This document shows positions 1 to 48,320 of a DNA stretch of 48,320 nucleotides, one piece after another. The translations under genes and the position numbers were made by a program. The notes under the pieces were generated by a model. That model was not told where the DNA came from. It was given only the letters and a program-made list of their open reading frames with translations, and did not search any database. This DNA comes from a virus, in the IMG/VR virus record IMGVR_UViG_3300004481_000332, positions 1 to 48,320 of that record; one strand, written 5' to 3'. Every line of letters starts with the position of its first letter. Position 1 is the first letter of the stretch.

Positions 1-80
1 TTCCTTCTTCGCAGCATCAAAACTATTTTCAACTGGATCAAACCAGTTCTTAAGTAAGAGTGCCAAACGTTTCATCACCA
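1..80. repeat. Terminal direct repeat: 1-80 is identical to 48241-48320 (overlap of a circular or circularly permuted assembly; unit length 48240 bp)
   Basis: Both ends read ttccttcttcgcagcatcaaaactattttcaactggatcaaaccagttcttaagtaagagtgccaaacgtttcatcacca. Confidence 0.95.
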
Positions 81-1455
81 GTTTCTTTTCAAGAAGTGAA
101 GCTGCTAAGATCATCGTTCCCATCATGATTCTTGCTTGTCTTTGCAATTCAAGAATCTGTGTAGCAGTTGTCTTCCCTCCCTCTTTCGATCCAGTGAACG
201 TCTGACTAGCGGTGTTCCTGTCGATATTCTTTATGAACTCTTGCATCATATTGAACTCAGCGGGTGTGACACCTTGGGATTCTTTCTCGTTTATCGGGAC
301 GATCTGGTTCGGAGTAAGTCCTCTCGTAATCTTTCCCGGCATGAATACATCTTTTGATACTACTCGATCAGAGACATTCAAATACGGTGGCATGAACGAC
401 TTGTAAGTCTTGAGAACACCGAGTCTCATCATCGTATCGAGTATTGCAACAGAATTCTTATTTCTAAAGATAAACGATTTACCGTATGCAAAGTCATGTC
501 TGATTGGTTCTAGATTCTGTTGAACGATTGTATATTCTCCATCTGGAGCAAATTCTGTAAGTGGAAATCCCTGCTTTAACATTATAACTCCATTCAGGAT
601 CAACTGGAATTCGTTGTGTTGCTTGCATTGATATTTAACGACTTCACATTTACCTTCAGTAGCAGAGGGAAGCAATCTCCAAGCGTTCTTGAGCATTGCC
701 TCTTCTGTCGTTCCATTGAATGACTTCCTTGTCTTTGAAACATACTTCCATCTAGAAAGATTGCTATAGAATTGATAAGCTTCATCGTAATCCATAATCT
801 CAACTGTAAAGATGTATGGTTGTTCTTCAATCAAATACTTTGTGAGATCTCCTAAAAATACAGAACATGTCGGAACAATTCTCCTGACTGGCATTCCAAC
901 CTGTCGAACTTCTCTCTCTGTCCATTTCATCTTATCAGGATCGTCGATCGATCCTTTTGATTTCTTCTCTAATATGAAACGATTGTCCCAGGTGTCCTCT
1001 ACGTAGACAACACCTTGCTTTAACATTTCATACTGTCGAAGCATTTTCTTTTCGTCATCGTTTTCTACTTCTTCTGTGCGATCAATTATATCTTCCATCG
1101 CATTTCCCAAAGCAGCGATTGGAAAACTGTTCTTATCAAAAGCCGTTATGTCTGCTTCTAGATTCAATGACTGGAACGACGAGACGAACGACATGAGCTT
1201 CGTTCTGAGCGTTCCTGACTGGTATTGTGGTTCTCCTCTGTTCTTCTTTGGATCTATATATGTATTAGCACCTCGTTCGTTGATCCACCAATACTCGTCA
1301 AAGCTGACATAGTCAAACTCAGGATGTTCCTGAGCTCTCAAATCACGAGCAGACTCTAAACGTTTCTGGAGTGCTCTTATGTACTCGTGTTCACTATCGT
1401 CGTAGATCATCTGTTCTTCAACTACGACTTCTTCTGTTAATTTACTTTCTGGCAT
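1..1455 (-). CDS. Portal protein, N-terminal 485 codons (gene wraps the junction and continues in 47758..48240; 645 aa in total)
   Basis: Checked codon by codon: the minus-strand frame has no stop from 1455 to 1. ATG at 1455 lies 16 nt after the terL stop, with an in-frame TAA just upstream. It is in frame with ORF 47758..48318 through the 80-bp overlap (1455-78 is divisible by 3). Size and position directly after terL fit a portal. Absent from the ORF track because it runs off the window edge. Confidence 0.7.
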   Translation of the reverse strand, partial: MPESKLTEEVVVEEQMIYDDSEHEYIRALQKRLESARDLRAQEHPEFDYVSFDEYWWINERGANTYIDPKKNRGEPQYQSGTLRTKLMSFVSSFQSLNLEADITAFDKNSFPIAALGNAMEDIIDRTEEVENDDEKKMLRQYEMLKQGVVYVEDTWDNRFILEKKSKGSIDDPDKMKWTEREVRQVGMPVRRIVPTCSVFLGDLTKYLIEEQPYIFTVEIMDYDEAYQFYSNLSRWKYVSKTRKSFNGTTEEAMLKNAWRLLPSATEGKCEVVKYQCKQHNEFQLILNGVIMLKQGFPLTEFAPDGEYTIVQQNLEPIRHDFAYGKSFIFRNKNSVAILDTMMRLGVLKTYKSFMPPYLNVSDRVVSKDVFMPGKITRGLTPNQIVPINEKESQGVTPAEFNMMQEFIKNIDRNTASQTFTGSKEGGKTTATQILELQRQARIMMGTMILAASLLEKKLVMKRLALLLKNWFDPVENSFDAAKKE

Positions 1456-1471
1456 GTATTAAAATAATTAT

Positions 1472-2809
1472 TTAAACTCCAAATGGATTAAGTGGATCGT
1501 GTTTTTCACCAGCTTCCCTGGCGACCGTCTTTTCAAATTCTTCTATTTCAGGATCTTTGATGTAGTGTCCGAGCTGACCTTCCCTCCGTCCCAAGGCCAA
1601 CATCCTGAATGCATCTGATGCGTGAGAAGCCCAATCGTGGAATGGCTTGTCTTTGAATGCTCTACGTATGTCATCATATTCTCTGTGATATGATGCAAGA
1701 GCATTTATGCCACGATCACATTTCTCATCAAACCAACATTTATTAAACATACGTCGAACTGTGTCTATCCCCTCCTCCACAGGCAAGTTCGGAGCTAATT
1801 CAAAATTGATTCCCAACTCCATAGCAACTTCATAACGTGATTTTCCAGTTCCGAGTTCTTTCACTTTGATGTCGTGAGGAGCTATGTGTCTTCCATAGAC
1901 ATACGGTTTCTCTTGGAGCTTCTTTGCGTAATATGCTAATCCTTCTCCCGACTGCTCGAAGTAGTCAATCAAGTGAACCTCAGCTCCAATTTCTTGAAAG
2001 AACCAAATAACCATCGTATCAGTGAACCCAAGATCCCAAGCGGTGTTGACTTTGTACCTATTATCGTAGAGTGATCTAACGATCCTTTTCTCAGTTCTTG
2101 CTGCTTCAATCAATTTACCGTAATACGATCCAGCCATCGGTCCCTCGAATGAACAGTAGAACTCTTGCTGGGCTAAATCAGGATCCATTCCCTCCCTTAT
2201 TTCTCTTTCAACGTCTTCAGGTGTGACAACTCCAGTGTCTAAGATCGTAAGCTTCTCACAAAACCATTCTGGATTCTGTTTTGCCATCTCATACAGCTGC
2301 CAACCGTGATTGCGACCTCGAGGAGTATAGAGAAACATTGCCCAACCTTCATTTTCAGTGAGAATCGGTCGAACGAAGTCCCATGCTGACGGATTCTGGA
2401 GTGAATACTCTGACCATATCGTCCCAATTGGATTCGTTCCAACGACAGAATCGAAGTTATCCGTCCCTACGATTTGAAAGAGTGATCCGTTCTTGAGAAC
2501 AATCTTCATTTCAGAGTCATTTTTCTTAGCAATAAGCTCTTTAGGAAAATGTGCAATGAACTTAAATCCGTCTTTATCAATACCATCCCAGATAATCTTT
2601 CTTCCTTGATTGTATGTAGGCAGGAAATAGTAATAGACTCCAACCTTTTCTAGCATCATTTCGATCATTATGTTCAATCCAGTTTTATCTTTTCCACCTC
2701 GACGGTGCCAAACAGCAACTGCTCTCTTACCCCCACCTTCTATGTATTTCTTGATTGGACGTTGATAAGCTCTTGGGGTGAAATTGTATGGGATTTCTAG
2801 ATTTTTCAT
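1472..2809 (-). CDS. terL: Terminase large subunit
   Basis: 445 aa. N-terminal ATPase region AVAVWHRRGGKDKTG (Walker A-like), then an acidic nuclease-type C-terminal half. Immediately followed by the portal gene. Confidence 0.9.
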   Translation of the reverse strand: MKNLEIPYNFTPRAYQRPIKKYIEGGGKRAVAVWHRRGGKDKTGLNIMIEMMLEKVGVYYYFLPTYNQGRKIIWDGIDKDGFKFIAHFPKELIAKKNDSEMKIVLKNGSLFQIVGTDNFDSVVGTNPIGTIWSEYSLQNPSAWDFVRPILTENEGWAMFLYTPRGRNHGWQLYEMAKQNPEWFCEKLTILDTGVVTPEDVEREIREGMDPDLAQQEFYCSFEGPMAGSYYGKLIEAARTEKRIVRSLYDNRYKVNTAWDLGFTDTMVIWFFQEIGAEVHLIDYFEQSGEGLAYYAKKLQEKPYVYGRHIAPHDIKVKELGTGKSRYEVAMELGINFELAPNLPVEEGIDTVRRMFNKCWFDEKCDRGINALASYHREYDDIRRAFKDKPFHDWASHASDAFRMLALGRREGQLGHYIKDPEIEEFEKTVAREAGEKHDPLNPFGV

Positions 2810-3100
2810 ATGTAGGCATGAACTGCTTGGATGTTTTAAATATAAAAACTGAAACTGCTTAGCGGATTCTTATTAAAAACGGAGAATAGCATATTAAAAG
2901 CGTATATATAGGCGGACTCTTTCGATCGTGATCATTCACAATATCAGATTTTACTACAAGTCGGGGTCGGGGGATGGGTAGCCCCTGAAAGAATGCAGCC
3001 TAGTTTAATCCTTATACCCTCTAAGGAATTATCCCTGCTAGTTTAATGGAATCATCCGGCTTCCTTCCTCCTCTCTCATATAGGCCATTCTGTGCTATAA

Positions 3101-3129
3101 TTTACAATATGAGCCATTTGTATTATACT
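3101..3129 (+). promoter_or_regulatory. Candidate sigma70-type promoter (TTTACA-N17-TATACT)
   Basis: TTTACA at 3101-3106 and TATACT at 3124-3129. A similar TGTATyATACTATC context recurs at 6438-6452. Confidence 0.35.
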
Positions 3130-3220
3130 ATCATATTGTAATTGGGCGTATAAGGCAAGATGTTTAGCGGAGCCACATAATACTACCTCCCTAGTTTAAT
3201 ACATTTAAGCTATACTGTAA

Positions 3221-3268
3221 ACCTGTTAATAACTTACTATTTACAGCGGAATTGTTTTCTTATATAAT
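3221..3268 (+). promoter_or_regulatory. Early promoter P1 with upstream box ACCTGTTAATAACTTA
   Basis: Box at 3221-3236. -35 TTTACA at 3240-3245, 17-nt spacer, -10 TATAAT at 3263-3268. Homologous to P2 and P3. Confidence 0.75.
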
Positions 3269-3314
3269 AAAAGTATAATAAGTAATCAAAGATGCTCGTT
3301 CTTTAAAATAAAAT

Positions 3315-3521
3315 ATGAAAAGAGAAATTGAAAAAGAATTAGTTTTAACAATCAAAGTTAAAAATCAAAAAGATTTAGAATTAATCCAGCAATTAGAAGA
3401 TTTATTATCAAGATTGTTAAAAAAAGATTTTATTGATAGCGGATTTAGTTTGAAAAATAAAGAAAAAGAATTATTTATTCCGCTTTCAAAATCAATTACT
3501 GCAACAATCAATAAATTTTAA
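3315..3521 (+). CDS. Hypothetical early protein (68 aa)
   Basis: ORF follows P1 and the leader CGTTCTTTAAAA (3297-3308). No recognisable motif. Confidence 0.6.
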   Translation: MKREIEKELVLTIKVKNQKDLELIQQLEDLLSRLLKKDFIDSGFSLKNKEKELFIPLSKSITATINKF

Positions 3522-3571
3522 TTAGCCGTTTCCTTATTCCATTATTCAAACGAGCAGACTAGTGGAATAAG
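3522..3571 (+). repeat. Stop-box/hairpin element copy A (TTAGCCGTT + stem CTTATTCCA/TGGAATAAG)
   Basis: TTAGCCGTT at 3522-3530. 9-bp stem 3533-3541 with 3563-3571. Confidence 0.7.
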
Positions 3572-3614
3572 ATAAGTGGATAATTAATTAAGAAGCTGGC
3601 CGTTCTTTAAAAAT

Positions 3615-3935
3615 ATGAAAACATTTAAAACAACAGGAGTTGTTTATGGAAAATTGTGGGGAGGAGGTTTCGGAGCATATCCTGCAGAAAAGCTATATAA
3701 TAATGAGAAGGGAGAATTGTTAAAAGAAGCAAAGAAATTATTGAAGACTGGAGGATTAGATTCTGGAATGGGCTATGAGTATTTGAAAGGAGCACTTCTA
3801 GAAATCGAAGAAATTGAAACGATTGAAATTAAAGGAAAAGAATACCAGAGAAGCGAATATAGTCTAGAATATATCGGAGACCTTACTCAAAAAGAAAAGT
3901 TGTTTCTTAGACAGTGCCAAGTTAATTCCTATTAG
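3615..3935 (+). CDS. Hypothetical early protein (106 aa)
   Basis: ORF preceded by leader CGTTCTTTAAAAATATG (3601-3617). Its TAG stop lies inside stop-box copy B. Confidence 0.6.
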   Translation: MKTFKTTGVVYGKLWGGGFGAYPAEKLYNNEKGELLKEAKKLLKTGGLDSGMGYEYLKGALLEIEEIETIEIKGKEYQRSEYSLEYIGDLTQKEKLFLRQCQVNSY

Positions 3936-3980
3936 CCGTTGACTTCGTTCATAATTGTCGGCCAGAAATCGTGAACGAAG
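3932..3980 (+). repeat. Stop-box/hairpin element copy B (TTAGCCGTT + stem CTTCGTTCA/TGAACGAAG)
   Basis: TTAGCCGTT at 3932-3940. 9-bp stem 3943-3951 with 3972-3980. Confidence 0.7.
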
Positions 3981-4030
3981 ATGAATGGATAATTCATAAC
4001 CGAGCAATGCTATTTAGCTCTTTAACAAAT

Positions 4031-4270
4031 ATGAAATTAAGAGTATGGTGGAAACCTCAGATTCCAATGAATAATTCGTTTTATGTAGATGTTAAAACAA
4101 TAAAAGAAGCAAAAAAGATATTAGATGTTTTAGCAGAATATGATTCATTCCAATTAGATAATAAAATTAAACCGGATTATTCAAATGCAGGTGGATTAGA
4201 AGAATTTAAAGACAAAGAATGGAATGAATGGGAAAGTGAAAATGGAGAATCTATCGATGAAATAGAATAA
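4031..4270 (+). CDS. Hypothetical early protein (79 aa from ATG 4031; the track gives a GTG start at 3971)
   Basis: GTG 3971 sits inside the 3' arm of hairpin B. ATG 4031 lies 51 nt after the hairpin, matching the 34-51 nt hairpin-to-ATG spacing of the other copies. Confidence 0.55.
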   Translation: MKLRVWWKPQIPMNNSFYVDVKTIKEAKKILDVLAEYDSFQLDNKIKPDYSNAGGLEEFKDKEWNEWESENGESIDEIE

Positions 4271-4316
4271 GCCGTTAACAAAGACTCCGTGATAAAATAG
4301 CAATCACGGATTTTTT
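4268..4316 (+). terminator. Stop-box copy C (TAAGCCGTT) plus intrinsic terminator ending the 3-gene cassette
   Basis: TAAGCCGTT at 4268-4276. Stem TCCGTGAT (4286-4293) with ATCACGGA (4303-4310), followed by TTTTTT at 4311-4316. Confidence 0.8.
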
Positions 4317-4347
4317 GTGTGTTTAAAAGAACAAGATTGGAGAATTG

Positions 4348-4803
4348 TTAATTTTCTTTCTTGATAACAATTCTTATCGGTTCAGATTTATCACCGGAGA
4401 GGTAGTTTTTATCTTCCCATTCAGCATTATTTTTCAACCAGAAGATTAATCCTGCAGTATTCTGTTTTGAATTCACGAGTCTGTCTTCAATAAACTGTCT
4501 TACTTTTTCTTTCGCGTCTTCAATCATCTTTTTGTATTGTTTCTTTCCCTGAAATTGCAAAAGTGTCTTCCGTGTCAACCCTAAGTACATTGCAAGTCCA
4601 GTCATTGTATATACTTTATCTTTCTTATTACATTCGTCGAAGTACTTATCAAACAGCATTTGCAGTTCTTCAGGAGAGTTAAATAAACACTTCCGGCGGA
4701 TTTTACCTCTATCTTGTTTTTCCAGTTGTTTCAATCTAGAATTGTCAATTATTGGAATTGATTTGTCTGCCTTATTAAGTTTTGTATTCTTGTCTTTTGA
4801 CAT
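4348..4803 (-). CDS. terS: Terminase small subunit (gp3-like DNA-packaging protein)
   Basis: 151 aa. PEELQMLFDKYFDEC, an HTH-like segment YTMTGLAMYLGLTRKTLLQF, and C-terminal AGLIFWLKNNAEWEDK. This matches the small-terminase family pattern as I remember it. Confidence 0.8.
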   Translation of the reverse strand: MSKDKNTKLNKADKSIPIIDNSRLKQLEKQDRGKIRRKCLFNSPEELQMLFDKYFDECNKKDKVYTMTGLAMYLGLTRKTLLQFQGKKQYKKMIEDAKEKVRQFIEDRLVNSKQNTAGLIFWLKNNAEWEDKNYLSGDKSEPIRIVIKKEN

Positions 4804-4827
4804 CTGAGCAAAATTAAAAGACCAATA

Positions 4828-5199
4828 CTACATTTGTAGCTGGCCTTCTAGCTTCTTTATTGATTCTGTTTGCGGTTGATTTGTGCAGAAAAACTTCTTT
4901 GCAAGTTGTCCTAACTCACATTTGCAATACTTCTTTTCTGCTCTGTTTAGACCTGTATCTTTGCAGATTCTGCATTTAAAGCCTTGATTTTCATTTTCAT
5001 AATCTCTCAACCATTCCTCCGTTAACGGAACGTTAAAGATTATCTTATATCCGACTGCCTTTCCCATTTTATTCTTGATCTGACGGACAATAACATAGAA
5101 TTTACTGTGTGTGTAAAACTCATCATATTCCTTCATAGAGACATCTTTCACAACATATCTCATTTCAACTTCGTGTTCTTTGTTATAAACTGTTGGCAT
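4828..5199 (-). CDS. Hypothetical Cys-rich (zinc-binding?) protein, 123 aa
   Basis: ATG at 5199 lies 1 nt after the upstream stop (5201-5203); the track's longer start overlaps the upstream gene. Contains CRICKDTG...CKCELG. Confidence 0.55.
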   Translation of the reverse strand: MPTVYNKEHEVEMRYVVKDVSMKEYDEFYTHSKFYVIVRQIKNKMGKAVGYKIIFNVPLTEEWLRDYENENQGFKCRICKDTGLNRAEKKYCKCELGQLAKKFFCTNQPQTESIKKLEGQLQM

Positions 5200-5200
5200 A

Positions 5201-6034
5201 TTATTGTAGTAAATTGTTTTGTTTAAGATATTCGAATTCCTCTTGTTCGTTTTTATGTTTTGTGTAATTGGTATGTGCAATTTCTAAATCTTTAAAAGAT
5301 TCAAATCCTCTATCTAAGAATTTATGCAATGACCATTTGTATTTGAAAAAACAAGATTCGTCCGTTAAAATAGTATTATAATTCTCAATGGTCTTTGTAA
5401 TCTCTCCCATCGAATATCCGTCACGGATTCGACCATTGATCGCTCTTTTCATTTTATCCGTGATCTTCTTGTGCTGTATTATATTTTGACTATTCCAAGC
5501 TTCTAAGATTATTGAATAAAGAACTGTCTTTGCTGATCTCGGCTCTGCCGGATCAGTATAAATATCTTTTTTAATTTCTTTATTATTTAATTTTATTATA
5601 TACGAGTCTTTTTGTGGACTATCTAAGTCCACCGTATGGACTATCTTTTGTAGTATTCCAAAAGATAATCCACTGGATGGACTATCTTTTTTCTTTTTAC
5701 TTTCATAATAATCCGTGTTCAGTTTCCAGATATCTACAAGTTCATAAACGGTTATCGGTTTTGTTTTTCCTTGTTTAGATCCAACGGACTTAATCCATCC
5801 GTGTTCTAGAAGATATTTTAAAGAGATTGAAACTTGACCATTACTCATTCCTGTTCTTTTTACCAACTCAGAACGTGATAACCAGCAACGATTGTTCGGG
5901 CCAGCCGTTCTTTTCATTTCAATATACAATGCTCGATCATATAATGATGAATGATTCAATATGTAGTTCGGAACGATGGTAAAGTATTTCCAGTCGTCTG
6001 AGTTATTGATAAGTTGGAAATTGTTATCTTCCAT
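5201..6034 (-). CDS. Winged-helix DNA-binding protein, replication-organiser/DnaD-like (putative)
   Basis: 277 aa. N-terminal wHTH-like segment SRSELVKRTGMSNGQVSISLKYLLEHGWI. The C-terminal part (WNSQNIIQHKKIT...KYKWSLHKFL) resembles the conserved phage replication-protein C-terminus. Adjacent to an AT-rich iteron region. Confidence 0.4.
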   Translation of the reverse strand: MEDNNFQLINNSDDWKYFTIVPNYILNHSSLYDRALYIEMKRTAGPNNRCWLSRSELVKRTGMSNGQVSISLKYLLEHGWIKSVGSKQGKTKPITVYELVDIWKLNTDYYESKKKKDSPSSGLSFGILQKIVHTVDLDSPQKDSYIIKLNNKEIKKDIYTDPAEPRSAKTVLYSIILEAWNSQNIIQHKKITDKMKRAINGRIRDGYSMGEITKTIENYNTILTDESCFFKYKWSLHKFLDRGFESFKDLEIAHTNYTKHKNEQEEFEYLKQNNLLQ

Positions 6035-6042
6035 ACGATAAA

Positions 6043-6112
6043 AACCCGAACTTTGTAGTAGCGGGTTCTGGTGGGTTTCTTTAAATTAATAAAGCCGAAC
6101 CCACTACTACAA
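6043..6112 (-). promoter_or_regulatory. Leader structures upstream of 5201..6034: a 16-bp inverted repeat competing with a short hairpin + U-run
   Basis: TTGTAGTAGCGGGTTC (6053-6068) pairs with GAACCCACTACTACAA (6097-6112), one G:U. Alternative stem AACCCG (6043-6048) with CGGGTT (6062-6067) is followed in the minus sense by UUUUU, 8 nt before the ATG at 6034. Confidence 0.5.
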
Positions 6113-6185
6113 AATCCTTATTAATTTATTATGATTAAATAATATCACGTTCTATTGTGTTTGTAAATAGCTCAAAAACAGCATT

Positions 6186-6314
6186 TTTATAATAAAACTA
6201 TATAAAAGACAAATGATCAAATGTTAATAAGTTATTCTTCTGATCTTAAATTGCATCACAAATGAATTAAATGACATTTTTGAAATGCATACATTTATAA
6301 TAAAATACAAATGA
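6186..6314. other. AT-rich repeat region (candidate replication origin and/or extra early promoters)
   Basis: AAATG(A) at 6211, 6219, 6260, 6269, 6283 and 6309. TTTATAATAAAA at 6186-6197 and 6294-6305, the same TATAATAAAA context as the -10 of P1-P3. Confidence 0.35.
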
Positions 6315-6343
6315 TATTATAATACAAACATATTAATTTGTAA

Positions 6344-6391
6344 ACCTGTTAACAACTAGATATTTACAACAACATTTAATCGTGATATAAT
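6344..6391 (+). promoter_or_regulatory. Early promoter P2 with upstream box ACCTGTTAACAACTAG
   Basis: -35 TTTACA at 6363-6368, 17-nt spacer, extended -10 TGaTATAAT (TATAAT at 6386-6391). Confidence 0.75.
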
Positions 6392-6453
6392 AAAAATATA
6401 ATAGGAAAAACGATTTAATATTTACAAATTGAAATAAATGTATCATACTATCT

Positions 6454-6501
6454 ACCTGTTAATAACTTATCCTTTACAAGCGAATTGTTTCGTGATATAA
6501 T
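6454..6501 (+). promoter_or_regulatory. Early promoter P3 with upstream box ACCTGTTAATAACTTA
   Basis: -35 TTTACA at 6473-6478, 17-nt spacer, extended -10 TGaTATAAT (TATAAT at 6496-6501). Confidence 0.8.
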
Positions 6502-6545
6502 AAAAATGAAGTAAATTAATCAAGTGGGTCTAGCACTTTAAAAAT

Positions 6546-6743
6546 ATGATCTTATATGCAGTGAATCAATATCAACCAAATGAAAATTATATTGATAGAA
6601 CTATTGCCATCTTTGATAATGAGATTACGGCCGAAAAATACAAAAGAGAATTAAACAAGGAATATGGCAATAGAAAATCAAACGACAACGAAGAAGCACA
6701 CCATTATTGGGTTGAAGATTTTATTTTAAACGAAAAGTATTAG
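6546..6743 (+). CDS. Hypothetical early protein (65 aa)
   Basis: First ORF after P3. Its TAG stop lies inside stop-box copy D. Confidence 0.6.
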   Translation: MILYAVNQYQPNENYIDRTIAIFDNEITAEKYKRELNKEYGNRKSNDNEEAHHYWVEDFILNEKY

Positions 6744-6787
6744 CCGTTAACTTGATTCTTAATTGTCTAGATCAATCGAGACCCAAG
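6740..6787 (+). repeat. Stop-box/hairpin element copy D (TTAGCCGTT, degenerate stem)
   Basis: TTAGCCGTT at 6740-6748. The 5' arm CTTGATTCT is conserved, but pairing with AGACCCAAG (6779-6787) has 2 mismatches. Confidence 0.45.
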
Positions 6788-6828
6788 ATTATCCGCTAAT
6801 AAGTGAGTCAAGCACTTTGACAATATAT

Positions 6829-7146
6829 ATGGATAAAGATCAAGCACAATTTTTAGCAGAGAGTTTAATGAAAGAACACGGACTCGGAAAGAAATGGAAA
6901 TTCAAATGGATCCGTTCTTATCATAAATACGGACAATGTGATTGGATGTTCAAAGAGATCCGTTTATCAAAACCCTTTGTTAAAGTAAACGAAGAGTTCG
7001 AAGTTAGAAACACAATTTTACACGAACTTGCACACGCAAAGTGTCATAAGCACGGACACAACAAATTCTGGAAAGCGTGGTGTATAAAACTCGGAGCCAG
7101 ACCTTGCAGAATCGATACTTGTGCAAATAGACCAAGAAAAGATTAG
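6829..7146 (+). CDS. SprT-like zinc metalloprotease domain protein
   Basis: ILHELAHAKCHKHGHNKFWKAWCIKLG (HExxH plus a downstream His). ATG 6829 is preferred over the track's TTG 6763, which lies inside element D. Confidence 0.65.
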   Translation: MDKDQAQFLAESLMKEHGLGKKWKFKWIRSYHKYGQCDWMFKEIRLSKPFVKVNEEFEVRNTILHELAHAKCHKHGHNKFWKAWCIKLGARPCRIDTCANRPRKD

Positions 7147-7190
7147 CCGTTTCCTTGATTCTCAATTCACTTGACAAGTTGAGACTCAAG
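7143..7190 (+). repeat. Stop-box/hairpin element copy E (TTAGCCGTT + 12-bp stem)
   Basis: TTAGCCGTT at 7143-7151. CTTGATTCTCAA (7154-7165) pairs with TTGAGACTCAAG (7179-7190), one G:U. Confidence 0.7.
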
Positions 7191-7204
7191 ATAAATTGCA
7201 AATC

Positions 7205-7213
7205 AAAGGTCGA
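7205..7213 (+). promoter_or_regulatory. AAAGGTCGA box copy 1
   Basis: Box starts 34 nt upstream of ATG 7239. Confidence 0.5.
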
Positions 7214-7238
7214 TAATTAAGCACATTAATATAAATGT

Positions 7239-7412
7239 ATGGAAAACAAAAAACAAGACACTTGGACAATCACGGCAACATTTACAGTCTTTGCTAATGA
7301 GATGGACAAAGATCTGGTTGAGAAAAATGCTCTTGATATACTTGAAAAGAATCTTGACGGAAGTGATATAACGAGTATCTCAATCGTTGACGCAAAAAGA
7401 GATGAGATATAG
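7239..7412 (+). CDS. Hypothetical small protein (57 aa, below the ORF-track cutoff)
   Basis: Hand translation: MENKKQDTWTITATFTVFANEMDKDLVEKNALDILEKNLDGSDITSISIVDAKRDEI, then TAG. Fills the gap between conserved boxes. Confidence 0.5.
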   Translation: MENKKQDTWTITATFTVFANEMDKDLVEKNALDILEKNLDGSDITSISIVDAKRDEI

Positions 7413-7419
7413 TTAATTT

Positions 7420-7437
7420 AAAGGTCGATTCATTAAT
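7420..7437 (+). promoter_or_regulatory. AAAGGTCGA box copy 2 (AAAGGTCGATTCATTAAT)
   Basis: 18-nt identity with 10698-10715. Box starts 34 nt upstream of ATG 7454. Confidence 0.55.
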
Positions 7438-7453
7438 AAGTAAAAACAAACTT

Positions 7454-7609
7454 ATGACAATAGATGATTTAACACCAGAGCAACAAGAAGAACTTGATGC
7501 ATTGAAAACACAAGATATTCTTGAGAGATATGACACAGAGGAGTATTGGGATCCGCAAATTGCAGAAGATTATCTTCAAGAATTGGAAGACGAAGAGAAA
7601 ACAGATTAG
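7454..7609 (+). CDS. Hypothetical small acidic protein (51 aa)
   Basis: Hand translation: MTIDDLTPEQQEELDALKTQDILERYDTEEYWDPQIAEDYLQELEDEEKTD. Its TAG stop lies inside stop-box copy F. Confidence 0.5.
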   Translation: MTIDDLTPEQQEELDALKTQDILERYDTEEYWDPQIAEDYLQELEDEEKTD

Positions 7610-7687
7610 CCGTTGATTGTGGACTTCGTTTAATTCGCTCTGAATTAAGAATTGCCGCAACGGCACAATTCGCTCAACGGAGTCCAC
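7606..7687 (+). repeat. Stop-box/hairpin element copy F (TTAGCCGTT + compound hairpin)
   Basis: TTAGCCGTT at 7606-7614. Outer stem GTGGACTTCGTT (7619-7630) with AACGGAGTCCAC (7676-7687). Inner stems TTAATTC/GAATTAA and TGCCG/CGGCA. Confidence 0.65.
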
Positions 7688-7720
7688 TATTTAATTTCTA
7701 ATCTAATAAACAATAAATAT

Positions 7721-7825
7721 ATGGAAAACTTAATTAACATCGCAATTGGTAGTCTCGTTTACTTTGGTGGTCTTGCTTTTTTAGCATTTCTATTAGAAGT
7801 AATAACACAAAGGTCGAAAAAGTAA
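7721..7825 (+). CDS. Hypothetical 34-aa single-pass membrane peptide
   Basis: Hand translation: MENLINIAIGSLVYFGGLAFLAFLLEVITQRSKK. Confidence 0.4.
   Translation: MENLINIAIGSLVYFGGLAFLAFLLEVITQRSKK
7809..7817 (+). promoter_or_regulatory. AAAGGTCGA box copy 3
   Basis: Box starts 38 nt upstream of ATG 7847 and overlaps the end of the 34-aa ORF. Confidence 0.45.
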
Positions 7826-7846
7826 TTATTAATCAAATTCACAAAT

Positions 7847-8326
7847 ATGTACATTATTTTAAAGGGAACAGAGGTTTTAGCAAAAAAATCTTCTCATAAG
7901 AAAGCAATTGCTTGGATGGAAGAGAATAACTATAAAGAAGGAGATGTGCAAGTAATGACTGATAAAAAATATAATAAAAATCAAGGAATTGATGCTGGAT
8001 CAGAAACGAGAGTCAAAAAAATGACAAAAAATGAATATAAACAGAAAAAAGATCTTGCTTATTCTAAAGTTCCGAAATCAAATCCTGTTCATACAACATC
8101 TCTTTGCAATACTGAAGAGGGTGTTAAAGAAGAAATTCAAAAAAATGAAGGAATTTTAGCTGGAATTGTTCAACATAAAAAAGGAGGATTTTACGGAATT
8201 TATTGGATAGAGAAAGAAAGTCCAGAAGTAAAATCAGACAACGAATCAAAAGAAACAAAAGAACCAGAATTACCAGAAGAATCCGATGGTCTTGAAAATG
8301 ACGAAGAAACTGTTGAAGAATTATAA
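7847..8326 (+). CDS. Hypothetical protein with an acidic C-terminus (159 aa)
   Basis: Long ORF with no recognisable motif. Confidence 0.6.
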   Translation: MYIILKGTEVLAKKSSHKKAIAWMEENNYKEGDVQVMTDKKYNKNQGIDAGSETRVKKMTKNEYKQKKDLAYSKVPKSNPVHTTSLCNTEEGVKEEIQKNEGILAGIVQHKKGGFYGIYWIEKESPEVKSDNESKETKEPELPEESDGLENDEETVEEL

Positions 8327-8332
8327 TAAAAG

Positions 8333-8373
8333 TTAGGCAGAGATTTATCAATTCGAATTAGATCTCTGCCTAA
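8333..8373 (+). promoter_or_regulatory. 12-bp stem-loop between genes (processing, terminator or translational element)
   Basis: TTAGGCAGAGAT (8333-8344) pairs perfectly with ATCTCTGCCTAA (8362-8373). It ends 9 nt before ATG 8383 and has no U-run. Confidence 0.5.
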
Positions 8374-8382
8374 TAAATCGCT

Positions 8383-9156
8383 ATGGAAAAGAATAAAACA
8401 AAAAAATCAAAAGTCGAAGAAACAACGGTTGAACCAATCAAACCTGCATTGTTTGATGTTCATTTTGTTGGAACAGATCCAGCAATTTCTTTAAAGCTTG
8501 GTAATGTGATTACCAAAGACGAATGTTATATGAAGCAATTCACTCGCAAAGCAGACAAAAAGAAAATCACAAAATGGATTCTTACTGATGAAGCAGTTCA
8601 GAAACTCGTTGACGCAGGAAACTTAATTAAAACAGAAGTTTCTAAACCATTGATGGAACCGACACCAGGGAACAGACACGAATATGCAGTCTGGGTGACT
8701 GTTAAGTGTTTATCAAAACTTAACGAACAAGGATTCTGCATTCACGGACAATACGAAGGAAAGACTGCAATGTTGGGTGAAGCAAACGACGACAATCTAA
8801 GAATCGGAAGTGGCTATCCATTAATTATGGCAGAGAAGAGAGGATTCCACAGAGCAGTGATTGCACATCTTAAACTGGATAATGTTTATTCAGAAGAAGA
8901 GTCTGAAGATTTCAAAGAGACAGAAGCAACACCAATTATAAGTCCAGAAGAGTTTGCAAAGGTTAAACCATTTGTAGAGAAATTAATGAATGCAACAACA
9001 ACGAAATCGTTAAATCCAATTGCACGAGAAATCAAAACAAAAACGAAAGAGCTTTCAAAAGCACAGTATGATTATCTCAAAGAATTGTATTATACACAAA
9101 GACGCAGAGTCGATAAAGCGTTTACGGAAACAAAAAACAATGCCAACGGGAATTAA
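8383..9156 (+). CDS. Hypothetical DNA-binding / possible single-strand annealing protein
   Basis: 257 aa. The call rests only on gene context (upstream of the exonuclease) and a weak MAEKRGFHRAV segment reminiscent of annealase families. Confidence 0.25.
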   Translation: MEKNKTKKSKVEETTVEPIKPALFDVHFVGTDPAISLKLGNVITKDECYMKQFTRKADKKKITKWILTDEAVQKLVDAGNLIKTEVSKPLMEPTPGNRHEYAVWVTVKCLSKLNEQGFCIHGQYEGKTAMLGEANDDNLRIGSGYPLIMAEKRGFHRAVIAHLKLDNVYSEEESEDFKETEATPIISPEEFAKVKPFVEKLMNATTTKSLNPIAREIKTKTKELSKAQYDYLKELYYTQRRRVDKAFTETKNNANGN

Positions 9157-9751
9157 AGGATTTCAAATCGGACATAAAACCAATGTAGGTAAACATTGGA
9201 AAATTAAGGATACTTCTAATGTTGGTAAGTATTGGAAGAATAAACAATTCACTAAAGAACATAAAAGAAAACTCGGACTTGTTTGGAAAGGAAGAAAACA
9301 TTCTTTAAAATCAAAACAACAAATTAGTAAATCTCATTTCGGTTTGAAATTGTCGAAAGACGTAAAACAAAAGATTAGTAAAGCACATCTTGGAAAAAAA
9401 TCATCGTTCGAAACTAGAAAAAAGATGAGTTTATCACATAAAGGATCTAAAAGTTATTTGTGGAAGGGTGGAATTTCTCCACTTCATAAACAAATAAGAT
9501 TATGTTTTGAATCACGACAATGGAGATCCGATGTTTTTACAAGAGATAACTTTACTTGTCAAATGTGTGGAAAACGCGGATATAAATTAAATGCACATCA
9601 TCTTAAGCCATTTAATAAGATTGTTGAAGAATATAAAATTAAATCAATTCAAGAAGCTTTAAATTGTGATGAATTATGGAACATTAATAATGGTCAAACA
9701 TTGTGCCATAATTGTCATAAGAAGACAAATACATATGCAAGATCGAATTAA
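9140..9751 (+). CDS. Free-standing HNH homing endonuclease with NUMOD3-like repeats
   Basis: Repeats KEHKRKLG / KSKQQISKSH / KQKISKAHLGKK / TRKKMSLSHKG. HNH core CQMCG...NAHHLKPF...NGQTLCHNCHKKT. ATG 9140 (MPTGIKGF) overlaps the previous gene by 17 nt. Confidence 0.85.
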   Translation: MPTGIKGFQIGHKTNVGKHWKIKDTSNVGKYWKNKQFTKEHKRKLGLVWKGRKHSLKSKQQISKSHFGLKLSKDVKQKISKAHLGKKSSFETRKKMSLSHKGSKSYLWKGGISPLHKQIRLCFESRQWRSDVFTRDNFTCQMCGKRGYKLNAHHLKPFNKIVEEYKIKSIQEALNCDELWNINNGQTLCHNCHKKTNTYARSN

Positions 9752-10484
9752 TCAAAGTGCTATAAAATACTATAAATCCTGTTGTTTCAAATACTTCTTA
9801 AAATATGAACTAGGACTTGTTGTTCCTCAGAAGATATTGCCGTTGGTCTTCGGTAAATCTTTTCACACCGCGATAGAATTATACGAAAAGGGAATTCCAT
9901 TAGAAGAGACATTCAGAAAAGAATTCACAGCAGATCAAATACAGGAAGAGGAACGTGCATCATTTGAAGATGATATAAAAGACGGTATTGCATTGTTAAA
10001 CAAATACGCAGAGAAGAAAGAATATATTGAAAAGGTTTATAATCTGAAAGCAAAGTCGTCTGAGACGTTCTTTAATGAATACTTTACAAATCCGGCAACA
10101 GGAAAACGAAGTTCAATTCCATTCTCTGGAGTTATTGATCGTATTACTATTACAGACGATCTAGTTGATTTTAAAACATCTTCTTCGAAATATCAAAAAG
10201 AAGACGTAGACATTGCAATTCAAGCAACAATGTATTCGTTCTATCAATATCAAAAGACAAAGAAAAATCCAATCAAGTTCACATATGTGGTCTTCATCAA
10301 AGGTCGCAAAGATCCACAGATTCAAATCATTCAAACAACAAGATCAACAAAAGACTATCCGGTTTTGTTTGAAGACATCGAGAATTTAATCAAAGAAGTG
10401 CAAAATAAACGGTTTGATCCAAAGCCAAGTTATCAATGCTTGTACTGTGAATTCAAATCAATTTGTCCATATGCAAAAAAATAA
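9735..10484 (+). CDS. Cas4-like PD-(D/E)XK exonuclease with a 4-Cys cluster
   Basis: N-terminal Cys (YKSCCFKY), GVIDRI...DLVDFKTS (D...DxK), QATMYSFY (QxxxY), and C-terminal CLYCEFKSIC (C-x2-C-x5-C). Confidence 0.8.
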   Translation: MQDRINQSAIKYYKSCCFKYFLKYELGLVVPQKILPLVFGKSFHTAIELYEKGIPLEETFRKEFTADQIQEEERASFEDDIKDGIALLNKYAEKKEYIEKVYNLKAKSSETFFNEYFTNPATGKRSSIPFSGVIDRITITDDLVDFKTSSSKYQKEDVDIAIQATMYSFYQYQKTKKNPIKFTYVVFIKGRKDPQIQIIQTTRSTKDYPVLFEDIENLIKEVQNKRFDPKPSYQCLYCEFKSICPYAKK

Positions 10485-10698
10485 CATCGGAATTATAAGA
10501 TCATCGAATTACTATACTCCTCTTGATCTTGCAAAGCTTGGCAGAGTTGGAATGTTTCCATATAAGAATCACATTACGATTCTTAAGATGATCAAGAACA
10601 AAAGGATCAAAGCACTTAATACTAACAAAAAAGGAGTCCCACGATATAAAATCTTGGGATCAGATATCATCTCATTTATGAATGATATGAAAGTCTAA
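10471..10698 (+). CDS. Excisionase/MerR-type HTH DNA-binding protein (75 aa)
   Basis: YTPLDLAKLG...KGVPRYKILGSDIISFMND resembles the HTH_17 pattern. ATG is at 10471. Confidence 0.45.
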   Translation: MQKNNIGIIRSSNYYTPLDLAKLGRVGMFPYKNHITILKMIKNKRIKALNTNKKGVPRYKILGSDIISFMNDMKV

Positions 10699-10715
10699 AA
10701 GGTCGATTCATTAAT
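10698..10715 (+). promoter_or_regulatory. AAAGGTCGA box copy 4 (AAAGGTCGATTCATTAAT)
   Basis: Box starts 34 nt upstream of ATG 10732. Confidence 0.55.
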
Positions 10716-10731
10716 CAATTAAATTAAAATT

Positions 10732-11139
10732 ATGCAAATAGCAAAAAAATACGTTGAAAAACACGATCTCGATAAAACAATCTCATTCAAAGGAACAGGA
10801 GAACATATCGTAAAACTAATCGGTGGTGTAGAAGATACAATCAAAAACCAAGACGGTGGTGAAACCTCGGGTATTCGTTTTACAGTAATGGAAGATGGTA
10901 AAGAGAAGACGTTCTTTACTGGATCAGAGATTCTTATCAAAGAGTTAGCAAATATCAAAGAAGGTTCTTGGGTTAAGATTGAGTTATGTGCTAAGAAAAC
11001 TCCTTCTGGTGTAAGAAGTTTCTTTGCGGTCGAGGAAACAGATGCACCTGTCTTCACAAAAGAGTCAAAGATCATAAACGAAGACACTGGAGAAGTTGAA
11101 GGAGAAGAAGGAGTTCCTGAACAAGAAGAGATGTTATGA
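10732..11139 (+). CDS. Possible single-stranded DNA-binding protein
   Basis: 135 aa with a strongly acidic C-terminal tail (EDTGEVEGEEGVPEQEEML), located in the recombination/replication module. Weak call. Confidence 0.3.
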   Translation: MQIAKKYVEKHDLDKTISFKGTGEHIVKLIGGVEDTIKNQDGGETSGIRFTVMEDGKEKTFFTGSEILIKELANIKEGSWVKIELCAKKTPSGVRSFFAVEETDAPVFTKESKIINEDTGEVEGEEGVPEQEEML

Positions 11140-11558
11140 AAATCTGTCAAGACTATCTCTTAAAAAGAAATAAATTACCAATTAAAAAGTGGGTTGTTCC
11201 TTCTCGTAGTCACACAGATAAGAAATATGATGTTAGTTTGTTTCAAGACGGTTCGTTTGAATGCAATTGCACAGCAGGAACTATGAATCGCGAGTGTTCA
11301 CATGTTCGATTGATTAAAAAAATGAATCCAAGAAAACGATTAAATCTTAAATATGTTTATTATCCTGACAAATGTTTCTTTTGCGAAAGACCATCGACGT
11401 CATATGGATTAGATGAACATCACCTCTGGAGAGGTCCCGATCGACTAACAAGTCCAACAATCTGGTTATGTAGAAGATGCCACGATCGCGCTACCTTAGA
11501 TCACGAATTTTCAACCCATTTACAAGAATTATATGAACAACGAAAAGAAAACAATTAG
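11136..11558 (+). CDS. SWIM zinc-finger + HNH-motif protein
   Basis: CNCTAGTMNRECSH (CxCxnCxH) and DEHHLWRG...LCRRCHDRA. Confidence 0.6.
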   Translation: MKICQDYLLKRNKLPIKKWVVPSRSHTDKKYDVSLFQDGSFECNCTAGTMNRECSHVRLIKKMNPRKRLNLKYVYYPDKCFFCERPSTSYGLDEHHLWRGPDRLTSPTIWLCRRCHDRATLDHEFSTHLQELYEQRKENN

Positions 11559-11721
11559 CTTTTATGCTTCAATAAAAGAGGTGAAAGTTAAAACACTCAA
11601 TTCTGGTGACAAAGAGACGCGGATTTTATTATCTGTTGTCGGTGCAGATTCTGCAATGGCAAATCAACTTACTGATGTGGAACCACAAGAGCAGATAAAG
11701 ATAATCTATGAAAAGAATTAG
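11533..11721 (+). CDS. Hypothetical protein (62 aa)
   Basis: ORF-track entry with no motif. Confidence 0.45.
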   Translation: MNNEKKTISFYASIKEVKVKTLNSGDKETRILLSVVGADSAMANQLTDVEPQEQIKIIYEKN

Positions 11722-11848
11722 AAAACAATTAAATATCTTTGACATTTTACGAAAGAATCGAGCAAAAACAAAAAATGAAAAACTTTGGTGGAAAATGTGG
11801 GCTAAAGAAAACATTTTTGTTAAAGATAAAAGAAAAATAAAGTTATGA
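11708..11848 (+). CDS. Hypothetical small basic protein (46 aa)
   Basis: Hand translation: MKRIRKQLNIFDILRKNRAKTKNEKLWWKMWAKENIFVKDKRKIKL. ATGA overlap with the kinase gene. Confidence 0.35.
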   Translation: MKRIRKQLNIFDILRKNRAKTKNEKLWWKMWAKENIFVKDKRKIKL

Positions 11849-12393
11849 TAATCATTATTGAAGGAGTTGATTTGGGAGGAAAAACAACAGTAGTCGAAGA
11901 TCTCAAAAGATATTACGGAAACGGTGCTGTTGTCTTTAAGAATCCAATCAAACCAAGATCAAAACACGATCGAGAAAGTATTTTTATTGCATATACTGTA
12001 ATGTTTGGAATGGCTTTAAAAGACGAATTCAAGAACAAACTTGTCATCTTTGATCGTGCATATCCTTCAGAGATGGTTTATTCAAAGGTCAAGAGGAACT
12101 ATGAAGCAATGAACGATCTTCGTTGGTGGAAGTTTGATTCAAACATAGCAAACGAGGATGTCTTAATGGTATATTGTTATGCACCATTGACTAAATTGAC
12201 AGAGAGATTGAAAGTAAGAGGTGATGATTATGTCAAGAAAAACGAACTTGAAAAACTTGTAAAGAGATATGATAGATTTTTAAAGAAGACAAAATTGCTT
12301 CATCTTAAAATAAGATCGATAGATACAAGAGAACATAATCTTCTAAAGATCTTAGATTTTCTTCAAAAACATAAGAACGTAATACCGTACTAA
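11845..12393 (+). CDS. Thymidylate-kinase-like dNMP kinase
   Basis: P-loop IIIEGVDLGGKTT and the DRAYPSEMVYS motif (the DRxxxSxxAY type). Confidence 0.75.
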   Translation: MIIIIEGVDLGGKTTVVEDLKRYYGNGAVVFKNPIKPRSKHDRESIFIAYTVMFGMALKDEFKNKLVIFDRAYPSEMVYSKVKRNYEAMNDLRWWKFDSNIANEDVLMVYCYAPLTKLTERLKVRGDDYVKKNELEKLVKRYDRFLKKTKLLHLKIRSIDTREHNLLKILDFLQKHKNVIPY

Positions 12394-12394
12394 T

Positions 12395-12526
12395 ATGAGC
12401 AATGCTAAACAAACACTATTAAAAGAAGCAAGAAAACTTAGAGCTAAAGCATATAAGAAAAGAATTGAAGCAGACAGACTCGAAAAAGAGGCAGAAGAAT
12501 TAGAAAAACAAGCATATGAACATAAC
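12395..12526 (+). CDS. Hypothetical small coiled-coil protein (43 aa)
   Basis: Hand translation: MSNAKQTLLKEARKLRAKAYKKRIEADRLEKEAEELEKQAYEHN. Confidence 0.35.
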
Positions 12527-13112
12527 TAATTTCAACAATCTTAAACCAACAAAAGATAGACTCCTCGAGATGTTAGAACTGCAAAAAGAATTGCAAAAGC
12601 TTTATGAGATGCCAGAATCCCTAGATCTTTCGATAGCAAAAGACCAAGATCTTCTCAGATGGTTAGCTTGGTGTGTCACAGAAGAAACAGGAGAAGCAAT
12701 GGAATGCTACAATAATGGTATGGGAGATGAACATCTTCTTGATGAAGTTGCAGACAGCACTCATTTCTTTTTAGAACTAATTAATCTATCCGGATTAAGA
12801 TTGAAGTTCACAAACCAGATCGGGATTTTTGATAGCTTGTATTTGATCTTCACAAAAGATATGAAGAATCCGCTTGAGGCACACTCCGAATTCATTTGTG
12901 CTCTTGCTTTAGCAATCAACGTATTAAAAAATCGAAAATGGAGAAAAATCAATCTTCTGACAAACGAAGATGTCTTTTACAAAAAACTAGAAACAGCAGT
13001 CGAGCTGTTTTTTGTTTTTCTTAAATCATTAAACATAACAGACAATCTTCTGTGGTCAGCATTCACGAGAAAATATCAAGTGAATAAATTCAGGAGAGAA
13101 TCTAACTATTAA
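12516..13112 (+). CDS. All-alpha NTP pyrophosphohydrolase (dimeric dUTPase / T4 gp56 dCTPase-like)
   Basis: TEETGEAMECY, LLDEVADSTHFFLELINL and C-terminal KYQVNKFRRESNY resemble T4 gp56 ELVDIFHFVLNMF and LKNKENFARQDRGY (recalled from memory). Confidence 0.6.
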   Translation: MNITNFNNLKPTKDRLLEMLELQKELQKLYEMPESLDLSIAKDQDLLRWLAWCVTEETGEAMECYNNGMGDEHLLDEVADSTHFFLELINLSGLRLKFTNQIGIFDSLYLIFTKDMKNPLEAHSEFICALALAINVLKNRKWRKINLLTNEDVFYKKLETAVELFFVFLKSLNITDNLLWSAFTRKYQVNKFRRESNY

Positions 13113-13113
13113 T

Positions 13114-13812
13114 ATGAGAATCTTTAAATCGTTCGACGAGATGCACAAAGAACTGACACGAGAGCTAACACATAACGGTTTGATTGTAAATGTTGAAACA
13201 GTTCAGGACAAAGATGTCAAAGGAATGTCTGAATATACAACAAAAGAACTGATCGGATATTCTTTTCTTGTCAGAGACACGTCAAAGAAAAGTGAATGGT
13301 TAAAATCTCTTGGATATAATTTAGATTGGGCAAAAGAAGAATTCGAAGAAAGAGTCAGTCCGTTTCCAATTAATCCAGGACGAGCTTGGGAAAGACGAGA
13401 AAAGGCTTGGAGTGAATTTATTCATAATGGAAAGTTTAGCTATACATATAATGAAAGGATCCGAGAACAACTAAACGAAATTATTGATCTTTTGAACACA
13501 AAACCTCATTCTAGACAAGCAATCATAACAATTTACGATCAACACAGTGATTTAAAGAACGCAGGAGGTCAGCGGAGGATTCCTTGCAGTATGTATTACC
13601 AGTTCTTCATCCGTGAAGGTAAATTACACCTAATTTATAACATAAGAAGCAATGATTTTAAAGAACACTTCCCATATGATGTATGGTTAGCAGCCGAGAT
13701 GCAAAAATATGTTGCTGATAGAAATAGAACTGTTAGCGGTAAATGCGGAGACTTCATTTACTTTTGTGGATCTTTACATACTTTTATGAGAGACTCACAA
13801 GAGATGTTTTAA
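13114..13812 (+). CDS. Thymidylate-synthase-fold pyrimidine C5 transferase, dCMP hydroxymethylase-like
   Basis: SRQAIITIYD and RIPCSMYYQFFIREGKLHLIYNIRSNDFKEHFPYDVW align without gaps to ThyA PCHAFFQF...[16 protein letters not shown]. Asp replaces Asn177. RSND and GSLH match T4 gp42. Confidence 0.8.
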   Translation: MRIFKSFDEMHKELTRELTHNGLIVNVETVQDKDVKGMSEYTTKELIGYSFLVRDTSKKSEWLKSLGYNLDWAKEEFEERVSPFPINPGRAWERREKAWSEFIHNGKFSYTYNERIREQLNEIIDLLNTKPHSRQAIITIYDQHSDLKNAGGQRRIPCSMYYQFFIREGKLHLIYNIRSNDFKEHFPYDVWLAAEMQKYVADRNRTVSGKCGDFIYFCGSLHTFMRDSQEMF

Positions 13813-13818
13813 TATAAA

Positions 13819-13934
13819 AGCGGACCGTGGCTTAAGGTCTATGATCATAACTTGGGAGGGAATATATTTGTCAGCACATTACACTTTATGTGTGAAGCTG
13901 AGTAATCACATAAAATGCCCCCACACGGTCTGCT
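13819..13934 (+). ncRNA. Structured intergenic RNA element (function unknown)
   Basis: 11-bp closing helix AGCGGACCGTG (13819-13829) with CACGGTCTGCT (13924-13934), one G:U. Internal hairpins CACAT/ATGTG and TGTGA/TCACA. It is a 131-nt gap in an otherwise gap-free operon. Confidence 0.35.
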
Positions 13935-13943
13935 TCTATAGAT

Positions 13944-14258
13944 ATGAGAGAAAAAGAAATTCAATATACAATTATTCAATATTTAGAATATCAGAAGAAT
14001 TTATATTTCATTAGAACGAATTCTTTTGCTGGATCATTCTTACGAAGAAACGGTTCTGCTGGATATATTAAAAATAACAAAGCAGGATGTCCAGATATTA
14101 TAGTTTTAAAAAACGGAAGATTCATTGGTCTTGAAGTAAAGACAGACAAAGGAAAACAATCAGATCTTCAAAAAGAAGCAGAAAAACAAATTAAGAATAG
14201 TGGTGGTGAATATTATATTATTAGAAGACTAGAAGACGTTCTTGATATTTTTAAATAA
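13944..14258 (+). CDS. VRR-NUC domain nuclease
   Basis: 104 aa. AGCPDIIVLKNGRFIGLEVKTDKGKQSDLQ matches the GxPD...E-V-K...Q pattern. Confidence 0.75.
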   Translation: MREKEIQYTIIQYLEYQKNLYFIRTNSFAGSFLRRNGSAGYIKNNKAGCPDIIVLKNGRFIGLEVKTDKGKQSDLQKEAEKQIKNSGGEYYIIRRLEDVLDIFK

Positions 14259-14269
14259 TAGTTCTTTAT

Positions 14270-14420
14270 TTCTCGTTCGCTATCCAGGTTAAATCTGCGG
14301 GAGGGGGGCTTTAAATAAAGATGGACTGATTAGAATATGGCTTGTTCCATACAACTCTAATCACATTCAAGCCCGCACGATGTAAATCGCTCCCTTGGGA
14401 GAAACGATAGCGAGCGGGAA
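14270..14420 (+). ncRNA. Structured RNA element (three-way-junction fold) upstream of the high-GC cassette; possible riboregulator
   Basis: 15-bp helix 14270-14284 with 14406-14420 (2 G:U). GCGGG (14297-14301) with CCCGC (14372-14376). Extended hairpin GATTAGA-TATGG...CCATA-TCTAATC (14328-14362). CUCC-CUUG-GGAG tetraloop hairpin (14390-14401). Confidence 0.4.
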
Positions 14421-14468
14421 ATAGGGCGTTATGTGTTCTTTAAAAAGCGAAATTAAAGGAGGTGGCAG

Positions 14469-14738
14469 ATGGCCATTTTAATCGCGCTGTTCTTTTTCTT
14501 CGGTTCTGCGGTTGAGTGGTCGATTGCCACTCTCCGCATCTGGAATATATCCAAGGGACGAACTGGTATCGTAATGCTGATTGTTTTCTGCGAGGAGATG
14601 CTTATGCTCGGCGCAGGAGCTTTGACGGCTTATATCGTTATTAAAACCAATCAGCTTTACCTATTGCCATTTGCGGCAATCGGCGGTTCGTTAGGTGCAG
14701 GATTTTCAATGAAACTTTCTCAAAGGAGGAAAGAATGA
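14469..14738 (+). CDS. Small integral membrane protein (about 3 TM helices; weak resemblance to UPF0316/DUF5698)
   Basis: 89 aa and hydrophobic. AGGAGG lies 6 nt upstream of the ATG. About 48% G+C. Confidence 0.6.
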   Translation: MAILIALFFFFGSAVEWSIATLRIWNISKGRTGIVMLIVFCEEMLMLGAGALTAYIVIKTNQLYLLPFAAIGGSLGAGFSMKLSQRRKE

Positions 14739-15511
14739 TTAAAACGATTCTTTTGCCCGACATTCATTATCCCTATCACAACAAAAAGGCGTGGCTGGTG
14801 GTGTTGAAATTCTTAAGGTGGTTCAAACCGCACACCATTGTTCTGGCGGGGGACGCATTAGAGATGCGCGCTGTGGATCACTGGAAGAGAGAGAAAGGCA
14901 ACCTCAGGCATTTTGAGGGGATACGCTTGCTCCACGACTACGAGCAGTTCATCGAGGATATCCTCGAACCCCTTGAGAAGATTTGCCACAGAGCAAAAAA
15001 GATTTACATGGGGGGCAACCATGAGGTCTTTGCCAACAGGGTCGTTGACCAGAATCCTCAACTTGAGGGGTTGATTGAGCCAGAGAATGCACTCAAGCTC
15101 AAAAAGCGGGGATGGGAATGGATTCCCTATATCGTCAGGGGTAAGCATGGAAGCACCCACAAGGGAATGCTCAAAATCGGCAAGCTGACAGTCATTCATG
15201 GGGAATATACAAATAAATTCCATGCCTCCAAAACGGCTGACTGCTACCTCAAGTCCGTACTCTATTTTCATACCCACGACCTTCAGCTTTTCACCAAAGT
15301 CACGGCAGAAGACCCCTCCGACTATCACACCTGTCAATCCGGCGGCTGCCTTTGCGACAAGAGTCCCCAGTATTTATGGGGAAGACCAAACCGATGGGTT
15401 CATTCCTTTGCCATCCTTTACACGCGCAAAGATGGGCTCTTCAACATCTACACTCCAGTCATCATCAACGGCACCTTCACTTACGCGGGTCGCACCTTTT
15501 CTTGGAAATGA
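14735..15511 (+). CDS. Calcineurin-like metallophosphoesterase
   Basis: Motifs PDIH, AGDALE, GGNHE, IHGE and FHTHD occur in canonical order. ATGA overlap with the membrane-protein gene. 50-60% G+C. Confidence 0.8.
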   Translation: MIKTILLPDIHYPYHNKKAWLVVLKFLRWFKPHTIVLAGDALEMRAVDHWKREKGNLRHFEGIRLLHDYEQFIEDILEPLEKICHRAKKIYMGGNHEVFANRVVDQNPQLEGLIEPENALKLKKRGWEWIPYIVRGKHGSTHKGMLKIGKLTVIHGEYTNKFHASKTADCYLKSVLYFHTHDLQLFTKVTAEDPSDYHTCQSGGCLCDKSPQYLWGRPNRWVHSFAILYTRKDGLFNIYTPVIINGTFTYAGRTFSWK

Positions 15512-15588
15512 ATTTCGCTTCGGCTTCAGTAGTTGTGCCGAAAACAGCTACTATATTTTATGAAAAAAGAAATAACAATTAACTTAAT

Positions 15589-15615
15589 GCGGTTTTCTTA
15601 AATAAGAAAATCCGC
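15589..15615 (+). terminator. Hairpin after the high-GC cassette (weak terminator candidate)
   Basis: GCGGTTTTCTTA pairs with TAAGAAAATCCGC (one bulge). No clear U-run. Confidence 0.3.
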
Positions 15616-15630
15616 TGAAAAGAAACGAAT

Positions 15631-16137
15631 ATGAAAATAATTAAAAGCAAAATTAAGGAGAATGATGTTTTCCTTGTGCGATGGAAAGCGCGAGAATGGG
15701 ACGACCAAAAAGATTGGTGTTTTGAGGGTTCACTTGTGGCACAAAAAAACGACGAAGGGGAATTTATATTTTATGATACTTTTTGGGGCATTGGGAGACA
15801 CGACAATAAAAGCTGGAAATTTACCGAGATGATGAAAACTTTTAATGTTGAGTATTATTGTAATCTTAACGAACTGGAAAAGATTAGTCATTATGAGTGC
15901 GATTATTATGATGACAAAGATATTTTCCGCCTATCAGACCAACACGGCTGTATGGAAAGTTGCGTTTATCATTATATCAAAAAAGGAACACAAAAAAGCA
16001 AAGAAAAAATACTTTCGGTATTGGGCGAGAATATGAGAAAAGCAAAAAACGAATTAGAAAATAGTGGCAGAGATATAGAAAATATCGCCACAAAAATAAA
16101 AGACGTGGAAAATGGCAATTTAAGTATTTATATCTAA
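15631..16137 (+). CDS. Hypothetical protein (168 aa)
   Basis: Long ORF with no motif. Confidence 0.6.
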   Translation: MKIIKSKIKENDVFLVRWKAREWDDQKDWCFEGSLVAQKNDEGEFIFYDTFWGIGRHDNKSWKFTEMMKTFNVEYYCNLNELEKISHYECDYYDDKDIFRLSDQHGCMESCVYHYIKKGTQKSKEKILSVLGENMRKAKNELENSGRDIENIATKIKDVENGNLSIYI

Positions 16138-16172
16138 CTAAAACATTATTCTAATCAATTAAAACATAATCT

Positions 16173-16328
16173 ATGGAACGAGAAATAAAATTGTTCTTTT
16201 GTGTTGGTCGGGAATGGGGTAAAAGTAAATTGAGGAATCTTGAATTACTCAATCTCACAAAAAAGCATTGGCAACAGCAAGAGAGCCAAACCTTCACCCG
16301 AACGTTCCCGCCCATCACAAGCGAATAA
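16173..16328 (+). CDS. Hypothetical small protein (51 aa)
   Basis: Hand translation: MEREIKLFFCVGREWGKSKLRNLELLNLTKKHWQQQESQTFTRTFPPITSE. Confidence 0.35.
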   Translation: MEREIKLFFCVGREWGKSKLRNLELLNLTKKHWQQQESQTFTRTFPPITSE

Positions 16329-16354
16329 TTAACCCCAAGTAAAAATAAAAATCT

Positions 16355-16531
16355 ATGAATAAAAAAGAACGAAAAATTGAAGAAAGAGAAGATAGGTTTA
16401 TAACAATTCTCGGAATTTTGGGAAGATATGCTTTGTTGGGATTTTTTATTACATTATCCATTCCTTTTATAATAATTATTTCCCCCTTTATCTTAATCGC
16501 ATTTTTAATAACCAATTTAATACCTAAATAA
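16355..16531 (+). CDS. Hypothetical small membrane protein (58 aa)
   Basis: Hand translation: MNKKERKIEEREDRFITILGILGRYALLGFFITLSIPFIIIISPFILIAFLITNLIPK. Leader TAAAAATCTATG is shared with the next gene. Confidence 0.45.
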   Translation: MNKKERKIEEREDRFITILGILGRYALLGFFITLSIPFIIIISPFILIAFLITNLIPK

Positions 16532-16537
16532 AAATCT

Positions 16538-16792
16538 ATGACATTACAAGAAATTCAAAAGGAAAACGAGAAAGAGTTTGGGGAAGACATTGAGACAATG
16601 CCGTTAAGTTTGACCGCGAAAGAACAGAAAGAATATCTTGTGTCTTGTATTAATAATAAACAACTCCGCCTCATCTCTGCTTTTAAGGAGATGGTGGAAG
16701 ACCCTAATCTTTCTTTTATTAAATGGGAGGACAAAGAATATGTAAATAAACACGACCTTCTCTCCTCTCTAACAGAAGATACAAAATTATGA
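16538..16792 (+). CDS. Hypothetical protein (84 aa)
   Basis: ORF-track entry with leader TAAAAATCTATG. Confidence 0.55.
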   Translation: MTLQEIQKENEKEFGEDIETMPLSLTAKEQKEYLVSCINNKQLRLISAFKEMVEDPNLSFIKWEDKEYVNKHDLLSSLTEDTKL

Positions 16793-16944
16793 AAATCTTT
16801 GGAAAATACTTTGGAAAACATCGTAAAGCACTTAAAAGGGACATCGAAAGAATAGAAAGATTTTTATCATTGCCACCAGAAGAATTAAGTAAGCGATTGG
16901 GAAAAATATCAGCCAAAACCATAACCATCACCCCAATAAAGTAA
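16789..16944 (+). CDS. Hypothetical small basic protein (51 aa)
   Basis: Hand translation: MKIFGKYFGKHRKALKRDIERIERFLSLPPEELSKRLGKISAKTITITPIK. ATGA overlap with the upstream gene. Confidence 0.4.
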   Translation: MKIFGKYFGKHRKALKRDIERIERFLSLPPEELSKRLGKISAKTITITPIK

Positions 16945-17008
16945 AATAAAAATTATATGTTTCCAAGTAGATAAATAATTATATGAAACTACAACCAAAA
17001 ACAAAGAT

Positions 17009-19330
17009 ATGAGAAAAAAATTCGTAAATGTATATCAAAAATATAATAACGTGATTCTAGTCACCAGAGAGAATGGTATTAGAAAAGATATTGAATATGA
17101 AGGTCAATGGTATTTTTTGATTGACAAGAAAGACAAGAATAAATTGAAAGGAGACTGGTTTGAGAATCTCGAAGACGAGAACGAATATACAAAAGTCTAT
17201 CCAAAGATCCATCGAGATAGAAAAGACGTCATTGAAAGACTTGAAGCAAACGACATCAAAACATATGAGGGAGATCTATCAGTCGTCGATCGATTTCTCA
17301 TCGACAACGATCTTGAACTTGATACCAACCAGAAGACATTGTATTTTGATATTGAAACAAGTGATCGGAAACCAGGAATAAACCCAGGTGAAGAACAGAT
17401 CTTGTCGTTTGCTGGTGTCGACTCTGACAATAAAGAGACATTCTATCTATTGGAAGACGACAACGAAGTTGATCTTTTAAAAAAGATTGTCAAGTTGTTT
17501 GAATCATACGATCTCATTGCTGGTTGGTTCTCGGAGAAGTTTGATCTTGTAGTAATCAAAAAGAGATGTGATCTTCTTGGCGTTCAATTTGATTGTAATA
17601 TCTCAACAGCGATGTTCGATGAGAAAGAGAAAGCAAAACCAACAAAAGTCAATCATATAGATCTGATGAGTAAACTTCAGAAGATCCGATATAGAGACAC
17701 TGAACTGATTAAGAGAGTCAAAGGATTCGGACTAAATGCTGTTGCAAAAGAATTTCTTAGCGAAGAGAAGACAGAAACAAAGGGAACAAGTCTTCAAACA
17801 TTGTATGACGAAGATCCTGAGAGACTTCAAGAATACAATATGCAAGACGCAAGACTCTGTAAAAGACTTGACGAGAAGTTAAGCATCTCTAAACAAGCAT
17901 TAATCGAACAAAGCATTTGTGGAGCAAGAGTCAACGATTATGCAAACTCAAAGAAGCTAGATTTGTTTGTATTACGATTTGCAAATAAGAGAGGTCTTCG
18001 TCTTCCTACTAATATGTTCAAGAGGAAGAGTCTTGAAGACAATCCACAAGTTGGAGCTGATGAGTCTGACAAAAAAGGAAGAAAGAGGGCACTATATGAG
18101 GGTGGATATGTTCTCGATCCGAAAGTCGGTCTCTATAAGAACTTGCATATATTTGATTTCAAGTCTCTTTATCCTTCTATTATAAGAACATTCAATATCA
18201 GTCTTGAAACATTTCTCAGAAAATCTGGCGAGAAGACACACAACAAAGATGAGATCTTCTGCCCAGAAACAAATTGCTACTACAAAAAAGAACCGGCTGG
18301 AGTAATTCCACAGGTTCTTAAATACTTAATTGATGAACGAAACAACATTCGTGGTGGTATTATGAAGACATTAAATCCTAAGTCATTCGAATACCAGAAC
18401 TACTATTATAGACAATATTCATTCAAAGTTTTAGCAAACAGTATGTATGGTGTTCTCGGTGCTGAGTTTGTCAGATACTTCAAAGTCGAGAACGCAGAAT
18501 CAATCACCGGAATGGGACGATGGTTGATCAAGAAAGTTATGGCATTCGCAGAATCAAGAGGATTGAATGTAATCTACTGTGATACAGACTCTGTATTTCT
18601 TACAAGCGAAGATCCTGCATTTATTCCTGAAGACTTTTCAAAAGAGTCAACAGACTATATCAATAAAGTAGTCACAGCAATATGCAACATCGGTGAATCA
18701 GACCTGTTCTTGGATTATAAAGAAACCTGTCCGACGTTCCTGATGGTTGATAAAAAGAGATATGCTTGGACTACGAAAGACGGAGAGATTCAAGCAATGG
18801 GATTAGAAGTTAGGAGACGTGATACTCTCAAGTTCGCAGAGACACAACAAAAGAAATTGTTTGATCTTCTGTTAAAAGAAAACACACCCGTTGAAGAAAT
18901 AAAGAAATGGATTGAAGAACTCAGATCGTTTGTAATGGATAAGCATCTACAAAAAGAAGACGTCACATTATATAAACGTCTCGGTCAAGAGATCGATCAT
19001 TACAAAACATCAAATCCGCAGGTCCGTGTAGCAAAATGGATCCGTGAAAAACAACAGACATCAGAGAAGATCAACCTGTATTCTCAGGGAGCATATATTC
19101 CAATGATCTATGTTGAAGAAGAGTACAATATAAGCAAAGAGACAGGCCAGTCTGTGACTCATCCGGATTTGTACGTCAACGGGTCGTATAGTGCTGAATA
19201 CTACTGGAATACGCCGATCTATGGAATACTCGAGAGAATACTAAAAGCGGCTTATCCTTCAGAAAACTGGGATAATTACTTTATCACGAAAAGAGAACTA
19301 AAAAATAAGCATCAACTGACGCTTATTTAA
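17009..19330 (+). CDS. Family B DNA polymerase with 3'-5' exonuclease domain
   Basis: Exo I YFDIETSD, Exo II-like GWFSEKFDL, Exo III YNMQDARL. Pol motif A DFKSLYPSII, motif B KVLANSMYGVLG, motif C YCDTDSVF. Confidence 0.95.
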   Translation: MRKKFVNVYQKYNNVILVTRENGIRKDIEYEGQWYFLIDKKDKNKLKGDWFENLEDENEYTKVYPKIHRDRKDVIERLEANDIKTYEGDLSVVDRFLIDNDLELDTNQKTLYFDIETSDRKPGINPGEEQILSFAGVDSDNKETFYLLEDDNEVDLLKKIVKLFESYDLIAGWFSEKFDLVVIKKRCDLLGVQFDCNISTAMFDEKEKAKPTKVNHIDLMSKLQKIRYRDTELIKRVKGFGLNAVAKEFLSEEKTETKGTSLQTLYDEDPERLQEYNMQDARLCKRLDEKLSISKQALIEQSICGARVNDYANSKKLDLFVLRFANKRGLRLPTNMFKRKSLEDNPQVGADESDKKGRKRALYEGGYVLDPKVGLYKNLHIFDFKSLYPSIIRTFNISLETFLRKSGEKTHNKDEIFCPETNCYYKKEPAGVIPQVLKYLIDERNNIRGGIMKTLNPKSFEYQNYYYRQYSFKVLANSMYGVLGAEFVRYFKVENAESITGMGRWLIKKVMAFAESRGLNVIYCDTDSVFLTSEDPAFIPEDFSKESTDYINKVVTAICNIGESDLFLDYKETCPTFLMVDKKRYAWTTKDGEIQAMGLEVRRRDTLKFAETQQKKLFDLLLKENTPVEEIKKWIEELRSFVMDKHLQKEDVTLYKRLGQEIDHYKTSNPQVRVAKWIREKQQTSEKINLYSQGAYIPMIYVEEEYNISKETGQSVTHPDLYVNGSYSAEYYWNTPIYGILERILKAAYPSENWDNYFITKRELKNKHQLTLI

Positions 19331-19784
19331 AATATCCCTTAATTCGATTGTCTGTCAATTCTAAACTTCTTGTACTGATAATACCGCATCCTAAATGATT
19401 TTTTTCACTAATGAGAATAGAGTTAGAAGCAATCTCTTCAATAAATGCAACGTGTCCCCACCGACTAGAATATAACAAAACGACACACCCCACACAAGGC
19501 ACATCAGTATTTGACTCGATTTGATTAGCATTACCTTGCGGAAGTTGTACTCCTTTTGATTTAACATAAGCGACACATTGCTGCTCTATCGGGCAATCAA
19601 TGATTGATTTACCTGCTATTATATCAGCATATGAAGTAGACGGCTTGTCTTCTGGCTCGGGAATTGCATTAATAGTATAAACATAACACTCAGAAGTGTC
19701 GATCACCTTAATGGGATCGATTTTTTGTTGTTCTACAAGAAAAGACAAAACAATCGAAAGACCGATTGTTAGTATCTTAAACAA
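19323..19784 (-). CDS. Signal-anchored CHAP-domain peptidoglycan hydrolase (endolysin)
   Basis: N-terminal hydrophobic FKILTIGLSIVLSFLV. CHAP Cys in QCVAYVKSKG and His in WGHVAFIEEI. Confidence 0.75.
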   Translation of the reverse strand: MFKILTIGLSIVLSFLVEQQKIDPIKVIDTSECYVYTINAIPEPEDKPSTSYADIIAGKSIIDCPIEQQCVAYVKSKGVQLPQGNANQIESNTDVPCVGCVVLLYSSRWGHVAFIEEIASNSILISEKNHLGCGIISTRSLELTDNRIKGYFK

Positions 19785-19787
19785 GTA

Positions 19788-20021
19788 CTATTTATCGGAT
19801 CGACCGAATTGTCCCTCGTTGTTGGATAAAAAGTTCTTTGCTAAATATCCAATGAATGATGTTAATGCAATCTGTAGTATAGCATTAAGATCTGCGGCGC
19901 TAAGATTAAATCCCTTCTCTTTTAAAAGCTCTACCACAAATGTGAGAACAGCAGTTATAACAGCGAGGATTAGACCTTTGCCAAAGTCTGAAAGATTCAG
20001 ACTGAATAAGCTTGACTTCAT
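19788..20021 (-). CDS. Holin-like protein (2 TM helices)
   Basis: 77 aa. TM segments GLILAVITAVLTFVVELL and ILQIALTSFIGYLAKNFL. Sits between the two hydrolase genes. Confidence 0.5.
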   Translation of the reverse strand: MKSSLFSLNLSDFGKGLILAVITAVLTFVVELLKEKGFNLSAADLNAILQIALTSFIGYLAKNFLSNNEGQFGRSDK

Positions 20022-20040
20022 ATGATTATTATATTAATTG

Positions 20041-21141
20041 TTATTTACTAAAGAGCGATTTCAACCAGGACCAGAGGTTGAAAGATTTTCCTGTAGACTC
20101 GGTAATAACTACATTACTGTCTTTTGGAAGCAATAGGATTTCGGCAGCTTCTACTGCGCTATTAAATTCTGCCGGAGACGCAGCAACAATCGGTGTTGTT
20201 TCTGTCCAGACCCATTGCTGATCGATTGGTTTTGCGCCTTCAATCAACGTCTCTTTGTTTACAATGTGTCTTTTTGCTGTCTTTGTCTCGTTAAACGCGT
20301 AAACTTCGTCTGGATCGCTTGGGTCTCTTAAAAGTATATACATGTTTTTTTTTACGCTTGTGTTCGGTAGTCCTGTTATTTCACGGACAATATACCTTAT
20401 GGCGTAATCATAATAATTATAATCGTCAGATAATGACTTCAAGAACGGGTCATAACTATCCATTATCTTCCAGATTGGTTTATCTTCAACAATCGCTATG
20501 GCGTGGTTAATCTGATTCGGCACCCTAAAATAAATTCCATTGTTCTGTCCATTCCAAGCATAGACAGCAGCAGAAAGAGGACTAACTTTAAGTGCTTCGT
20601 TAAAGTCTACTCTATAGACAAGTTCATAGTTTAGAGGAAATCTCTTAATAAATTCAAGTCCCAGAGCAGACATTTGTGGAGTGATCTTAGACTTATCGAA
20701 ATACTCTGTTTCGTTATCCGTCCACGGCAACATCTTTTCAGGAATCAATCCAAGCTTTCGTTTTGCTTCTGCAACGACTTTCAAACTATTTCCGGAATCT
20801 GGCTTTGTATTTGAAATCAACGCATCGAATCTATCGGAGAAATTAATATGTCCGGTGTCATCTATATATCCATTGTCATTTAACCAAGAGAGGTTCCCAA
20901 CAGACATCAATTTTAATTCAATCAAGCGTGTCATTAAGATTTCAACGTCAGTGCAAGATGCAAAGTTCGTGCAACACATACTTTCAAATCCTTGTCGTTG
21001 TTTTTCATTCTTTGGTAAAAACGGAATCCAGTTTCCGTCTGGAACTTTAATCTCATTGTCAATTGCAGAGACTCCAAAGATATAGTCTTTCTCGACAATT
21101 GGTTCTAATATAACTCCTGATCTAATTGGTTTATTTTCCAT
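20041..21141 (-). CDS. Papain-like cysteine peptidase domain protein (possible second lysin)
   Basis: QRQGFESMCCTNFAS (Gln...Cys), INHAIAIVE (His) and KIMDSYD (Asn/Asp) occur in papain order. Weak, by-eye call. Confidence 0.4.
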   Translation of the reverse strand: MENKPIRSGVILEPIVEKDYIFGVSAIDNEIKVPDGNWIPFLPKNEKQRQGFESMCCTNFASCTDVEILMTRLIELKLMSVGNLSWLNDNGYIDDTGHINFSDRFDALISNTKPDSGNSLKVVAEAKRKLGLIPEKMLPWTDNETEYFDKSKITPQMSALGLEFIKRFPLNYELVYRVDFNEALKVSPLSAAVYAWNGQNNGIYFRVPNQINHAIAIVEDKPIWKIMDSYDPFLKSLSDDYNYYDYAIRYIVREITGLPNTSVKKNMYILLRDPSDPDEVYAFNETKTAKRHIVNKETLIEGAKPIDQQWVWTETTPIVAASPAEFNSAVEAAEILLLPKDSNVVITESTGKSFNLWSWLKSLFSK

Positions 21142-21167
21142 AAAATTGTATTTACTAATAAAATTTG

Positions 21168-21225
21168 GAGGAGGGAGTTTGACAACGGTTGAGGTTGCCC
21201 CCGTTTTTGGGATAGCTCCCTCCTC
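21168..21225 (-). terminator. Compound hairpin + U-run after the 59-aa high-GC ORF
   Basis: Perfect 10-bp stem GAGGAGGGAG/CTCCCTCCTC with inner stem AACGG/CCGTT, followed in the minus sense by CAAAUUUUAUU. Confidence 0.5.
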
Positions 21226-21248
21226 AGTGAGTTCGAGAAGTTCTTTGT

Positions 21249-21428
21249 TCAGGTCTCCACAAAGAAGTCGACCCAGATGATGCGAGTTCCTTCCTTGTTG
21301 TAGCCGAACCTAATGATCGGCTCCTTCTCTCTGGTGCGCCGGACAATCCCCTCGACGTCCTTGATCAGGCGCAGAAATTCTTTAATCGGCTCATCCTTGC
21401 CTCTCATTAAAGAACATACGCTTTGCAC
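21249..21428 (-). CDS. Hypothetical 59-aa protein on a high-GC insert (moron)
   Basis: AGGAGG (21434-21439) lies 5 nt before GTG 21428. Hand translation: VQSVCSLMRGKDEPIKEFLRLIKDVEGIVRRTREKEPIIRFGYNKEGTRIIWVDFFVET. About 60% G+C. One codon short of the ORF-track cutoff. Confidence 0.55.
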   Translation of the reverse strand: MQSVCSLMRGKDEPIKEFLRLIKDVEGIVRRTREKEPIIRFGYNKEGTRIIWVDFFVET

Positions 21429-21440
21429 TTAAACCTCCTT

Positions 21441-21713
21441 TTATTTTTTCTTCTTATTGTTTAAATTTTTTATAAAAAAGCAGAGTTCCTTAATCGTAGA
21501 CTGCAAATCAGAATTTACCTCTCTCAACTTTTTCAACTCTTCAACATTGTGTTCTAGATGATTATTCACCGTATTGATAAACGCGGCACGTTCTTCCATC
21601 TGAGACTTCATATAGGTTTCTCTTTGTTCTTTAAGGTGCTGCAAAAACTTGATAACGATAAGAATTATCGCACCGACGGCTGGTAATGTTTCAAGTAATG
21701 TGGTATATTCCAT
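21441..21713 (-). CDS. Membrane-anchored coiled-coil protein (lysis accessory, spanin- or antiholin-like?)
   Basis: 90 aa. N-terminal TM LPAVGAIILIVIKFL followed by a coiled coil. Confidence 0.4.
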   Translation of the reverse strand: MEYTTLLETLPAVGAIILIVIKFLQHLKEQRETYMKSQMEERAAFINTVNNHLEHNVEELKKLREVNSDLQSTIKELCFFIKNLNNKKKK

Positions 21714-21721
21714 GATCTTGA

Positions 21722-21820
21722 TTATTTATTCTTTCCAGACTTAACAATATAATATGCAATTGATGCATATATAAAGAAAACGACAATAACTAAAATTCCC
21801 AAAAGTATAAATTCTTTCAT
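21722..21820 (-). CDS. 32-aa single-pass membrane peptide
   Basis: Hand translation: MKEFILLGILVIVVFFIYASIAYYIVKSGKNK. ATGA overlap with the 1298-aa gene. Confidence 0.4.
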   Translation of the reverse strand: MKEFILLGILVIVVFFIYASIAYYIVKSGKNK

Positions 21821-24800
21821 AATGGTAATCCAGTTGTTTGATTAATTCTTTTAGTTTTCGTGCTACTACTCTTTGAAGGAAGACCAGTTGGACCGACCTT
21901 TGTTTCTTTTGTTTTAGATTTAGAACCCTTTCCAAACCACCAGTAATATAACTTTCCGACAAGTGGAATACTTTGAAACGTTTTCAGATCGGTGATCTTA
22001 AACGATTCATCTGTATTTGTTACAACTTTATTTACATCGGTCCAGATATTGTCTATAAAAGCGGTAGGTGGAAGTATTCCTTCAAGAACAGCACGTCCGA
22101 TTCCTTCTTCTTGTGCTTTTCTTAATTTATATCTATTGAATGTGACTAATTTTAAAACACTATCAATCACTCGATCTTTAAAATTTGTCTTTCTACCCAA
22201 GATTAAATCTTTTAATTCGTCTGCTGCGATATTCGAAGCAGCCATTGCAAAGCTTAACTTAATAAGATTCTCGATTCCTCGACCAAGTGTCTTTCTTGAT
22301 TTCATCAATTGAAATGCTTCATTTCTATAAACATCAATTGCTTTCAATGTCCAAGTCTTTAACATATAAAAGATCCTTCCGTTTCCACCTTTGAGATATT
22401 GTTCTGGAACTTCAGACAATGCAACTGGTTGAAAATCAAGAAGTTTATTGAAGCCAAGATATTTGATGTTCTCTGTCATTGCACCAGTCTTGAGATCAGT
22501 AATTATCTGTGCAGAGTCTTTACCGAAGACATCTCCAATCTCTTTCATAAACTTTGCATTCGGATTCTTTGCTTGACTTCTAAGTCTTGCGATAACAGAA
22601 TTCACAAGAGTCTCTTTACCAATGCGATCTAATTTGTCTAATCCGATCATTTTAAAAACAGTGTCAACAGCTTTTGCAGACTTCTGTGGATTGACAAATT
22701 CTTCTGCAATCGATTGAATACCAAGATCTTCTTTTTTAAGAATGGATGTTTTGAAAATTGATCTTGGTATTTCTTTGATCGTTCTCCAGATGCCTCCCTT
22801 ATAGAACGAGAATCCAAGATCACCGATCTGTGTGAGAGCATTGATTGGACTACCCATGACGTCAAGATAAGACAAGTTCTTATATAATCCAATAATACCA
22901 GATGTCCCTTTCGGTGCAAATCTTGCACGTAAAATGTTCGTCAATTCTTTCTCTTGTACAACGGTTATCTTTCCACTAGTAAGAAGATCAGTGACATAAG
23001 CACCGATACTATCTTGTAGATTCAAGATTCCTTCTGCGTCAGACTTAACAAACTTTCCGAAGAATTTTCTAGCTTCGATTGCTTCGTTGATCTGGTGAAC
23101 ATATTTAACAAGTGCTTCTCCGGAGTCAGCATAGAATCGATTTAGTTCAGGATCTATGAAATCAATAACTCTGTGCTTCATTGCTCCAACACCAGAGAGA
23201 GTGATCTTCCCACCACCATATCCACGTATTAAATTGTTAATCAGATATGACTTTTCATCTGTTGTCAAATAACGTCCAAGATTCATTTCTTTCTGTTGTA
23301 TTGCTTCAGAGAATCTCGACCAGTCGTCTCTCTTCATAAAGTGTGCAAGAAATCCTTCAGTGTCTTTCACGACTCTTGGGAAATAACCTTTTTGATATCC
23401 GATATCATATCCAACTGCTCTTGCTCTTGTATAAACATCGTCTAATGTTTTTCTAATTGTATTATATTCTTGTTCAAAGTTATACTTCTTTGCAAGACTT
23501 CTAATCTTAAGTATATCTCCGTTTTTTGCTGCAAGATCAAAATCTGTATAGTCGTCAAAAGACATTCCTGTTTTCTTTCTAAGAAATGCTTTCTTCGGAA
23601 CGACTTTCTTTAAAAAAGAATCTACGTCTTTCAGATCCTTCTGACCAGATTGTCTTAGATCCCATTCGAATCTTCTAATCCTTTGTTTTAACGAGATGTC
23701 AATGTTCTTAAGTCTTGTAGAGATCGGAGCAAATAACTGATCTATTCCTTTTCCCGTTTCTTTTGCAGTGTCTTTAACTCGTTGCATTCTTGTAATCTTA
23801 ATCTCCTTGACCTCTCGATTTGCAGTATAAACCGCTTCGTCAATTTGTTTTATTTGATCAGTCTTAGCAACAACCGTCGGTCTAAATCCACGTTCGAGTT
23901 TGAATGTATATCTCTTTTTGATTCCAGAAAGAACTGTTTGAAGTTCTTCATAATTAAGATCTCTGAGTGGTTTGGTTATTCCTGCTTCTGCTTTAACATC
24001 ATTAATAACTGTTTGTTTAAATTCACCGAGATGTTTAATGAACGAGATTGCTGATCTCTGTTCTCCTTTTGGACGATTCAATTCTCTTGTGACTGCAATT
24101 TCTAAGTTCTCAATGAATTTCTTTTTCTCATTATATCCACGTATTGCTGCTTTCGCTGTTGCTGCTTCTGCACGAACTCTTGATTTAAGTAATGTTGATT
24201 CAACCCCAGAGACAATGTTCTTGGTCTGTCTTAATTCTGGTGGAAGAAACTTTGATGTTGCAGTTGTCAATGCTGAAGTCTTTTCAATCTTCTCAACCTG
24301 AGCAAGTTGTTTTATCGTTGTCTGAATTCTTGTTGTTGTTGCTTCATCTGCGGTCTTAAGCATATCGTCGAGTACAGTTTTGATTTGAGCAATAACTCTT
24401 GGTCTTGGAATCTTTCCCGATTCTAATAATGAAACAACGCTTTTACCAACTGTATTAGAAAGATTTTCTTTTAATTCTTCAACGAGTTTGATCGGTGTGA
24501 GTTCCTTTGCAAGTTTTGGAATAACCTTCTCAGATTCTTTTGCAGTTGATTTTGCTACTTGTTCTGTCAATTCTGTCACAACCTTCTTTGTCGTTGATTG
24601 AAGTTTCTCGATCTTCTCTAGTGCAAGACCAATTTCTTTCTTGTCTGTCATCGAAACAAACTTCTTTGCAGCACCTTCTGCAATATCGTCTGCAACTCCA
24701 ATTTCTTTTAAGACCCTTAGTATTTTAAATTCATCATCGAGTTTTGATATTGTTTGAATGACTGCTTTCTTTCCACCTCCTCCATAGAAGTCTAATGCGG

Positions 24801-25713
24801 TTAATGCAAAGACACCAATGAACGAAACAGGAAGTGCTGTCTTTTCAAGACCGATCTTCTCTAGTACAGGTTTGATTTTTAGTTCCCAGTCTGCCATTCT
24901 GTCTTCCATTGTTTTTATCGGTTCAGGTCCAAAGATTGCATTTTGAATAGTCTGTTGCCATTTCGGATCTGTGTCTTCAATCTTCAACTCGTCTGGTGGT
25001 TCAACTCCCAATGCTTTTAAGACAGGTTTCATTAATGTTAATCCAACACTACCGCCAGATCTAGCAATTCCTTGAATGATGTCTTTTGCCGTATTGACAG
25101 TTGCCATTGGTGCTTCTTTTGCAACATCCCAGATCGATGGTGTTATATCTGATGCTTCATATTGTATCGGCAATCCAGTTGTTTCATTTGTCTTTGCTTG
25201 TGCAGTCTCTGTGACTTTAAATCTTTTCTTGAATCCAGTTGGCCCGAAAACATATGCTTTATAGATGTCATCCGGATTGTCTGATTTAATTTGCGTCGAC
25301 AGCCACTTTGAATACCAAGCCATTCCGTCAATTGCAGATTCTATATTATTCGGATCAAACTTTGGATTGTAATTCTTTCTGACTTCTCCCGTTGTCGTCG
25401 GCATGAACTGTGCAATGCCAATGGCTCCGACGTTTGATTTAGCACCAGGATTAAAAGTAGACTCTCTGTTTAGAAATTCATATAAGAGATCTGTTGTGAC
25501 ACCGTGTTTCTTCGCAGACGTCGAAACAGCAGCAATGACTCTGGTCGGATCATAATTATATCTCTTTGCTTGTGTAAACAAGAGATTTGAAAACTTTGCA
25601 GGAACAGACGGTGCTAAGACAGACTCTGTTGTATCAAAGAGTTGCTTTGGCTTTTCTTTCTCGATCGTAATTGTACGACCGGTCTTTTCAAATAGTTTTG
25701 TAAATATAGACAT
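21817..25713 (-). CDS. Internal virion protein with N-terminal lytic transglycosylase domain (T7 gp16-like)
   Basis: 1298 aa. SLT motif FLNRESTFNPGAKSNVGAIGIAQFMPTT near the N-terminus. The size and domain order match T7 gp16. Confidence 0.7.
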   Translation of the reverse strand: MSIFTKLFEKTGRTITIEKEKPKQLFDTTESVLAPSVPAKFSNLLFTQAKRYNYDPTRVIAAVSTSAKKHGVTTDLLYEFLNRESTFNPGAKSNVGAIGIAQFMPTTTGEVRKNYNPKFDPNNIESAIDGMAWYSKWLSTQIKSDNPDDIYKAYVFGPTGFKKRFKVTETAQAKTNETTGLPIQYEASDITPSIWDVAKEAPMATVNTAKDIIQGIARSGGSVGLTLMKPVLKALGVEPPDELKIEDTDPKWQQTIQNAIFGPEPIKTMEDRMADWELKIKPVLEKIGLEKTALPVSFIGVFALTALDFYGGGGKKAVIQTISKLDDEFKILRVLKEIGVADDIAEGAAKKFVSMTDKKEIGLALEKIEKLQSTTKKVVTELTEQVAKSTAKESEKVIPKLAKELTPIKLVEELKENLSNTVGKSVVSLLESGKIPRPRVIAQIKTVLDDMLKTADEATTTRIQTTIKQLAQVEKIEKTSALTTATSKFLPPELRQTKNIVSGVESTLLKSRVRAEAATAKAAIRGYNEKKKFIENLEIAVTRELNRPKGEQRSAISFIKHLGEFKQTVINDVKAEAGITKPLRDLNYEELQTVLSGIKKRYTFKLERGFRPTVVAKTDQIKQIDEAVYTANREVKEIKITRMQRVKDTAKETGKGIDQLFAPISTRLKNIDISLKQRIRRFEWDLRQSGQKDLKDVDSFLKKVVPKKAFLRKKTGMSFDDYTDFDLAAKNGDILKIRSLAKKYNFEQEYNTIRKTLDDVYTRARAVGYDIGYQKGYFPRVVKDTEGFLAHFMKRDDWSRFSEAIQQKEMNLGRYLTTDEKSYLINNLIRGYGGGKITLSGVGAMKHRVIDFIDPELNRFYADSGEALVKYVHQINEAIEARKFFGKFVKSDAEGILNLQDSIGAYVTDLLTSGKITVVQEKELTNILRARFAPKGTSGIIGLYKNLSYLDVMGSPINALTQIGDLGFSFYKGGIWRTIKEIPRSIFKTSILKKEDLGIQSIAEEFVNPQKSAKAVDTVFKMIGLDKLDRIGKETLVNSVIARLRSQAKNPNAKFMKEIGDVFGKDSAQIITDLKTGAMTENIKYLGFNKLLDFQPVALSEVPEQYLKGGNGRIFYMLKTWTLKAIDVYRNEAFQLMKSRKTLGRGIENLIKLSFAMAASNIAADELKDLILGRKTNFKDRVIDSVLKLVTFNRYKLRKAQEEGIGRAVLEGILPPTAFIDNIWTDVNKVVTNTDESFKITDLKTFQSIPLVGKLYYWWFGKGSKSKTKETKVGPTGLPSKSSSTKTKRINQTTGLPL

Positions 25714-25714
25714 A

Positions 25715-27550
25715 TTATCTTAATCCAAGAAACTTCTTAATATCGTCGTCGTTGTTTCCCTGTGTTCTCATTGTCGAAATTGTGTTCATCATATAAGTAA
25801 GATAGTCTGCAACACCTTGTTCACCAACTCCAAAGCCAAGAAATCCGCCAGACGTGAATCCTTTTGCTTTTGCAGCCGCTTTGAGTTCGTCTGTTGTATA
25901 TGCATTTTTAAAGTAATCTTCATTTAGATATTCTTTCTTTCCGAAAATTGTCTTGATGACTCCGGCTTGTGCATCACTATATTGTCCAGATTTCAATGCA
26001 GCATCTAATCCACTTGAATTGACTTGAGACTTTAATGTATTGATCTGATCAGCAGATAATCCGACTCCTGTCAATTTTTGAAATTCGTCAGATGTAAATT
26101 GAACAAGTGTTATACCTCCACCGCTTGCTGCTTTTGCTGGTAATCCGGTACTGAATGTTTCTGATGAACCATCTTTATAAAAGATCGAAACCGTTGTTTG
26201 ATCATCTGAGATAACATGAAAAGACATCTCTTTTGTTTTATCAACAGCTGAGAAGATTGCAGGAACCAATCCTGTTGGAATTCCTGCTTTGACTGATAGT
26301 GTATTCATCAAAGATTTTGTTGTCTCGTCAATCGAAGACCAATCAGATCCTTGATATGCAGTCATTAAAATGTTCAAGTTGGCTCTTGCATCGTCTTGAA
26401 CTTGGTTTGCCATCTGGGCTTCTTGATCTTCTCTTCCATATATAATGTTTAAAAGATTGATTTGTTTTGTAAATTCAGCATTGTATGCAGCAGAAGCATT
26501 TGAGTAGTCCTGTTGCTTGAGGGTCATTAGTGTCGAGATCATAGAACCCTTTGTATTTAGTTCATCGACTAACAACGCTTCACTTCTTTGAAGTCCGCTT
26601 AATGTGACAGCGGCTTGTTTCTTTATTTCATCTTGTCGTCCTGTAATAACTTCCATTGGTGCAAGTCTTCCTTCTTCATCATATAATCCAGCAGTCATAG
26701 AATCTTCAACAGCTCGTATCTGTGCTTTGATGTCTGTCAGTCTTTGCTCAAGTGCTGGTATTCCGTACTCACTTCTCAGTGCTTGAAAATCGTTTGCCAA
26801 TGTTGGAACAACAGGTGCTTTACCAATTCCAAGATCTGTTTCTAAAGATTTGATTTGTTGTTGCAATGTCAACGACGTTGCCTTCTCTGTTAACAATTCA
26901 ATGTCTGATTTTGTTTTTGGTTCTGTGACTCCATCTGATGTTCCTACAACAGATGCTGATTTCGGAGCCCAGATTCCTTCTGGAGTATAAACTTCTTCTA
27001 AACCAGTTGTTGGATTTATTCTTATATCACCTTCTTGGACAGTCTCTGATGCTCCGGGAAGATTTCCACCTGTGGCAGGAGCAGAACTGGTAATTTCAAC
27101 CATAGACCAAAAATTAGGTATCTGTGCGGCTTGTTCTGCTGTAATATGATTTCCCTGCCTATCATAAACATCATTCGTAAGTGGATTGCGGATGTAGGGT
27201 TTCTGACCAGTTGGTGTTGTGGTTGGAGTAGATAAAGAAGTTGGTGTTGAAACTTGAGCAGGAGTTGAAATTGGAGCAGAAACAGCATATCCTGGTATTC
27301 CAAGAGCCGCTGCTTGTTGGGGGGTAATTTCTCCGACAATTCCAGTTTGATTTGCACCACCAAACAATAATGCATATTTCTCTGCTGAAAGATGTTCGGG
27401 GGTCCCTGCCCCCAACCCATAAACCTCTGGAGTTCCAGCAACTCTCACAGCTCCATAATATCCCTGTGATTGAATTTCGGGTGTAAAAGTCGGGGACGGC
27501 TTCCATTCTGTTCCGAAGACCTTTTGTATTTTTGAATAATCGTATGACAT
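25715..27550 (-). CDS. Virion protein (internal/ejection protein candidate) with a Pro/Thr-rich linker
   Basis: 611 aa, directly upstream of the gp16-like gene. Contains PISTPAQVSTPTSLSTPTTTPTGQ. Confidence 0.45.
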   Translation of the reverse strand: MSYDYSKIQKVFGTEWKPSPTFTPEIQSQGYYGAVRVAGTPEVYGLGAGTPEHLSAEKYALLFGGANQTGIVGEITPQQAAALGIPGYAVSAPISTPAQVSTPTSLSTPTTTPTGQKPYIRNPLTNDVYDRQGNHITAEQAAQIPNFWSMVEITSSAPATGGNLPGASETVQEGDIRINPTTGLEEVYTPEGIWAPKSASVVGTSDGVTEPKTKSDIELLTEKATSLTLQQQIKSLETDLGIGKAPVVPTLANDFQALRSEYGIPALEQRLTDIKAQIRAVEDSMTAGLYDEEGRLAPMEVITGRQDEIKKQAAVTLSGLQRSEALLVDELNTKGSMISTLMTLKQQDYSNASAAYNAEFTKQINLLNIIYGREDQEAQMANQVQDDARANLNILMTAYQGSDWSSIDETTKSLMNTLSVKAGIPTGLVPAIFSAVDKTKEMSFHVISDDQTTVSIFYKDGSSETFSTGLPAKAASGGGITLVQFTSDEFQKLTGVGLSADQINTLKSQVNSSGLDAALKSGQYSDAQAGVIKTIFGKKEYLNEDYFKNAYTTDELKAAAKAKGFTSGGFLGFGVGEQGVADYLTYMMNTISTMRTQGNNDDDIKKFLGLR

Positions 27551-27567
27551 GTAATTTTAATTAATGT

Positions 27568-27858
27568 TTAGAGCACTAAAGATTCGAGGTATGCGATAAC
27601 ATGTTCCGTCATATCATCAACGACTCTGCCAAGCCGAGTAATCTCTCCGGGCTTTAGTTCGCTTTGCTGAAAGGTTATCCTCTTGCTGACGATAAGCTCT
27701 TCTACCGCTGTCGGGATTAGATTATAAACAACCTGGACAACAAACTCACCAAGCTCGTTCTTCGACAAGACAATCTCAGTTATTGCTATGTCATTAAAAA
27801 CAATCGGAGGAACCGCTTGTCCAAACTTCTGTTCTTCTATTTTTTTCTTTTTTGGCAT
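27568..27858 (-). CDS. Hypothetical virion-module protein (96 aa)
   Basis: ORF-track entry within the late operon. Confidence 0.5.
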   Translation of the reverse strand: MPKKKKIEEQKFGQAVPPIVFNDIAITEIVLSKNELGEFVVQVVYNLIPTAVEELIVSKRITFQQSELKPGEITRLGRVVDDMTEHVIAYLESLVL

Positions 27859-27879
27859 GTTAATTTAATACTTCTTTAA

Positions 27880-30642
27880 TTATGCATACGCCTCCCAAAT
27901 GATTCGAGCTGTTTCAGCTGGAGTCCCATCTTTTGTCCATGTGAGTATAATATTTGTAGCGTCCCAAGTAATAATCGCCCTTTGATAATCATCTGATCCT
28001 GTATCATTCTGTTGTAAATAAATTCCATATGTATCCGATGTCCCTGTTATGACGTCAGCGCTACCAGTTTCTCCCGAATAGGCGCAAGCATTCACAGTCC
28101 CATTATAAGAACCTATACATACCATAAACCTTGCTGCTGTTCTACCGAGACATGTGACAGATAACTTGACAAACTTAGGAACGATTCCGAGTCCATGAGC
28201 TATATTCTGTGTTCCCGCCGCAGCAGTCATGTCTCTTGTGGCTGTGCCTGTTTTAAATATGGTAGCTGCCGACGATCGTACAACATCGTCACTTGCATTA
28301 ATAAATTCTTTGGTTGAAATGTCCCAATATAGTCTGAAGTTTTGACATTTCCCATCATACATACTATCAATGCTTTTCATATATACCTGAACCAAATCTC
28401 CATCTGTTACGTCAATATATGCATCTGTAAAAACTTCATATCCATCAGAATCGGTGTTATTGGTTTGATGCTCTTCTCCGGCGGCAACTCCATTTACATA
28501 AATCTTTCCAGCAATAAGCGATGTAGGTTGTAAATCTCCAGTCTTCTTTATCTCAAACATTGTCTTTATCGCCCCAGTAACAGTTGAAGTAAGTTCTTTG
28601 ACTTTTATATAAGCACCCCCTCCTGCACCACTACTCGCCTCCGCATCACTACTTAATTGTAAAGTGGCAGACGGATATGACATTTCTGAAGTAAAACCAG
28701 ACAAATCATCATACCAAGCAATGCTTTTCCATGCGGTTCCGTTATGTCCGGTGAACTTAGCATCTGTTGAGTTATATGCAAGAGAACCCGTGCTGAAAGG
28801 AGACAGGGGGTCAACATAATGAACTTTGACCTGTAAATTGTCTAAACTAAATGTTGTACCACCCGTACCATCGCTATTTAATAAAAGTTTAACTCCAAAG
28901 TTTGTATTCGAAAATTCTTGATAAACCCATCCACCTGCTTTATCCCAATCGTCTGACGAACTTCCAAGTGTTTGCACACTATCGGTTGTATTGGCGGGGG
29001 TTAATGTTTTATATGCAGTCCAAGTGGGTGGGGCATCGCCAACATTCCAACTAAGATAAACACGTACTTCTTGGTCTGCGACATCTCCATGACTTTCAAT
29101 ATTAACTTCTATCCCACTGATTGTTGCGTTTACTGGGATAGAAAGACCAAAGGTTGTATAAATCTGCGTATTATCCTCGACAGCAGTAGCCCAATCATCA
29201 TTGCTCGTATACGCCTTTATGGCATTGGTGAATGTTCCTGCACCAACACCAGTAGGAGATAAAAACCCAGAATACCCAGCAGGCAATGCTGCTGTCGTAT
29301 AGGATTTAAGTTGTAGTGTGCCAATTAAATTTAGTGTCCCTTTTATCGCGATATTTGATCCATCAGCATGAATATAATTATCTCCATTGTCTATAGAGAA
29401 CTTATACGCACTCGTGCTATATCCCAAGAAAAATCCAGTCCCCGTAGCATATGCTGTCTGTCCTCCCTTAATGTAGCCAGCAGTACTAAGAGTAATGGTC
29501 CCTGCCGTAATTGACCCCATATCTGCAACGATTGAAGAAAGGCTTGTAATGCTCATTTTTGCGGCAGTAATCGTTGTAGCAGCTATTTCATTCGCAGTAA
29601 TGCTTCCGGCAACTATGTTCGCTGCGTCAATATTCAAACCTCCCTGCCCTTGCATTGTTTGATAGGTAGCTTCTGCTGTTGCGTTCTGAGCTATCGCTAT
29701 TAAAACCTTCCCAACTCCGACGGCCGTTGTTGCTGTTGTTGTGACTTGATAGGCCGTCTCAGAAACCGCTATGTCCAAATAAATATATGTCTTTGCAACC
29801 ATATTCCCGGTACTCCCGGCATCTATAGAATAAGCAGTCCCGTCTGCTGATGTAAAAGTGCCAGCTCCCCAGGCGATTGTATCTGCGTCTGTAACTGAGA
29901 AGGCACAAGTCTGAGACCAACCCCGGTCTGCTATATTCAAATTTGCTTGCGGTATTACGCCATCGAGATATGCTGTTGAAACAGAAGATCCTGTTCCTGC
30001 AACGATCTTTCCCTTAACTGTTAAAGTTCCTGCTGTAGTAATGTTCCAGTCAATCGAAGAGTTTGCATCTCCCTTAAAATAAAAGTTTCCTGAGTTGTCA
30101 ATGTATGCAGTCCAAGCAGCTCCAGAATAAAAACCCATATACGTCGCTGAAAGATATAAACCTGCTGCTCCGACTGTTCCAAGAGTTGCTGGTATGTTTG
30201 CAAGGTTCGTTGTCCAGTCTGCACCGACTGTTGCGTTATCTGCTGGTTTTCCTGTTCCAGAAACAGTTGACCACGGAACACTTCCCGAGACTATAGTAAT
30301 TGCACCTTTGACTGTAAATGTTCCTGCTGATTGATCCCAGAACAATCCTTGACTTCCTGCATAATCACCCATTGTAATATCCCCAGTGTTTGTTCCATCT
30401 ATTTCAACTTTAAAGATCGAAGTTCCTGCTGAATTGTAAACGATCAAAGCGATTGTTGGATCCCATTGCGGAAAGATCTCCATCCTTGCTCCACCGTCTG
30501 ATGTCTTATATGACGATCCAATCAAAAGACCTCCAACTGTCGATGGGTTTTGTCCTTCAAGACCGAAACTGTTTTGTGATTGTCCAAGAAGAGAAGACAT
30601 TGTTCTCTCCTGAACAACTAAATCTGTAAATAATTCTGTCAT
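27880..30642 (-). CDS. Tail fibre / host-specificity protein
   Basis: 920 aa, Gly/Thr/Ala-rich. ANIVAGSITANEIAATTITAAKMSITSLSSIVADMGSITAGTITL is typical of fibre proteins. Confidence 0.55.
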   Translation of the reverse strand: MTELFTDLVVQERTMSSLLGQSQNSFGLEGQNPSTVGGLLIGSSYKTSDGGARMEIFPQWDPTIALIVYNSAGTSIFKVEIDGTNTGDITMGDYAGSQGLFWDQSAGTFTVKGAITIVSGSVPWSTVSGTGKPADNATVGADWTTNLANIPATLGTVGAAGLYLSATYMGFYSGAAWTAYIDNSGNFYFKGDANSSIDWNITTAGTLTVKGKIVAGTGSSVSTAYLDGVIPQANLNIADRGWSQTCAFSVTDADTIAWGAGTFTSADGTAYSIDAGSTGNMVAKTYIYLDIAVSETAYQVTTTATTAVGVGKVLIAIAQNATAEATYQTMQGQGGLNIDAANIVAGSITANEIAATTITAAKMSITSLSSIVADMGSITAGTITLSTAGYIKGGQTAYATGTGFFLGYSTSAYKFSIDNGDNYIHADGSNIAIKGTLNLIGTLQLKSYTTAALPAGYSGFLSPTGVGAGTFTNAIKAYTSNDDWATAVEDNTQIYTTFGLSIPVNATISGIEVNIESHGDVADQEVRVYLSWNVGDAPPTWTAYKTLTPANTTDSVQTLGSSSDDWDKAGGWVYQEFSNTNFGVKLLLNSDGTGGTTFSLDNLQVKVHYVDPLSPFSTGSLAYNSTDAKFTGHNGTAWKSIAWYDDLSGFTSEMSYPSATLQLSSDAEASSGAGGGAYIKVKELTSTVTGAIKTMFEIKKTGDLQPTSLIAGKIYVNGVAAGEEHQTNNTDSDGYEVFTDAYIDVTDGDLVQVYMKSIDSMYDGKCQNFRLYWDISTKEFINASDDVVRSSAATIFKTGTATRDMTAAAGTQNIAHGLGIVPKFVKLSVTCLGRTAARFMVCIGSYNGTVNACAYSGETGSADVITGTSDTYGIYLQQNDTGSDDYQRAIITWDATNIILTWTKDGTPAETARIIWEAYA

Positions 30643-30650
30643 GATTCATG

Positions 30651-31859
30651 TTAAAAATCAAAATACGTTTGAGTAAGTGGAACTTCTTCACTTGGATTGT
30701 TTAAGATATAGATACGTTTTAATTCTTCATATTCTTTTTTATGTCGATCTGCTTGATTATAATTCTTAAGATGCTCTTCCATATACTCTGCGGTCTTTGC
30801 AATGATAAGATTGTATTCGTCCGTGTCTACATTCAATACATCTGTTGTTGCAGTTGCATCTTCGATCCAGACTCCTGCTGTACTCTGCCATAAGTATTTA
30901 GAATAGTAGATCACATTATAATGATCGCCGATCTTTAAAACAAGATTGTCAAATCTATAATCAGTTTCAGAAATCTTTGCTCCATCTTTTGTCATATATA
31001 AAGCAACATAATTACAAGCATCGTCATCGGGTGTTCCTGTTGTTGATTTGTTTACAAAAGAAAAACGAAGAAGATTCCAACCTGCATAAAAGCTTGCTCC
31101 TTCGTTATTCGTAGTTATCGTTATTGAATAATATGCAGAAGCTCCGCTTCCGATTCTTAGAATGAAGTTTGTGAGATTTGTAGCGGATGTAATATAGACC
31201 CAAACCAATGCAGATCCTGCACTTGTATACTTTGAAATGTCAAAGTCGTTTATATCACTGTTATAAATGCCAGCAGTCGTGCCTGCAGCAGCACTGATGT
31301 CCCAATTGATAGATCCACTACCCTTTACGTAGTTCTCTGCATCTGCGGTCAGATTTGTGCCATCTCCGTACAATGTCCACGTCCCTCCACCAGCCGTTAA
31401 CGAATCCATTGTACTTATTGTCAGTGACTGATCATCAATCGGTCTTGAGATATATAAAATTCTTGTGAGATCCTTATATCCAAAAGCAACAAGATTCTCT
31501 CCAAGCCATTGTGATGACTTGATCTCAACAGGATCTCCATACCTGTCAATTCTATGATCTTCCTTATATCTGTCAAACTCTTCTTGAGATGTCAATCTCC
31601 AAGAATCAAATCGTCCTCGGTTGATTTGTGGTTTCAGATCAATCAGTCTCTTTAAATCTGTCGGACAAGTATATGCATAGACGTCATTAAAAAGATTCGG
31701 AGATAGTGCAGACTCTCGTCTTGATGATCTTAAGTTTAAATCTGATAAGACCTTTCTCACAGCACGATTTGCAACTGTCAAAAAGTTAGCAGCAGAAAAA
31801 CTACCGCTTGCAATAGCTGTGACTTCTGTACTTAATTCCGAATGTAGAAATGATGGCAT
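30651..31859 (-). CDS. Virion structural protein (tail-associated, unassigned)
   Basis: 402-aa ORF in the late operon. Confidence 0.5.
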   Translation of the reverse strand: MPSFLHSELSTEVTAIASGSFSAANFLTVANRAVRKVLSDLNLRSSRRESALSPNLFNDVYAYTCPTDLKRLIDLKPQINRGRFDSWRLTSQEEFDRYKEDHRIDRYGDPVEIKSSQWLGENLVAFGYKDLTRILYISRPIDDQSLTISTMDSLTAGGGTWTLYGDGTNLTADAENYVKGSGSINWDISAAAGTTAGIYNSDINDFDISKYTSAGSALVWVYITSATNLTNFILRIGSGASAYYSITITTNNEGASFYAGWNLLRFSFVNKSTTGTPDDDACNYVALYMTKDGAKISETDYRFDNLVLKIGDHYNVIYYSKYLWQSTAGVWIEDATATTDVLNVDTDEYNLIIAKTAEYMEEHLKNYNQADRHKKEYEELKRIYILNNPSEEVPLTQTYFDF

Positions 31860-31870
31860 GTTTTTAAAAG

Positions 31871-33343
31871 TTAATCATTAATTATATAATGTCCCATTAT
31901 CATAACAGACCTGATCTTAACCGGATTTGTAGTTGAACCATTTGCCCAACTAAAATCAAGTCGGAAGTCTTCAACCTGTGGACCTCTATTTAAAATCTTG
32001 TGTCTTGTTGGCAATGTAGAAACATAAGCAATCTGTGTTAATGATTGAGTTGACTTTCCTTGATCATATGTTAATGTTGCGTCTACTTTTGCACCAGTTG
32101 CCATTTGTTCAGTCTCAATCATTATTGTATCTATCTGACTTTTGAAATTCGGTCCTGACATTTTAAATGCCATTGTATTATATCTTGCTCCTGTACTTAT
32201 TCCTGTTGCAACCCCAAGTTGATAATTTGTTGTTGCTGAAGATCCAATGATTGGTGTTCCAAATGGACAAGCAAATCCACCCGGTGTTGTTGTATATCCT
32301 GCTGTCATATATCGAAAGAATTGAACCGGAAGATCTGCGTCTTTTGATCCCCAGAGATTTAAAACTCCAGAAGAAAGCCAAGCAACAAAGCCATCATATT
32401 CACCGACTTGTGCTTGATTGGGTAATGAACCAGAATATCTTCGAATCAGATCGAGTCTTGATCCATTAATATAGCCAAAGTTGTATGCTCCGGTCGTTGT
32501 TGAATCTTTCCACCAGCAATATGTCGTTCCGTTCTTTGTGTACAATGCACCAATTTCTCCATTCACTTCAATTGGATCACCTTCCCAACTTGATGCTGTG
32601 CCATTCCAAGTATAAATCCCAGAAAGATTAAAATTTGAACCCGATATATTCGGTCTATTAACACCTATGATGTATCTATTCCAATTCCATGTAATCGTGA
32701 CCACAACAGAATTATTCCAAAAATCCAATGCTTTGTCATTGTCTGTTGTCCCATCTAATGTTGCAATGTATTGACCATTTGTTATCGCCAGAATGTCATC
32801 TCCACCAACCAGCATATAATGCGGCACCCCTGCAACTAATGCAGTTCCCGACAATGCAACCGTCCAATAATCATCATCAAATGTTGTTGCTAAATCGTAT
32901 GAACCAATCTGCCCACCAACTGTTGAATCAAGGTATGAATAAAGCAATAAACTATTGTAGTAAACAACATCTTGTCCAGTTACTGTACCTGTGCCTGTGA
33001 TTGTATGCGGCCAGATTCCTGCATTTAATACTGCTGTTGCACTTATCCTATGCAATAATGCACCTCCTTCAATGGCAAATGACACATTTGTAGATGTTGC
33101 ATGTTTTAATATACTAACCACATTTGCATCTAATGCCCCTGCCTGTGTTCCAGCTATTAATGCTGCAATCCCTGCCCCCTGAGTAAGAACATTCAGATCA
33201 CGAATATCACAGTCTGTCATCGCAGACGCTTGATTTTTGTTTCCGTAATAAGGATAGGAATTATCAAAAAAGGATGGACAGAATCCACCGAAACTGTCAA
33301 TCGTAATAGTCCATTCTTTGAAATTCTCTGATTCTTTTGGCAT
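31871..33343 (-). CDS. Virion structural protein (tail-associated, unassigned)
   Basis: 490-aa ORF in the late operon, Trp/Gly-rich and beta-rich. Confidence 0.5.
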   Translation of the reverse strand: MPKESENFKEWTITIDSFGGFCPSFFDNSYPYYGNKNQASAMTDCDIRDLNVLTQGAGIAALIAGTQAGALDANVVSILKHATSTNVSFAIEGGALLHRISATAVLNAGIWPHTITGTGTVTGQDVVYYNSLLLYSYLDSTVGGQIGSYDLATTFDDDYWTVALSGTALVAGVPHYMLVGGDDILAITNGQYIATLDGTTDNDKALDFWNNSVVVTITWNWNRYIIGVNRPNISGSNFNLSGIYTWNGTASSWEGDPIEVNGEIGALYTKNGTTYCWWKDSTTTGAYNFGYINGSRLDLIRRYSGSLPNQAQVGEYDGFVAWLSSGVLNLWGSKDADLPVQFFRYMTAGYTTTPGGFACPFGTPIIGSSATTNYQLGVATGISTGARYNTMAFKMSGPNFKSQIDTIMIETEQMATGAKVDATLTYDQGKSTQSLTQIAYVSTLPTRHKILNRGPQVEDFRLDFSWANGSTTNPVKIRSVMIMGHYIIND

Positions 33344-33344
33344 T

Positions 33345-34106
33345 TTATTTTAATCTTATATCTAAGCTACCCGATGCGTATGTTCCTGTCTTGACAAAAA
33401 ACCACTTTAAGTTCTCATCATAAACATCAAACATTCTCATCTCGTCTGTGCCTGCGATTTCCAAACAAGTATCTCCTTCTGTCTCTGTCTGTGTTGCGGC
33501 ATCATAAATTCCGAGATATTCATATCTATTGTCTGCTGATTGTGATGCATACCAATTTGGTGCAGTCACCATATTTGAACCAACAAAGCACATTGAAACG
33601 CTTGTCGCTTCTTCTGATGCAACCGTGAATGAGAACTTATCTCTACTCTCAACATCTATTGCATTTGATTCTGCAATTTCCTTTGTGAAAAATTCTCCGC
33701 CTCCCGCAGAAGCTACAGTTAAATCTAAAGCAGTTCCACTCTTGACTGTTGAAATTTCAAATACCGTGCTAATTGATGCAGTTATAACATAGTAATCGGC
33801 ATTCATTGTGAATCCCGGCGCATCCCCACCCCCAAATGCAACACTTGCTGTATAGAAATTTACCACATCTCCAACCACAAGTCCATGTGCGGTATCTGTA
33901 ATGATGGTATCATCTCCCCCATCATAGGAAGCGATTGATGCCATTGTTCCGACACCATCCCAAAGAATTAACTCATCTCCATCATTAGAATCACTTGATG
34001 ACCTCCCACCAAAGATTCCATTATCACTTTTAATTTGAACTCCCAAAACTATCAGTATTCCAATTAATAAGATAATTTCTATCCAGTGTAATTTATTGTT
34101 TTGCAT
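33345..34106 (-). CDS. Membrane-anchored structural-module protein (253 aa)
   Basis: N-terminal TM WIEIILLIGILIVLGV followed by NGIFGG. Shares an AHGLxxGDxV...YYV motif with 41039..41680. Confidence 0.5.
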   Translation of the reverse strand: MQNNKLHWIEIILLIGILIVLGVQIKSDNGIFGGRSSSDSNDGDELILWDGVGTMASIASYDGGDDTIITDTAHGLVVGDVVNFYTASVAFGGGDAPGFTMNADYYVITASISTVFEISTVKSGTALDLTVASAGGGEFFTKEIAESNAIDVESRDKFSFTVASEEATSVSMCFVGSNMVTAPNWYASQSADNRYEYLGIYDAATQTETEGDTCLEIAGTDEMRMFDVYDENLKWFFVKTGTYASGSLDIRLK

Positions 34107-34182
34107 GTTTTTTTAATTAATTATTATTCTCTTAATTATTAGAAAAAGTTATATTTGGTTTAGGTGGTTGGTATTTGTCGGG

Positions 34183-34212
34183 GTGGTTTTCTTTGTGCGA
34201 AAGAAAATCCAC
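34183..34212 (-). promoter_or_regulatory. 12-bp stem-loop after the 34224..35654 gene
   Basis: Minus sense: GTGGaTTTTCTTT-cgcac-AAAGAAAACCAC. No U-run. Confidence 0.35.
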
Positions 34213-34223
34213 GAAAAAGAAAC

Positions 34224-35654
34224 TTAGAAATCGTTTTGTATGATTAGGGTGTTATTTATAGGAGATTCTACCGCCCCTCCCCCCGAAGGTGTATAGTCGG
34301 CATGGATGGAGTGTTTATCTGTTGTATAATAATTGTCAAGCGTCGCAGGCCAGCTCGGGAAATCTGAGCCTCGATAAGTTCCATTTCCTTGATTGGCTGC
34401 GCCAGCATCATATTTAATATAGGTTGTTGTCTGGGCTTGAGCACATAAAATATAATTAGTATTGCTTATCTCATTGCTCATTGCAAAGTCAGTAAACGTT
34501 GGAGCTGCAACAGTTACAGATGTACCAGAATTGGCAACCTTACTCCTGTTGCTGGCAAGATAAATTCCAACTTGTGCATTTTTTGAAGCATCGTTAAAAG
34601 AGCAAGAAATTTTGCTCAGAGTTCCTGCCCCTCCAGAGGCGAATACAGAACCCCACGTATAATTGGCAGTATTTTGATAACTACCTCCAGACGTCTCATA
34701 CCCAAACGTATCATTGCTCTTAATCGGATAAACTGCATTATCTAAAAAGTCCTGCGGTATTTCTGCCGAGTAAATACCTTCTGTTTTTTCAGGATTAATC
34801 CAGGTAATGTTTAACTTACCCCAGCCTTCTAAGCCGTTTGCGTCAATTATGTGGGGTCTGTAAATATGAAATGCTTTACCAACTTTGTAATCCTTGCCGT
34901 AAGCATCATTCATTCCTCCTTTGGTGGAGTGATAAACAGCATAAGAGCCGACTACATTTTCGGGGCGCTCTGCTAAAACATTTCCCTCTAAATCCTTGAC
35001 TTGGGTTTCGGAAACTACGATTTCTTTTTTGAACTTGTCTGAATATCCGTTCTGAAATTCTTCGGTCATTGGTGGCTGATAAAAGAAATCCAATCCCGAA
35101 GTTTCTATCTGAAATTCCACTTTGTTTGTGGCGGGTTTTGATTTCAAATACCAAATAAATTTATAAGCTCCTTCGGGATTTTCTGTGTTCGGTGCGACAT
35201 CATACATTTCATAGCTTATTTTTGGGGTTTCAAATAAAATCTTGTCATTTTCAAATTTTAAGGTTCTGTCTTTTGTGGCTACTTTTGAAATATCAGGAAT
35301 AATTTTAAACGAAACTTCATTCCAGCGTTTTAATTCTATTGAGGGGGTAAAGTTCGTATCGGTTGCTCCCATTAAACTCTGGCCTGGTTTATTTCCTATG
35401 GTTATTTCTATTTCATCTTTCGGTTCTCCCTTGTATTTATCCAGTTCTGCATTCTTGATTTCCTTTTTTATTAAAACATTGTCCGCTAAAACATATTTAT
35501 CTTTAATTGCTTTTGGTGCATTGTTATATTTTGTTTGTAATTTAGAAATAGCAGTATCGTCAGAAGCACCAAAAAATCCATTAGGTGGTGGGAGAATAAA
35601 TGCCAAAACCCCCACGACCACGATACCTATTCCTATGATTAAGTATTTTTTCAT
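34224..35654 (-). CDS. Membrane-anchored structural-module protein (476 aa from ATG 35654)
   Basis: ATG 35654 forms an ATGA overlap with the 1411-aa gene stop (the track start 35675 is also possible). TM YLIIGIGIVVVGVLAFIL followed by NGFFGA. Confidence 0.55.
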   Translation of the reverse strand: MKKYLIIGIGIVVVGVLAFILPPPNGFFGASDDTAISKLQTKYNNAPKAIKDKYVLADNVLIKKEIKNAELDKYKGEPKDEIEITIGNKPGQSLMGATDTNFTPSIELKRWNEVSFKIIPDISKVATKDRTLKFENDKILFETPKISYEMYDVAPNTENPEGAYKFIWYLKSKPATNKVEFQIETSGLDFFYQPPMTEEFQNGYSDKFKKEIVVSETQVKDLEGNVLAERPENVVGSYAVYHSTKGGMNDAYGKDYKVGKAFHIYRPHIIDANGLEGWGKLNITWINPEKTEGIYSAEIPQDFLDNAVYPIKSNDTFGYETSGGSYQNTANYTWGSVFASGGAGTLSKISCSFNDASKNAQVGIYLASNRSKVANSGTSVTVAAPTFTDFAMSNEISNTNYILCAQAQTTTYIKYDAGAANQGNGTYRGSDFPSWPATLDNYYTTDKHSIHADYTPSGGGAVESPINNTLIIQNDF

Positions 35655-38600
35655 TTTGCCGTTGGCGTTCCCCATAGATTAAGTATTACTTGGTCTGTAT
35701 TTTCGCAAGAATCATTGGTTGATTGAATCTTAAATCTGTAATACTCGGCTTTCGTTCCCACCGTGTCGTTTCTGGCGAAAGAAGTGGCATTCATATCACA
35801 GCTTACGCTTGCGGTATTTATGTGCTCCCCGCAAACGCCAGCATTGGAACATTCATAAACATCAATGATATAAATTTCTCCTGCCACATTTCCTGACCTA
35901 CAAGAAGATGAAGTAATTGTAAAATCAAATGGCAACGAAGGTCCGTCTACCAATAAAGTAGCCGATCCCGAAGCAACGCCAAATGCAATGCTTTTAGTGG
36001 CGACTATTACTTCTTTTCCAAATGTTCCGTAATAGATTAATTGGTCTTCGGTTGTGTCTATGGCTATCTCACCAATGGCATCAACGGTTGGTGCGGCGGC
36101 ATTAGGAAGTTCAAACGAACCCAATGCCCCTAAGTCCCAAGCACCTGCGTAAGCAGTCCAGTTATTTGAAGTAGAAACAATGCCATCAAATTCTACTGTT
36201 CCTGTTGTAAATTGCGCTGACCCACTTGCCAATAATGCCCCATTCATAGTAATTCCACCGATGCCGGTCATATCGCCTGTTACGCTTATATCCCAATCAG
36301 AAGAGTTCATTGCGGTTGTATCTCCACCATCTCCGATAGTTAATGCTCCACCTGGATTGATAGCAAAGACTCCTGTCGTAGTAAATGAAGTAGTAAATAC
36401 GGGCGAAGTTCCAAACACTATCACTCCCGAACCAGTTTCGTCTCCTATGATAGTTATAAGTTCAGATGAAAGGTCTATGCTTAAAGATGAAAGTTTGCCA
36501 TTAAAATCTTCCCACGTAGTCCCCAGTATGTATCCACCTCCACCCGCTGAAGCATAATCTATATCGAATGCAGTTCCAGTTAAGAATAACGGGTCGGTGG
36601 CGGTGTATGTAGTGTTCAGGTCTGCATAGTCATACCAACTTGCGGATGTTCCGTTTGACATTAAGAATGACTGTGATGCTCCGATGGTTAATTCTTTCCA
36701 GCCGTCTGTCTCTGCTGTAATTAAACTGCCTATGGAAGCTGAAGCCAAAAGAGTATCGGTGTGAATTTCTGAATTTAAAAGTCCGTGAGTGTCTGCCGCA
36801 CCAGCACCAGTCGTATCGGTTCCACACGAGAACACGCCAGTATCAGAATATAATAATTTAGATGTCGTAGCATTATCACAATCTACTAATCCAGCGCCGA
36901 GTATGGTTGAAGCGCTCAATGAAGTAATCTGCCCCGATGGCGTGCTAAAATCTCCTGAGGCAGAAACGTGTGTTCCCGTAAGTCCAGTAACCGAAAACGG
37001 ATCATCTACATCAAAATCAGTCCCCGTAAGAGTAAGGTTGTCTCCGGCAGTATAAGTTGTATCATCATCTGTTTCACATGCCAAATCATTACCGTTTAAA
37101 TAAAAATGGCTACCAGCAGCACATGCTGTATTAAAGTCTATTGCGCTTTCTTGGATAACATCAGTCCCCAAAGTAAATGCTCCCGATATACTCGCGGTCC
37201 CGTCTACTTCTATGTTTCCGTTTATATGAATACTTGAACTCGCAGCCGTCCAATCGATGTGTTCATTTGCTACAAAGTTCGCAAGCGCATCGTGGTCGCA
37301 AGTTATCGCGCCTAAGTTAGATATGGTGCAGTCATTACTCATCGCAACGCCCACGGGGTCATTTGAACCATTGCCTACATAAATGTAAGTATCAGTTAAA
37401 ACCATATCTGTAAGTCCGTCCCATTTTCCATTAAAGGTATCCCAATCGGCTTTACTTAAATAACCGTCCCCGCCAGTTGAAGCCAATTCAATATCAAATG
37501 CAGTTCCGTTTAGCCACAGGGGTTCTGTGGCGGTGTAAGTAGTATTAGCATCGGTCCCACAAGTCCATAAGCCATCAGCATCAATGTCTATGGTATCACA
37601 AGGTATTCCCGACAATGCTGGTGTATAAAAATTCCCACCGGCAGTATCTATATAAAAAGTTGAATCTGCTATTGCCGAAGTCCCATCGTTAACACTGAAA
37701 TCCCCACGCACACTAAGAAATCCTGCGTTTCCGACACCCGCTCCGATAGTCAGTTCCTCTGAAATTGATGCGTTCCAGGCAATTAAGGTCCCAATATCGT
37801 CCCAAACAGCATCATCGGTATCGCTCATTAAGAAACTGCCAGAAGCTCCTATGGTAAGTTCAGACCATTTAGGCGTGGCGTTGCCTACGATTAAACTACC
37901 TTGAGAAACAGAGGCAAGCAAAACGTCTGTATGCCAATCTGTATTCAATAATCCATGAACTTCACCTCCAACTCCTCCCGCCTGATCTATTCCACAAGAG
38001 AAAACTCCTGTGTCACTCCATAAGAGTTTTGATGTTGCAGCAGTATCACAATCTGCCAATCCTGCTCCAGCAAAAGTTCCTGCACTTAAAGACGTTGTTT
38101 CTGCATCTGCAACATTTAAGTCATCTGAGATCGAGGCGTGTGTTGTTAAAAACGTGACTATCGTAAATGGGTCATCTACATCAAAGTCAGTACCGGTTAA
38201 TGTCAGGTTATCTCCTGCTGTGTAGGTAGTATTATCATCTGTTTCGCAAGCTAAATCATTGCCGTTTAAATAATAGTGGCTTCCTGCCGCACAAGCTGTG
38301 TCAAAATCAATATCCGCTTCCGCTACGCTGTCATTTGGAAAGTTTAAAGTTGTCGCCGAAAGGGAGGCAAATTGTCCTTTATTTGATTCGAGGTCGTCTG
38401 AGATAGAAGCGTGAGTAGCAGTAAAAGTCACGACTGTGAATGGGTCATCCACGTCAAAGTCTGTTCCCGTTAGGGTAAGATTATCCCCGCCTGTATAAGT
38501 TGTGTTGTCGTCATCTCCACAACCAAAGACTCCTGTATCACTCCAAGCTAAGGTTTGATTATCCGCATCGCAGTCAGCCAAAGAGAATCCCCATAAGGTC

Positions 38601-39886
38601 GTTCCAGAAACAGAAGCTATATTTGCTTGTAATGCCTGAAAGTCAGCAGATAAAGAAATCCAAGTACCAGTATCTCCATTATTTAATAAAAAGTCATCAT
38701 CTACGTCAAAATCGGTTCCCGTAAGGGTTAGGTGGTCGCCACCCGTATATGTAGTATTCGCGTCTGCCTCGCAGGCAAGGTCATTGCCGTTTAAATAGTA
38801 ATGATTCCCAGCCGCACAAGCCGTATTAAAATCTATGTCTTCTTCAGTTACCGAATCATTAGGGAAATTAAGTGTGGACGCAGACAATGAAGTTATTTGT
38901 CCGCTTGGAGTTGTAAAATCCTCCGATGCTGAGACGTGTGTTCCGTTTAATCCCACAACCGTAAAAGGATCGTCGACATCGAAATCTGTCCCGGTAAGCG
39001 TTAAATTGTCTCCTCCCGTGTAGGTAGTATTCTGGTCAACGTAGTCAGCCCAGAAAGCTGTCGTGCCATCACTCATTAAAAAGGATTGTGAGGCACCTAT
39101 GGTAAGTTCTGACCACTTCGGAGTTGCATTTCCGAGTATCAGAGAACCGGCAGAAACAGAAGCCAACAATGTGTCTCCGTGCCAGTCTGAATCCATTAAA
39201 CTGTGCAAAATAGCAGCACCCGTTCCTGATGAATCTGTACCGCAACTCAAAGTTCCCGAAGCATCAGCATCTATAGTGTCGCAATTTGCCAAAGAACCAA
39301 TTGTCAAATCATCGGAGATAGAAGCTCGGCTAACCGACAAAGTTCCGATGTCGTTCCATAAAGGATTCGTTCCGTCGGATAAAAGAAAACTTCCCGAAGC
39401 GCCAACTGCCAAAGGAGTCCAGGTCGTGCCTGACCCGTAAATCAATGCGCCCGCCGAAGCAGAAGCATTTGATACATCGTTGTGTCCCCAGTCACTTAAA
39501 AGACCGTGAGCGTCAGGTGTTCCTGCTCCCGTGACATCTGCTCCCCAAGCAGGAATACCACTTGTCATTTTAATAACCTGACCTTCTGAACCAGAGGCAA
39601 GCAATCTTGAAAGTGTTCCCGGGCCAGAAGCATAAAGCATCTCTCCAGCTGAGTAAGAAGCTATTCCCGTACCCCCTTGATACGGGAAGAGGACCGTTCC
39701 ACCAAATACATCTTGTGGCTCAGTCCCCTGCCAATTCAAATTAACGCTTTCTAAGTCATTAAAATTCAAGACACGGACAGGATAACCTGTATCTTGTGCT
39801 GCGTAATACCTACCAGCAAAAACACCGGCTCCCAGTATAAGCAAGCAAGCGACAATTATTAAAATATGTTTTTGTTTATTTGTCAT
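35651..39886 (-). CDS. Giant Cys-rich modular repeat protein (tail-fibre-repeat-like) with an N-terminal membrane anchor or signal
   Basis: 1411 aa. N-terminus HILIIVACLLILGAGVFAG. 5 copies of TTYT(G/A)GD(N/H)LTLTGTDFDVDD plus 2 diverged copies. 3 copies of FNTACAAGxHxYLNGNDLACE. 5 copies of CD...(S/T/G)CG(T/I/D)D. 4 copies of HxLxxxxxHxDxLLASxSxGSLI...W(S/K)ELTIGAS(Q/G)SFLMS. Confidence 0.6.
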   Translation of the reverse strand: MTNKQKHILIIVACLLILGAGVFAGRYYAAQDTGYPVRVLNFNDLESVNLNWQGTEPQDVFGGTVLFPYQGGTGIASYSAGEMLYASGPGTLSRLLASGSEGQVIKMTSGIPAWGADVTGAGTPDAHGLLSDWGHNDVSNASASAGALIYGSGTTWTPLAVGASGSFLLSDGTNPLWNDIGTLSVSRASISDDLTIGSLANCDTIDADASGTLSCGTDSSGTGAAILHSLMDSDWHGDTLLASVSAGSLILGNATPKWSELTIGASQSFLMSDGTTAFWADYVDQNTTYTGGDNLTLTGTDFDVDDPFTVVGLNGTHVSASEDFTTPSGQITSLSASTLNFPNDSVTEEDIDFNTACAAGNHYYLNGNDLACEADANTTYTGGDHLTLTGTDFDVDDDFLLNNGDTGTWISLSADFQALQANIASVSGTTLWGFSLADCDADNQTLAWSDTGVFGCGDDDNTTYTGGDNLTLTGTDFDVDDPFTVVTFTATHASISDDLESNKGQFASLSATTLNFPNDSVAEADIDFDTACAAGSHYYLNGNDLACETDDNTTYTAGDNLTLTGTDFDVDDPFTIVTFLTTHASISDDLNVADAETTSLSAGTFAGAGLADCDTAATSKLLWSDTGVFSCGIDQAGGVGGEVHGLLNTDWHTDVLLASVSQGSLIVGNATPKWSELTIGASGSFLMSDTDDAVWDDIGTLIAWNASISEELTIGAGVGNAGFLSVRGDFSVNDGTSAIADSTFYIDTAGGNFYTPALSGIPCDTIDIDADGLWTCGTDANTTYTATEPLWLNGTAFDIELASTGGDGYLSKADWDTFNGKWDGLTDMVLTDTYIYVGNGSNDPVGVAMSNDCTISNLGAITCDHDALANFVANEHIDWTAASSSIHINGNIEVDGTASISGAFTLGTDVIQESAIDFNTACAAGSHFYLNGNDLACETDDDTTYTAGDNLTLTGTDFDVDDPFSVTGLTGTHVSASGDFSTPSGQITSLSASTILGAGLVDCDNATTSKLLYSDTGVFSCGTDTTGAGAADTHGLLNSEIHTDTLLASASIGSLITAETDGWKELTIGASQSFLMSNGTSASWYDYADLNTTYTATDPLFLTGTAFDIDYASAGGGGYILGTTWEDFNGKLSSLSIDLSSELITIIGDETGSGVIVFGTSPVFTTSFTTTGVFAINPGGALTIGDGGDTTAMNSSDWDISVTGDMTGIGGITMNGALLASGSAQFTTGTVEFDGIVSTSNNWTAYAGAWDLGALGSFELPNAAAPTVDAIGEIAIDTTEDQLIYYGTFGKEVIVATKSIAFGVASGSATLLVDGPSLPFDFTITSSSCRSGNVAGEIYIIDVYECSNAGVCGEHINTASVSCDMNATSFARNDTVGTKAEYYRFKIQSTNDSCENTDQVILNLWGTPTAK

Positions 39887-40155
39887 GGCTCTGTTCTATA
39901 GTCAACTTTTAAAATTGAACCAGTCGGAGGAGCTATTAATAGCGTTAAAGTATCTCCGGATAAAGTATAATCAGTATCTACGCTTAACTCTGCGCCATTT
40001 AATGTTACTTCAAGACTACCCGCCGGTTTGGGCGAGCCTGCCAAGGTAAAAGTTGTATTGCTGTCGTTGATTGACCCAATAGGGATTTCATTTGTGTAAA
40101 ACAAGGTTCCATCCTCCATTAGTTGGACAATGTTCGACGTTCCTGTTCTTCCCAT
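39883..40155 (-). CDS. Hypothetical structural-module protein (90 aa)
   Basis: ORF with an ATGA overlap with the 1411-aa gene. Confidence 0.5.
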   Translation of the reverse strand: MGRTGTSNIVQLMEDGTLFYTNEIPIGSINDSNTTFTLAGSPKPAGSLEVTLNGAELSVDTDYTLSGDTLTLLIAPPTGSILKVDYRTEP

Positions 40156-40156
40156 G

Positions 40157-41026
40157 TTAGATGACCTTAATAGGCATTTTTAATTTATCAAAATGCTTTT
40201 GCAAGGTCTTAGCCAATGTATTTATTCTGGTCTCTTTTTCGTTGAACGCCGACTCTTTTTGTACCAACGCATCTTCACGGGCCTTAAGTTCCGCTTCTTT
40301 TTTATTTAATGGAATAAGTCGTTTCTGCATTTGCTCATCAATCCCCTTCAGTTCGGCCCTATTTTTTACAATGTCACCGTTAATGGAATCAATGTTAGCC
40401 TTAACCACCTCTTCTTTCTTCTTCCAATTATCAATCCTTGTGCCGTATTCATCTTCCTCGGCTTTCTTTTTTTGCTCAATAAGACTACCGAGATCGAGTA
40501 ATTGTTTCTTCTTTGAAAGAATGTCTTTATCTAATTCGGCTAAGGCGTTTTTATTGTTTGCGGCATCTCTTTTGGCGTTTTCGGTATCAACAATAACGGA
40601 CTCTTTCTCCTTTTTCAGGTTAATGATTTCTGCTTTAAGCCTATCTACCTCTTTAGCGATTTCGTCTCTATCTGCTCTAAACTTTTCAGTCATACTCTGA
40701 GATTCTACCATTTCATCTCGTACGTTTTTCGCGCCGGCTATCTCTAAATTAACCTTTTCAAGGCCCTTTCTGCCCTCAGAAATCTTTTCCTTGACAGCAA
40801 CAAGTTTATCATTTTCTTCAATAACGCTTGCCCTTATTCTGTCAAGTTGCTTATCAAGGTCAATTAATTCCCGTTTCTTGTTGTTTAAGGCCACTCCCTT
40901 GTTTTTGATTTCACTGTCTAGCGACTCAATCTCAAGCTTCTCGCTGTTTATTGCACCAGCGAGTTTTTTCTTTTCTTCTTTGACAGCAACATTTGTCGGT
41001 TGTCCTCCAAGTTTCTTGCGTCTCAT
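40157..41026 (-). CDS. Long coiled-coil protein (289 aa)
   Basis: Continuous Lys/Glu-rich heptad-like sequence. Confidence 0.5.
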   Translation of the reverse strand: MRRKKLGGQPTNVAVKEEKKKLAGAINSEKLEIESLDSEIKNKGVALNNKKRELIDLDKQLDRIRASVIEENDKLVAVKEKISEGRKGLEKVNLEIAGAKNVRDEMVESQSMTEKFRADRDEIAKEVDRLKAEIINLKKEKESVIVDTENAKRDAANNKNALAELDKDILSKKKQLLDLGSLIEQKKKAEEDEYGTRIDNWKKKEEVVKANIDSINGDIVKNRAELKGIDEQMQKRLIPLNKKEAELKAREDALVQKESAFNEKETRINTLAKTLQKHFDKLKMPIKVI

Positions 41027-41038
41027 GTTTTTATTTTA

Positions 41039-41680
41039 TTAATCATTATACAACCTTAAACGAACCGTAATGTCTCCGTCTGTCCAGGAAGTAATAATCG
41101 TTCCAAGCCAACGAATTGCATTGATATTGACTTCAAATTGTCTAACATCAGCACCATTAAGGCTAATTCCGGTGTCTCCGTCTATTGAAGAACCGTCCTG
41201 TAGGTCGATAATCTCAATATAATCCCAGGCGTTTGACTGAGATTGCGCTGCCGAGAAGTCCGGGCAATCATCTGTTGATGTTGCCGAATCTCCAAGCGAA
41301 CCCTGAACTTTCAAGGTCATCGTGGCGTCTGTTCCGACTTCTACGCTTAAAATAGCGTGCTGGAAGTCCTCACAGAGAATACTCTTGCTGATGTCGTGCT
41401 CTGTCCAGGTGTGTGTACCTGTTCCTGTGTCTGTAACATCAATCACGTCTCCCTCTGCGGTAAGAGCAAGTTTAAACGTATTTGTTGCTTTGTCTCTTAC
41501 GTAATAGACAGTCGCAAGCGCAAGTCCTGCCGGAAGTGTCGTTGACGATGTCAGTACAATCCTATCCCCGTTTTCAAGACCGTGTGCGTTTGAGGTACAG
41601 ATATTTGTTGTAGCAGCAGTAAATGTCGCAGTCGACAATCCCTGTTTGCTCATTATAACGTAGTCTACAAATTCTCTCAT
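41039..41680 (-). CDS. Hypothetical structural-module protein (213 aa)
   Basis: AHGLENGDRIVL...YYVRD motif shared with 33345..34106. Confidence 0.5.
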   Translation of the reverse strand: MREFVDYVIMSKQGLSTATFTAATTNICTSNAHGLENGDRIVLTSSTTLPAGLALATVYYVRDKATNTFKLALTAEGDVIDVTDTGTGTHTWTEHDISKSILCEDFQHAILSVEVGTDATMTLKVQGSLGDSATSTDDCPDFSAAQSQSNAWDYIEIIDLQDGSSIDGDTGISLNGADVRQFEVNINAIRWLGTIITSWTDGDITVRLRLYND

Positions 41681-41700
41681 GTCTTTAGTTTAATTAATGA

Positions 41701-41823
41701 TTAACAATTCTCTGGCATTATTGGAACTTCAAATGCCTTCTTCTCTGGTTCTGTCTTTTTGACAGCTTTTGGCTTGGCAACCTTGCCAAGTTTCTTTTCT
41801 TTTATTTCTTTTTCTTTTTTCAT
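41701..41823 (-). CDS. Hypothetical Lys-rich peptide (40 aa)
   Basis: Hand translation: MKKEKEIKEKKLGKVAKPKAVKKTEPEKKAFEVPIMPENC. Confidence 0.3.
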   Translation of the reverse strand: MKKEKEIKEKKLGKVAKPKAVKKTEPEKKAFEVPIMPENC

Positions 41824-41827
41824 GTTT

Positions 41828-42004
41828 TTATATTGGAACAAATAATTTCTTAAAGAGCTGAACGACTTTTGTATTTATGGAGAAGAGAAGCAAATGACCA
41901 AACTTATCTTTATTATAGTCCTTTGCTTTTAATATCCCAACTCCAAGTACAGCCCCTTCTGTTTCTTCTTTTTTGTATGCTTTTAATCTTTTAAGTATTT
42001 TCAT
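41828..42004 (-). CDS. Hypothetical small protein (58 aa)
   Basis: Hand translation: MKILKRLKAYKKEETEGAVLGVGILKAKDYNKDKFGHLLLFSINTKVVQLFKKLFVPI. Confidence 0.3.
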   Translation of the reverse strand: MKILKRLKAYKKEETEGAVLGVGILKAKDYNKDKFGHLLLFSINTKVVQLFKKLFVPI

Positions 42005-42065
42005 ATATTTGACTTTCCGGTTCTTTAACAGGAGAGCCGGTAAGAACTGTTAATTACAAGGAAAA

Positions 42066-42296
42066 TTATTCTTCTGGTATGTCCAGCTTTTGAAGAATCT
42101 TTTTAATCTTCTTCTTAATCCAATCCAATTCATCCATTAAATCAGTGACGTCTACATTCCCACATGCTATGGTGCCAACACCTAAACATAGAGTACAATT
42201 TTCATCCACTATAACATTATCAAGATTAAAGACCTTATGGGTTCCCGTTCCACCACATCTGGGACATTTTACAGAAAGTATGGCTTTATCAGGCAT
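42066..42296 (-). CDS. DnaJ-type zinc-finger protein (76 aa)
   Basis: CPRCGGTG and CTLCLGVG (CxxCxGxG, twice). Confidence 0.55.
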   Translation of the reverse strand: MPDKAILSVKCPRCGGTGTHKVFNLDNVIVDENCTLCLGVGTIACGNVDVTDLMDELDWIKKKIKKILQKLDIPEE

Positions 42297-42316
42297 GATT
42301 AATTGATATTAATGAA

Positions 42317-43279
42317 TTAAGTAAGCCAAGCCGTTGTGCCAGGTAAGCCACCAACGTTTCCGATTGCATAGTAATTTCCAATTCCAGCAATAAGATCTGT
42401 TGTTGCCATACCAATTCTATTATTGATGACATTAACCGCACCAGACCCTTGAATTCCAATAGTCAGCGTGCCTGCTGTCGAACCAGCTCCAACACCAATT
42501 TCGTATAGGTAGTTGTCACAGATCTCTGAACCATTCCCGGTGACGGTTATGCCAGTGGCACAAGTAATAGTTGCAATGCCGATGTGATTCCTATTGACTT
42601 TCATCATGCCAGCTGCGCCGGTAAAGTAAATAACGCCAGTCATTGTTCCGCCTGAAACTCCATACGTGAGGAAATGATTGTCTTCTATCACACCGAACCA
42701 ACCACCATCACCAGTCGCTGTGCCTCTTATGATTGGCAAGTTTGCACCCGAAGCAGTAGTAATGAAGAAAGTATTGTGATGAATCCAAGGCGCAACTGCT
42801 GTAGATGTTGGGGCGCAATAAATCGCACCATATGCAGCAATATTCTTCAAGTAGAATCCCGCTATCTCAACTGATGCAGCGGATATTTCTATAAGATTAC
42901 TTGCGGCAGCCGCCTGAACTCTTGTACTGTTATTTGAACCAGTTTTCATCCCGAGTCCAGCCGGAGCAATCAAATGAACAGCCTTTTTACTCATTGTTAA
43001 TGCAGCAGTTAAAGTGTACGTTGCAGCTGCCGGCCAAACCATTACATAATCATTTCTATTCGCCACACAAGCATCTAATGCTGCTTGAATTGCAGTATCT
43101 GCTGACGCCATTGTTGCAGCATATACTCTCGGTACTCCGTCAGAATCAACCGGAAAAATCCTATTAAGAAAGTCAAGCGCATCAGTTCCTGCTGGTGCCA
43201 CATAGAAGACTTTACCCGCCCCCATTGGAACGGCATGGGCTACTACTGCGCCATACCCCGAATTTATGTTATAAGACAT
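42317..43279 (-). CDS. Right-handed parallel beta-helix (pectin-lyase-fold-like) protein
   Basis: 320 aa of Gly/Ala/Ile/Asn-rich short repeats (IEISAASVEIAGFYLKNI, GVIEDNHF, VNRNHIGI, ICDNYLYEI, VINNRIGM). Confidence 0.45.
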   Translation of the reverse strand: MSYNINSGYGAVVAHAVPMGAGKVFYVAPAGTDALDFLNRIFPVDSDGVPRVYAATMASADTAIQAALDACVANRNDYVMVWPAAATYTLTAALTMSKKAVHLIAPAGLGMKTGSNNSTRVQAAAASNLIEISAASVEIAGFYLKNIAAYGAIYCAPTSTAVAPWIHHNTFFITTASGANLPIIRGTATGDGGWFGVIEDNHFLTYGVSGGTMTGVIYFTGAAGMMKVNRNHIGIATITCATGITVTGNGSEICDNYLYEIGVGAGSTAGTLTIGIQGSGAVNVINNRIGMATTDLIAGIGNYYAIGNVGGLPGTTAWLT

Positions 43280-43474
43280 GTTATTATTCGCCGTCTAAAG
43301 TCCACCTCCTTCCTACACTCGTTTGTTGGAAACAAGTGATAACTTTAGCTAACGAATCTAATTTTAATTATTATTCCGACCTTTATCAACTCTTACGAGC
43401 TTACTTCCGGTGGCGAATTACTTCACCACCAGTCAAAGCCCACAAGGATGGGAAATTATAAAGACTTCGCTCGA

Positions 43475-44494
43475 TTAAGCAGCACCGTCACCACTCGAGA
43501 ACTTAATCCAGATTCCAGTGACAATACACATTCCATATCCAGCTCGAACTCTGAATTCCCAATCATCTGTTTGAACATCCTCTGAGTTGTTTCCAGCTGC
43601 AGGAGGAATTAAATGTGGAGCTTCCCACATTCCAAAGTAGAAGTTTGAAAGTTCAGATGATGCAATACCCCAGTAATATCGTTTTGTGCTTTCGTATGCA
43701 CCGACTGCGGTTGTTGCAACTCTCGGCAAGACAACGTGCTTATATTTGCCACTGTAGACATTGATTACACCAGCGTGTGCAGCATCTGGATTAGCAGAAG
43801 ACTGAAGATATTCTCTAGCTGTGTTGATCGTGTTAGGATCATCAGTCGTCCAAAGAATATCAAATGTTGCAGCTTTCTTTTCTCCAAGATGGTTATATGT
43901 TTCTTCAACCGCCAATCGTTCCATTCCTTCCAACGCGCCCTTGGATAACCTCGGGTTATTGGCTAAACGATTTCGATAAGTTGTTGTTGAACCATTCAAG
44001 CCGTGATCTGTATCAAACAATTGCTGTGAAGAACTACATCCTGTCACAGTTGCAATTGTTCTACCATCACGATCGGTGTAAGATGTCGCAGTTCCGAATG
44101 TTAAGCGATGTGAAAGATCAAGATCGATTGTGTTCCATCCCTTTGCACCACCATTAAGTAATGCATTGACCACTTCTGGGTACTTGTTCTGAGTTCTCAT
44201 CTCATAAGTAATACCGATGTTCTCAGCAACTCTGTACATGGTCATAGTTTTGCTATAACCTTGCTGTACTTTTCCACGAGCTGCTTGATCACCCTGTCCC
44301 TTATAAGTTAGATACTCATTCGTATCTATTTCAGAAAACTCACGAGTGTTTCCAGTGTGTTCGCCGATGTCAACTTTTTTGACAAATCCGGATTCAAGCA
44401 TGCTATTCTTCACAGAAGATGCACCTTTGAAAAATAGAACATCAGCCGATTTTACGAAGTCAGATAATGAGATTGAATTTAATTCTTGACTCAT
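43475..44494 (-). CDS. Major capsid protein (putative)
   Basis: 339 aa. Its position after the portal and scaffold-like genes, its size, and the 195-nt untranslated gap with a hairpin downstream fit a capsid gene. No motif-level proof. Confidence 0.65.
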   Translation of the reverse strand: MSQELNSISLSDFVKSADVLFFKGASSVKNSMLESGFVKKVDIGEHTGNTREFSEIDTNEYLTYKGQGDQAARGKVQQGYSKTMTMYRVAENIGITYEMRTQNKYPEVVNALLNGGAKGWNTIDLDLSHRLTFGTATSYTDRDGRTIATVTGCSSSQQLFDTDHGLNGSTTTYRNRLANNPRLSKGALEGMERLAVEETYNHLGEKKAATFDILWTTDDPNTINTAREYLQSSANPDAAHAGVINVYSGKYKHVVLPRVATTAVGAYESTKRYYWGIASSELSNFYFGMWEAPHLIPPAAGNNSEDVQTDDWEFRVRAGYGMCIVTGIWIKFSSGDGAA

Positions 44495-44496
44495 GT

Positions 44497-44925
44497 TTAA
44501 ACCTGACCAGGTATGGCACCGGTTCCGATGTTAAGTACACAAAGACATTTTGTTGTCGATATGAACTTTACCACCTGAGCAATGTCATAGGTCGAAGCTG
44601 CTCTATTTAATGTGCTTGCGTCTGTTAAGTCGACATGCAATCCAACATCTGCAACAACCAAACTAGCAGTCACAGTCGCTTCCCATTCTACACCTTTCTC
44701 AACAGGAACCCTTACTTCAAGATTTCCCTGTGTTGTGTAAATATCGGTAGCAGAAGTGACGGCTCTTACTGCAACACCAATAGTTGAATAAGCATTTGTA
44801 GTTGATGTGCAAGGTATACCATACCCAACACTCATACAAACTAATGCATCTTTTGATGTCGTCTGTCCAGTTGTCCACGGAATTTCAATGATCTTTGTCT
44901 TTCCTTTCTTGACTATAAAACTCAT
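44497..44925 (-). CDS. Head-associated protein (possible decoration or scaffold-like beta protein)
   Basis: 142 aa, immediately upstream of the capsid gene (2-nt gap). Confidence 0.3.
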   Translation of the reverse strand: MSFIVKKGKTKIIEIPWTTGQTTSKDALVCMSVGYGIPCTSTTNAYSTIGVAVRAVTSATDIYTTQGNLEVRVPVEKGVEWEATVTASLVVADVGLHVDLTDASTLNRAASTYDIAQVVKFISTTKCLCVLNIGTGAIPGQV

Positions 44926-45058
44926 TTTTGTAAAGAGCTTATTTGTTAAGGTATGTTAATTGAATAACTCGACTAGCGTTATCAAATAACAGAAACCCTT
45001 CAGTCGAGATTACGCTTCTCTGCGATTGACTGGATTGCATTTTACGAATGCTAACGGA

Positions 45059-45130
45059 TTGCAGGGGCTGGAGTCGAACCAGCTGCCTCGAGGTCATGAA
45101 CCTCGCGAGATACCGATTCTCTACCCTGCG
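45059..45130 (-). tRNA. tRNA-Met (anticodon CAU) with bacterial initiator features
   Basis: Hand-folded cloverleaf of CGCAGGG-UA-GAGA-AUCGGUA-UCUC-G-CGAGG-UUCAUGA-CCUCG-AGGCA-GCUGG-UUCGACU-CCAGC-CCCUGCA-A. It has a C1:A72 mismatch, A11:U24, G30:C40 and G31:C39. It aligns position by position with E. coli tRNA-fMet. CCA is not encoded. Confidence 0.9.
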
Positions 45131-45462
45131 TTAAGTTTTTCAACTAGATCTATAATGAAACCATCCTCCAAAGAAAATTCATTTGATTCTGAAAATCCTT
45201 TAACAATATCATTTAAGAACTTGATCTGATCTTGATTAAACTCAACGCTCTTTCCTTCATCTTTTTTAATATCCCAAGAGACTCTTCCATTTTCTGTCTT
45301 CACTTTCAATTTCTTTCTTTCATCTTCATCCATCATGATCTTATCCAGAATCTTTTGAGATAGACTTAAAGTGTCTAGACTTAATCCTCGTTGCTGATAC
45401 TTCTTATTTAGAAGACCTCCTAGACCGAGTCTTTCTTTCACCGATAATATTACTGTTTTCAT
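45121..45462 (-). CDS. Hypothetical protein (113 aa from ATG 45462)
   Basis: MKTVILSVKERLGLGG... Its TAG stop (45121-45123) lies inside the tRNA (positions 8-10). Confidence 0.5.
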   Translation of the reverse strand: MKTVILSVKERLGLGGLLNKKYQQRGLSLDTLSLSQKILDKIMMDEDERKKLKVKTENGRVSWDIKKDEGKSVEFNQDQIKFLNDIVKGFSESNEFSLEDGFIIDLVEKLNAG

Positions 45463-45850
45463 ATTTGTGTGGTAGTAAAATCTTGTCGACGTCAAGTAAT
45501 GTTTTTTCACCCTTTGACTTCTTCCACAAGACTTCGTTAGCTTTATCAATGTTCATATTCACAGATTCAACAATATACGGCATCATATAACTTATCTCGT
45601 CTATTGTCAATTCGTGATCTGTGAGAATACCAAGAATCATTTCTAGAGAAGGACGAATTCTCAATTGTACTAAATCTGTAAGATCTTTCTTCTCGTCTGA
45701 AATTGCTTTCTTTGCAATTAAGATCGGAATTGTAATTTTCTCATCGTTCTCTAAAGACAATTCAACTTTCTCGTTTCCAAGATATGTTTTCTCGTCAGAA
45801 ATAACATCTGAAACAATTTTCTTATCACCGTAGAATTTATTTTCAAACAT
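45404..45850 (-). CDS. Hypothetical protein (148 aa)
   Basis: ORF-track entry. Its last ~20 codons overlap the next gene in another frame. Confidence 0.5.
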   Translation of the reverse strand: MFENKFYGDKKIVSDVISDEKTYLGNEKVELSLENDEKITIPILIAKKAISDEKKDLTDLVQLRIRPSLEMILGILTDHELTIDEISYMMPYIVESVNMNIDKANEVLWKKSKGEKTLLDVDKILLPHKYENSNIIGERKTRSRRSSK

Positions 45851-45851
45851 A

Positions 45852-46175
45852 CTATGCTTTCATAGAGCTCTTCGGTTTTGAATGACAAAAGTCTTTCAAC
45901 TCACTTAAGCTCATAGATTTATACATATTAAGAGAAGCTCCTTTCAATTTACCTTTCGGAATTTTTCCTTCTTTACATCCAAGAGCTATGCAAGCAGCGA
46001 CTTTTTGTTGTTTTGTTTCTGGCATATATTTGAATGATGTGTGGCGTTTTATAGTTATCTCTCCATTGAAGGAAGGACGCGGGTAATCCGTACTAAGGGA
46101 CTCTCGACCCATGTTATGTCTCGGATGAAGAACTCCCGGCTTTTGCACTCTGTGCTTGTCTCCATCCAAAGCCAC
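45852..46175 (-). CDS. DUF3008-like small basic protein
   Basis: ETKQQKVAACIALGCKEGKIPKGKLKGASLNMYKSMSLSELKDF resembles the DUF3008 pattern (QQxAAGxALxAKRG...LKGASxxMxxSMSxxEL). The start is uncertain (GTG 46175 or ATG 46112). Confidence 0.45.
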   Translation of the reverse strand: MALDGDKHRVQKPGVLHPRHNMGRESLSTDYPRPSFNGEITIKRHTSFKYMPETKQQKVAACIALGCKEGKIPKGKLKGASLNMYKSMSLSELKDFCHSKPKSSMKA

Positions 46176-46210
46176 ATTTTTGCGGGCATTCAGCCAATAC
46201 TCACATCATC

Positions 46211-46681
46211 TTAATTAACGAATTGAACAGGAATTTGATATTCCTTGTCGTTGTCGATCCTTCGAAGTTTGAGAGTGACATTTCCAATCTCATCTGTTAT
46301 CTCTCCGACTTTCTCACATTTGACATGATCATATCGTCTTGAAAATGTGACATAGTCCATTTGCTGAGATGTTCCGTCTTCAAAGATTACCTCGATGATT
46401 TGTTCTTCTTTCCATCTTCCAGTCTGTGAATCTTTGTAAACTTCGTCTTTGATCTTTCCCCATCCGACAACAGCTTTACCATCCAATGTTCTAAGTCTGA
46501 TGATCGAAGGAAGCTTAGACTTATTTCTCGCATAATATGTTGCAACTTGTTTCTTATCTGCAACAGCTTCGAGAAATTCACCCTTTTCTTGAAGTGACTT
46601 GACTGTTTCCTTCAGTTGATCAAACTCTTCTTTTGGAATCTGAACCATTACAGGTTCTTTTGTTGTTTCATCTTTGCTCAT
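46211..46681 (-). CDS. Hypothetical head-module protein (156 aa)
   Basis: ORF with an ATGA-type overlap with the upstream gene. Confidence 0.5.
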   Translation of the reverse strand: MSKDETTKEPVMVQIPKEEFDQLKETVKSLQEKGEFLEAVADKKQVATYYARNKSKLPSIIRLRTLDGKAVVGWGKIKDEVYKDSQTGRWKEEQIIEVIFEDGTSQQMDYVTFSRRYDHVKCEKVGEITDEIGNVTLKLRRIDNDKEYQIPVQFVN

Positions 46682-47370
46682 CTTTTTCTCTCATATTTTC
46701 GAAGATCTTCGTCGCTGACACCCATTTTGTTCTTCAATAGATCCTTGTCGTCGTCTGTAAGTTTTGCTTTCGGTCCTGGCTGTCCTGCTGGTTCTTGTGG
46801 AATATAACCACCCTTTATAGCAGCAAGATTTCCTTTGAGACCAGAAGTTCCACCAGTGATGATCACGTATGCGTTTTTGATTCTCTCTTTCAGATTCTCT
46901 AAACGCTTTGTCGGGTCTGTCTCTACATCAGGAATGAACATTCCAAGTTGGTTTTTGACTTTAGAAGCTAGTTCTTTGTCATCCCCAACATATGATTCAA
47001 TAAGACCACCGATCTTCTGATCATCAACTTCTTTCCTGACATCTGCGATCTGTTTCTGAAACTCAACTGGAAGTGTCTCAAGTCTTGCTTTTGTTTCATC
47101 CAACTCTTTCTTAAGATCGTCTCTAGAATCACGAAGGTTCTTGAAGTTCTTGTCTTTATCAGACATTCCCTTAAGTTCTTCGTCTTTCTTTGCAAGTTCC
47201 GCTTTGAGATCATTTACAGATGTCGTGATCTTTTCTTTCTCTGTCTCAAATTCTTTCTTAGCTTCTTCTATCTTTTCTTTAACTTCGGTCTCTGCAAAAA
47301 CTGGTAATGGATTTCCTTCAGAATCAAAGGGTTCAATTAAATTGCCATTCTCGTCGAAGATTTCTGTCAT
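46678..47370 (-). CDS. Scaffolding-like protein (acidic coiled coil)
   Basis: 230 aa, Glu/Lys/Asp-rich helical sequence located between the portal and capsid genes. Confidence 0.45.
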   Translation of the reverse strand: MTEIFDENGNLIEPFDSEGNPLPVFAETEVKEKIEEAKKEFETEKEKITTSVNDLKAELAKKDEELKGMSDKDKNFKNLRDSRDDLKKELDETKARLETLPVEFQKQIADVRKEVDDQKIGGLIESYVGDDKELASKVKNQLGMFIPDVETDPTKRLENLKERIKNAYVIITGGTSGLKGNLAAIKGGYIPQEPAGQPGPKAKLTDDDKDLLKNKMGVSDEDLRKYERKR

Positions 47371-47443
47371 ATGATTAATGTTATTTAGTTAGTGACTAAC
47401 AGCTATTTGTTAACTCCGGTAGCGAACCGGGATTGTCGACCTT

Positions 47444-47761
47444 TTATTCCACCGTCTCTGATTTGTCAAATCTGGATAATGATTTATTAACTTGTATTTC
47501 GAACCAATCTTTGATCAAAGAAAGTCCATTGACCGTTCCACGACCAAACATAAATTGTTCAAGATTTTGAGCACTCATTCCCATAAACTTCAATTGCTCA
47601 AAAATCATTCGATCTATTTCTTCTTTAAAGAACGTCTTATAAAAATACTCTGCAGCAGTCGATCTTGCCAACTTTTCTTCGTCTTTAAGAGTGTCTTCAG
47701 TAATACTGATCGATGCTAATTGTTCTCTCATTATCTCCGCTGATTTATTTATGTCTGTCAT
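47444..47761 (-). CDS. Hypothetical head-module protein (105 aa)
   Basis: ATGA overlap with the portal stop. Confidence 0.5.
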   Translation of the reverse strand: MTDINKSAEIMREQLASISITEDTLKDEEKLARSTAAEYFYKTFFKEEIDRMIFEQLKFMGMSAQNLEQFMFGRGTVNGLSLIKDWFEIQVNKSLSRFDKSETVE

Positions 47762-48320
47762 ACTTCAGATTTAAGCACCGATCCTCCTGGCAGTGATACT
47801 TTAGGTGAAACGACTCTTTGATTCTTCTTATCGTCGATTTTGGGCTGTGGCGCCTCGTTTGGACCGCCCATGACAAACATCTTACCAGGATCTTCATCCC
47901 ACGTTTGAGCAAATCTCTCGTGGATCCAATCTGGGCTAAAGCTAAGTCCAATTGCTAAACCGTCCTGAAGCATCTGTCCAAAGAGTATCTTATTTAATTC
48001 ACTCGATCTCTTTTCTTTTGGAACAATAGAAACATTCCAGATAAATTGAAATCTCTTGACTTCTTGCGGATTGATCATTATGATCGAAGTCGGATATCCT
48101 GTTTGTTTTTGCAGATCTTCTTCTGCTTTCTTGATTTCTGTCGCAGCAGGAATCTTGTCTGTCGGTATGATCAATCTCATTCCCTGTCCCTTTCCCTTAA
48201 CCATTCTTGAACTCGAGACTGATCGATATCGTTTTGTTAGTTCCTTCTTCGCAGCATCAAAACTATTTTCAACTGGATCAAACCAGTTCTTAAGTAAGAG
48301 TGCCAAACGTTTCATCACCA
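47758..48320 (-). CDS. Portal protein, C-terminal part (continues from 1..1455 through the junction; 48241-48320 duplicates 1-80)
   Basis: The ORF is open to the window edge and in frame with the open minus-strand frame of 1..1455. Confidence 0.7.
   Translation of the reverse strand, partial: VMKRLALLLKNWFDPVENSFDAAKKELTKRYRSVSSSRMVKGKGQGMRLIIPTDKIPAATEIKKAEEDLQKQTGYPTSIIMINPQEVKRFQFIWNVSIVPKEKRSSELNKILFGQMLQDGLAIGLSFSPDWIHERFAQTWDEDPGKMFVMGGPNEAPQPKIDDKKNQRVVSPKVSLPGGSVLKSEV
48241..48320. repeat. Terminal direct repeat, second copy of 1-80
   Basis: Identical 80-mer at both window ends. Confidence 0.95.

Follow-up and report, generated by a model that had tools for sequence, protein, structure and literature searches.

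Three adjacent genes in the phage genome analyzed here (the window, 48,320 nucleotides, a complete circular genome of a 48-kb phage) probably rewrite the nucleotide pool in a way that would give the phage DNA a 5-substituted cytosine, either 5-hydroxymethyl- or 5-methylcytosine, in place of cytosine. The genes encode a kinase, a pyrophosphatase, and a thymidylate synthase (TS)-fold enzyme (Table 1). The analysis shows folds, family memberships, active-site residues, and gene linkage, whereas all substrates and products, and how fully cytosine is replaced in virion DNA, are inferred. Replacement of cytosine is an already well-known strategy, and the TS subfamily described here is widespread. 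An earlier note on this DNA had proposed the same replacement, and this proposal is supported by the invariance of Asp at ThyA position 177, failure to reach ThyA cutoffs, similarity to the folds of cytosine enzymes, membership in the Pfam family of T4 gp56, gene linkage, and a metavirome analysis, MetaGPA, in which Asp177 TS homologs were enriched in phage contigs with experimentally modified cytosine (PMC8670742).

Table 1. Genes of the predicted cytosine-modification module and the associated polymerase gene.
Feature	Coordinates	Strand	Length	Basis
P-loop dNMP kinase, thymidylate-kinase/YorR type	11845..12393	+	182 aa	Pfam, phrog_761, and PDB matches
Lysine/glutamate-rich ORF, gap filler, uncertain module member	12395..12529	+	44 aa	ORF list
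All-alpha NTP pyrophosphatase, dimeric dUTPase/dCTPase family PF08761	12516..13112	+	198 aa	
TS-fold enzyme, predicted cytosine-nucleotide-specific	13114..13812	+	232 aa	PF00303, AF2, Foldseek
Family B DNA polymerase, associated gene outside the trio	17009..19330	+		phrog_262, 4.9e-72

The three plus-strand open reading frames and the motifs quoted for them previously are all present. The pyrophosphatase and TS-fold genes have a 1-base spacing, and the 44-aa ORF, which had no match in a family search, overlaps the 5′ start of the pyrophosphatase gene. A scan for promoters and terminators between 10.5 and 14.5 kb revealed nothing exceeding shuffled expectation, and none of 50,697 phage records matched the region in a nucleotide search. 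No glycosyltransferase, methyltransferase, DHFR, or deaminase was detected in a search of the complete 48-kb genome, extending the observation of the earlier note that no glycosyltransferase could be recognized; arabinosyltransferase and sugar-nucleotide genes were likewise not detected. A VRR-NUC nuclease, which had been suggested to attack unmodified DNA, was rejected as a component of the system because its gene is not a conserved neighbor in the related loci inspected, leaving that suggestion unsupported.

The TS-fold protein contains the motifs CSMYYQFF, RSND, and PYD and ends 8 residues after GSLHTF. It matched PF00303 at 49.4 bits (E = 4.5e-13; gathering cutoff, 24.3), and Foldseek aligned its AF2 model (pLDDT, 96.7) with TS-fold enzymes at TM scores of ~0.7 to 0.81 and a probability of 1.0, so that the similarity to the TS fold is not due to chance. 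In these comparisons, which the earlier note had proposed for this protein, the top match was the CMP hydroxymethylase MilA (TMq, 0.81), followed by the dCMP hydroxylase AfhB of HY126 (TMq, 0.73 to 0.75). The best single-sequence match in the PDB was T4 gp42, and a family-profile search of the PDB returned AfhB (9iqu/9iqc) as the best match at 65.7 bits.

Mapping onto ThyA numbering placed Cys158 at C146, R178-S179 at R166-S167, D181 at D169, and D189 at N177, with Arg155 and His185 at positions 143 and 173. HMMER aligned D189 with D179 of T4 gp42, and this alignment and one made with MAFFT reproduced the gapless hand alignment to E. coli ThyA from which Asp (PYD) had been read at the Asn177 position. 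Asp at this position proved invariant (119/119 homologs and, in an exhaustive search, 141/141 ungapped representatives), as did C146, R166, S167, W80, and Y94 across the 119 homologs and 147 representatives. D169 is retained in 119/119 and 142/143 homologs, with the query reading RSND, and the folate-contact residue E58 is also kept. Position 143 is Arg (L143R) in 119/119 and 146/146 homologs, G173H is near-invariant, and the ThyA H147 position is occupied by Ser or Thr. In ThyA, L143 and G173 lie within 6 Å of C5 (PMC13326640). Judged by alignment, the subfamily is a fourth active-site pattern, defined by Asp177, Asp169, Arg143, and His173.

Profile scores further separate this protein from ThyA. 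Its best NCBIfam match, a short archaeal TS model that ends at the same point as the protein, reached 57.6 bits against a cutoff of 174.55, and the other five NCBIfam models gave at most 42.8 bits against cutoffs of 108 to 405, with bacterial ThyA models at 31 to 43 bits. The short C terminus pointed out in the earlier note is real, with ThyA extending ~50 to 55 residues past the point where the protein ends, but it is not a truncation, as the 232-aa protein falls inside the subfamily range of 226 to 245 aa. With Asp at 177, scores below every NCBIfam equivalog cutoff, and no C-terminal cofactor-closing segment, the enzyme is by its sequence not a canonical ThyA, and we propose it as a candidate dCMP C5-hydroxymethylase or C5-methylase.

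The pyrophosphatase carries the motifs EETGEAME, DEVADSTHFFLEL, and a C-terminal KYQVNKFRRESNY. It matched PF08761 over its full length (28.6 bits; cutoff, 22.9; profile positions 2 to 162), a model that also captures T4 gp56 (25.4 bits). Its description in the earlier note as a gp56-like dCTPase, to be compared with gp56 and dimeric dUTPases, thus holds at the level of the Pfam family but not of pairwise similarity, since BLASTP against T4 gp56 was not significant (E = 0.95); the order of its motifs is also unlike that of gp56. The N-terminal half is MazG-like. Two acidic motifs, EExxE and ExxDxxHF, and a C-terminal K-x3-N-x2-R-x4-Y motif, which aligns with C. jejuni dUTPase, are kept in 24 homologs (E56, E57, E60, E77, D80, H83-F84, K186, N190, R193, and Y198), and the motif-1 position four residues past the conserved Gln is variable within the subfamily. 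The His-Phe pair is also found in dimeric dUTPases (PMC5608427) and is common to T4 gp56 and uracil-specific enzymes. We propose the protein as a candidate d(C/U)TPase that would remove dCTP and supply dCMP; base specificity is not readable from these residues, and it could alternatively be a plain dUTPase.

The kinase contains a P-loop, EGVDLGGKTT, and the motif FDRAYPSE and matched Pfam Thymidylate_kin (PF02223) at 29.3 bits (cutoff, 27), phrog_761 at 8.5e-23, and, as its best PDB match, SPbeta YorR (2axp; 6.9e-7). The protein does not qualify as a canonical Tmk, since it scored 34.3 on the NCBIfam dTMP kinase equivalog, below the cutoff of 83.25. The T4 gp1 chains (1DEK/1DEL) were not among its PDB matches at E ≤ 1. 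A dNMP kinase is therefore part of the trio, as had been noted, but its T4 likeness is one of role rather than homology: being TMPK/YorR-like, it is analogous, not homologous, to T4 gp1. We propose it as a candidate for phosphorylating 5-substituted dCMP.

Linkage of the module genes is tight and recurs on many unrelated phage backbones. In 69 of 80 related viral loci from IMG/VR, the TS gene has a pyrophosphatase homolog no more than 6 kb away, and the order kinase-pyrophosphatase-TS is conserved in L003, L004, L005, L006, and L007, which have different phage backbones. Kinase orthologs occupy the same position in L003, L005, L006, and L007 and in Muddy (gp49) and P744 (ORF025). The same module is found in cultured phages, as gp49-46 of Mycobacterium phage Muddy, gp75-78 of Streptomyces phage KimJongPhill, and ORF025-028 of Yersinia phage P744; the Clostridium perfringens CPD4 group is a further cultured carrier. 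Among the 50,697 phage records, the pyrophosphatase subfamily occurs in only 10 C. perfringens phages, all of which carry the TS subfamily. A PolB gene follows the TS gene directly on its 3′ side or after 1 or 2 short ORFs in the close relatives L003, L005, and L007, and a large ORF cluster of polymerase length lies downstream of the TS gene in 54/80 loci. The TS subfamily falls into at least 260 clusters when grouped at 50% identity and is present on at least 574 IMG/VR contigs. In the literature library searched, we found no measured DNA modification for CPD4-group phages, Muddy, or P744, nor biochemical or DNA-composition results for any subfamily member.

In cultured carriers (Muddy, P744, and the C. 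perfringens phages among them), these genes bear the plain labels thymidylate synthase, dUTPase, and Tmk, which correspond to a housekeeping trio converting dUMP to dTMP, hydrolyzing dUTP, and phosphorylating thymidylate to boost dTTP, with canonical DNA. The TMPK-like kinase and the His-Phe pair as in dimeric dUTPases are consistent with such a trio, as is the avoidance of two restriction sites in the genome, where the observed/expected ratio is 0.41 for CATG and 0.55 for GGCC; GATC and GCGC are not avoided. This avoidance may also count against cytosine replacement, as a fully protective cytosine modification would not be expected to leave it. Nevertheless, we consider a housekeeping trio quite unlikely. 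Asn177 is replaced by Asp without exception in the TS-fold protein, which scored far below all ThyA equivalog cutoffs; N177D switches TS toward dCMP, which the mutants prefer (PMC8670742); and the nearest solved folds are those of cytosine-specific enzymes. In addition, a ThyX family match among neighbor genes of the related loci suggests that the Asp177 enzyme is not the source of dTMP there.

We favor a model in which the trio forms a pre-replicative pool-rewriting module with the logic of T4 gp56, gp42, and gp1. The pyrophosphatase would hydrolyze dCTP to the monophosphate, probably acting on dCDP and dUTP as well, and would thereby exclude plain cytosine from new DNA and feed dCMP forward. 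The TS-fold enzyme would then bind dCMP, with Asp189 (ThyA 177) reading the N3/N4 face of cytosine, Cys158 attacking C6, and a one-carbon unit from methylene-tetrahydrofolate being placed onto C5. Reaction of the exocyclic methylene intermediate with water, which we slightly favor, would yield 5-hydroxymethyl-dCMP, and reaction with hydride would yield 5-methyl-dCMP. The TMPK-like kinase would form the diphosphate and host NDP kinase the triphosphate, which the phage family B polymerase would incorporate. In the complete genome we detected no enzyme for decorating the base (with a sugar, carbamoyl, or other group), so it probably undergoes no further change.

The earlier note rightly left the exact chemistry open, and our analysis only slightly favors 5-hydroxymethylcytosine over 5-methylcytosine. 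Five features lean toward the hydroxymethyl product: the best single-sequence PDB match is gp42 and the best fold match is the hydroxymethylase MilA; the ~50-residue C terminus of the Xp12 methylase type is missing; a charged residue, not a hydrophobic one, occupies position 143 (PMC13326640); the complete genome has no detected DHFR; and in the relative L010, IspD and LicD transferases directly follow the TS gene and would need a hydroxyl acceptor. Against it, among NCBIfam models the protein best matches the short archaeal TS, whose end point it shares. To our knowledge, undecorated 5-hydroxymethylcytosine is unusual among characterized phages, which likewise counts against this product. The dCMP deaminase gene that adjoins the TS gene in 30/80 related loci, as well as in KimJongPhill and P744, points the same way, and in a published screen, 5/7 deaminase-linked Asp177 TS homologs made 5-methyl-dCMP (bioRxiv 10.1101/2024.12.05.627091).

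Two potential deciders between methyl and hydroxymethyl failed. A published rule assigns an acidic residue at ThyA position 143 to dCMP hydroxymethylases (PMC13326640), but Arg fits neither class, and the rule is not strict, because the Xp12 methylase has a polar Asn there. Similarly, single-sequence, family-profile, and fold searches favored gp42, AfhB, and MilA, respectively, and therefore indicate no consistent nearest class. Asp177 itself, which the earlier note took as the hallmark of hydroxymethylases, is present in gp42 but not exclusive to this class, as the Xp12 dCMP methylase has it too and so do flavin-dependent 5-hydroxy-dCMP synthases (PMC13326640).

These synthases (RB69 gp48, DLP3 gp80, and HY126 AfhB) raise the possibility that the enzyme is a flavin-dependent dCMP 5-hydroxylase and that the DNA contains 5-hydroxycytosine. 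They resemble the window protein in having Asp177 and a short TS fold (~234 aa) that ends at the same C-terminal point, and AfhB leads the family-profile search and is second in the fold search. The 5-hydroxy product is disfavored because D169 is kept: D169N was reported for every tested 5-hydroxy-dCMP synthase (PMC13326640), which have Asn169 and Glu143 (RSQN in AfhB), whereas the window family has Asp169 and Arg143. The complete genome also lacks detectable arabinosyl- or glycosyltransferase and sugar-nucleotide genes, including those for arabinosylation. We thus regard 5-hydroxylation as very unlikely.

The deaminase linkage in related loci also bears on whether 5-methyl-dCMP might be made mainly as a thymidylate bypass, through deamination of 5-methyl-dC nucleotides, rather than for replacement of cytosine. 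This mechanism has been published and was proposed for Xp12 (bioRxiv 10.1101/2024.12.05.627091), but there is little chance that it accounts for the window trio, given that no deaminase was detected in the complete genome, that cytosine is fully replaced in Xp12 itself too, and that the pyrophosphatase linked to the TS gene suggests that dCTP is excluded.

The invariant Arg and near-invariant His that replace L143 and G173 near C5, together with the nearly equal distance of the subfamily from all characterized classes and a cryptic second TS-fold gene alongside it in 55/80 loci, represented in cultured phages by CPD4_74 and Muddy gp47, could instead signify an undescribed TS-fold chemistry with another C5 substituent or cofactor, acting alone or with the second paralog. 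Under this possibility, the subfamily, which has a member in the cultured phage Muddy, would either place at C5 a group that is not methyl, hydroxymethyl, or hydroxyl or work by a mechanism not yet described. We consider this unlikely, since all residues for the standard methylene-transfer mechanism are kept, no additional candidate modification enzymes beyond the trio were found in the window, and the second paralog is absent from it.

Replacement by 5-hydroxymethyl- or 5-methylcytosine thus remains our preferred reading, and comparison with characterized systems defines how the module differs from each. Relative to T4, the same three functional roles (gp56 dCTPase/dUTPase, gp42 dCMP hydroxymethylase, and gp1 dNMP kinase) are predicted here; Asp177, PF08761, and a phage-encoded polymerase are common to both, and gp42 is the best single-sequence PDB match. 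In contrast, the trio is adjacent here and dispersed in T4, the kinase is unrelated to gp1, similarity to gp56 is not significant by BLASTP, position 143 is Arg rather than the Asp of gp42, the C terminus is ~20 residues shorter than that of gp42, and glucosyltransferases were not found. The ThyA-like dCMP methyltransferase of Xp12 likewise has Asp177, D169, and a non-hydrophobic position 143, and modification at the nucleotide level without later decoration, as in Xp12, is what we propose for the window phage. The Xp12 enzyme differs in its 289-aa length, full ThyA-type C terminus, and G173, and its gene lies beside DHFR and dCMP deaminase genes, neither of which was found in the window genome.

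MilA, which functions in mildiomycin biosynthesis, is a cytosine-nucleotide hydroxymethylase with Asp177, but it is bacterial and ~320 aa long, acts on a ribonucleotide, has Asp at 143 (PMC13326640), and is only ~20% identical. The TS homologs of the MetaGPA metaviromes also have Asp177 and a replaced His147 and are linked to genes for an all-alpha NTP pyrophosphatase and a polymerase, often with a dCMP deaminase as well; this comparison is not specific to Arg143/His173 members, as the assayed homologs are given without subfamily. Modified cytosine was shown experimentally for those contigs.

If the predicted replacement is confirmed, the phage DNA would resist cleavage by many restriction enzymes, and methods that assume canonical cytosine would misread it. 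Should the undescribed chemistry prove true instead, this phage and many relatives would carry a cytosine derivative new to science. The TS subfamily and its linked pyrophosphatase are common in viromes and hidden under plain annotations in cultured phages, and whether the genomes of these cultured carriers contain 5-methyl- or 5-hydroxymethylcytosine is relevant to host range, restriction evasion, sequencing, and engineering. Finally, study of the Asp177/Asp169/Arg143/His173 pattern could refine the rules by which sequence is used to infer what a TS homolog makes.

An exact 80-bp direct repeat at positions 1 to 80 and 48241 to 48320 shows that the window was assembled as a circle and represents a complete genome of ~48,240 bp. 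Its plus strand carries replication and nucleotide-metabolism genes from ~6.1 to 20 kb, among which the kinase, pyrophosphatase, and thymidylate synthase (TS)-fold ORFs described in the earlier note are present exactly as stated, with all quoted motifs. The three genes are tightly packed, with a 44-aa ORF spanning the gap between the kinase and pyrophosphatase genes and overlapping the latter, and a single base separating the pyrophosphatase and TS-fold genes.

Features of the window and of related loci (coordinates with an L number refer to a related locus)
Feature	Location	Strand	Remarks
P22 gp3-type small terminase	4348-4803	-	Pfam
SprT-like metalloprotease domain	6763-7146	+	Pfam
HNH/NUMOD3 homing-endonuclease-like ORF	9161-9751	+	between the 8383-9156 gene and a PD-(D/E)XK nuclease gene, whose start it overlaps
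TMPK/YorR-type P-loop kinase	11845-12393	+	family matches; below canonical dTMP kinase cutoff
Pyrophosphatase	12516-13112	+	Pfam dUTPase_2 above cutoff, full length
TS-fold enzyme	13114-13812	+	Pfam Thymidylat_synt, 49.4 bits; PHROG 160
ORF crossing circular junction	47758-48318	-	runs on past window end
Second TS-fold ORFs (TS-fold-2)	L008:10708-11487; L009:5208-5957 (CPD4_74); L010:4000-4989 and 4982-5767; L092:2084-2977 (Muddy gp47); L093:1850-2911; L094:2172-3005
IspD-like cytidylyltransferase	L010, pair 7154-7909 / 7902-8774, listed first		phage DP SC_6_H4_2017, MT121964; 94 bits
LicD phospho-alcohol transferase	L010, same pair, listed second		phage DP SC_6_H4_2017, MT121964; 134.5 bits
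Module, C. perfringens phage CPD4	L009, CPD4_72-75		Asp177-Arg143 TS
Four-gene module, Mycobacterium phage Muddy	L092, gp49-46		Arg143, His173, Asp177
Four-gene module, Streptomyces phage KimJongPhill	L093, gp75-78		Arg143, His173, Asp177
Four-gene module, Yersinia phage P744	L094, ORF025-028		Arg143, His173, Asp177

The AlphaFold model of the TS-fold enzyme, built from 87 homologs, was very confident (pLDDT 96.7), and a Foldseek search of the PDB ranked the CMP hydroxymethylase MilA first (TMq 0.81), followed by the dCMP hydroxylase AfhB of phage HY126 (TMq 0.73 to 0.75) and then by ordinary TSs (~0.7). The best PDB match of the single sequence was T4 dCMP hydroxymethylase and that of the family profile was AfhB, and the protein missed every cutoff of the curated ThyA equivalog models by far. 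Because family members are 226 to 245 aa long, the short C terminus appears to be native rather than a truncation.

An earlier hand alignment to E. coli ThyA, whose numbering we use, proved correct: the protein retains C146, R166, S167, D169, W80, Y94, E58, and H207 and has Asp at position 177. Among 119 homologs from a k-mer/HMMER search, Asp177, Asp169, and Arg143 were invariant, with G173 replaced by His and H147 by Ser/Thr. This pattern was repeated in 147 representatives (R143 in 146/146, D177 in 141/141, D169 in 142/143, and H173 in 120/141) from an exhaustive scan with HMMER, which covered 1.84 billion proteins and recovered 260 clusters at 50% identity (E ≤ 1e-30). Asn at position 177 selects dUMP and Asp selects dCMP, position 143 is hydrophobic in methylases and acidic in hydroxymethylases, and D169N is the signature of the recently discovered flavin-dependent 5-hydroxy-dCMP synthases (PMC13326640; PMC8670742). 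Given Asp177, dCMP should be the substrate of the window enzyme, and retention of Asp169 argues against membership in the hydroxylase class; Arg143 matches neither published class. Asp177 had been taken as a hydroxymethylase hallmark, a reading that has to be widened since three product classes are now known, one of which (5-hydroxy) is disfavored here.

The likening of the pyrophosphatase to the T4 dCTPase-dUTPase gp56 holds at the family level, because gp56 also exceeds the cutoff of the dUTPase_2 model, but it does not extend to pairwise BLASTP, which was not significant, or to the order of motifs, which differs. When 24 members of the subfamily were aligned, EExxE, ExxDxxHF, and K-x3-N-x2-R-x4-Y proved to be conserved; the protein is similar to single-domain MazG proteins in its N-terminal half, and its C-terminal motif can be aligned with C. 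jejuni dUTPase. Because gp56 also has the His-Phe pair that was earlier suggested to select uracil, base specificity cannot be read from the pyrophosphatase sequence. The kinase, previously thought gp1-like, had no detectable relationship to this T4 dNMP kinase and is thus a gp1 analog, not a homolog.

The order kinase-pyrophosphatase-TS, usually followed by a polymerase, is kept in close relatives (L003, L004, L005, and L007) and in L006, which belongs to another phage type and has an SPP1-type portal. In 69 of 80 IMG/VR loci with the TS family, fetched from at least 574 matching contigs, a pyrophosphatase of this subfamily lies within 6 kb of the TS gene on the same strand, and the sequence of several remaining loci ends short upstream. 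In a search of 50,697 isolate records, the only matches to the pyrophosphatase subfamily were in 10 C. perfringens phages, which also carry the closest isolate TS homologs. Neighbor genes in related loci included a Thy1 (ThyX) family match and, one to two genes upstream of the kinase, uracil-DNA-glycosylase-superfamily genes (L003:7850-8371, L007:7948-8538, and three IMG/VR ORF clusters), none of which was detected in the window.

Near the TS gene in 55 of 80 related loci, typically ~1.1 kb upstream, is an unannotated ORF of ~250 to 350 aa without a Pfam match. It encodes a second, very divergent TS-fold protein (TS-fold-2): the AF2 model has a pLDDT of 88.6, and all of its top Foldseek matches have the TS fold, with AfhB first (2e-7) and MilA and T4 dCH next. 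Neither the window nor its closest relatives carry this ORF, and in IMG/VR loci it and the TMPK-like kinase are nearly mutually exclusive (both in 4, kinase only in 12, TS-fold-2 only in 51). The modules of Muddy, KimJongPhill, P744, and CPD4 consist of kinase, dUTPase_2, TS-fold-2, and Asp177-Arg143 TS genes annotated as ordinary thymidylate metabolism. The DNA of these phages may contain modified cytosine, of which we found no report in the literature searched.

For the product of the window enzyme, we slightly favor 5hmC, at somewhat less than an even chance. The missing C-terminal closure segment, the charged Arg143, the lack of DHFR in the complete genome, and MilA as the nearest fold all favor a hydroxymethyl product. 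So does the gut phage DP SC_6_H4_2017, in which the IspD-like and LicD genes directly follow a same-family TS gene (within ~400 bp) and could mediate phospho-alcohol hypermodification of a C5 hydroxyl, since these enzymes would need a hydroxyl acceptor; the region upstream encodes a trimeric-dUTPase-fold protein and a 330-aa protein whose C terminus is of the dUTPase_2 type. 5mC is only slightly less probable than 5hmC. Supporting a methyl product, a dCMP deaminase gene adjoins the TS gene in 30 of 80 related loci, five of seven deaminase-linked Asp177 TS homologs made 5-methyl-dCMP in the NEB screen (bioRxiv 10.1101/2024.12.05.627091), and the best NCBIfam match is a short archaeal TS model that ends where the window protein ends. 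The retrieved sequence of the proven Xp12 dCMP methylase has Asn143, which argues that the position-143 rule is not strict. The Xp12 enzyme keeps G173 and a full ThyA-type C terminus and its gene adjoins DHFR and dCMP deaminase genes, whereas the window enzyme has Arg143, the subfamily His173, and no closure segment, and neither neighbor was found in its genome. The remaining probability is divided among rival explanations.

When the other 56 window ORFs were searched against Pfam, none matched a glycosyltransferase, DNA methyltransferase, carbamoyltransferase, deaminase, DHFR, or ThyX, so any modification probably stays undecorated, barring the action of unknown proteins on it. In Enterococcus phage nattely, a more distant, T4-like Asp177 TS homolog with Gly173 and without Arg143 is encoded two genes away from a gene annotated as beta-glucosyltransferase (L095:2941-3786 and 4241-5299), which suggests glucosyl-hmC in its Enterococcus phage group. 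In the window, CATG (O/E 0.41), GGCC (0.55), and GTAC (0.68) are under-represented, GATC (0.99) and GCGC (1.11) are not, and the 6-mers AATATT and GATATC are also depleted; the scarcity of CATG and GGCC is mild, not decisive, evidence against complete protection of the DNA. The suggestion that the VRR-NUC nuclease acts on unmodified DNA found no support; its gene, which follows the TS gene, is not a conserved neighbor in the related loci inspected. Positions 14000 to 16000, which include a metallophosphoesterase gene (14735-15511), reach 41.6% G+C versus ~33% on either side and hold unusually long ORFs in other frames or on the opposite strand (14858-15337, minus; 15198-15563, plus); this segment may be recently acquired. 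Other Pfam matches were a P22 gp17-like superinfection-exclusion domain and DUF3008.

With the corrections regarding the kinase, the likeness to gp56, and Asp177, these findings support the proposal of the earlier note that a dNTP-pool trio replaces cytosine with a 5-substituted C, and they support placing the system within the known strategy of pre-replicative C5 modification of dCMP by a TS homolog. Of interest is the uncharacterized Arg143/His173 TS subfamily, unrecognized until now in cultured phages, whose presence there makes the question directly testable.

Follow-up and report, generated by a model that had tools for sequence, protein, structure and literature searches.

Introduction

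Phage genomes can carry morons, in the concept of Juhala and Hendrix extra genes of deviant composition that lie between conserved genes and have their own promoter and terminator. In the hyperplastic regions of T4-type phages, promoter-early stem-loops (PeSLs) mediate a modular shuffling of genes. A third point of reference is a metallophosphoesterase (MPE) family of cluster-A mycobacteriophages. Gp48 of phage A10ZJ24 is reported to be an early-expressed, toxic phosphodiesterase with DNase activity on host DNA and to be required for overcoming defence, and two cluster-A homologues failed to substitute for gp48 (PMC12287305).

We analysed a 48,320-nucleotide stretch of viral DNA (IMG/VR record IMGVR_UViG_3300004481_000332), hereafter the window, to whose full length all positions refer. 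It contains, in this order, a structured RNA, a leader formed by GTTCTTTAAAA, AGCGAA and a strong Shine-Dalgarno (SD) sequence, a gene for a DUF5698-like protein with three transmembrane (TM) segments, a translationally coupled MPE gene and a terminator-like hairpin. Our best explanation of positions 14255-15562 as a whole is a moron-like mobile accessory operon that encodes a DNase/phosphodiesterase MPE and is gated by the RNA, and we put the chance that this complete reading is right at about even. As with phage morons, a relative (L004) lacks the cassette, which lies between conserved genes and has a deviant composition, its own leader and a terminator-like hairpin. Unlike them, it adds a conserved RNA and foreign-type translation signals, and cassettes of its family turn up in many phages as well as in cellular genomes.

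Results and Discussion

To begin with composition, GC in 500-nt windows was 0.47-0.50 across 14501-15500 and 0.31-0.35 on either side, and the highest GC of all 1-kb windows in the 48 kb (0.485) was found in the one starting at 14501. The TM gene (14469-14738, plus strand) has a GC of 0.452 and a GC3 of 0.489, and the MPE gene (14735-15511, plus strand) has values of 0.489 and 0.625, while the mean GC3 of 30 other early-region genes is 0.283 (sd 0.073, maximum 0.379). Genome-wide, the cassette is indeed an outlier, with GC3 z-scores against all other genes of 3.6 for the MPE gene and 2.0 for the TM gene; both G and C are raised at third positions. Windowed GC, per-gene GC3 and the top 1-kb window all bear out the GC-rich island proposed in a preliminary description of this DNA, whose G+C counts for single 60-nt lines were right in three cases (29, 36 and, in a VRR-NUC line, 15), the fourth being 31 and not 32. 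The two long shadow ORFs that it regarded as by-products of the island, 14858-15337 (minus strand, 159 aa) and 15198-15563 (plus strand), do exist and are as long as expected from synonymous shuffles. The longest antisense open run in the MPE gene is 171 codons against a shuffle mean of 132 (p=0.16), and excess antisense ORF length was not consistent across 17 homologues. We therefore rejected an overlapping antisense gene as the cause of the high GC, and 14858-15337 is not considered a gene.

The start signals are equally distinctive. AGGAGG lies at 14457-14462, 6 nt upstream of the TM-gene ATG at 14469, and a second AGGAGG precedes the ATG of the MPE gene. These are the only two of 58 window genes with an SD core; none of the other 56 has even a 4-mer core at -20 to -4, a stronger contrast than the preliminary description had drawn between an SD-led first gene and mostly SD-less others. 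The same contrast with the surrounding genome was seen at seven of the other loci that we compared (L010, L016, L059, L062, L012, L145 and L149). Members of the TM-bearing MPE subclade (62-84% amino acid identity) have a GC3 of 0.44-0.73 between flanks of GC 0.33-0.39 and retain strong SDs within SD-less genomes, and none of the sampled loci of this subclade has GC-rich flanks. High GC together with an SD is a conserved property of the whole cassette clade, in SD-less low-GC phages as well as in two cellular contigs. Some members of the MPE clade (L075-L077) are fully 'naturalised'.

Could the gene pair then be a long-standing resident that was never imported, its GC3 and SD being kept by selection, for example for special translation in an SD-less host, and its absence from L004 being a loss? 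The sharing of the anomaly by the entire subclade in low-GC, SD-less contexts, with no GC-rich reservoir among the samples, would fit such a history, as would the conservation of the ribosome-binding site at the nucleotide level. But GC3 has not been held constant, since synonymous differences between the window and L010 are strongly skewed, the window having G/C where L010 has A/T at 69 sites and the opposite holding at 26. In the highly expressed structural genes of the phage, GC3 is 0.25-0.34. Moreover, the cassette-bearing backbones are mutually unrelated and mosaic cassettes occur, and we consider long residence very unlikely.

At its 3' end, the cassette has an intrinsic-terminator-like hairpin with a T-rich tail at 15528-15562 (plus strand), found by a terminator scan 17 nt past the MPE stop codon; the hairpin proper spans 15528-15552 and is followed by the T-run. 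Homology to L010 ends at about 15520, and the region 15512-15630 has a folding z of -3.7 to -5.2. This predicted hairpin marks the 3' end of the cassette.

At the 5' side, the leader motif GTTCTTTAAAA (14435-14445, plus strand) abuts the 3' end of the RNA element and is followed by the cassette 5' leader (14446-14468, plus strand), which contains AGCGAAATT, the SD and the spacer TGGCAG. The related CGTTCTTTAAAA occurs at 3297 and 3601 with an ATG 3-7 nt downstream, and all these positions agree with those given previously. The motif is enriched, with 14 matches at up to one mismatch against 4.0 expected, and it also precedes native SD-less genes (at 3298 and 3602 in the window and at 7738 in L010); no sigma-70-like promoter match was found at it. 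The preliminary description took the motif and the SD segment behind it to suggest a cassette grafted onto a native leader. Yet in L016, L059, L060, L062, L063, L064, L094, L085, L120 and L145, the SD of the gene that opens the cassette is likewise preceded by GTTCTTTAAAA, and the order GTTCTTTAAAA, (A)GCGAA, AGGAGG, first cassette gene holds at about ten independent loci. As motif, AGCGAA and AGGAGG precede the cassette in about ten unrelated contigs, the leader travels with the cassette, and grafting onto a native leader is not supported in the form proposed. DNA homology to L010 and L001 starts at AGCGAAATT, and the ribosome-binding site AGGAGGTGGCnA-ATG is conserved at the nucleotide level throughout the TM family. 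GTTCTTTAAAA is therefore read as part of the cassette or as its putative recombination joint, a motif that native SD-less genes use too.

Directly adjoining the cassette on its 5' side, 14255-14435 (plus strand, about 180 nt) is predicted from folding, homologues, covariance model (CM) searches and covariation to form a conserved structured RNA, previously undescribed and missed in the preliminary description. A long closing helix P1 (about 22 bp) is accompanied by three inner helices and one further hairpin; the fold has a minimum free energy of -69 kcal/mol and a z of -3.9 to -4.4, and its many G-U pairs point to the plus strand. A low folding z-score does not by itself set the element apart, because structured intergenic regions are frequent in this phage. 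Homologues were recovered by nhmmer at L059 2-126 and L002 7190-7292, and RNAalifold on a MAFFT alignment with L002 gave 47 pairs, 16 of them compensatory and none broken. The model CM R1, run over 484 kb plus 66 kb in total, matched L016 2984-3148 (E 1e-10) and L059 1-113 (E 2e-9), with no further significant match in the 484 kb. Altogether, 25 of the 47 pairs have changed on both sides while 96.7% of cells remain paired; none of 500 shuffles scored as high, and slid controls were 39-49% paired. The copies in L002, L016 and L059 all lie upstream of TM-MPE genes, but the element is found at only 4 of about 13 TM-bearing loci, and in L010 a hairpin of this sequence type is reduced to P1. Rfam 15 gave no gathering-score match in the window, and searches with window 14240-14480 and L002 7100-7560 stayed empty even at E≤10. 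A pattern scan of IMG/VR for further copies returned 5 matches, all chance matches in coding DNA. Two other interpretations of the region were discarded. IGR1 (13813-13943) is not supported as a paralogue of the element by alignment or nhmmer. A MITE with a target-site duplication (GTTCTTTA at 14261 and 14435) was rejected because the 5' copy is part of P1 and covaries in homologues and because the spacing is asymmetric.

The arrangement resembles the T4 PeSL regions in its small accessory genes, its stable hairpins or structured spacers and the short repeated regulatory motif beside them; the cassette boundaries coincide with the motif, and the P1-only hairpin of L010 is a further likeness. 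It differs in that the motif here is a candidate promoter, and in that several helices inside the window RNA are conserved and covary, an interior for which a simple stem-loop would have no need.

Turning to the products, the preliminary calls of an 89-aa protein with about three TM segments and a 258-aa phosphoesterase with five motifs, joined by an ATGA overlap, were correct. From its ORF and hydropathy, the TM protein crosses the membrane three times and ends in a short basic tail; it resembles DUF5698 and the N-terminal part of UPF0316. The window protein itself has no Pfam match and a weak NCBIfam match (PRK04164, E 8e-4), and is 89% identical to that of L010 (84% at the nucleotide level). 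Of six family members, five matched PF18955 (E 3.6e-7 to 8e-4), and one of these matches exceeded the cut-off; a precomputed PF18955 assignment also exists for most of the 27 matches to the TM profile. Members are rare, as only 5 out of 1.84 billion representatives reached E≤1e-3. The family shares with UPF0316/YebE the small multi-TM architecture and the match to PF18955, and JGI names some members YebE/UPF0316; unlike those proteins, the cassette protein stands alone (83-100 aa), without a C-terminal DUF2179 domain. At L145-L148, the TM gene occurs without an MPE, beside an M23 peptidase, which means that the coupling of TM and MPE genes is not obligatory; at L149 it is paired with a different MPE-like protein, and SLT-domain proteins are found near the homologues in L016 and L150. 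A T-arm-like string upstream of the L013 TM gene suggested a tRNA gene, but ARAGORN found none.

The three TM segments with their basic tail, the peptidase and SLT neighbours, the functional TM-MPE link hinted at by L149 and the presence of LpxH among the structural matches of the MPE could all be taken to mean that the cassette works at the membrane or envelope, with a DUF5698-like holin-like or membrane effector and an MPE that acts on a membrane substrate, as LpxH does, or is tethered by the TM protein. The window cassette, however, has replication and nucleotide genes around it and would be transcribed together with these, the putative endolysin (20041-21141, minus strand) is apart from it, other MPEs resemble the protein as closely as LpxH does, and DUF5698 has no known lysis function. 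We find an envelope role quite unlikely.

The MPE start codon overlaps the TM stop codon. The protein matches the phrog_221 profile over residues 4-256 (E 8.9e-27) and scores just below the cut-off of Pfam Metallophos (PF00149; 20.2 bits against 21.5, E 8.5e-4), while several homologues carry precomputed PF00149/PF12850 matches. All five motifs are present: D9-I-H11, G39-D40-A-L-E43, G94-N95-H96-E97, H155-G156 and H179-T-H181-D182. Among 29 homologues, D9, H11, G39, D40, G94, N95, H96, H155, G156, H179 and H181 are invariant, and E97 and D182 nearly so. A sequence-profile search of the PDB gave no MPE match. With the AlphaFold2 model (pLDDT 79.9, pTM 0.82) as Foldseek query, the top 50 PDB matches were all MPEs (SbcD, Mre11, GpdQ, Vps29, SapH, LpxH and Rv0805), although TM-scores of only 0.3-0.5 and similar scores across families single out no nuclease subfamily. 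The motifs are thus those of the PF00149 superfamily and the modelled fold is the beta-sandwich of an MPE.

A tblastn search matched 181 Mycobacterium phage records, covering 99% of the query, and hhalign aligned the protein end to end with gp47 of mycobacteriophage Bluefalcon (98.8% probability, E 4e-17), itself a member of phrog_221 (E 5e-114). The window MPE shares with the cluster-A proteins (A10ZJ24 Gp48, Bluefalcon gp47) the phrog_221 assignment, a length of about 256 aa, the five motifs and a location in the early replication and nucleotide-metabolism region. It differs in its identity of only about 27% and in its AT-rich, SD-less context as opposed to a GC-rich actinophage, and no DUF5698-like gene or structured RNA is annotated beside gp47, whereas the window MPE has both.

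How is the cassette distributed? L004 was the only syntenic relative found (with 71% identity for the thymidylate-synthase-like, or TS-like, protein and 41% for polB). Its gene order is dUTPase-like, 54 aa, TS-like, 91 aa, polB; VRR-NUC, TM and MPE genes are all absent from the interval, which in the window extends over 3.2 kb, cassette included. An INPHARED blastn search returned no close phage relative, and IMG/VR queries with polB and the downstream 168-aa protein gave no matches. TM-MPE cassettes nevertheless occur in the unrelated phage backbones L010, L016, L002, L059, L013 and L150, which have almost no other genes in common with the window, and in two cellular contigs, L065, where the insertion adjoins rplJ/rplL, and L138, a Parcubacteria MAG, where it lies between a gene downstream of polA and ftsW/murG. 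L001 carries a mosaic cassette, with a TM protein 88% identical and a long-form MPE 59% identical, and at the ATGA junction of L010 and L001, though not in the window, an ORF for a 47-aa coiled coil intervenes. When 185,579 species genomes were scanned for a bacterial donor, a single match emerged, a Parcubacteria MAG; terminase and capsid gave no pointer to the host. These comparisons support an accessory, horizontally mobile, moron-type module common to unrelated phages and two bacterial chromosomes. Of the earlier proposal of a recently acquired foreign cassette, the accessory and mobile part stands; 'recent' is unproven, because no GC-rich donor was found among the loci sampled.

Mobility of this kind might also be expected of a selfish element whose MPE cuts DNA and drives homing-like spread into cassette-less genomes, continual transfer explaining the unameliorated composition and SD. 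The patchy occurrence across unrelated backbones and two cellular genomes, the boundaries at a short shared motif, the anomalous composition kept across a clade with 30-40% protein divergence and the DNase activity reported in the MPE family are compatible with this. But we found neither a target-site pattern nor a sequence-specific nuclease domain, and the leader motif is the only defined end. An element confined to AT-rich genomes should itself turn AT-rich, and some clade members (L075-L077) are fully 'naturalised'; we regard a selfish element as highly improbable.

What, then, does the MPE do? The preliminary list of nucleotides, cyclic-nucleotide signals and phosphoproteins was reasonable; by analogy with its closest characterised homologue, the enzyme would be a DNase/phosphodiesterase directed against the host. 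Our best functional guess is that the MPE is probably a nuclease attacking host DNA: DNase activity is reported for Gp48 and, for the window clade, is predicted. Given about 27% identity to characterised homologues and the inability of two cluster-A homologues to replace gp48, activity or substrate may differ. The HAD-like, DUF4406 and DUF6899 genes that recur near cassettes elsewhere would fit nucleic-acid breakdown and salvage; no HAD-like or DUF4406 gene lies beside the window cassette.

These same recurrent neighbours, and the nucleotide-metabolism genes that flank the window cassette, could instead indicate that the MPE hydrolyses small-molecule phosphodiesters and not DNA, and serves in anti-signalling or in the nucleotide pool as an enzyme that teams with the HAD-like phosphatase and DUF4406 N-glycosidase-like genes of other loci. 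Possible substrates include cyclic (oligo)nucleotide defence signals, Ap4A, 2',3'-cyclic phosphates and dNMP-related compounds, and the Foldseek E-values for Rv0805 (a cNMP phosphodiesterase), SapH (an Ap4A hydrolase) and GpdQ are about those for SbcD/Mre11. However, the closest characterised family member is the reported DNase, PADLOC gave no match to either protein at E≤0.1 and no anti-defence family was matched, and the window cassette does without an adjoining HAD-like or DUF4406 gene. Overall, a small-molecule enzyme seems unlikely to us.

Returning to the RNA-gated DNase operon, a plausible course of events can be outlined. The cassette would lie in a hyperplastic interval from the TS-like gene to polB and may pass among phages, occasionally to cellular chromosomes, by recombination at the leader motif or hairpin, its SD-dependent translation signals persisting where other genes are SD-less. 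The MPE, presumably a binuclear-metal phosphodiesterase of phrog_221, would most likely act early as a DNase/phosphodiesterase on host nucleic acid, by analogy with Gp48; expression of host and defence genes might thereby cease and nucleotides become available. Phage DNA may be spared through the upstream base-modification genes (dUTPase/MazG-like, TS-like). The RNA in front of the putatively toxic MPE gene probably serves to insulate or gate its expression, and the TM protein may partner the MPE at the membrane or be a small membrane effector in its own right. Promoter, timing and the role of the RNA are what we infer here.

A bolder possibility, which we think quite improbable, is that RNA, DUF5698 protein and MPE form an autonomous mobile module that circulates among SD-less phages and their (possibly Patescibacteria-like) hosts and is deliberately SD-dependent, the RNA being a new ligand- or state-sensing riboregulator that gates a toxic MPE degrading host DNA or defence signals. 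If true, SD and RNA would make up an expression channel for the cassette orthogonal to the remaining genome.

Conclusion

To conclude, an MPE family whose link to the destruction of host DNA and the evasion of defence is a recent finding appears to reach well past actinophages, and takes the form here of a mobile cassette in uncultivated SD-less phages. Since the cassette keeps foreign-type signals and composition wherever it lands, it may offer a natural test of how SD-led genes fare in hosts that ignore the SD. The new, covariation-supported structured RNA, associated as it is with a phage gene that is probably toxic, is a candidate cis-regulator, and the poorly described DUF5698 family gains a recurring genomic partner.

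Composition and translation signals

The cassette occupies 14255-15562 and comprises a structured RNA (14255-14435), a leader with a Shine-Dalgarno (SD) sequence, a transmembrane (TM) gene, a metallophosphoesterase (MPE) gene and a terminator-like hairpin (15528-15552 plus a T-run). A preliminary description had seen here a high-GC, SD-bearing two-gene island, and our reading of the sequence bore this out: G+C is 0.472 (14501-15000) and 0.498 (15001-15500) against 0.31-0.35 in the adjoining windows, although of its quoted 60-nt G+C counts (29, 36, 15 and 32) the last came to 31 on recounting. With a simple set of 58 ORFs as the gene map, the TM gene (14469-14738, +) has a GC of 0.452 and a GC3 of 0.489, and the MPE gene (14735-15511, +) 0.489 and 0.625, compared to a GC3 of 0.283 +/- 0.073 (maximum 0.379) for 30 other early-region genes. 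The GC-richest 1-kb window of the entire 48 kb starts at 14501. Late genes reach a similar total GC through amino-acid content, yet their GC3 is only ~0.25-0.34; in the cassette both G3 and C3 are elevated. Long shadow ORFs, previously ascribed to this jump, are present. They are by-products: when the synonymous codons of the MPE gene are shuffled, antisense open runs of comparable length arise (longest 171, shuffle mean 132, p=0.16).

The proposed SD contrast turned out sharper than described: AGGAGG lies upstream of both cassette genes, whereas a GGAG, GAGG or AGGA core at -20 to -4 is found in 0/56 other genes. The phage is essentially SD-less over 58 genes, with A/T-rich leaders such as ttaattaaaaaaacATG. 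Elsewhere in the window, an SD-led mini-gene at 21249-21430 (-), ~59 aa if it starts at GTG 21427 with AAGGAGG 5 nt upstream, has a GC of 0.52 and the highest GC3 in the window (0.74), carries GTTCTTTA within its 5' end and is followed by a strong hairpin (21142-21248; GAGGAGGGAG/CTCCCTCCTC, z -4.5); together these look like another cassette of the SD-bearing kind.

The compositional anomaly is a property of the cassette clade, not of the window copy alone. MPE genes of the TM-bearing subclade and of its sister group have a GC3 of 0.44-0.73 within flanks of 0.33-0.39 GC, and cassette genes carry AGGAGG in SD-less backbones (0-1 strong SD per 6-25 genes). Another MPE clade has SD-using backbones and an MPE GC3 matching the backbone's, and a few fully naturalised copies occur in SD-less phages (L075-L077). 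Where synonymous third positions differ between the window and L010, the contig with the closest cassette, the window has G/C and L010 has A/T at 69 sites, versus 26 in reverse; therefore GC3 does drift. No GC-rich flanks were found among loci of the >50%-identity MPE clade. Of the earlier proposal of a recently acquired foreign cassette, foreignness is well supported; recency is not demonstrated, given the clade-wide anomaly and the lack of GC-rich flanks. Instead of one recent import, an unsampled pool with SD usage and a higher GC may have supplied the cassette repeatedly, or the anomaly may reflect continual transfer or selection. That this is a resident gene under selection seems quite improbable.

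Mobility and distribution

The sole syntenic relative found, the 47-kb IMG/VR contig L004, shares with the window a dUTPase-like gene, the TS-like gene (71%), polB (41%) and others. Its TS-like-to-polB interval holds a single 91-aa ORF in place of 3.2 kb with VRR-NUC, TM, MPE, a 168-aa gene and three small genes in the window; the cassette is thus missing from this one relative. The closest cassette lies instead in L010, an unrelated 43.6-kb contig with the order TM, 47-aa coiled-coil ORF, MPE and HAD-like gene. Identity is 89% (amino acid) and 84% (nucleotide) for TM and 84% and 74% for MPE, and DNA homology runs from AGCGAAATT (~14446) to just beyond the MPE stop codon (~15520). The coiled-coil ORF is absent from the window, where MPE begins at the same ATGA junction. 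In another locus, L001, the same TM gene is joined to a long-form MPE only 59% identical; therefore, cassette parts reassort. A neighbour-joining tree of 56 MPEs places the TM-bearing loci in one subclade, except L013, which falls in another part of the tree.

Two loci are cellular. In the 110-kb contig L065 the cassette adjoins rplJ/rplL, tsf and rpsB. The other is the Parcubacteria MAG L138, where polA and a 445-aa gene are followed by an SD-led MPE island and, farther downstream, by ftsW and murG. L138 was the single match in 185,579 species genomes scanned, and the family is therefore essentially viral. The A/T-rich leader style of the phage recurs in cellular genes of both carriers, which hints at a Patescibacteria-like or otherwise SD-poor host.

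The leader motif GTTCTTTAAAA is enriched in the window, where it precedes two native SD-less genes with ATG 3-7 nt downstream, and the cassette had accordingly been pictured as grafted onto a native leader. However, GTTCTTTAAAA followed by (A)GCGAA and AGGAGG also stands 5' of the first cassette gene in ten other loci (L016, L059, L060, L062, L063, L064, L094, L085, L120, L145) whose backbones have almost nothing in common with the window, thus arguing against a window-specific graft. The TM-gene ribosome-binding site, AGGAGGTGGCnA-ATG, is conserved at the nucleotide level. GTTCTTTAAAA is thus a signal common to this group of phages, and it either accompanies the cassette or marks its recombination joint. 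Both accessory and mobile, with conserved translation signals of its own, this segment is very probably a mobile accessory cassette; that it is a selfish nuclease element is very improbable.

A perfect 14-nt inverted repeat (14265-14278 and 16176-16189; TTTATTTCTCGTTC/GAACGAGAAATAAA), with a GTTCTTT motif beside each copy, brackets the RNA, TM, MPE and 168-aa segment. Taken with ATT-GTTCTTTT, the right copy looks like the 3' arm of P1, the long closing helix of the RNA, joined to the leader motif, and so may be a recombination scar.

A structured RNA accompanies the cassette

The 210-nt VRR-NUC-to-TM spacer folds strongly (z about -4), but since many other intergenic regions of this phage do so too, folding alone is not distinctive. 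They include a hairpin-closed fold at 13813-13943 (+), between TS-like and VRR-NUC (-43 kcal/mol, z -4.2 to -4.8; no homologues among the loci compared), an AT-rich 511-nt spacer at 6035-6545 (GC 0.24; z -3.9 for the + strand, -5.6 for the opposite one) and a 195-nt spacer at 43280-43474 (z -5.9, - strand). The sole tRNA gene, tRNA-Met (CAT), is at 45059-45130 (-).

The decisive support for a conserved RNA structure comes from sequence comparison. With nhmmer, homologues turned up 5' of the TM gene in both L059 and L002; the L002 copy folds with z -6.0, and MAFFT/RNAalifold alignment with the window gave 47 pairs, 16 compensatory and 0 broken. A covariance model added a fourth copy in L016 (E 1e-10) and no further significant copy in 484 kb + 66 kb of related loci. 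In the four-sequence alignment, itself fitted to the model, 96.7% of cells pair and both sides have changed in 25/47 pairs; none of the shuffles scored as high, and slid partners gave 39-49% pairing. Frequent G-U pairs assign the RNA to the gene strand. An ORF within it, open in L002, stops after two codons in the window, and was rejected as coding. All four copies lie 5' of TM-MPE, with an extra small membrane or SLT-like gene intervening in L002 and L016, and Rfam gave no match even at E<=10. We regard this element as a cassette-associated RNA not described before; its probable role is to regulate a toxic operon in cis or to insulate it. L010 contains a hairpin with the same type of P1 sequence but no interior, which suggests that the element arose from a common phage hairpin.

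Another intergenic element with conserved structure, at 16175-16340 (+), consists of a long closing helix (AATTGTTCTTTTGTGTTGGTCGGGAATGGGG ... CCCGAACGTTCCCGCCCATCACAAGCGAATAATT) around a variable interior and has homologues near cassettes in L012 (3745-3880) and L059 (2935-3060), with 29 pairs, 6 of them compensatory, by RNAalifold, and no Rfam match at gathering score.

The membrane protein and the phosphoesterase

The 89-aa TM protein combines three hydrophobic stretches with a basic tail. It gave no Pfam match itself, but five of six tested family members match DUF5698, and most of 27 profile matches carry PF18955, some being JGI-named YebE/UPF0316. As a stand-alone protein the family is scarce, with 5 representatives in 1.84 billion. 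HMM iteration placed homologues directly 5' of MPE in the window, L010, L001, L016, L013, L002, L059 and L065, and the arrangement recurs in L150 and L151. In L149 the partner is a different, 263-aa MPE-like protein (1233-2024; GDMHYG ... GMGDYIE) missed by the family HMM; this may be a non-orthologous replacement, which would argue for a functional TM-MPE link. In L145-L148, DUF5698-like TM genes stand without any MPE in SD-led small-gene cassettes beside an SD-less M23 peptidase gene, and in L016 and L150 the TM gene is preceded by SLT-domain proteins. Given such neighbours a lysis or envelope link of TM genes is possible; an envelope or lysis-linked function for the cassette itself is improbable.

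The 258-aa MPE is a phrog_221 'metallo-phosphoesterase' (E 9e-27; Pfam Metallophos slightly below cut-off) with an intact active site, all catalytic motifs being invariant across 29 homologues. A PDB sequence-profile search gave no match, and structural matches to its AlphaFold2 model (pLDDT 80) were exclusively MPE folds with no subfamily favoured, TM-scores being 0.3-0.5 alike for SbcD, Mre11, GpdQ, Vps29, SapH, LpxH and Rv0805. A small-molecule phosphodiesterase appears unlikely. Among isolated phages, tblastn returned 273 records matching over the full length at 26-28% identity, mostly Mycobacterium and Streptomyces phage 'metallophosphoesterase' genes; one, Bluefalcon gp47 (phrog_221, E 5e-114), aligns end to end with the window MPE family (hhalign 98.8%). 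Gp48 of cluster-A phage A10ZJ24, a homologue, is reported to be early-expressed and toxic, to have phosphodiesterase and DNase activity, to break down host genomic DNA and to be required against M. tuberculosis defences; two other cluster-A homologues could not replace it (PMC12287305, 2025). By analogy with Gp48, at ~27% identity, the window MPE could tentatively be a host-DNA nuclease.

The neighbouring dUTPase_2/MazG-like and short TS-like (thymidylate-synthase-like, 232 aa) genes (12516-13812; L004 4567-6699), together with an additional dNMP-kinase-like gene in L004, suggest a possible modified pyrimidine in phage DNA.

Implications

The cassette would move by recombination at the leader motif or hairpin and be expressed early, its expression gated by the upstream RNA; its MPE would act as a DNase/phosphodiesterase on host nucleic acid, with phage DNA spared through the neighbouring base-modification genes. 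For this whole package of mobile cassette, early host-DNA or phosphodiester attack and RNA gating, we consider the chances evenly balanced. Neither the MPE protein family nor the moron concept is new, and a 2025 study provides a precedent for the enzyme's probable role. Three features are new: MPE is recurrently coupled to a gene for a DUF5698-like membrane protein, SD sequences and a high GC are retained in SD-less genomes, cellular ones included, and a structured RNA is linked to the cassette.
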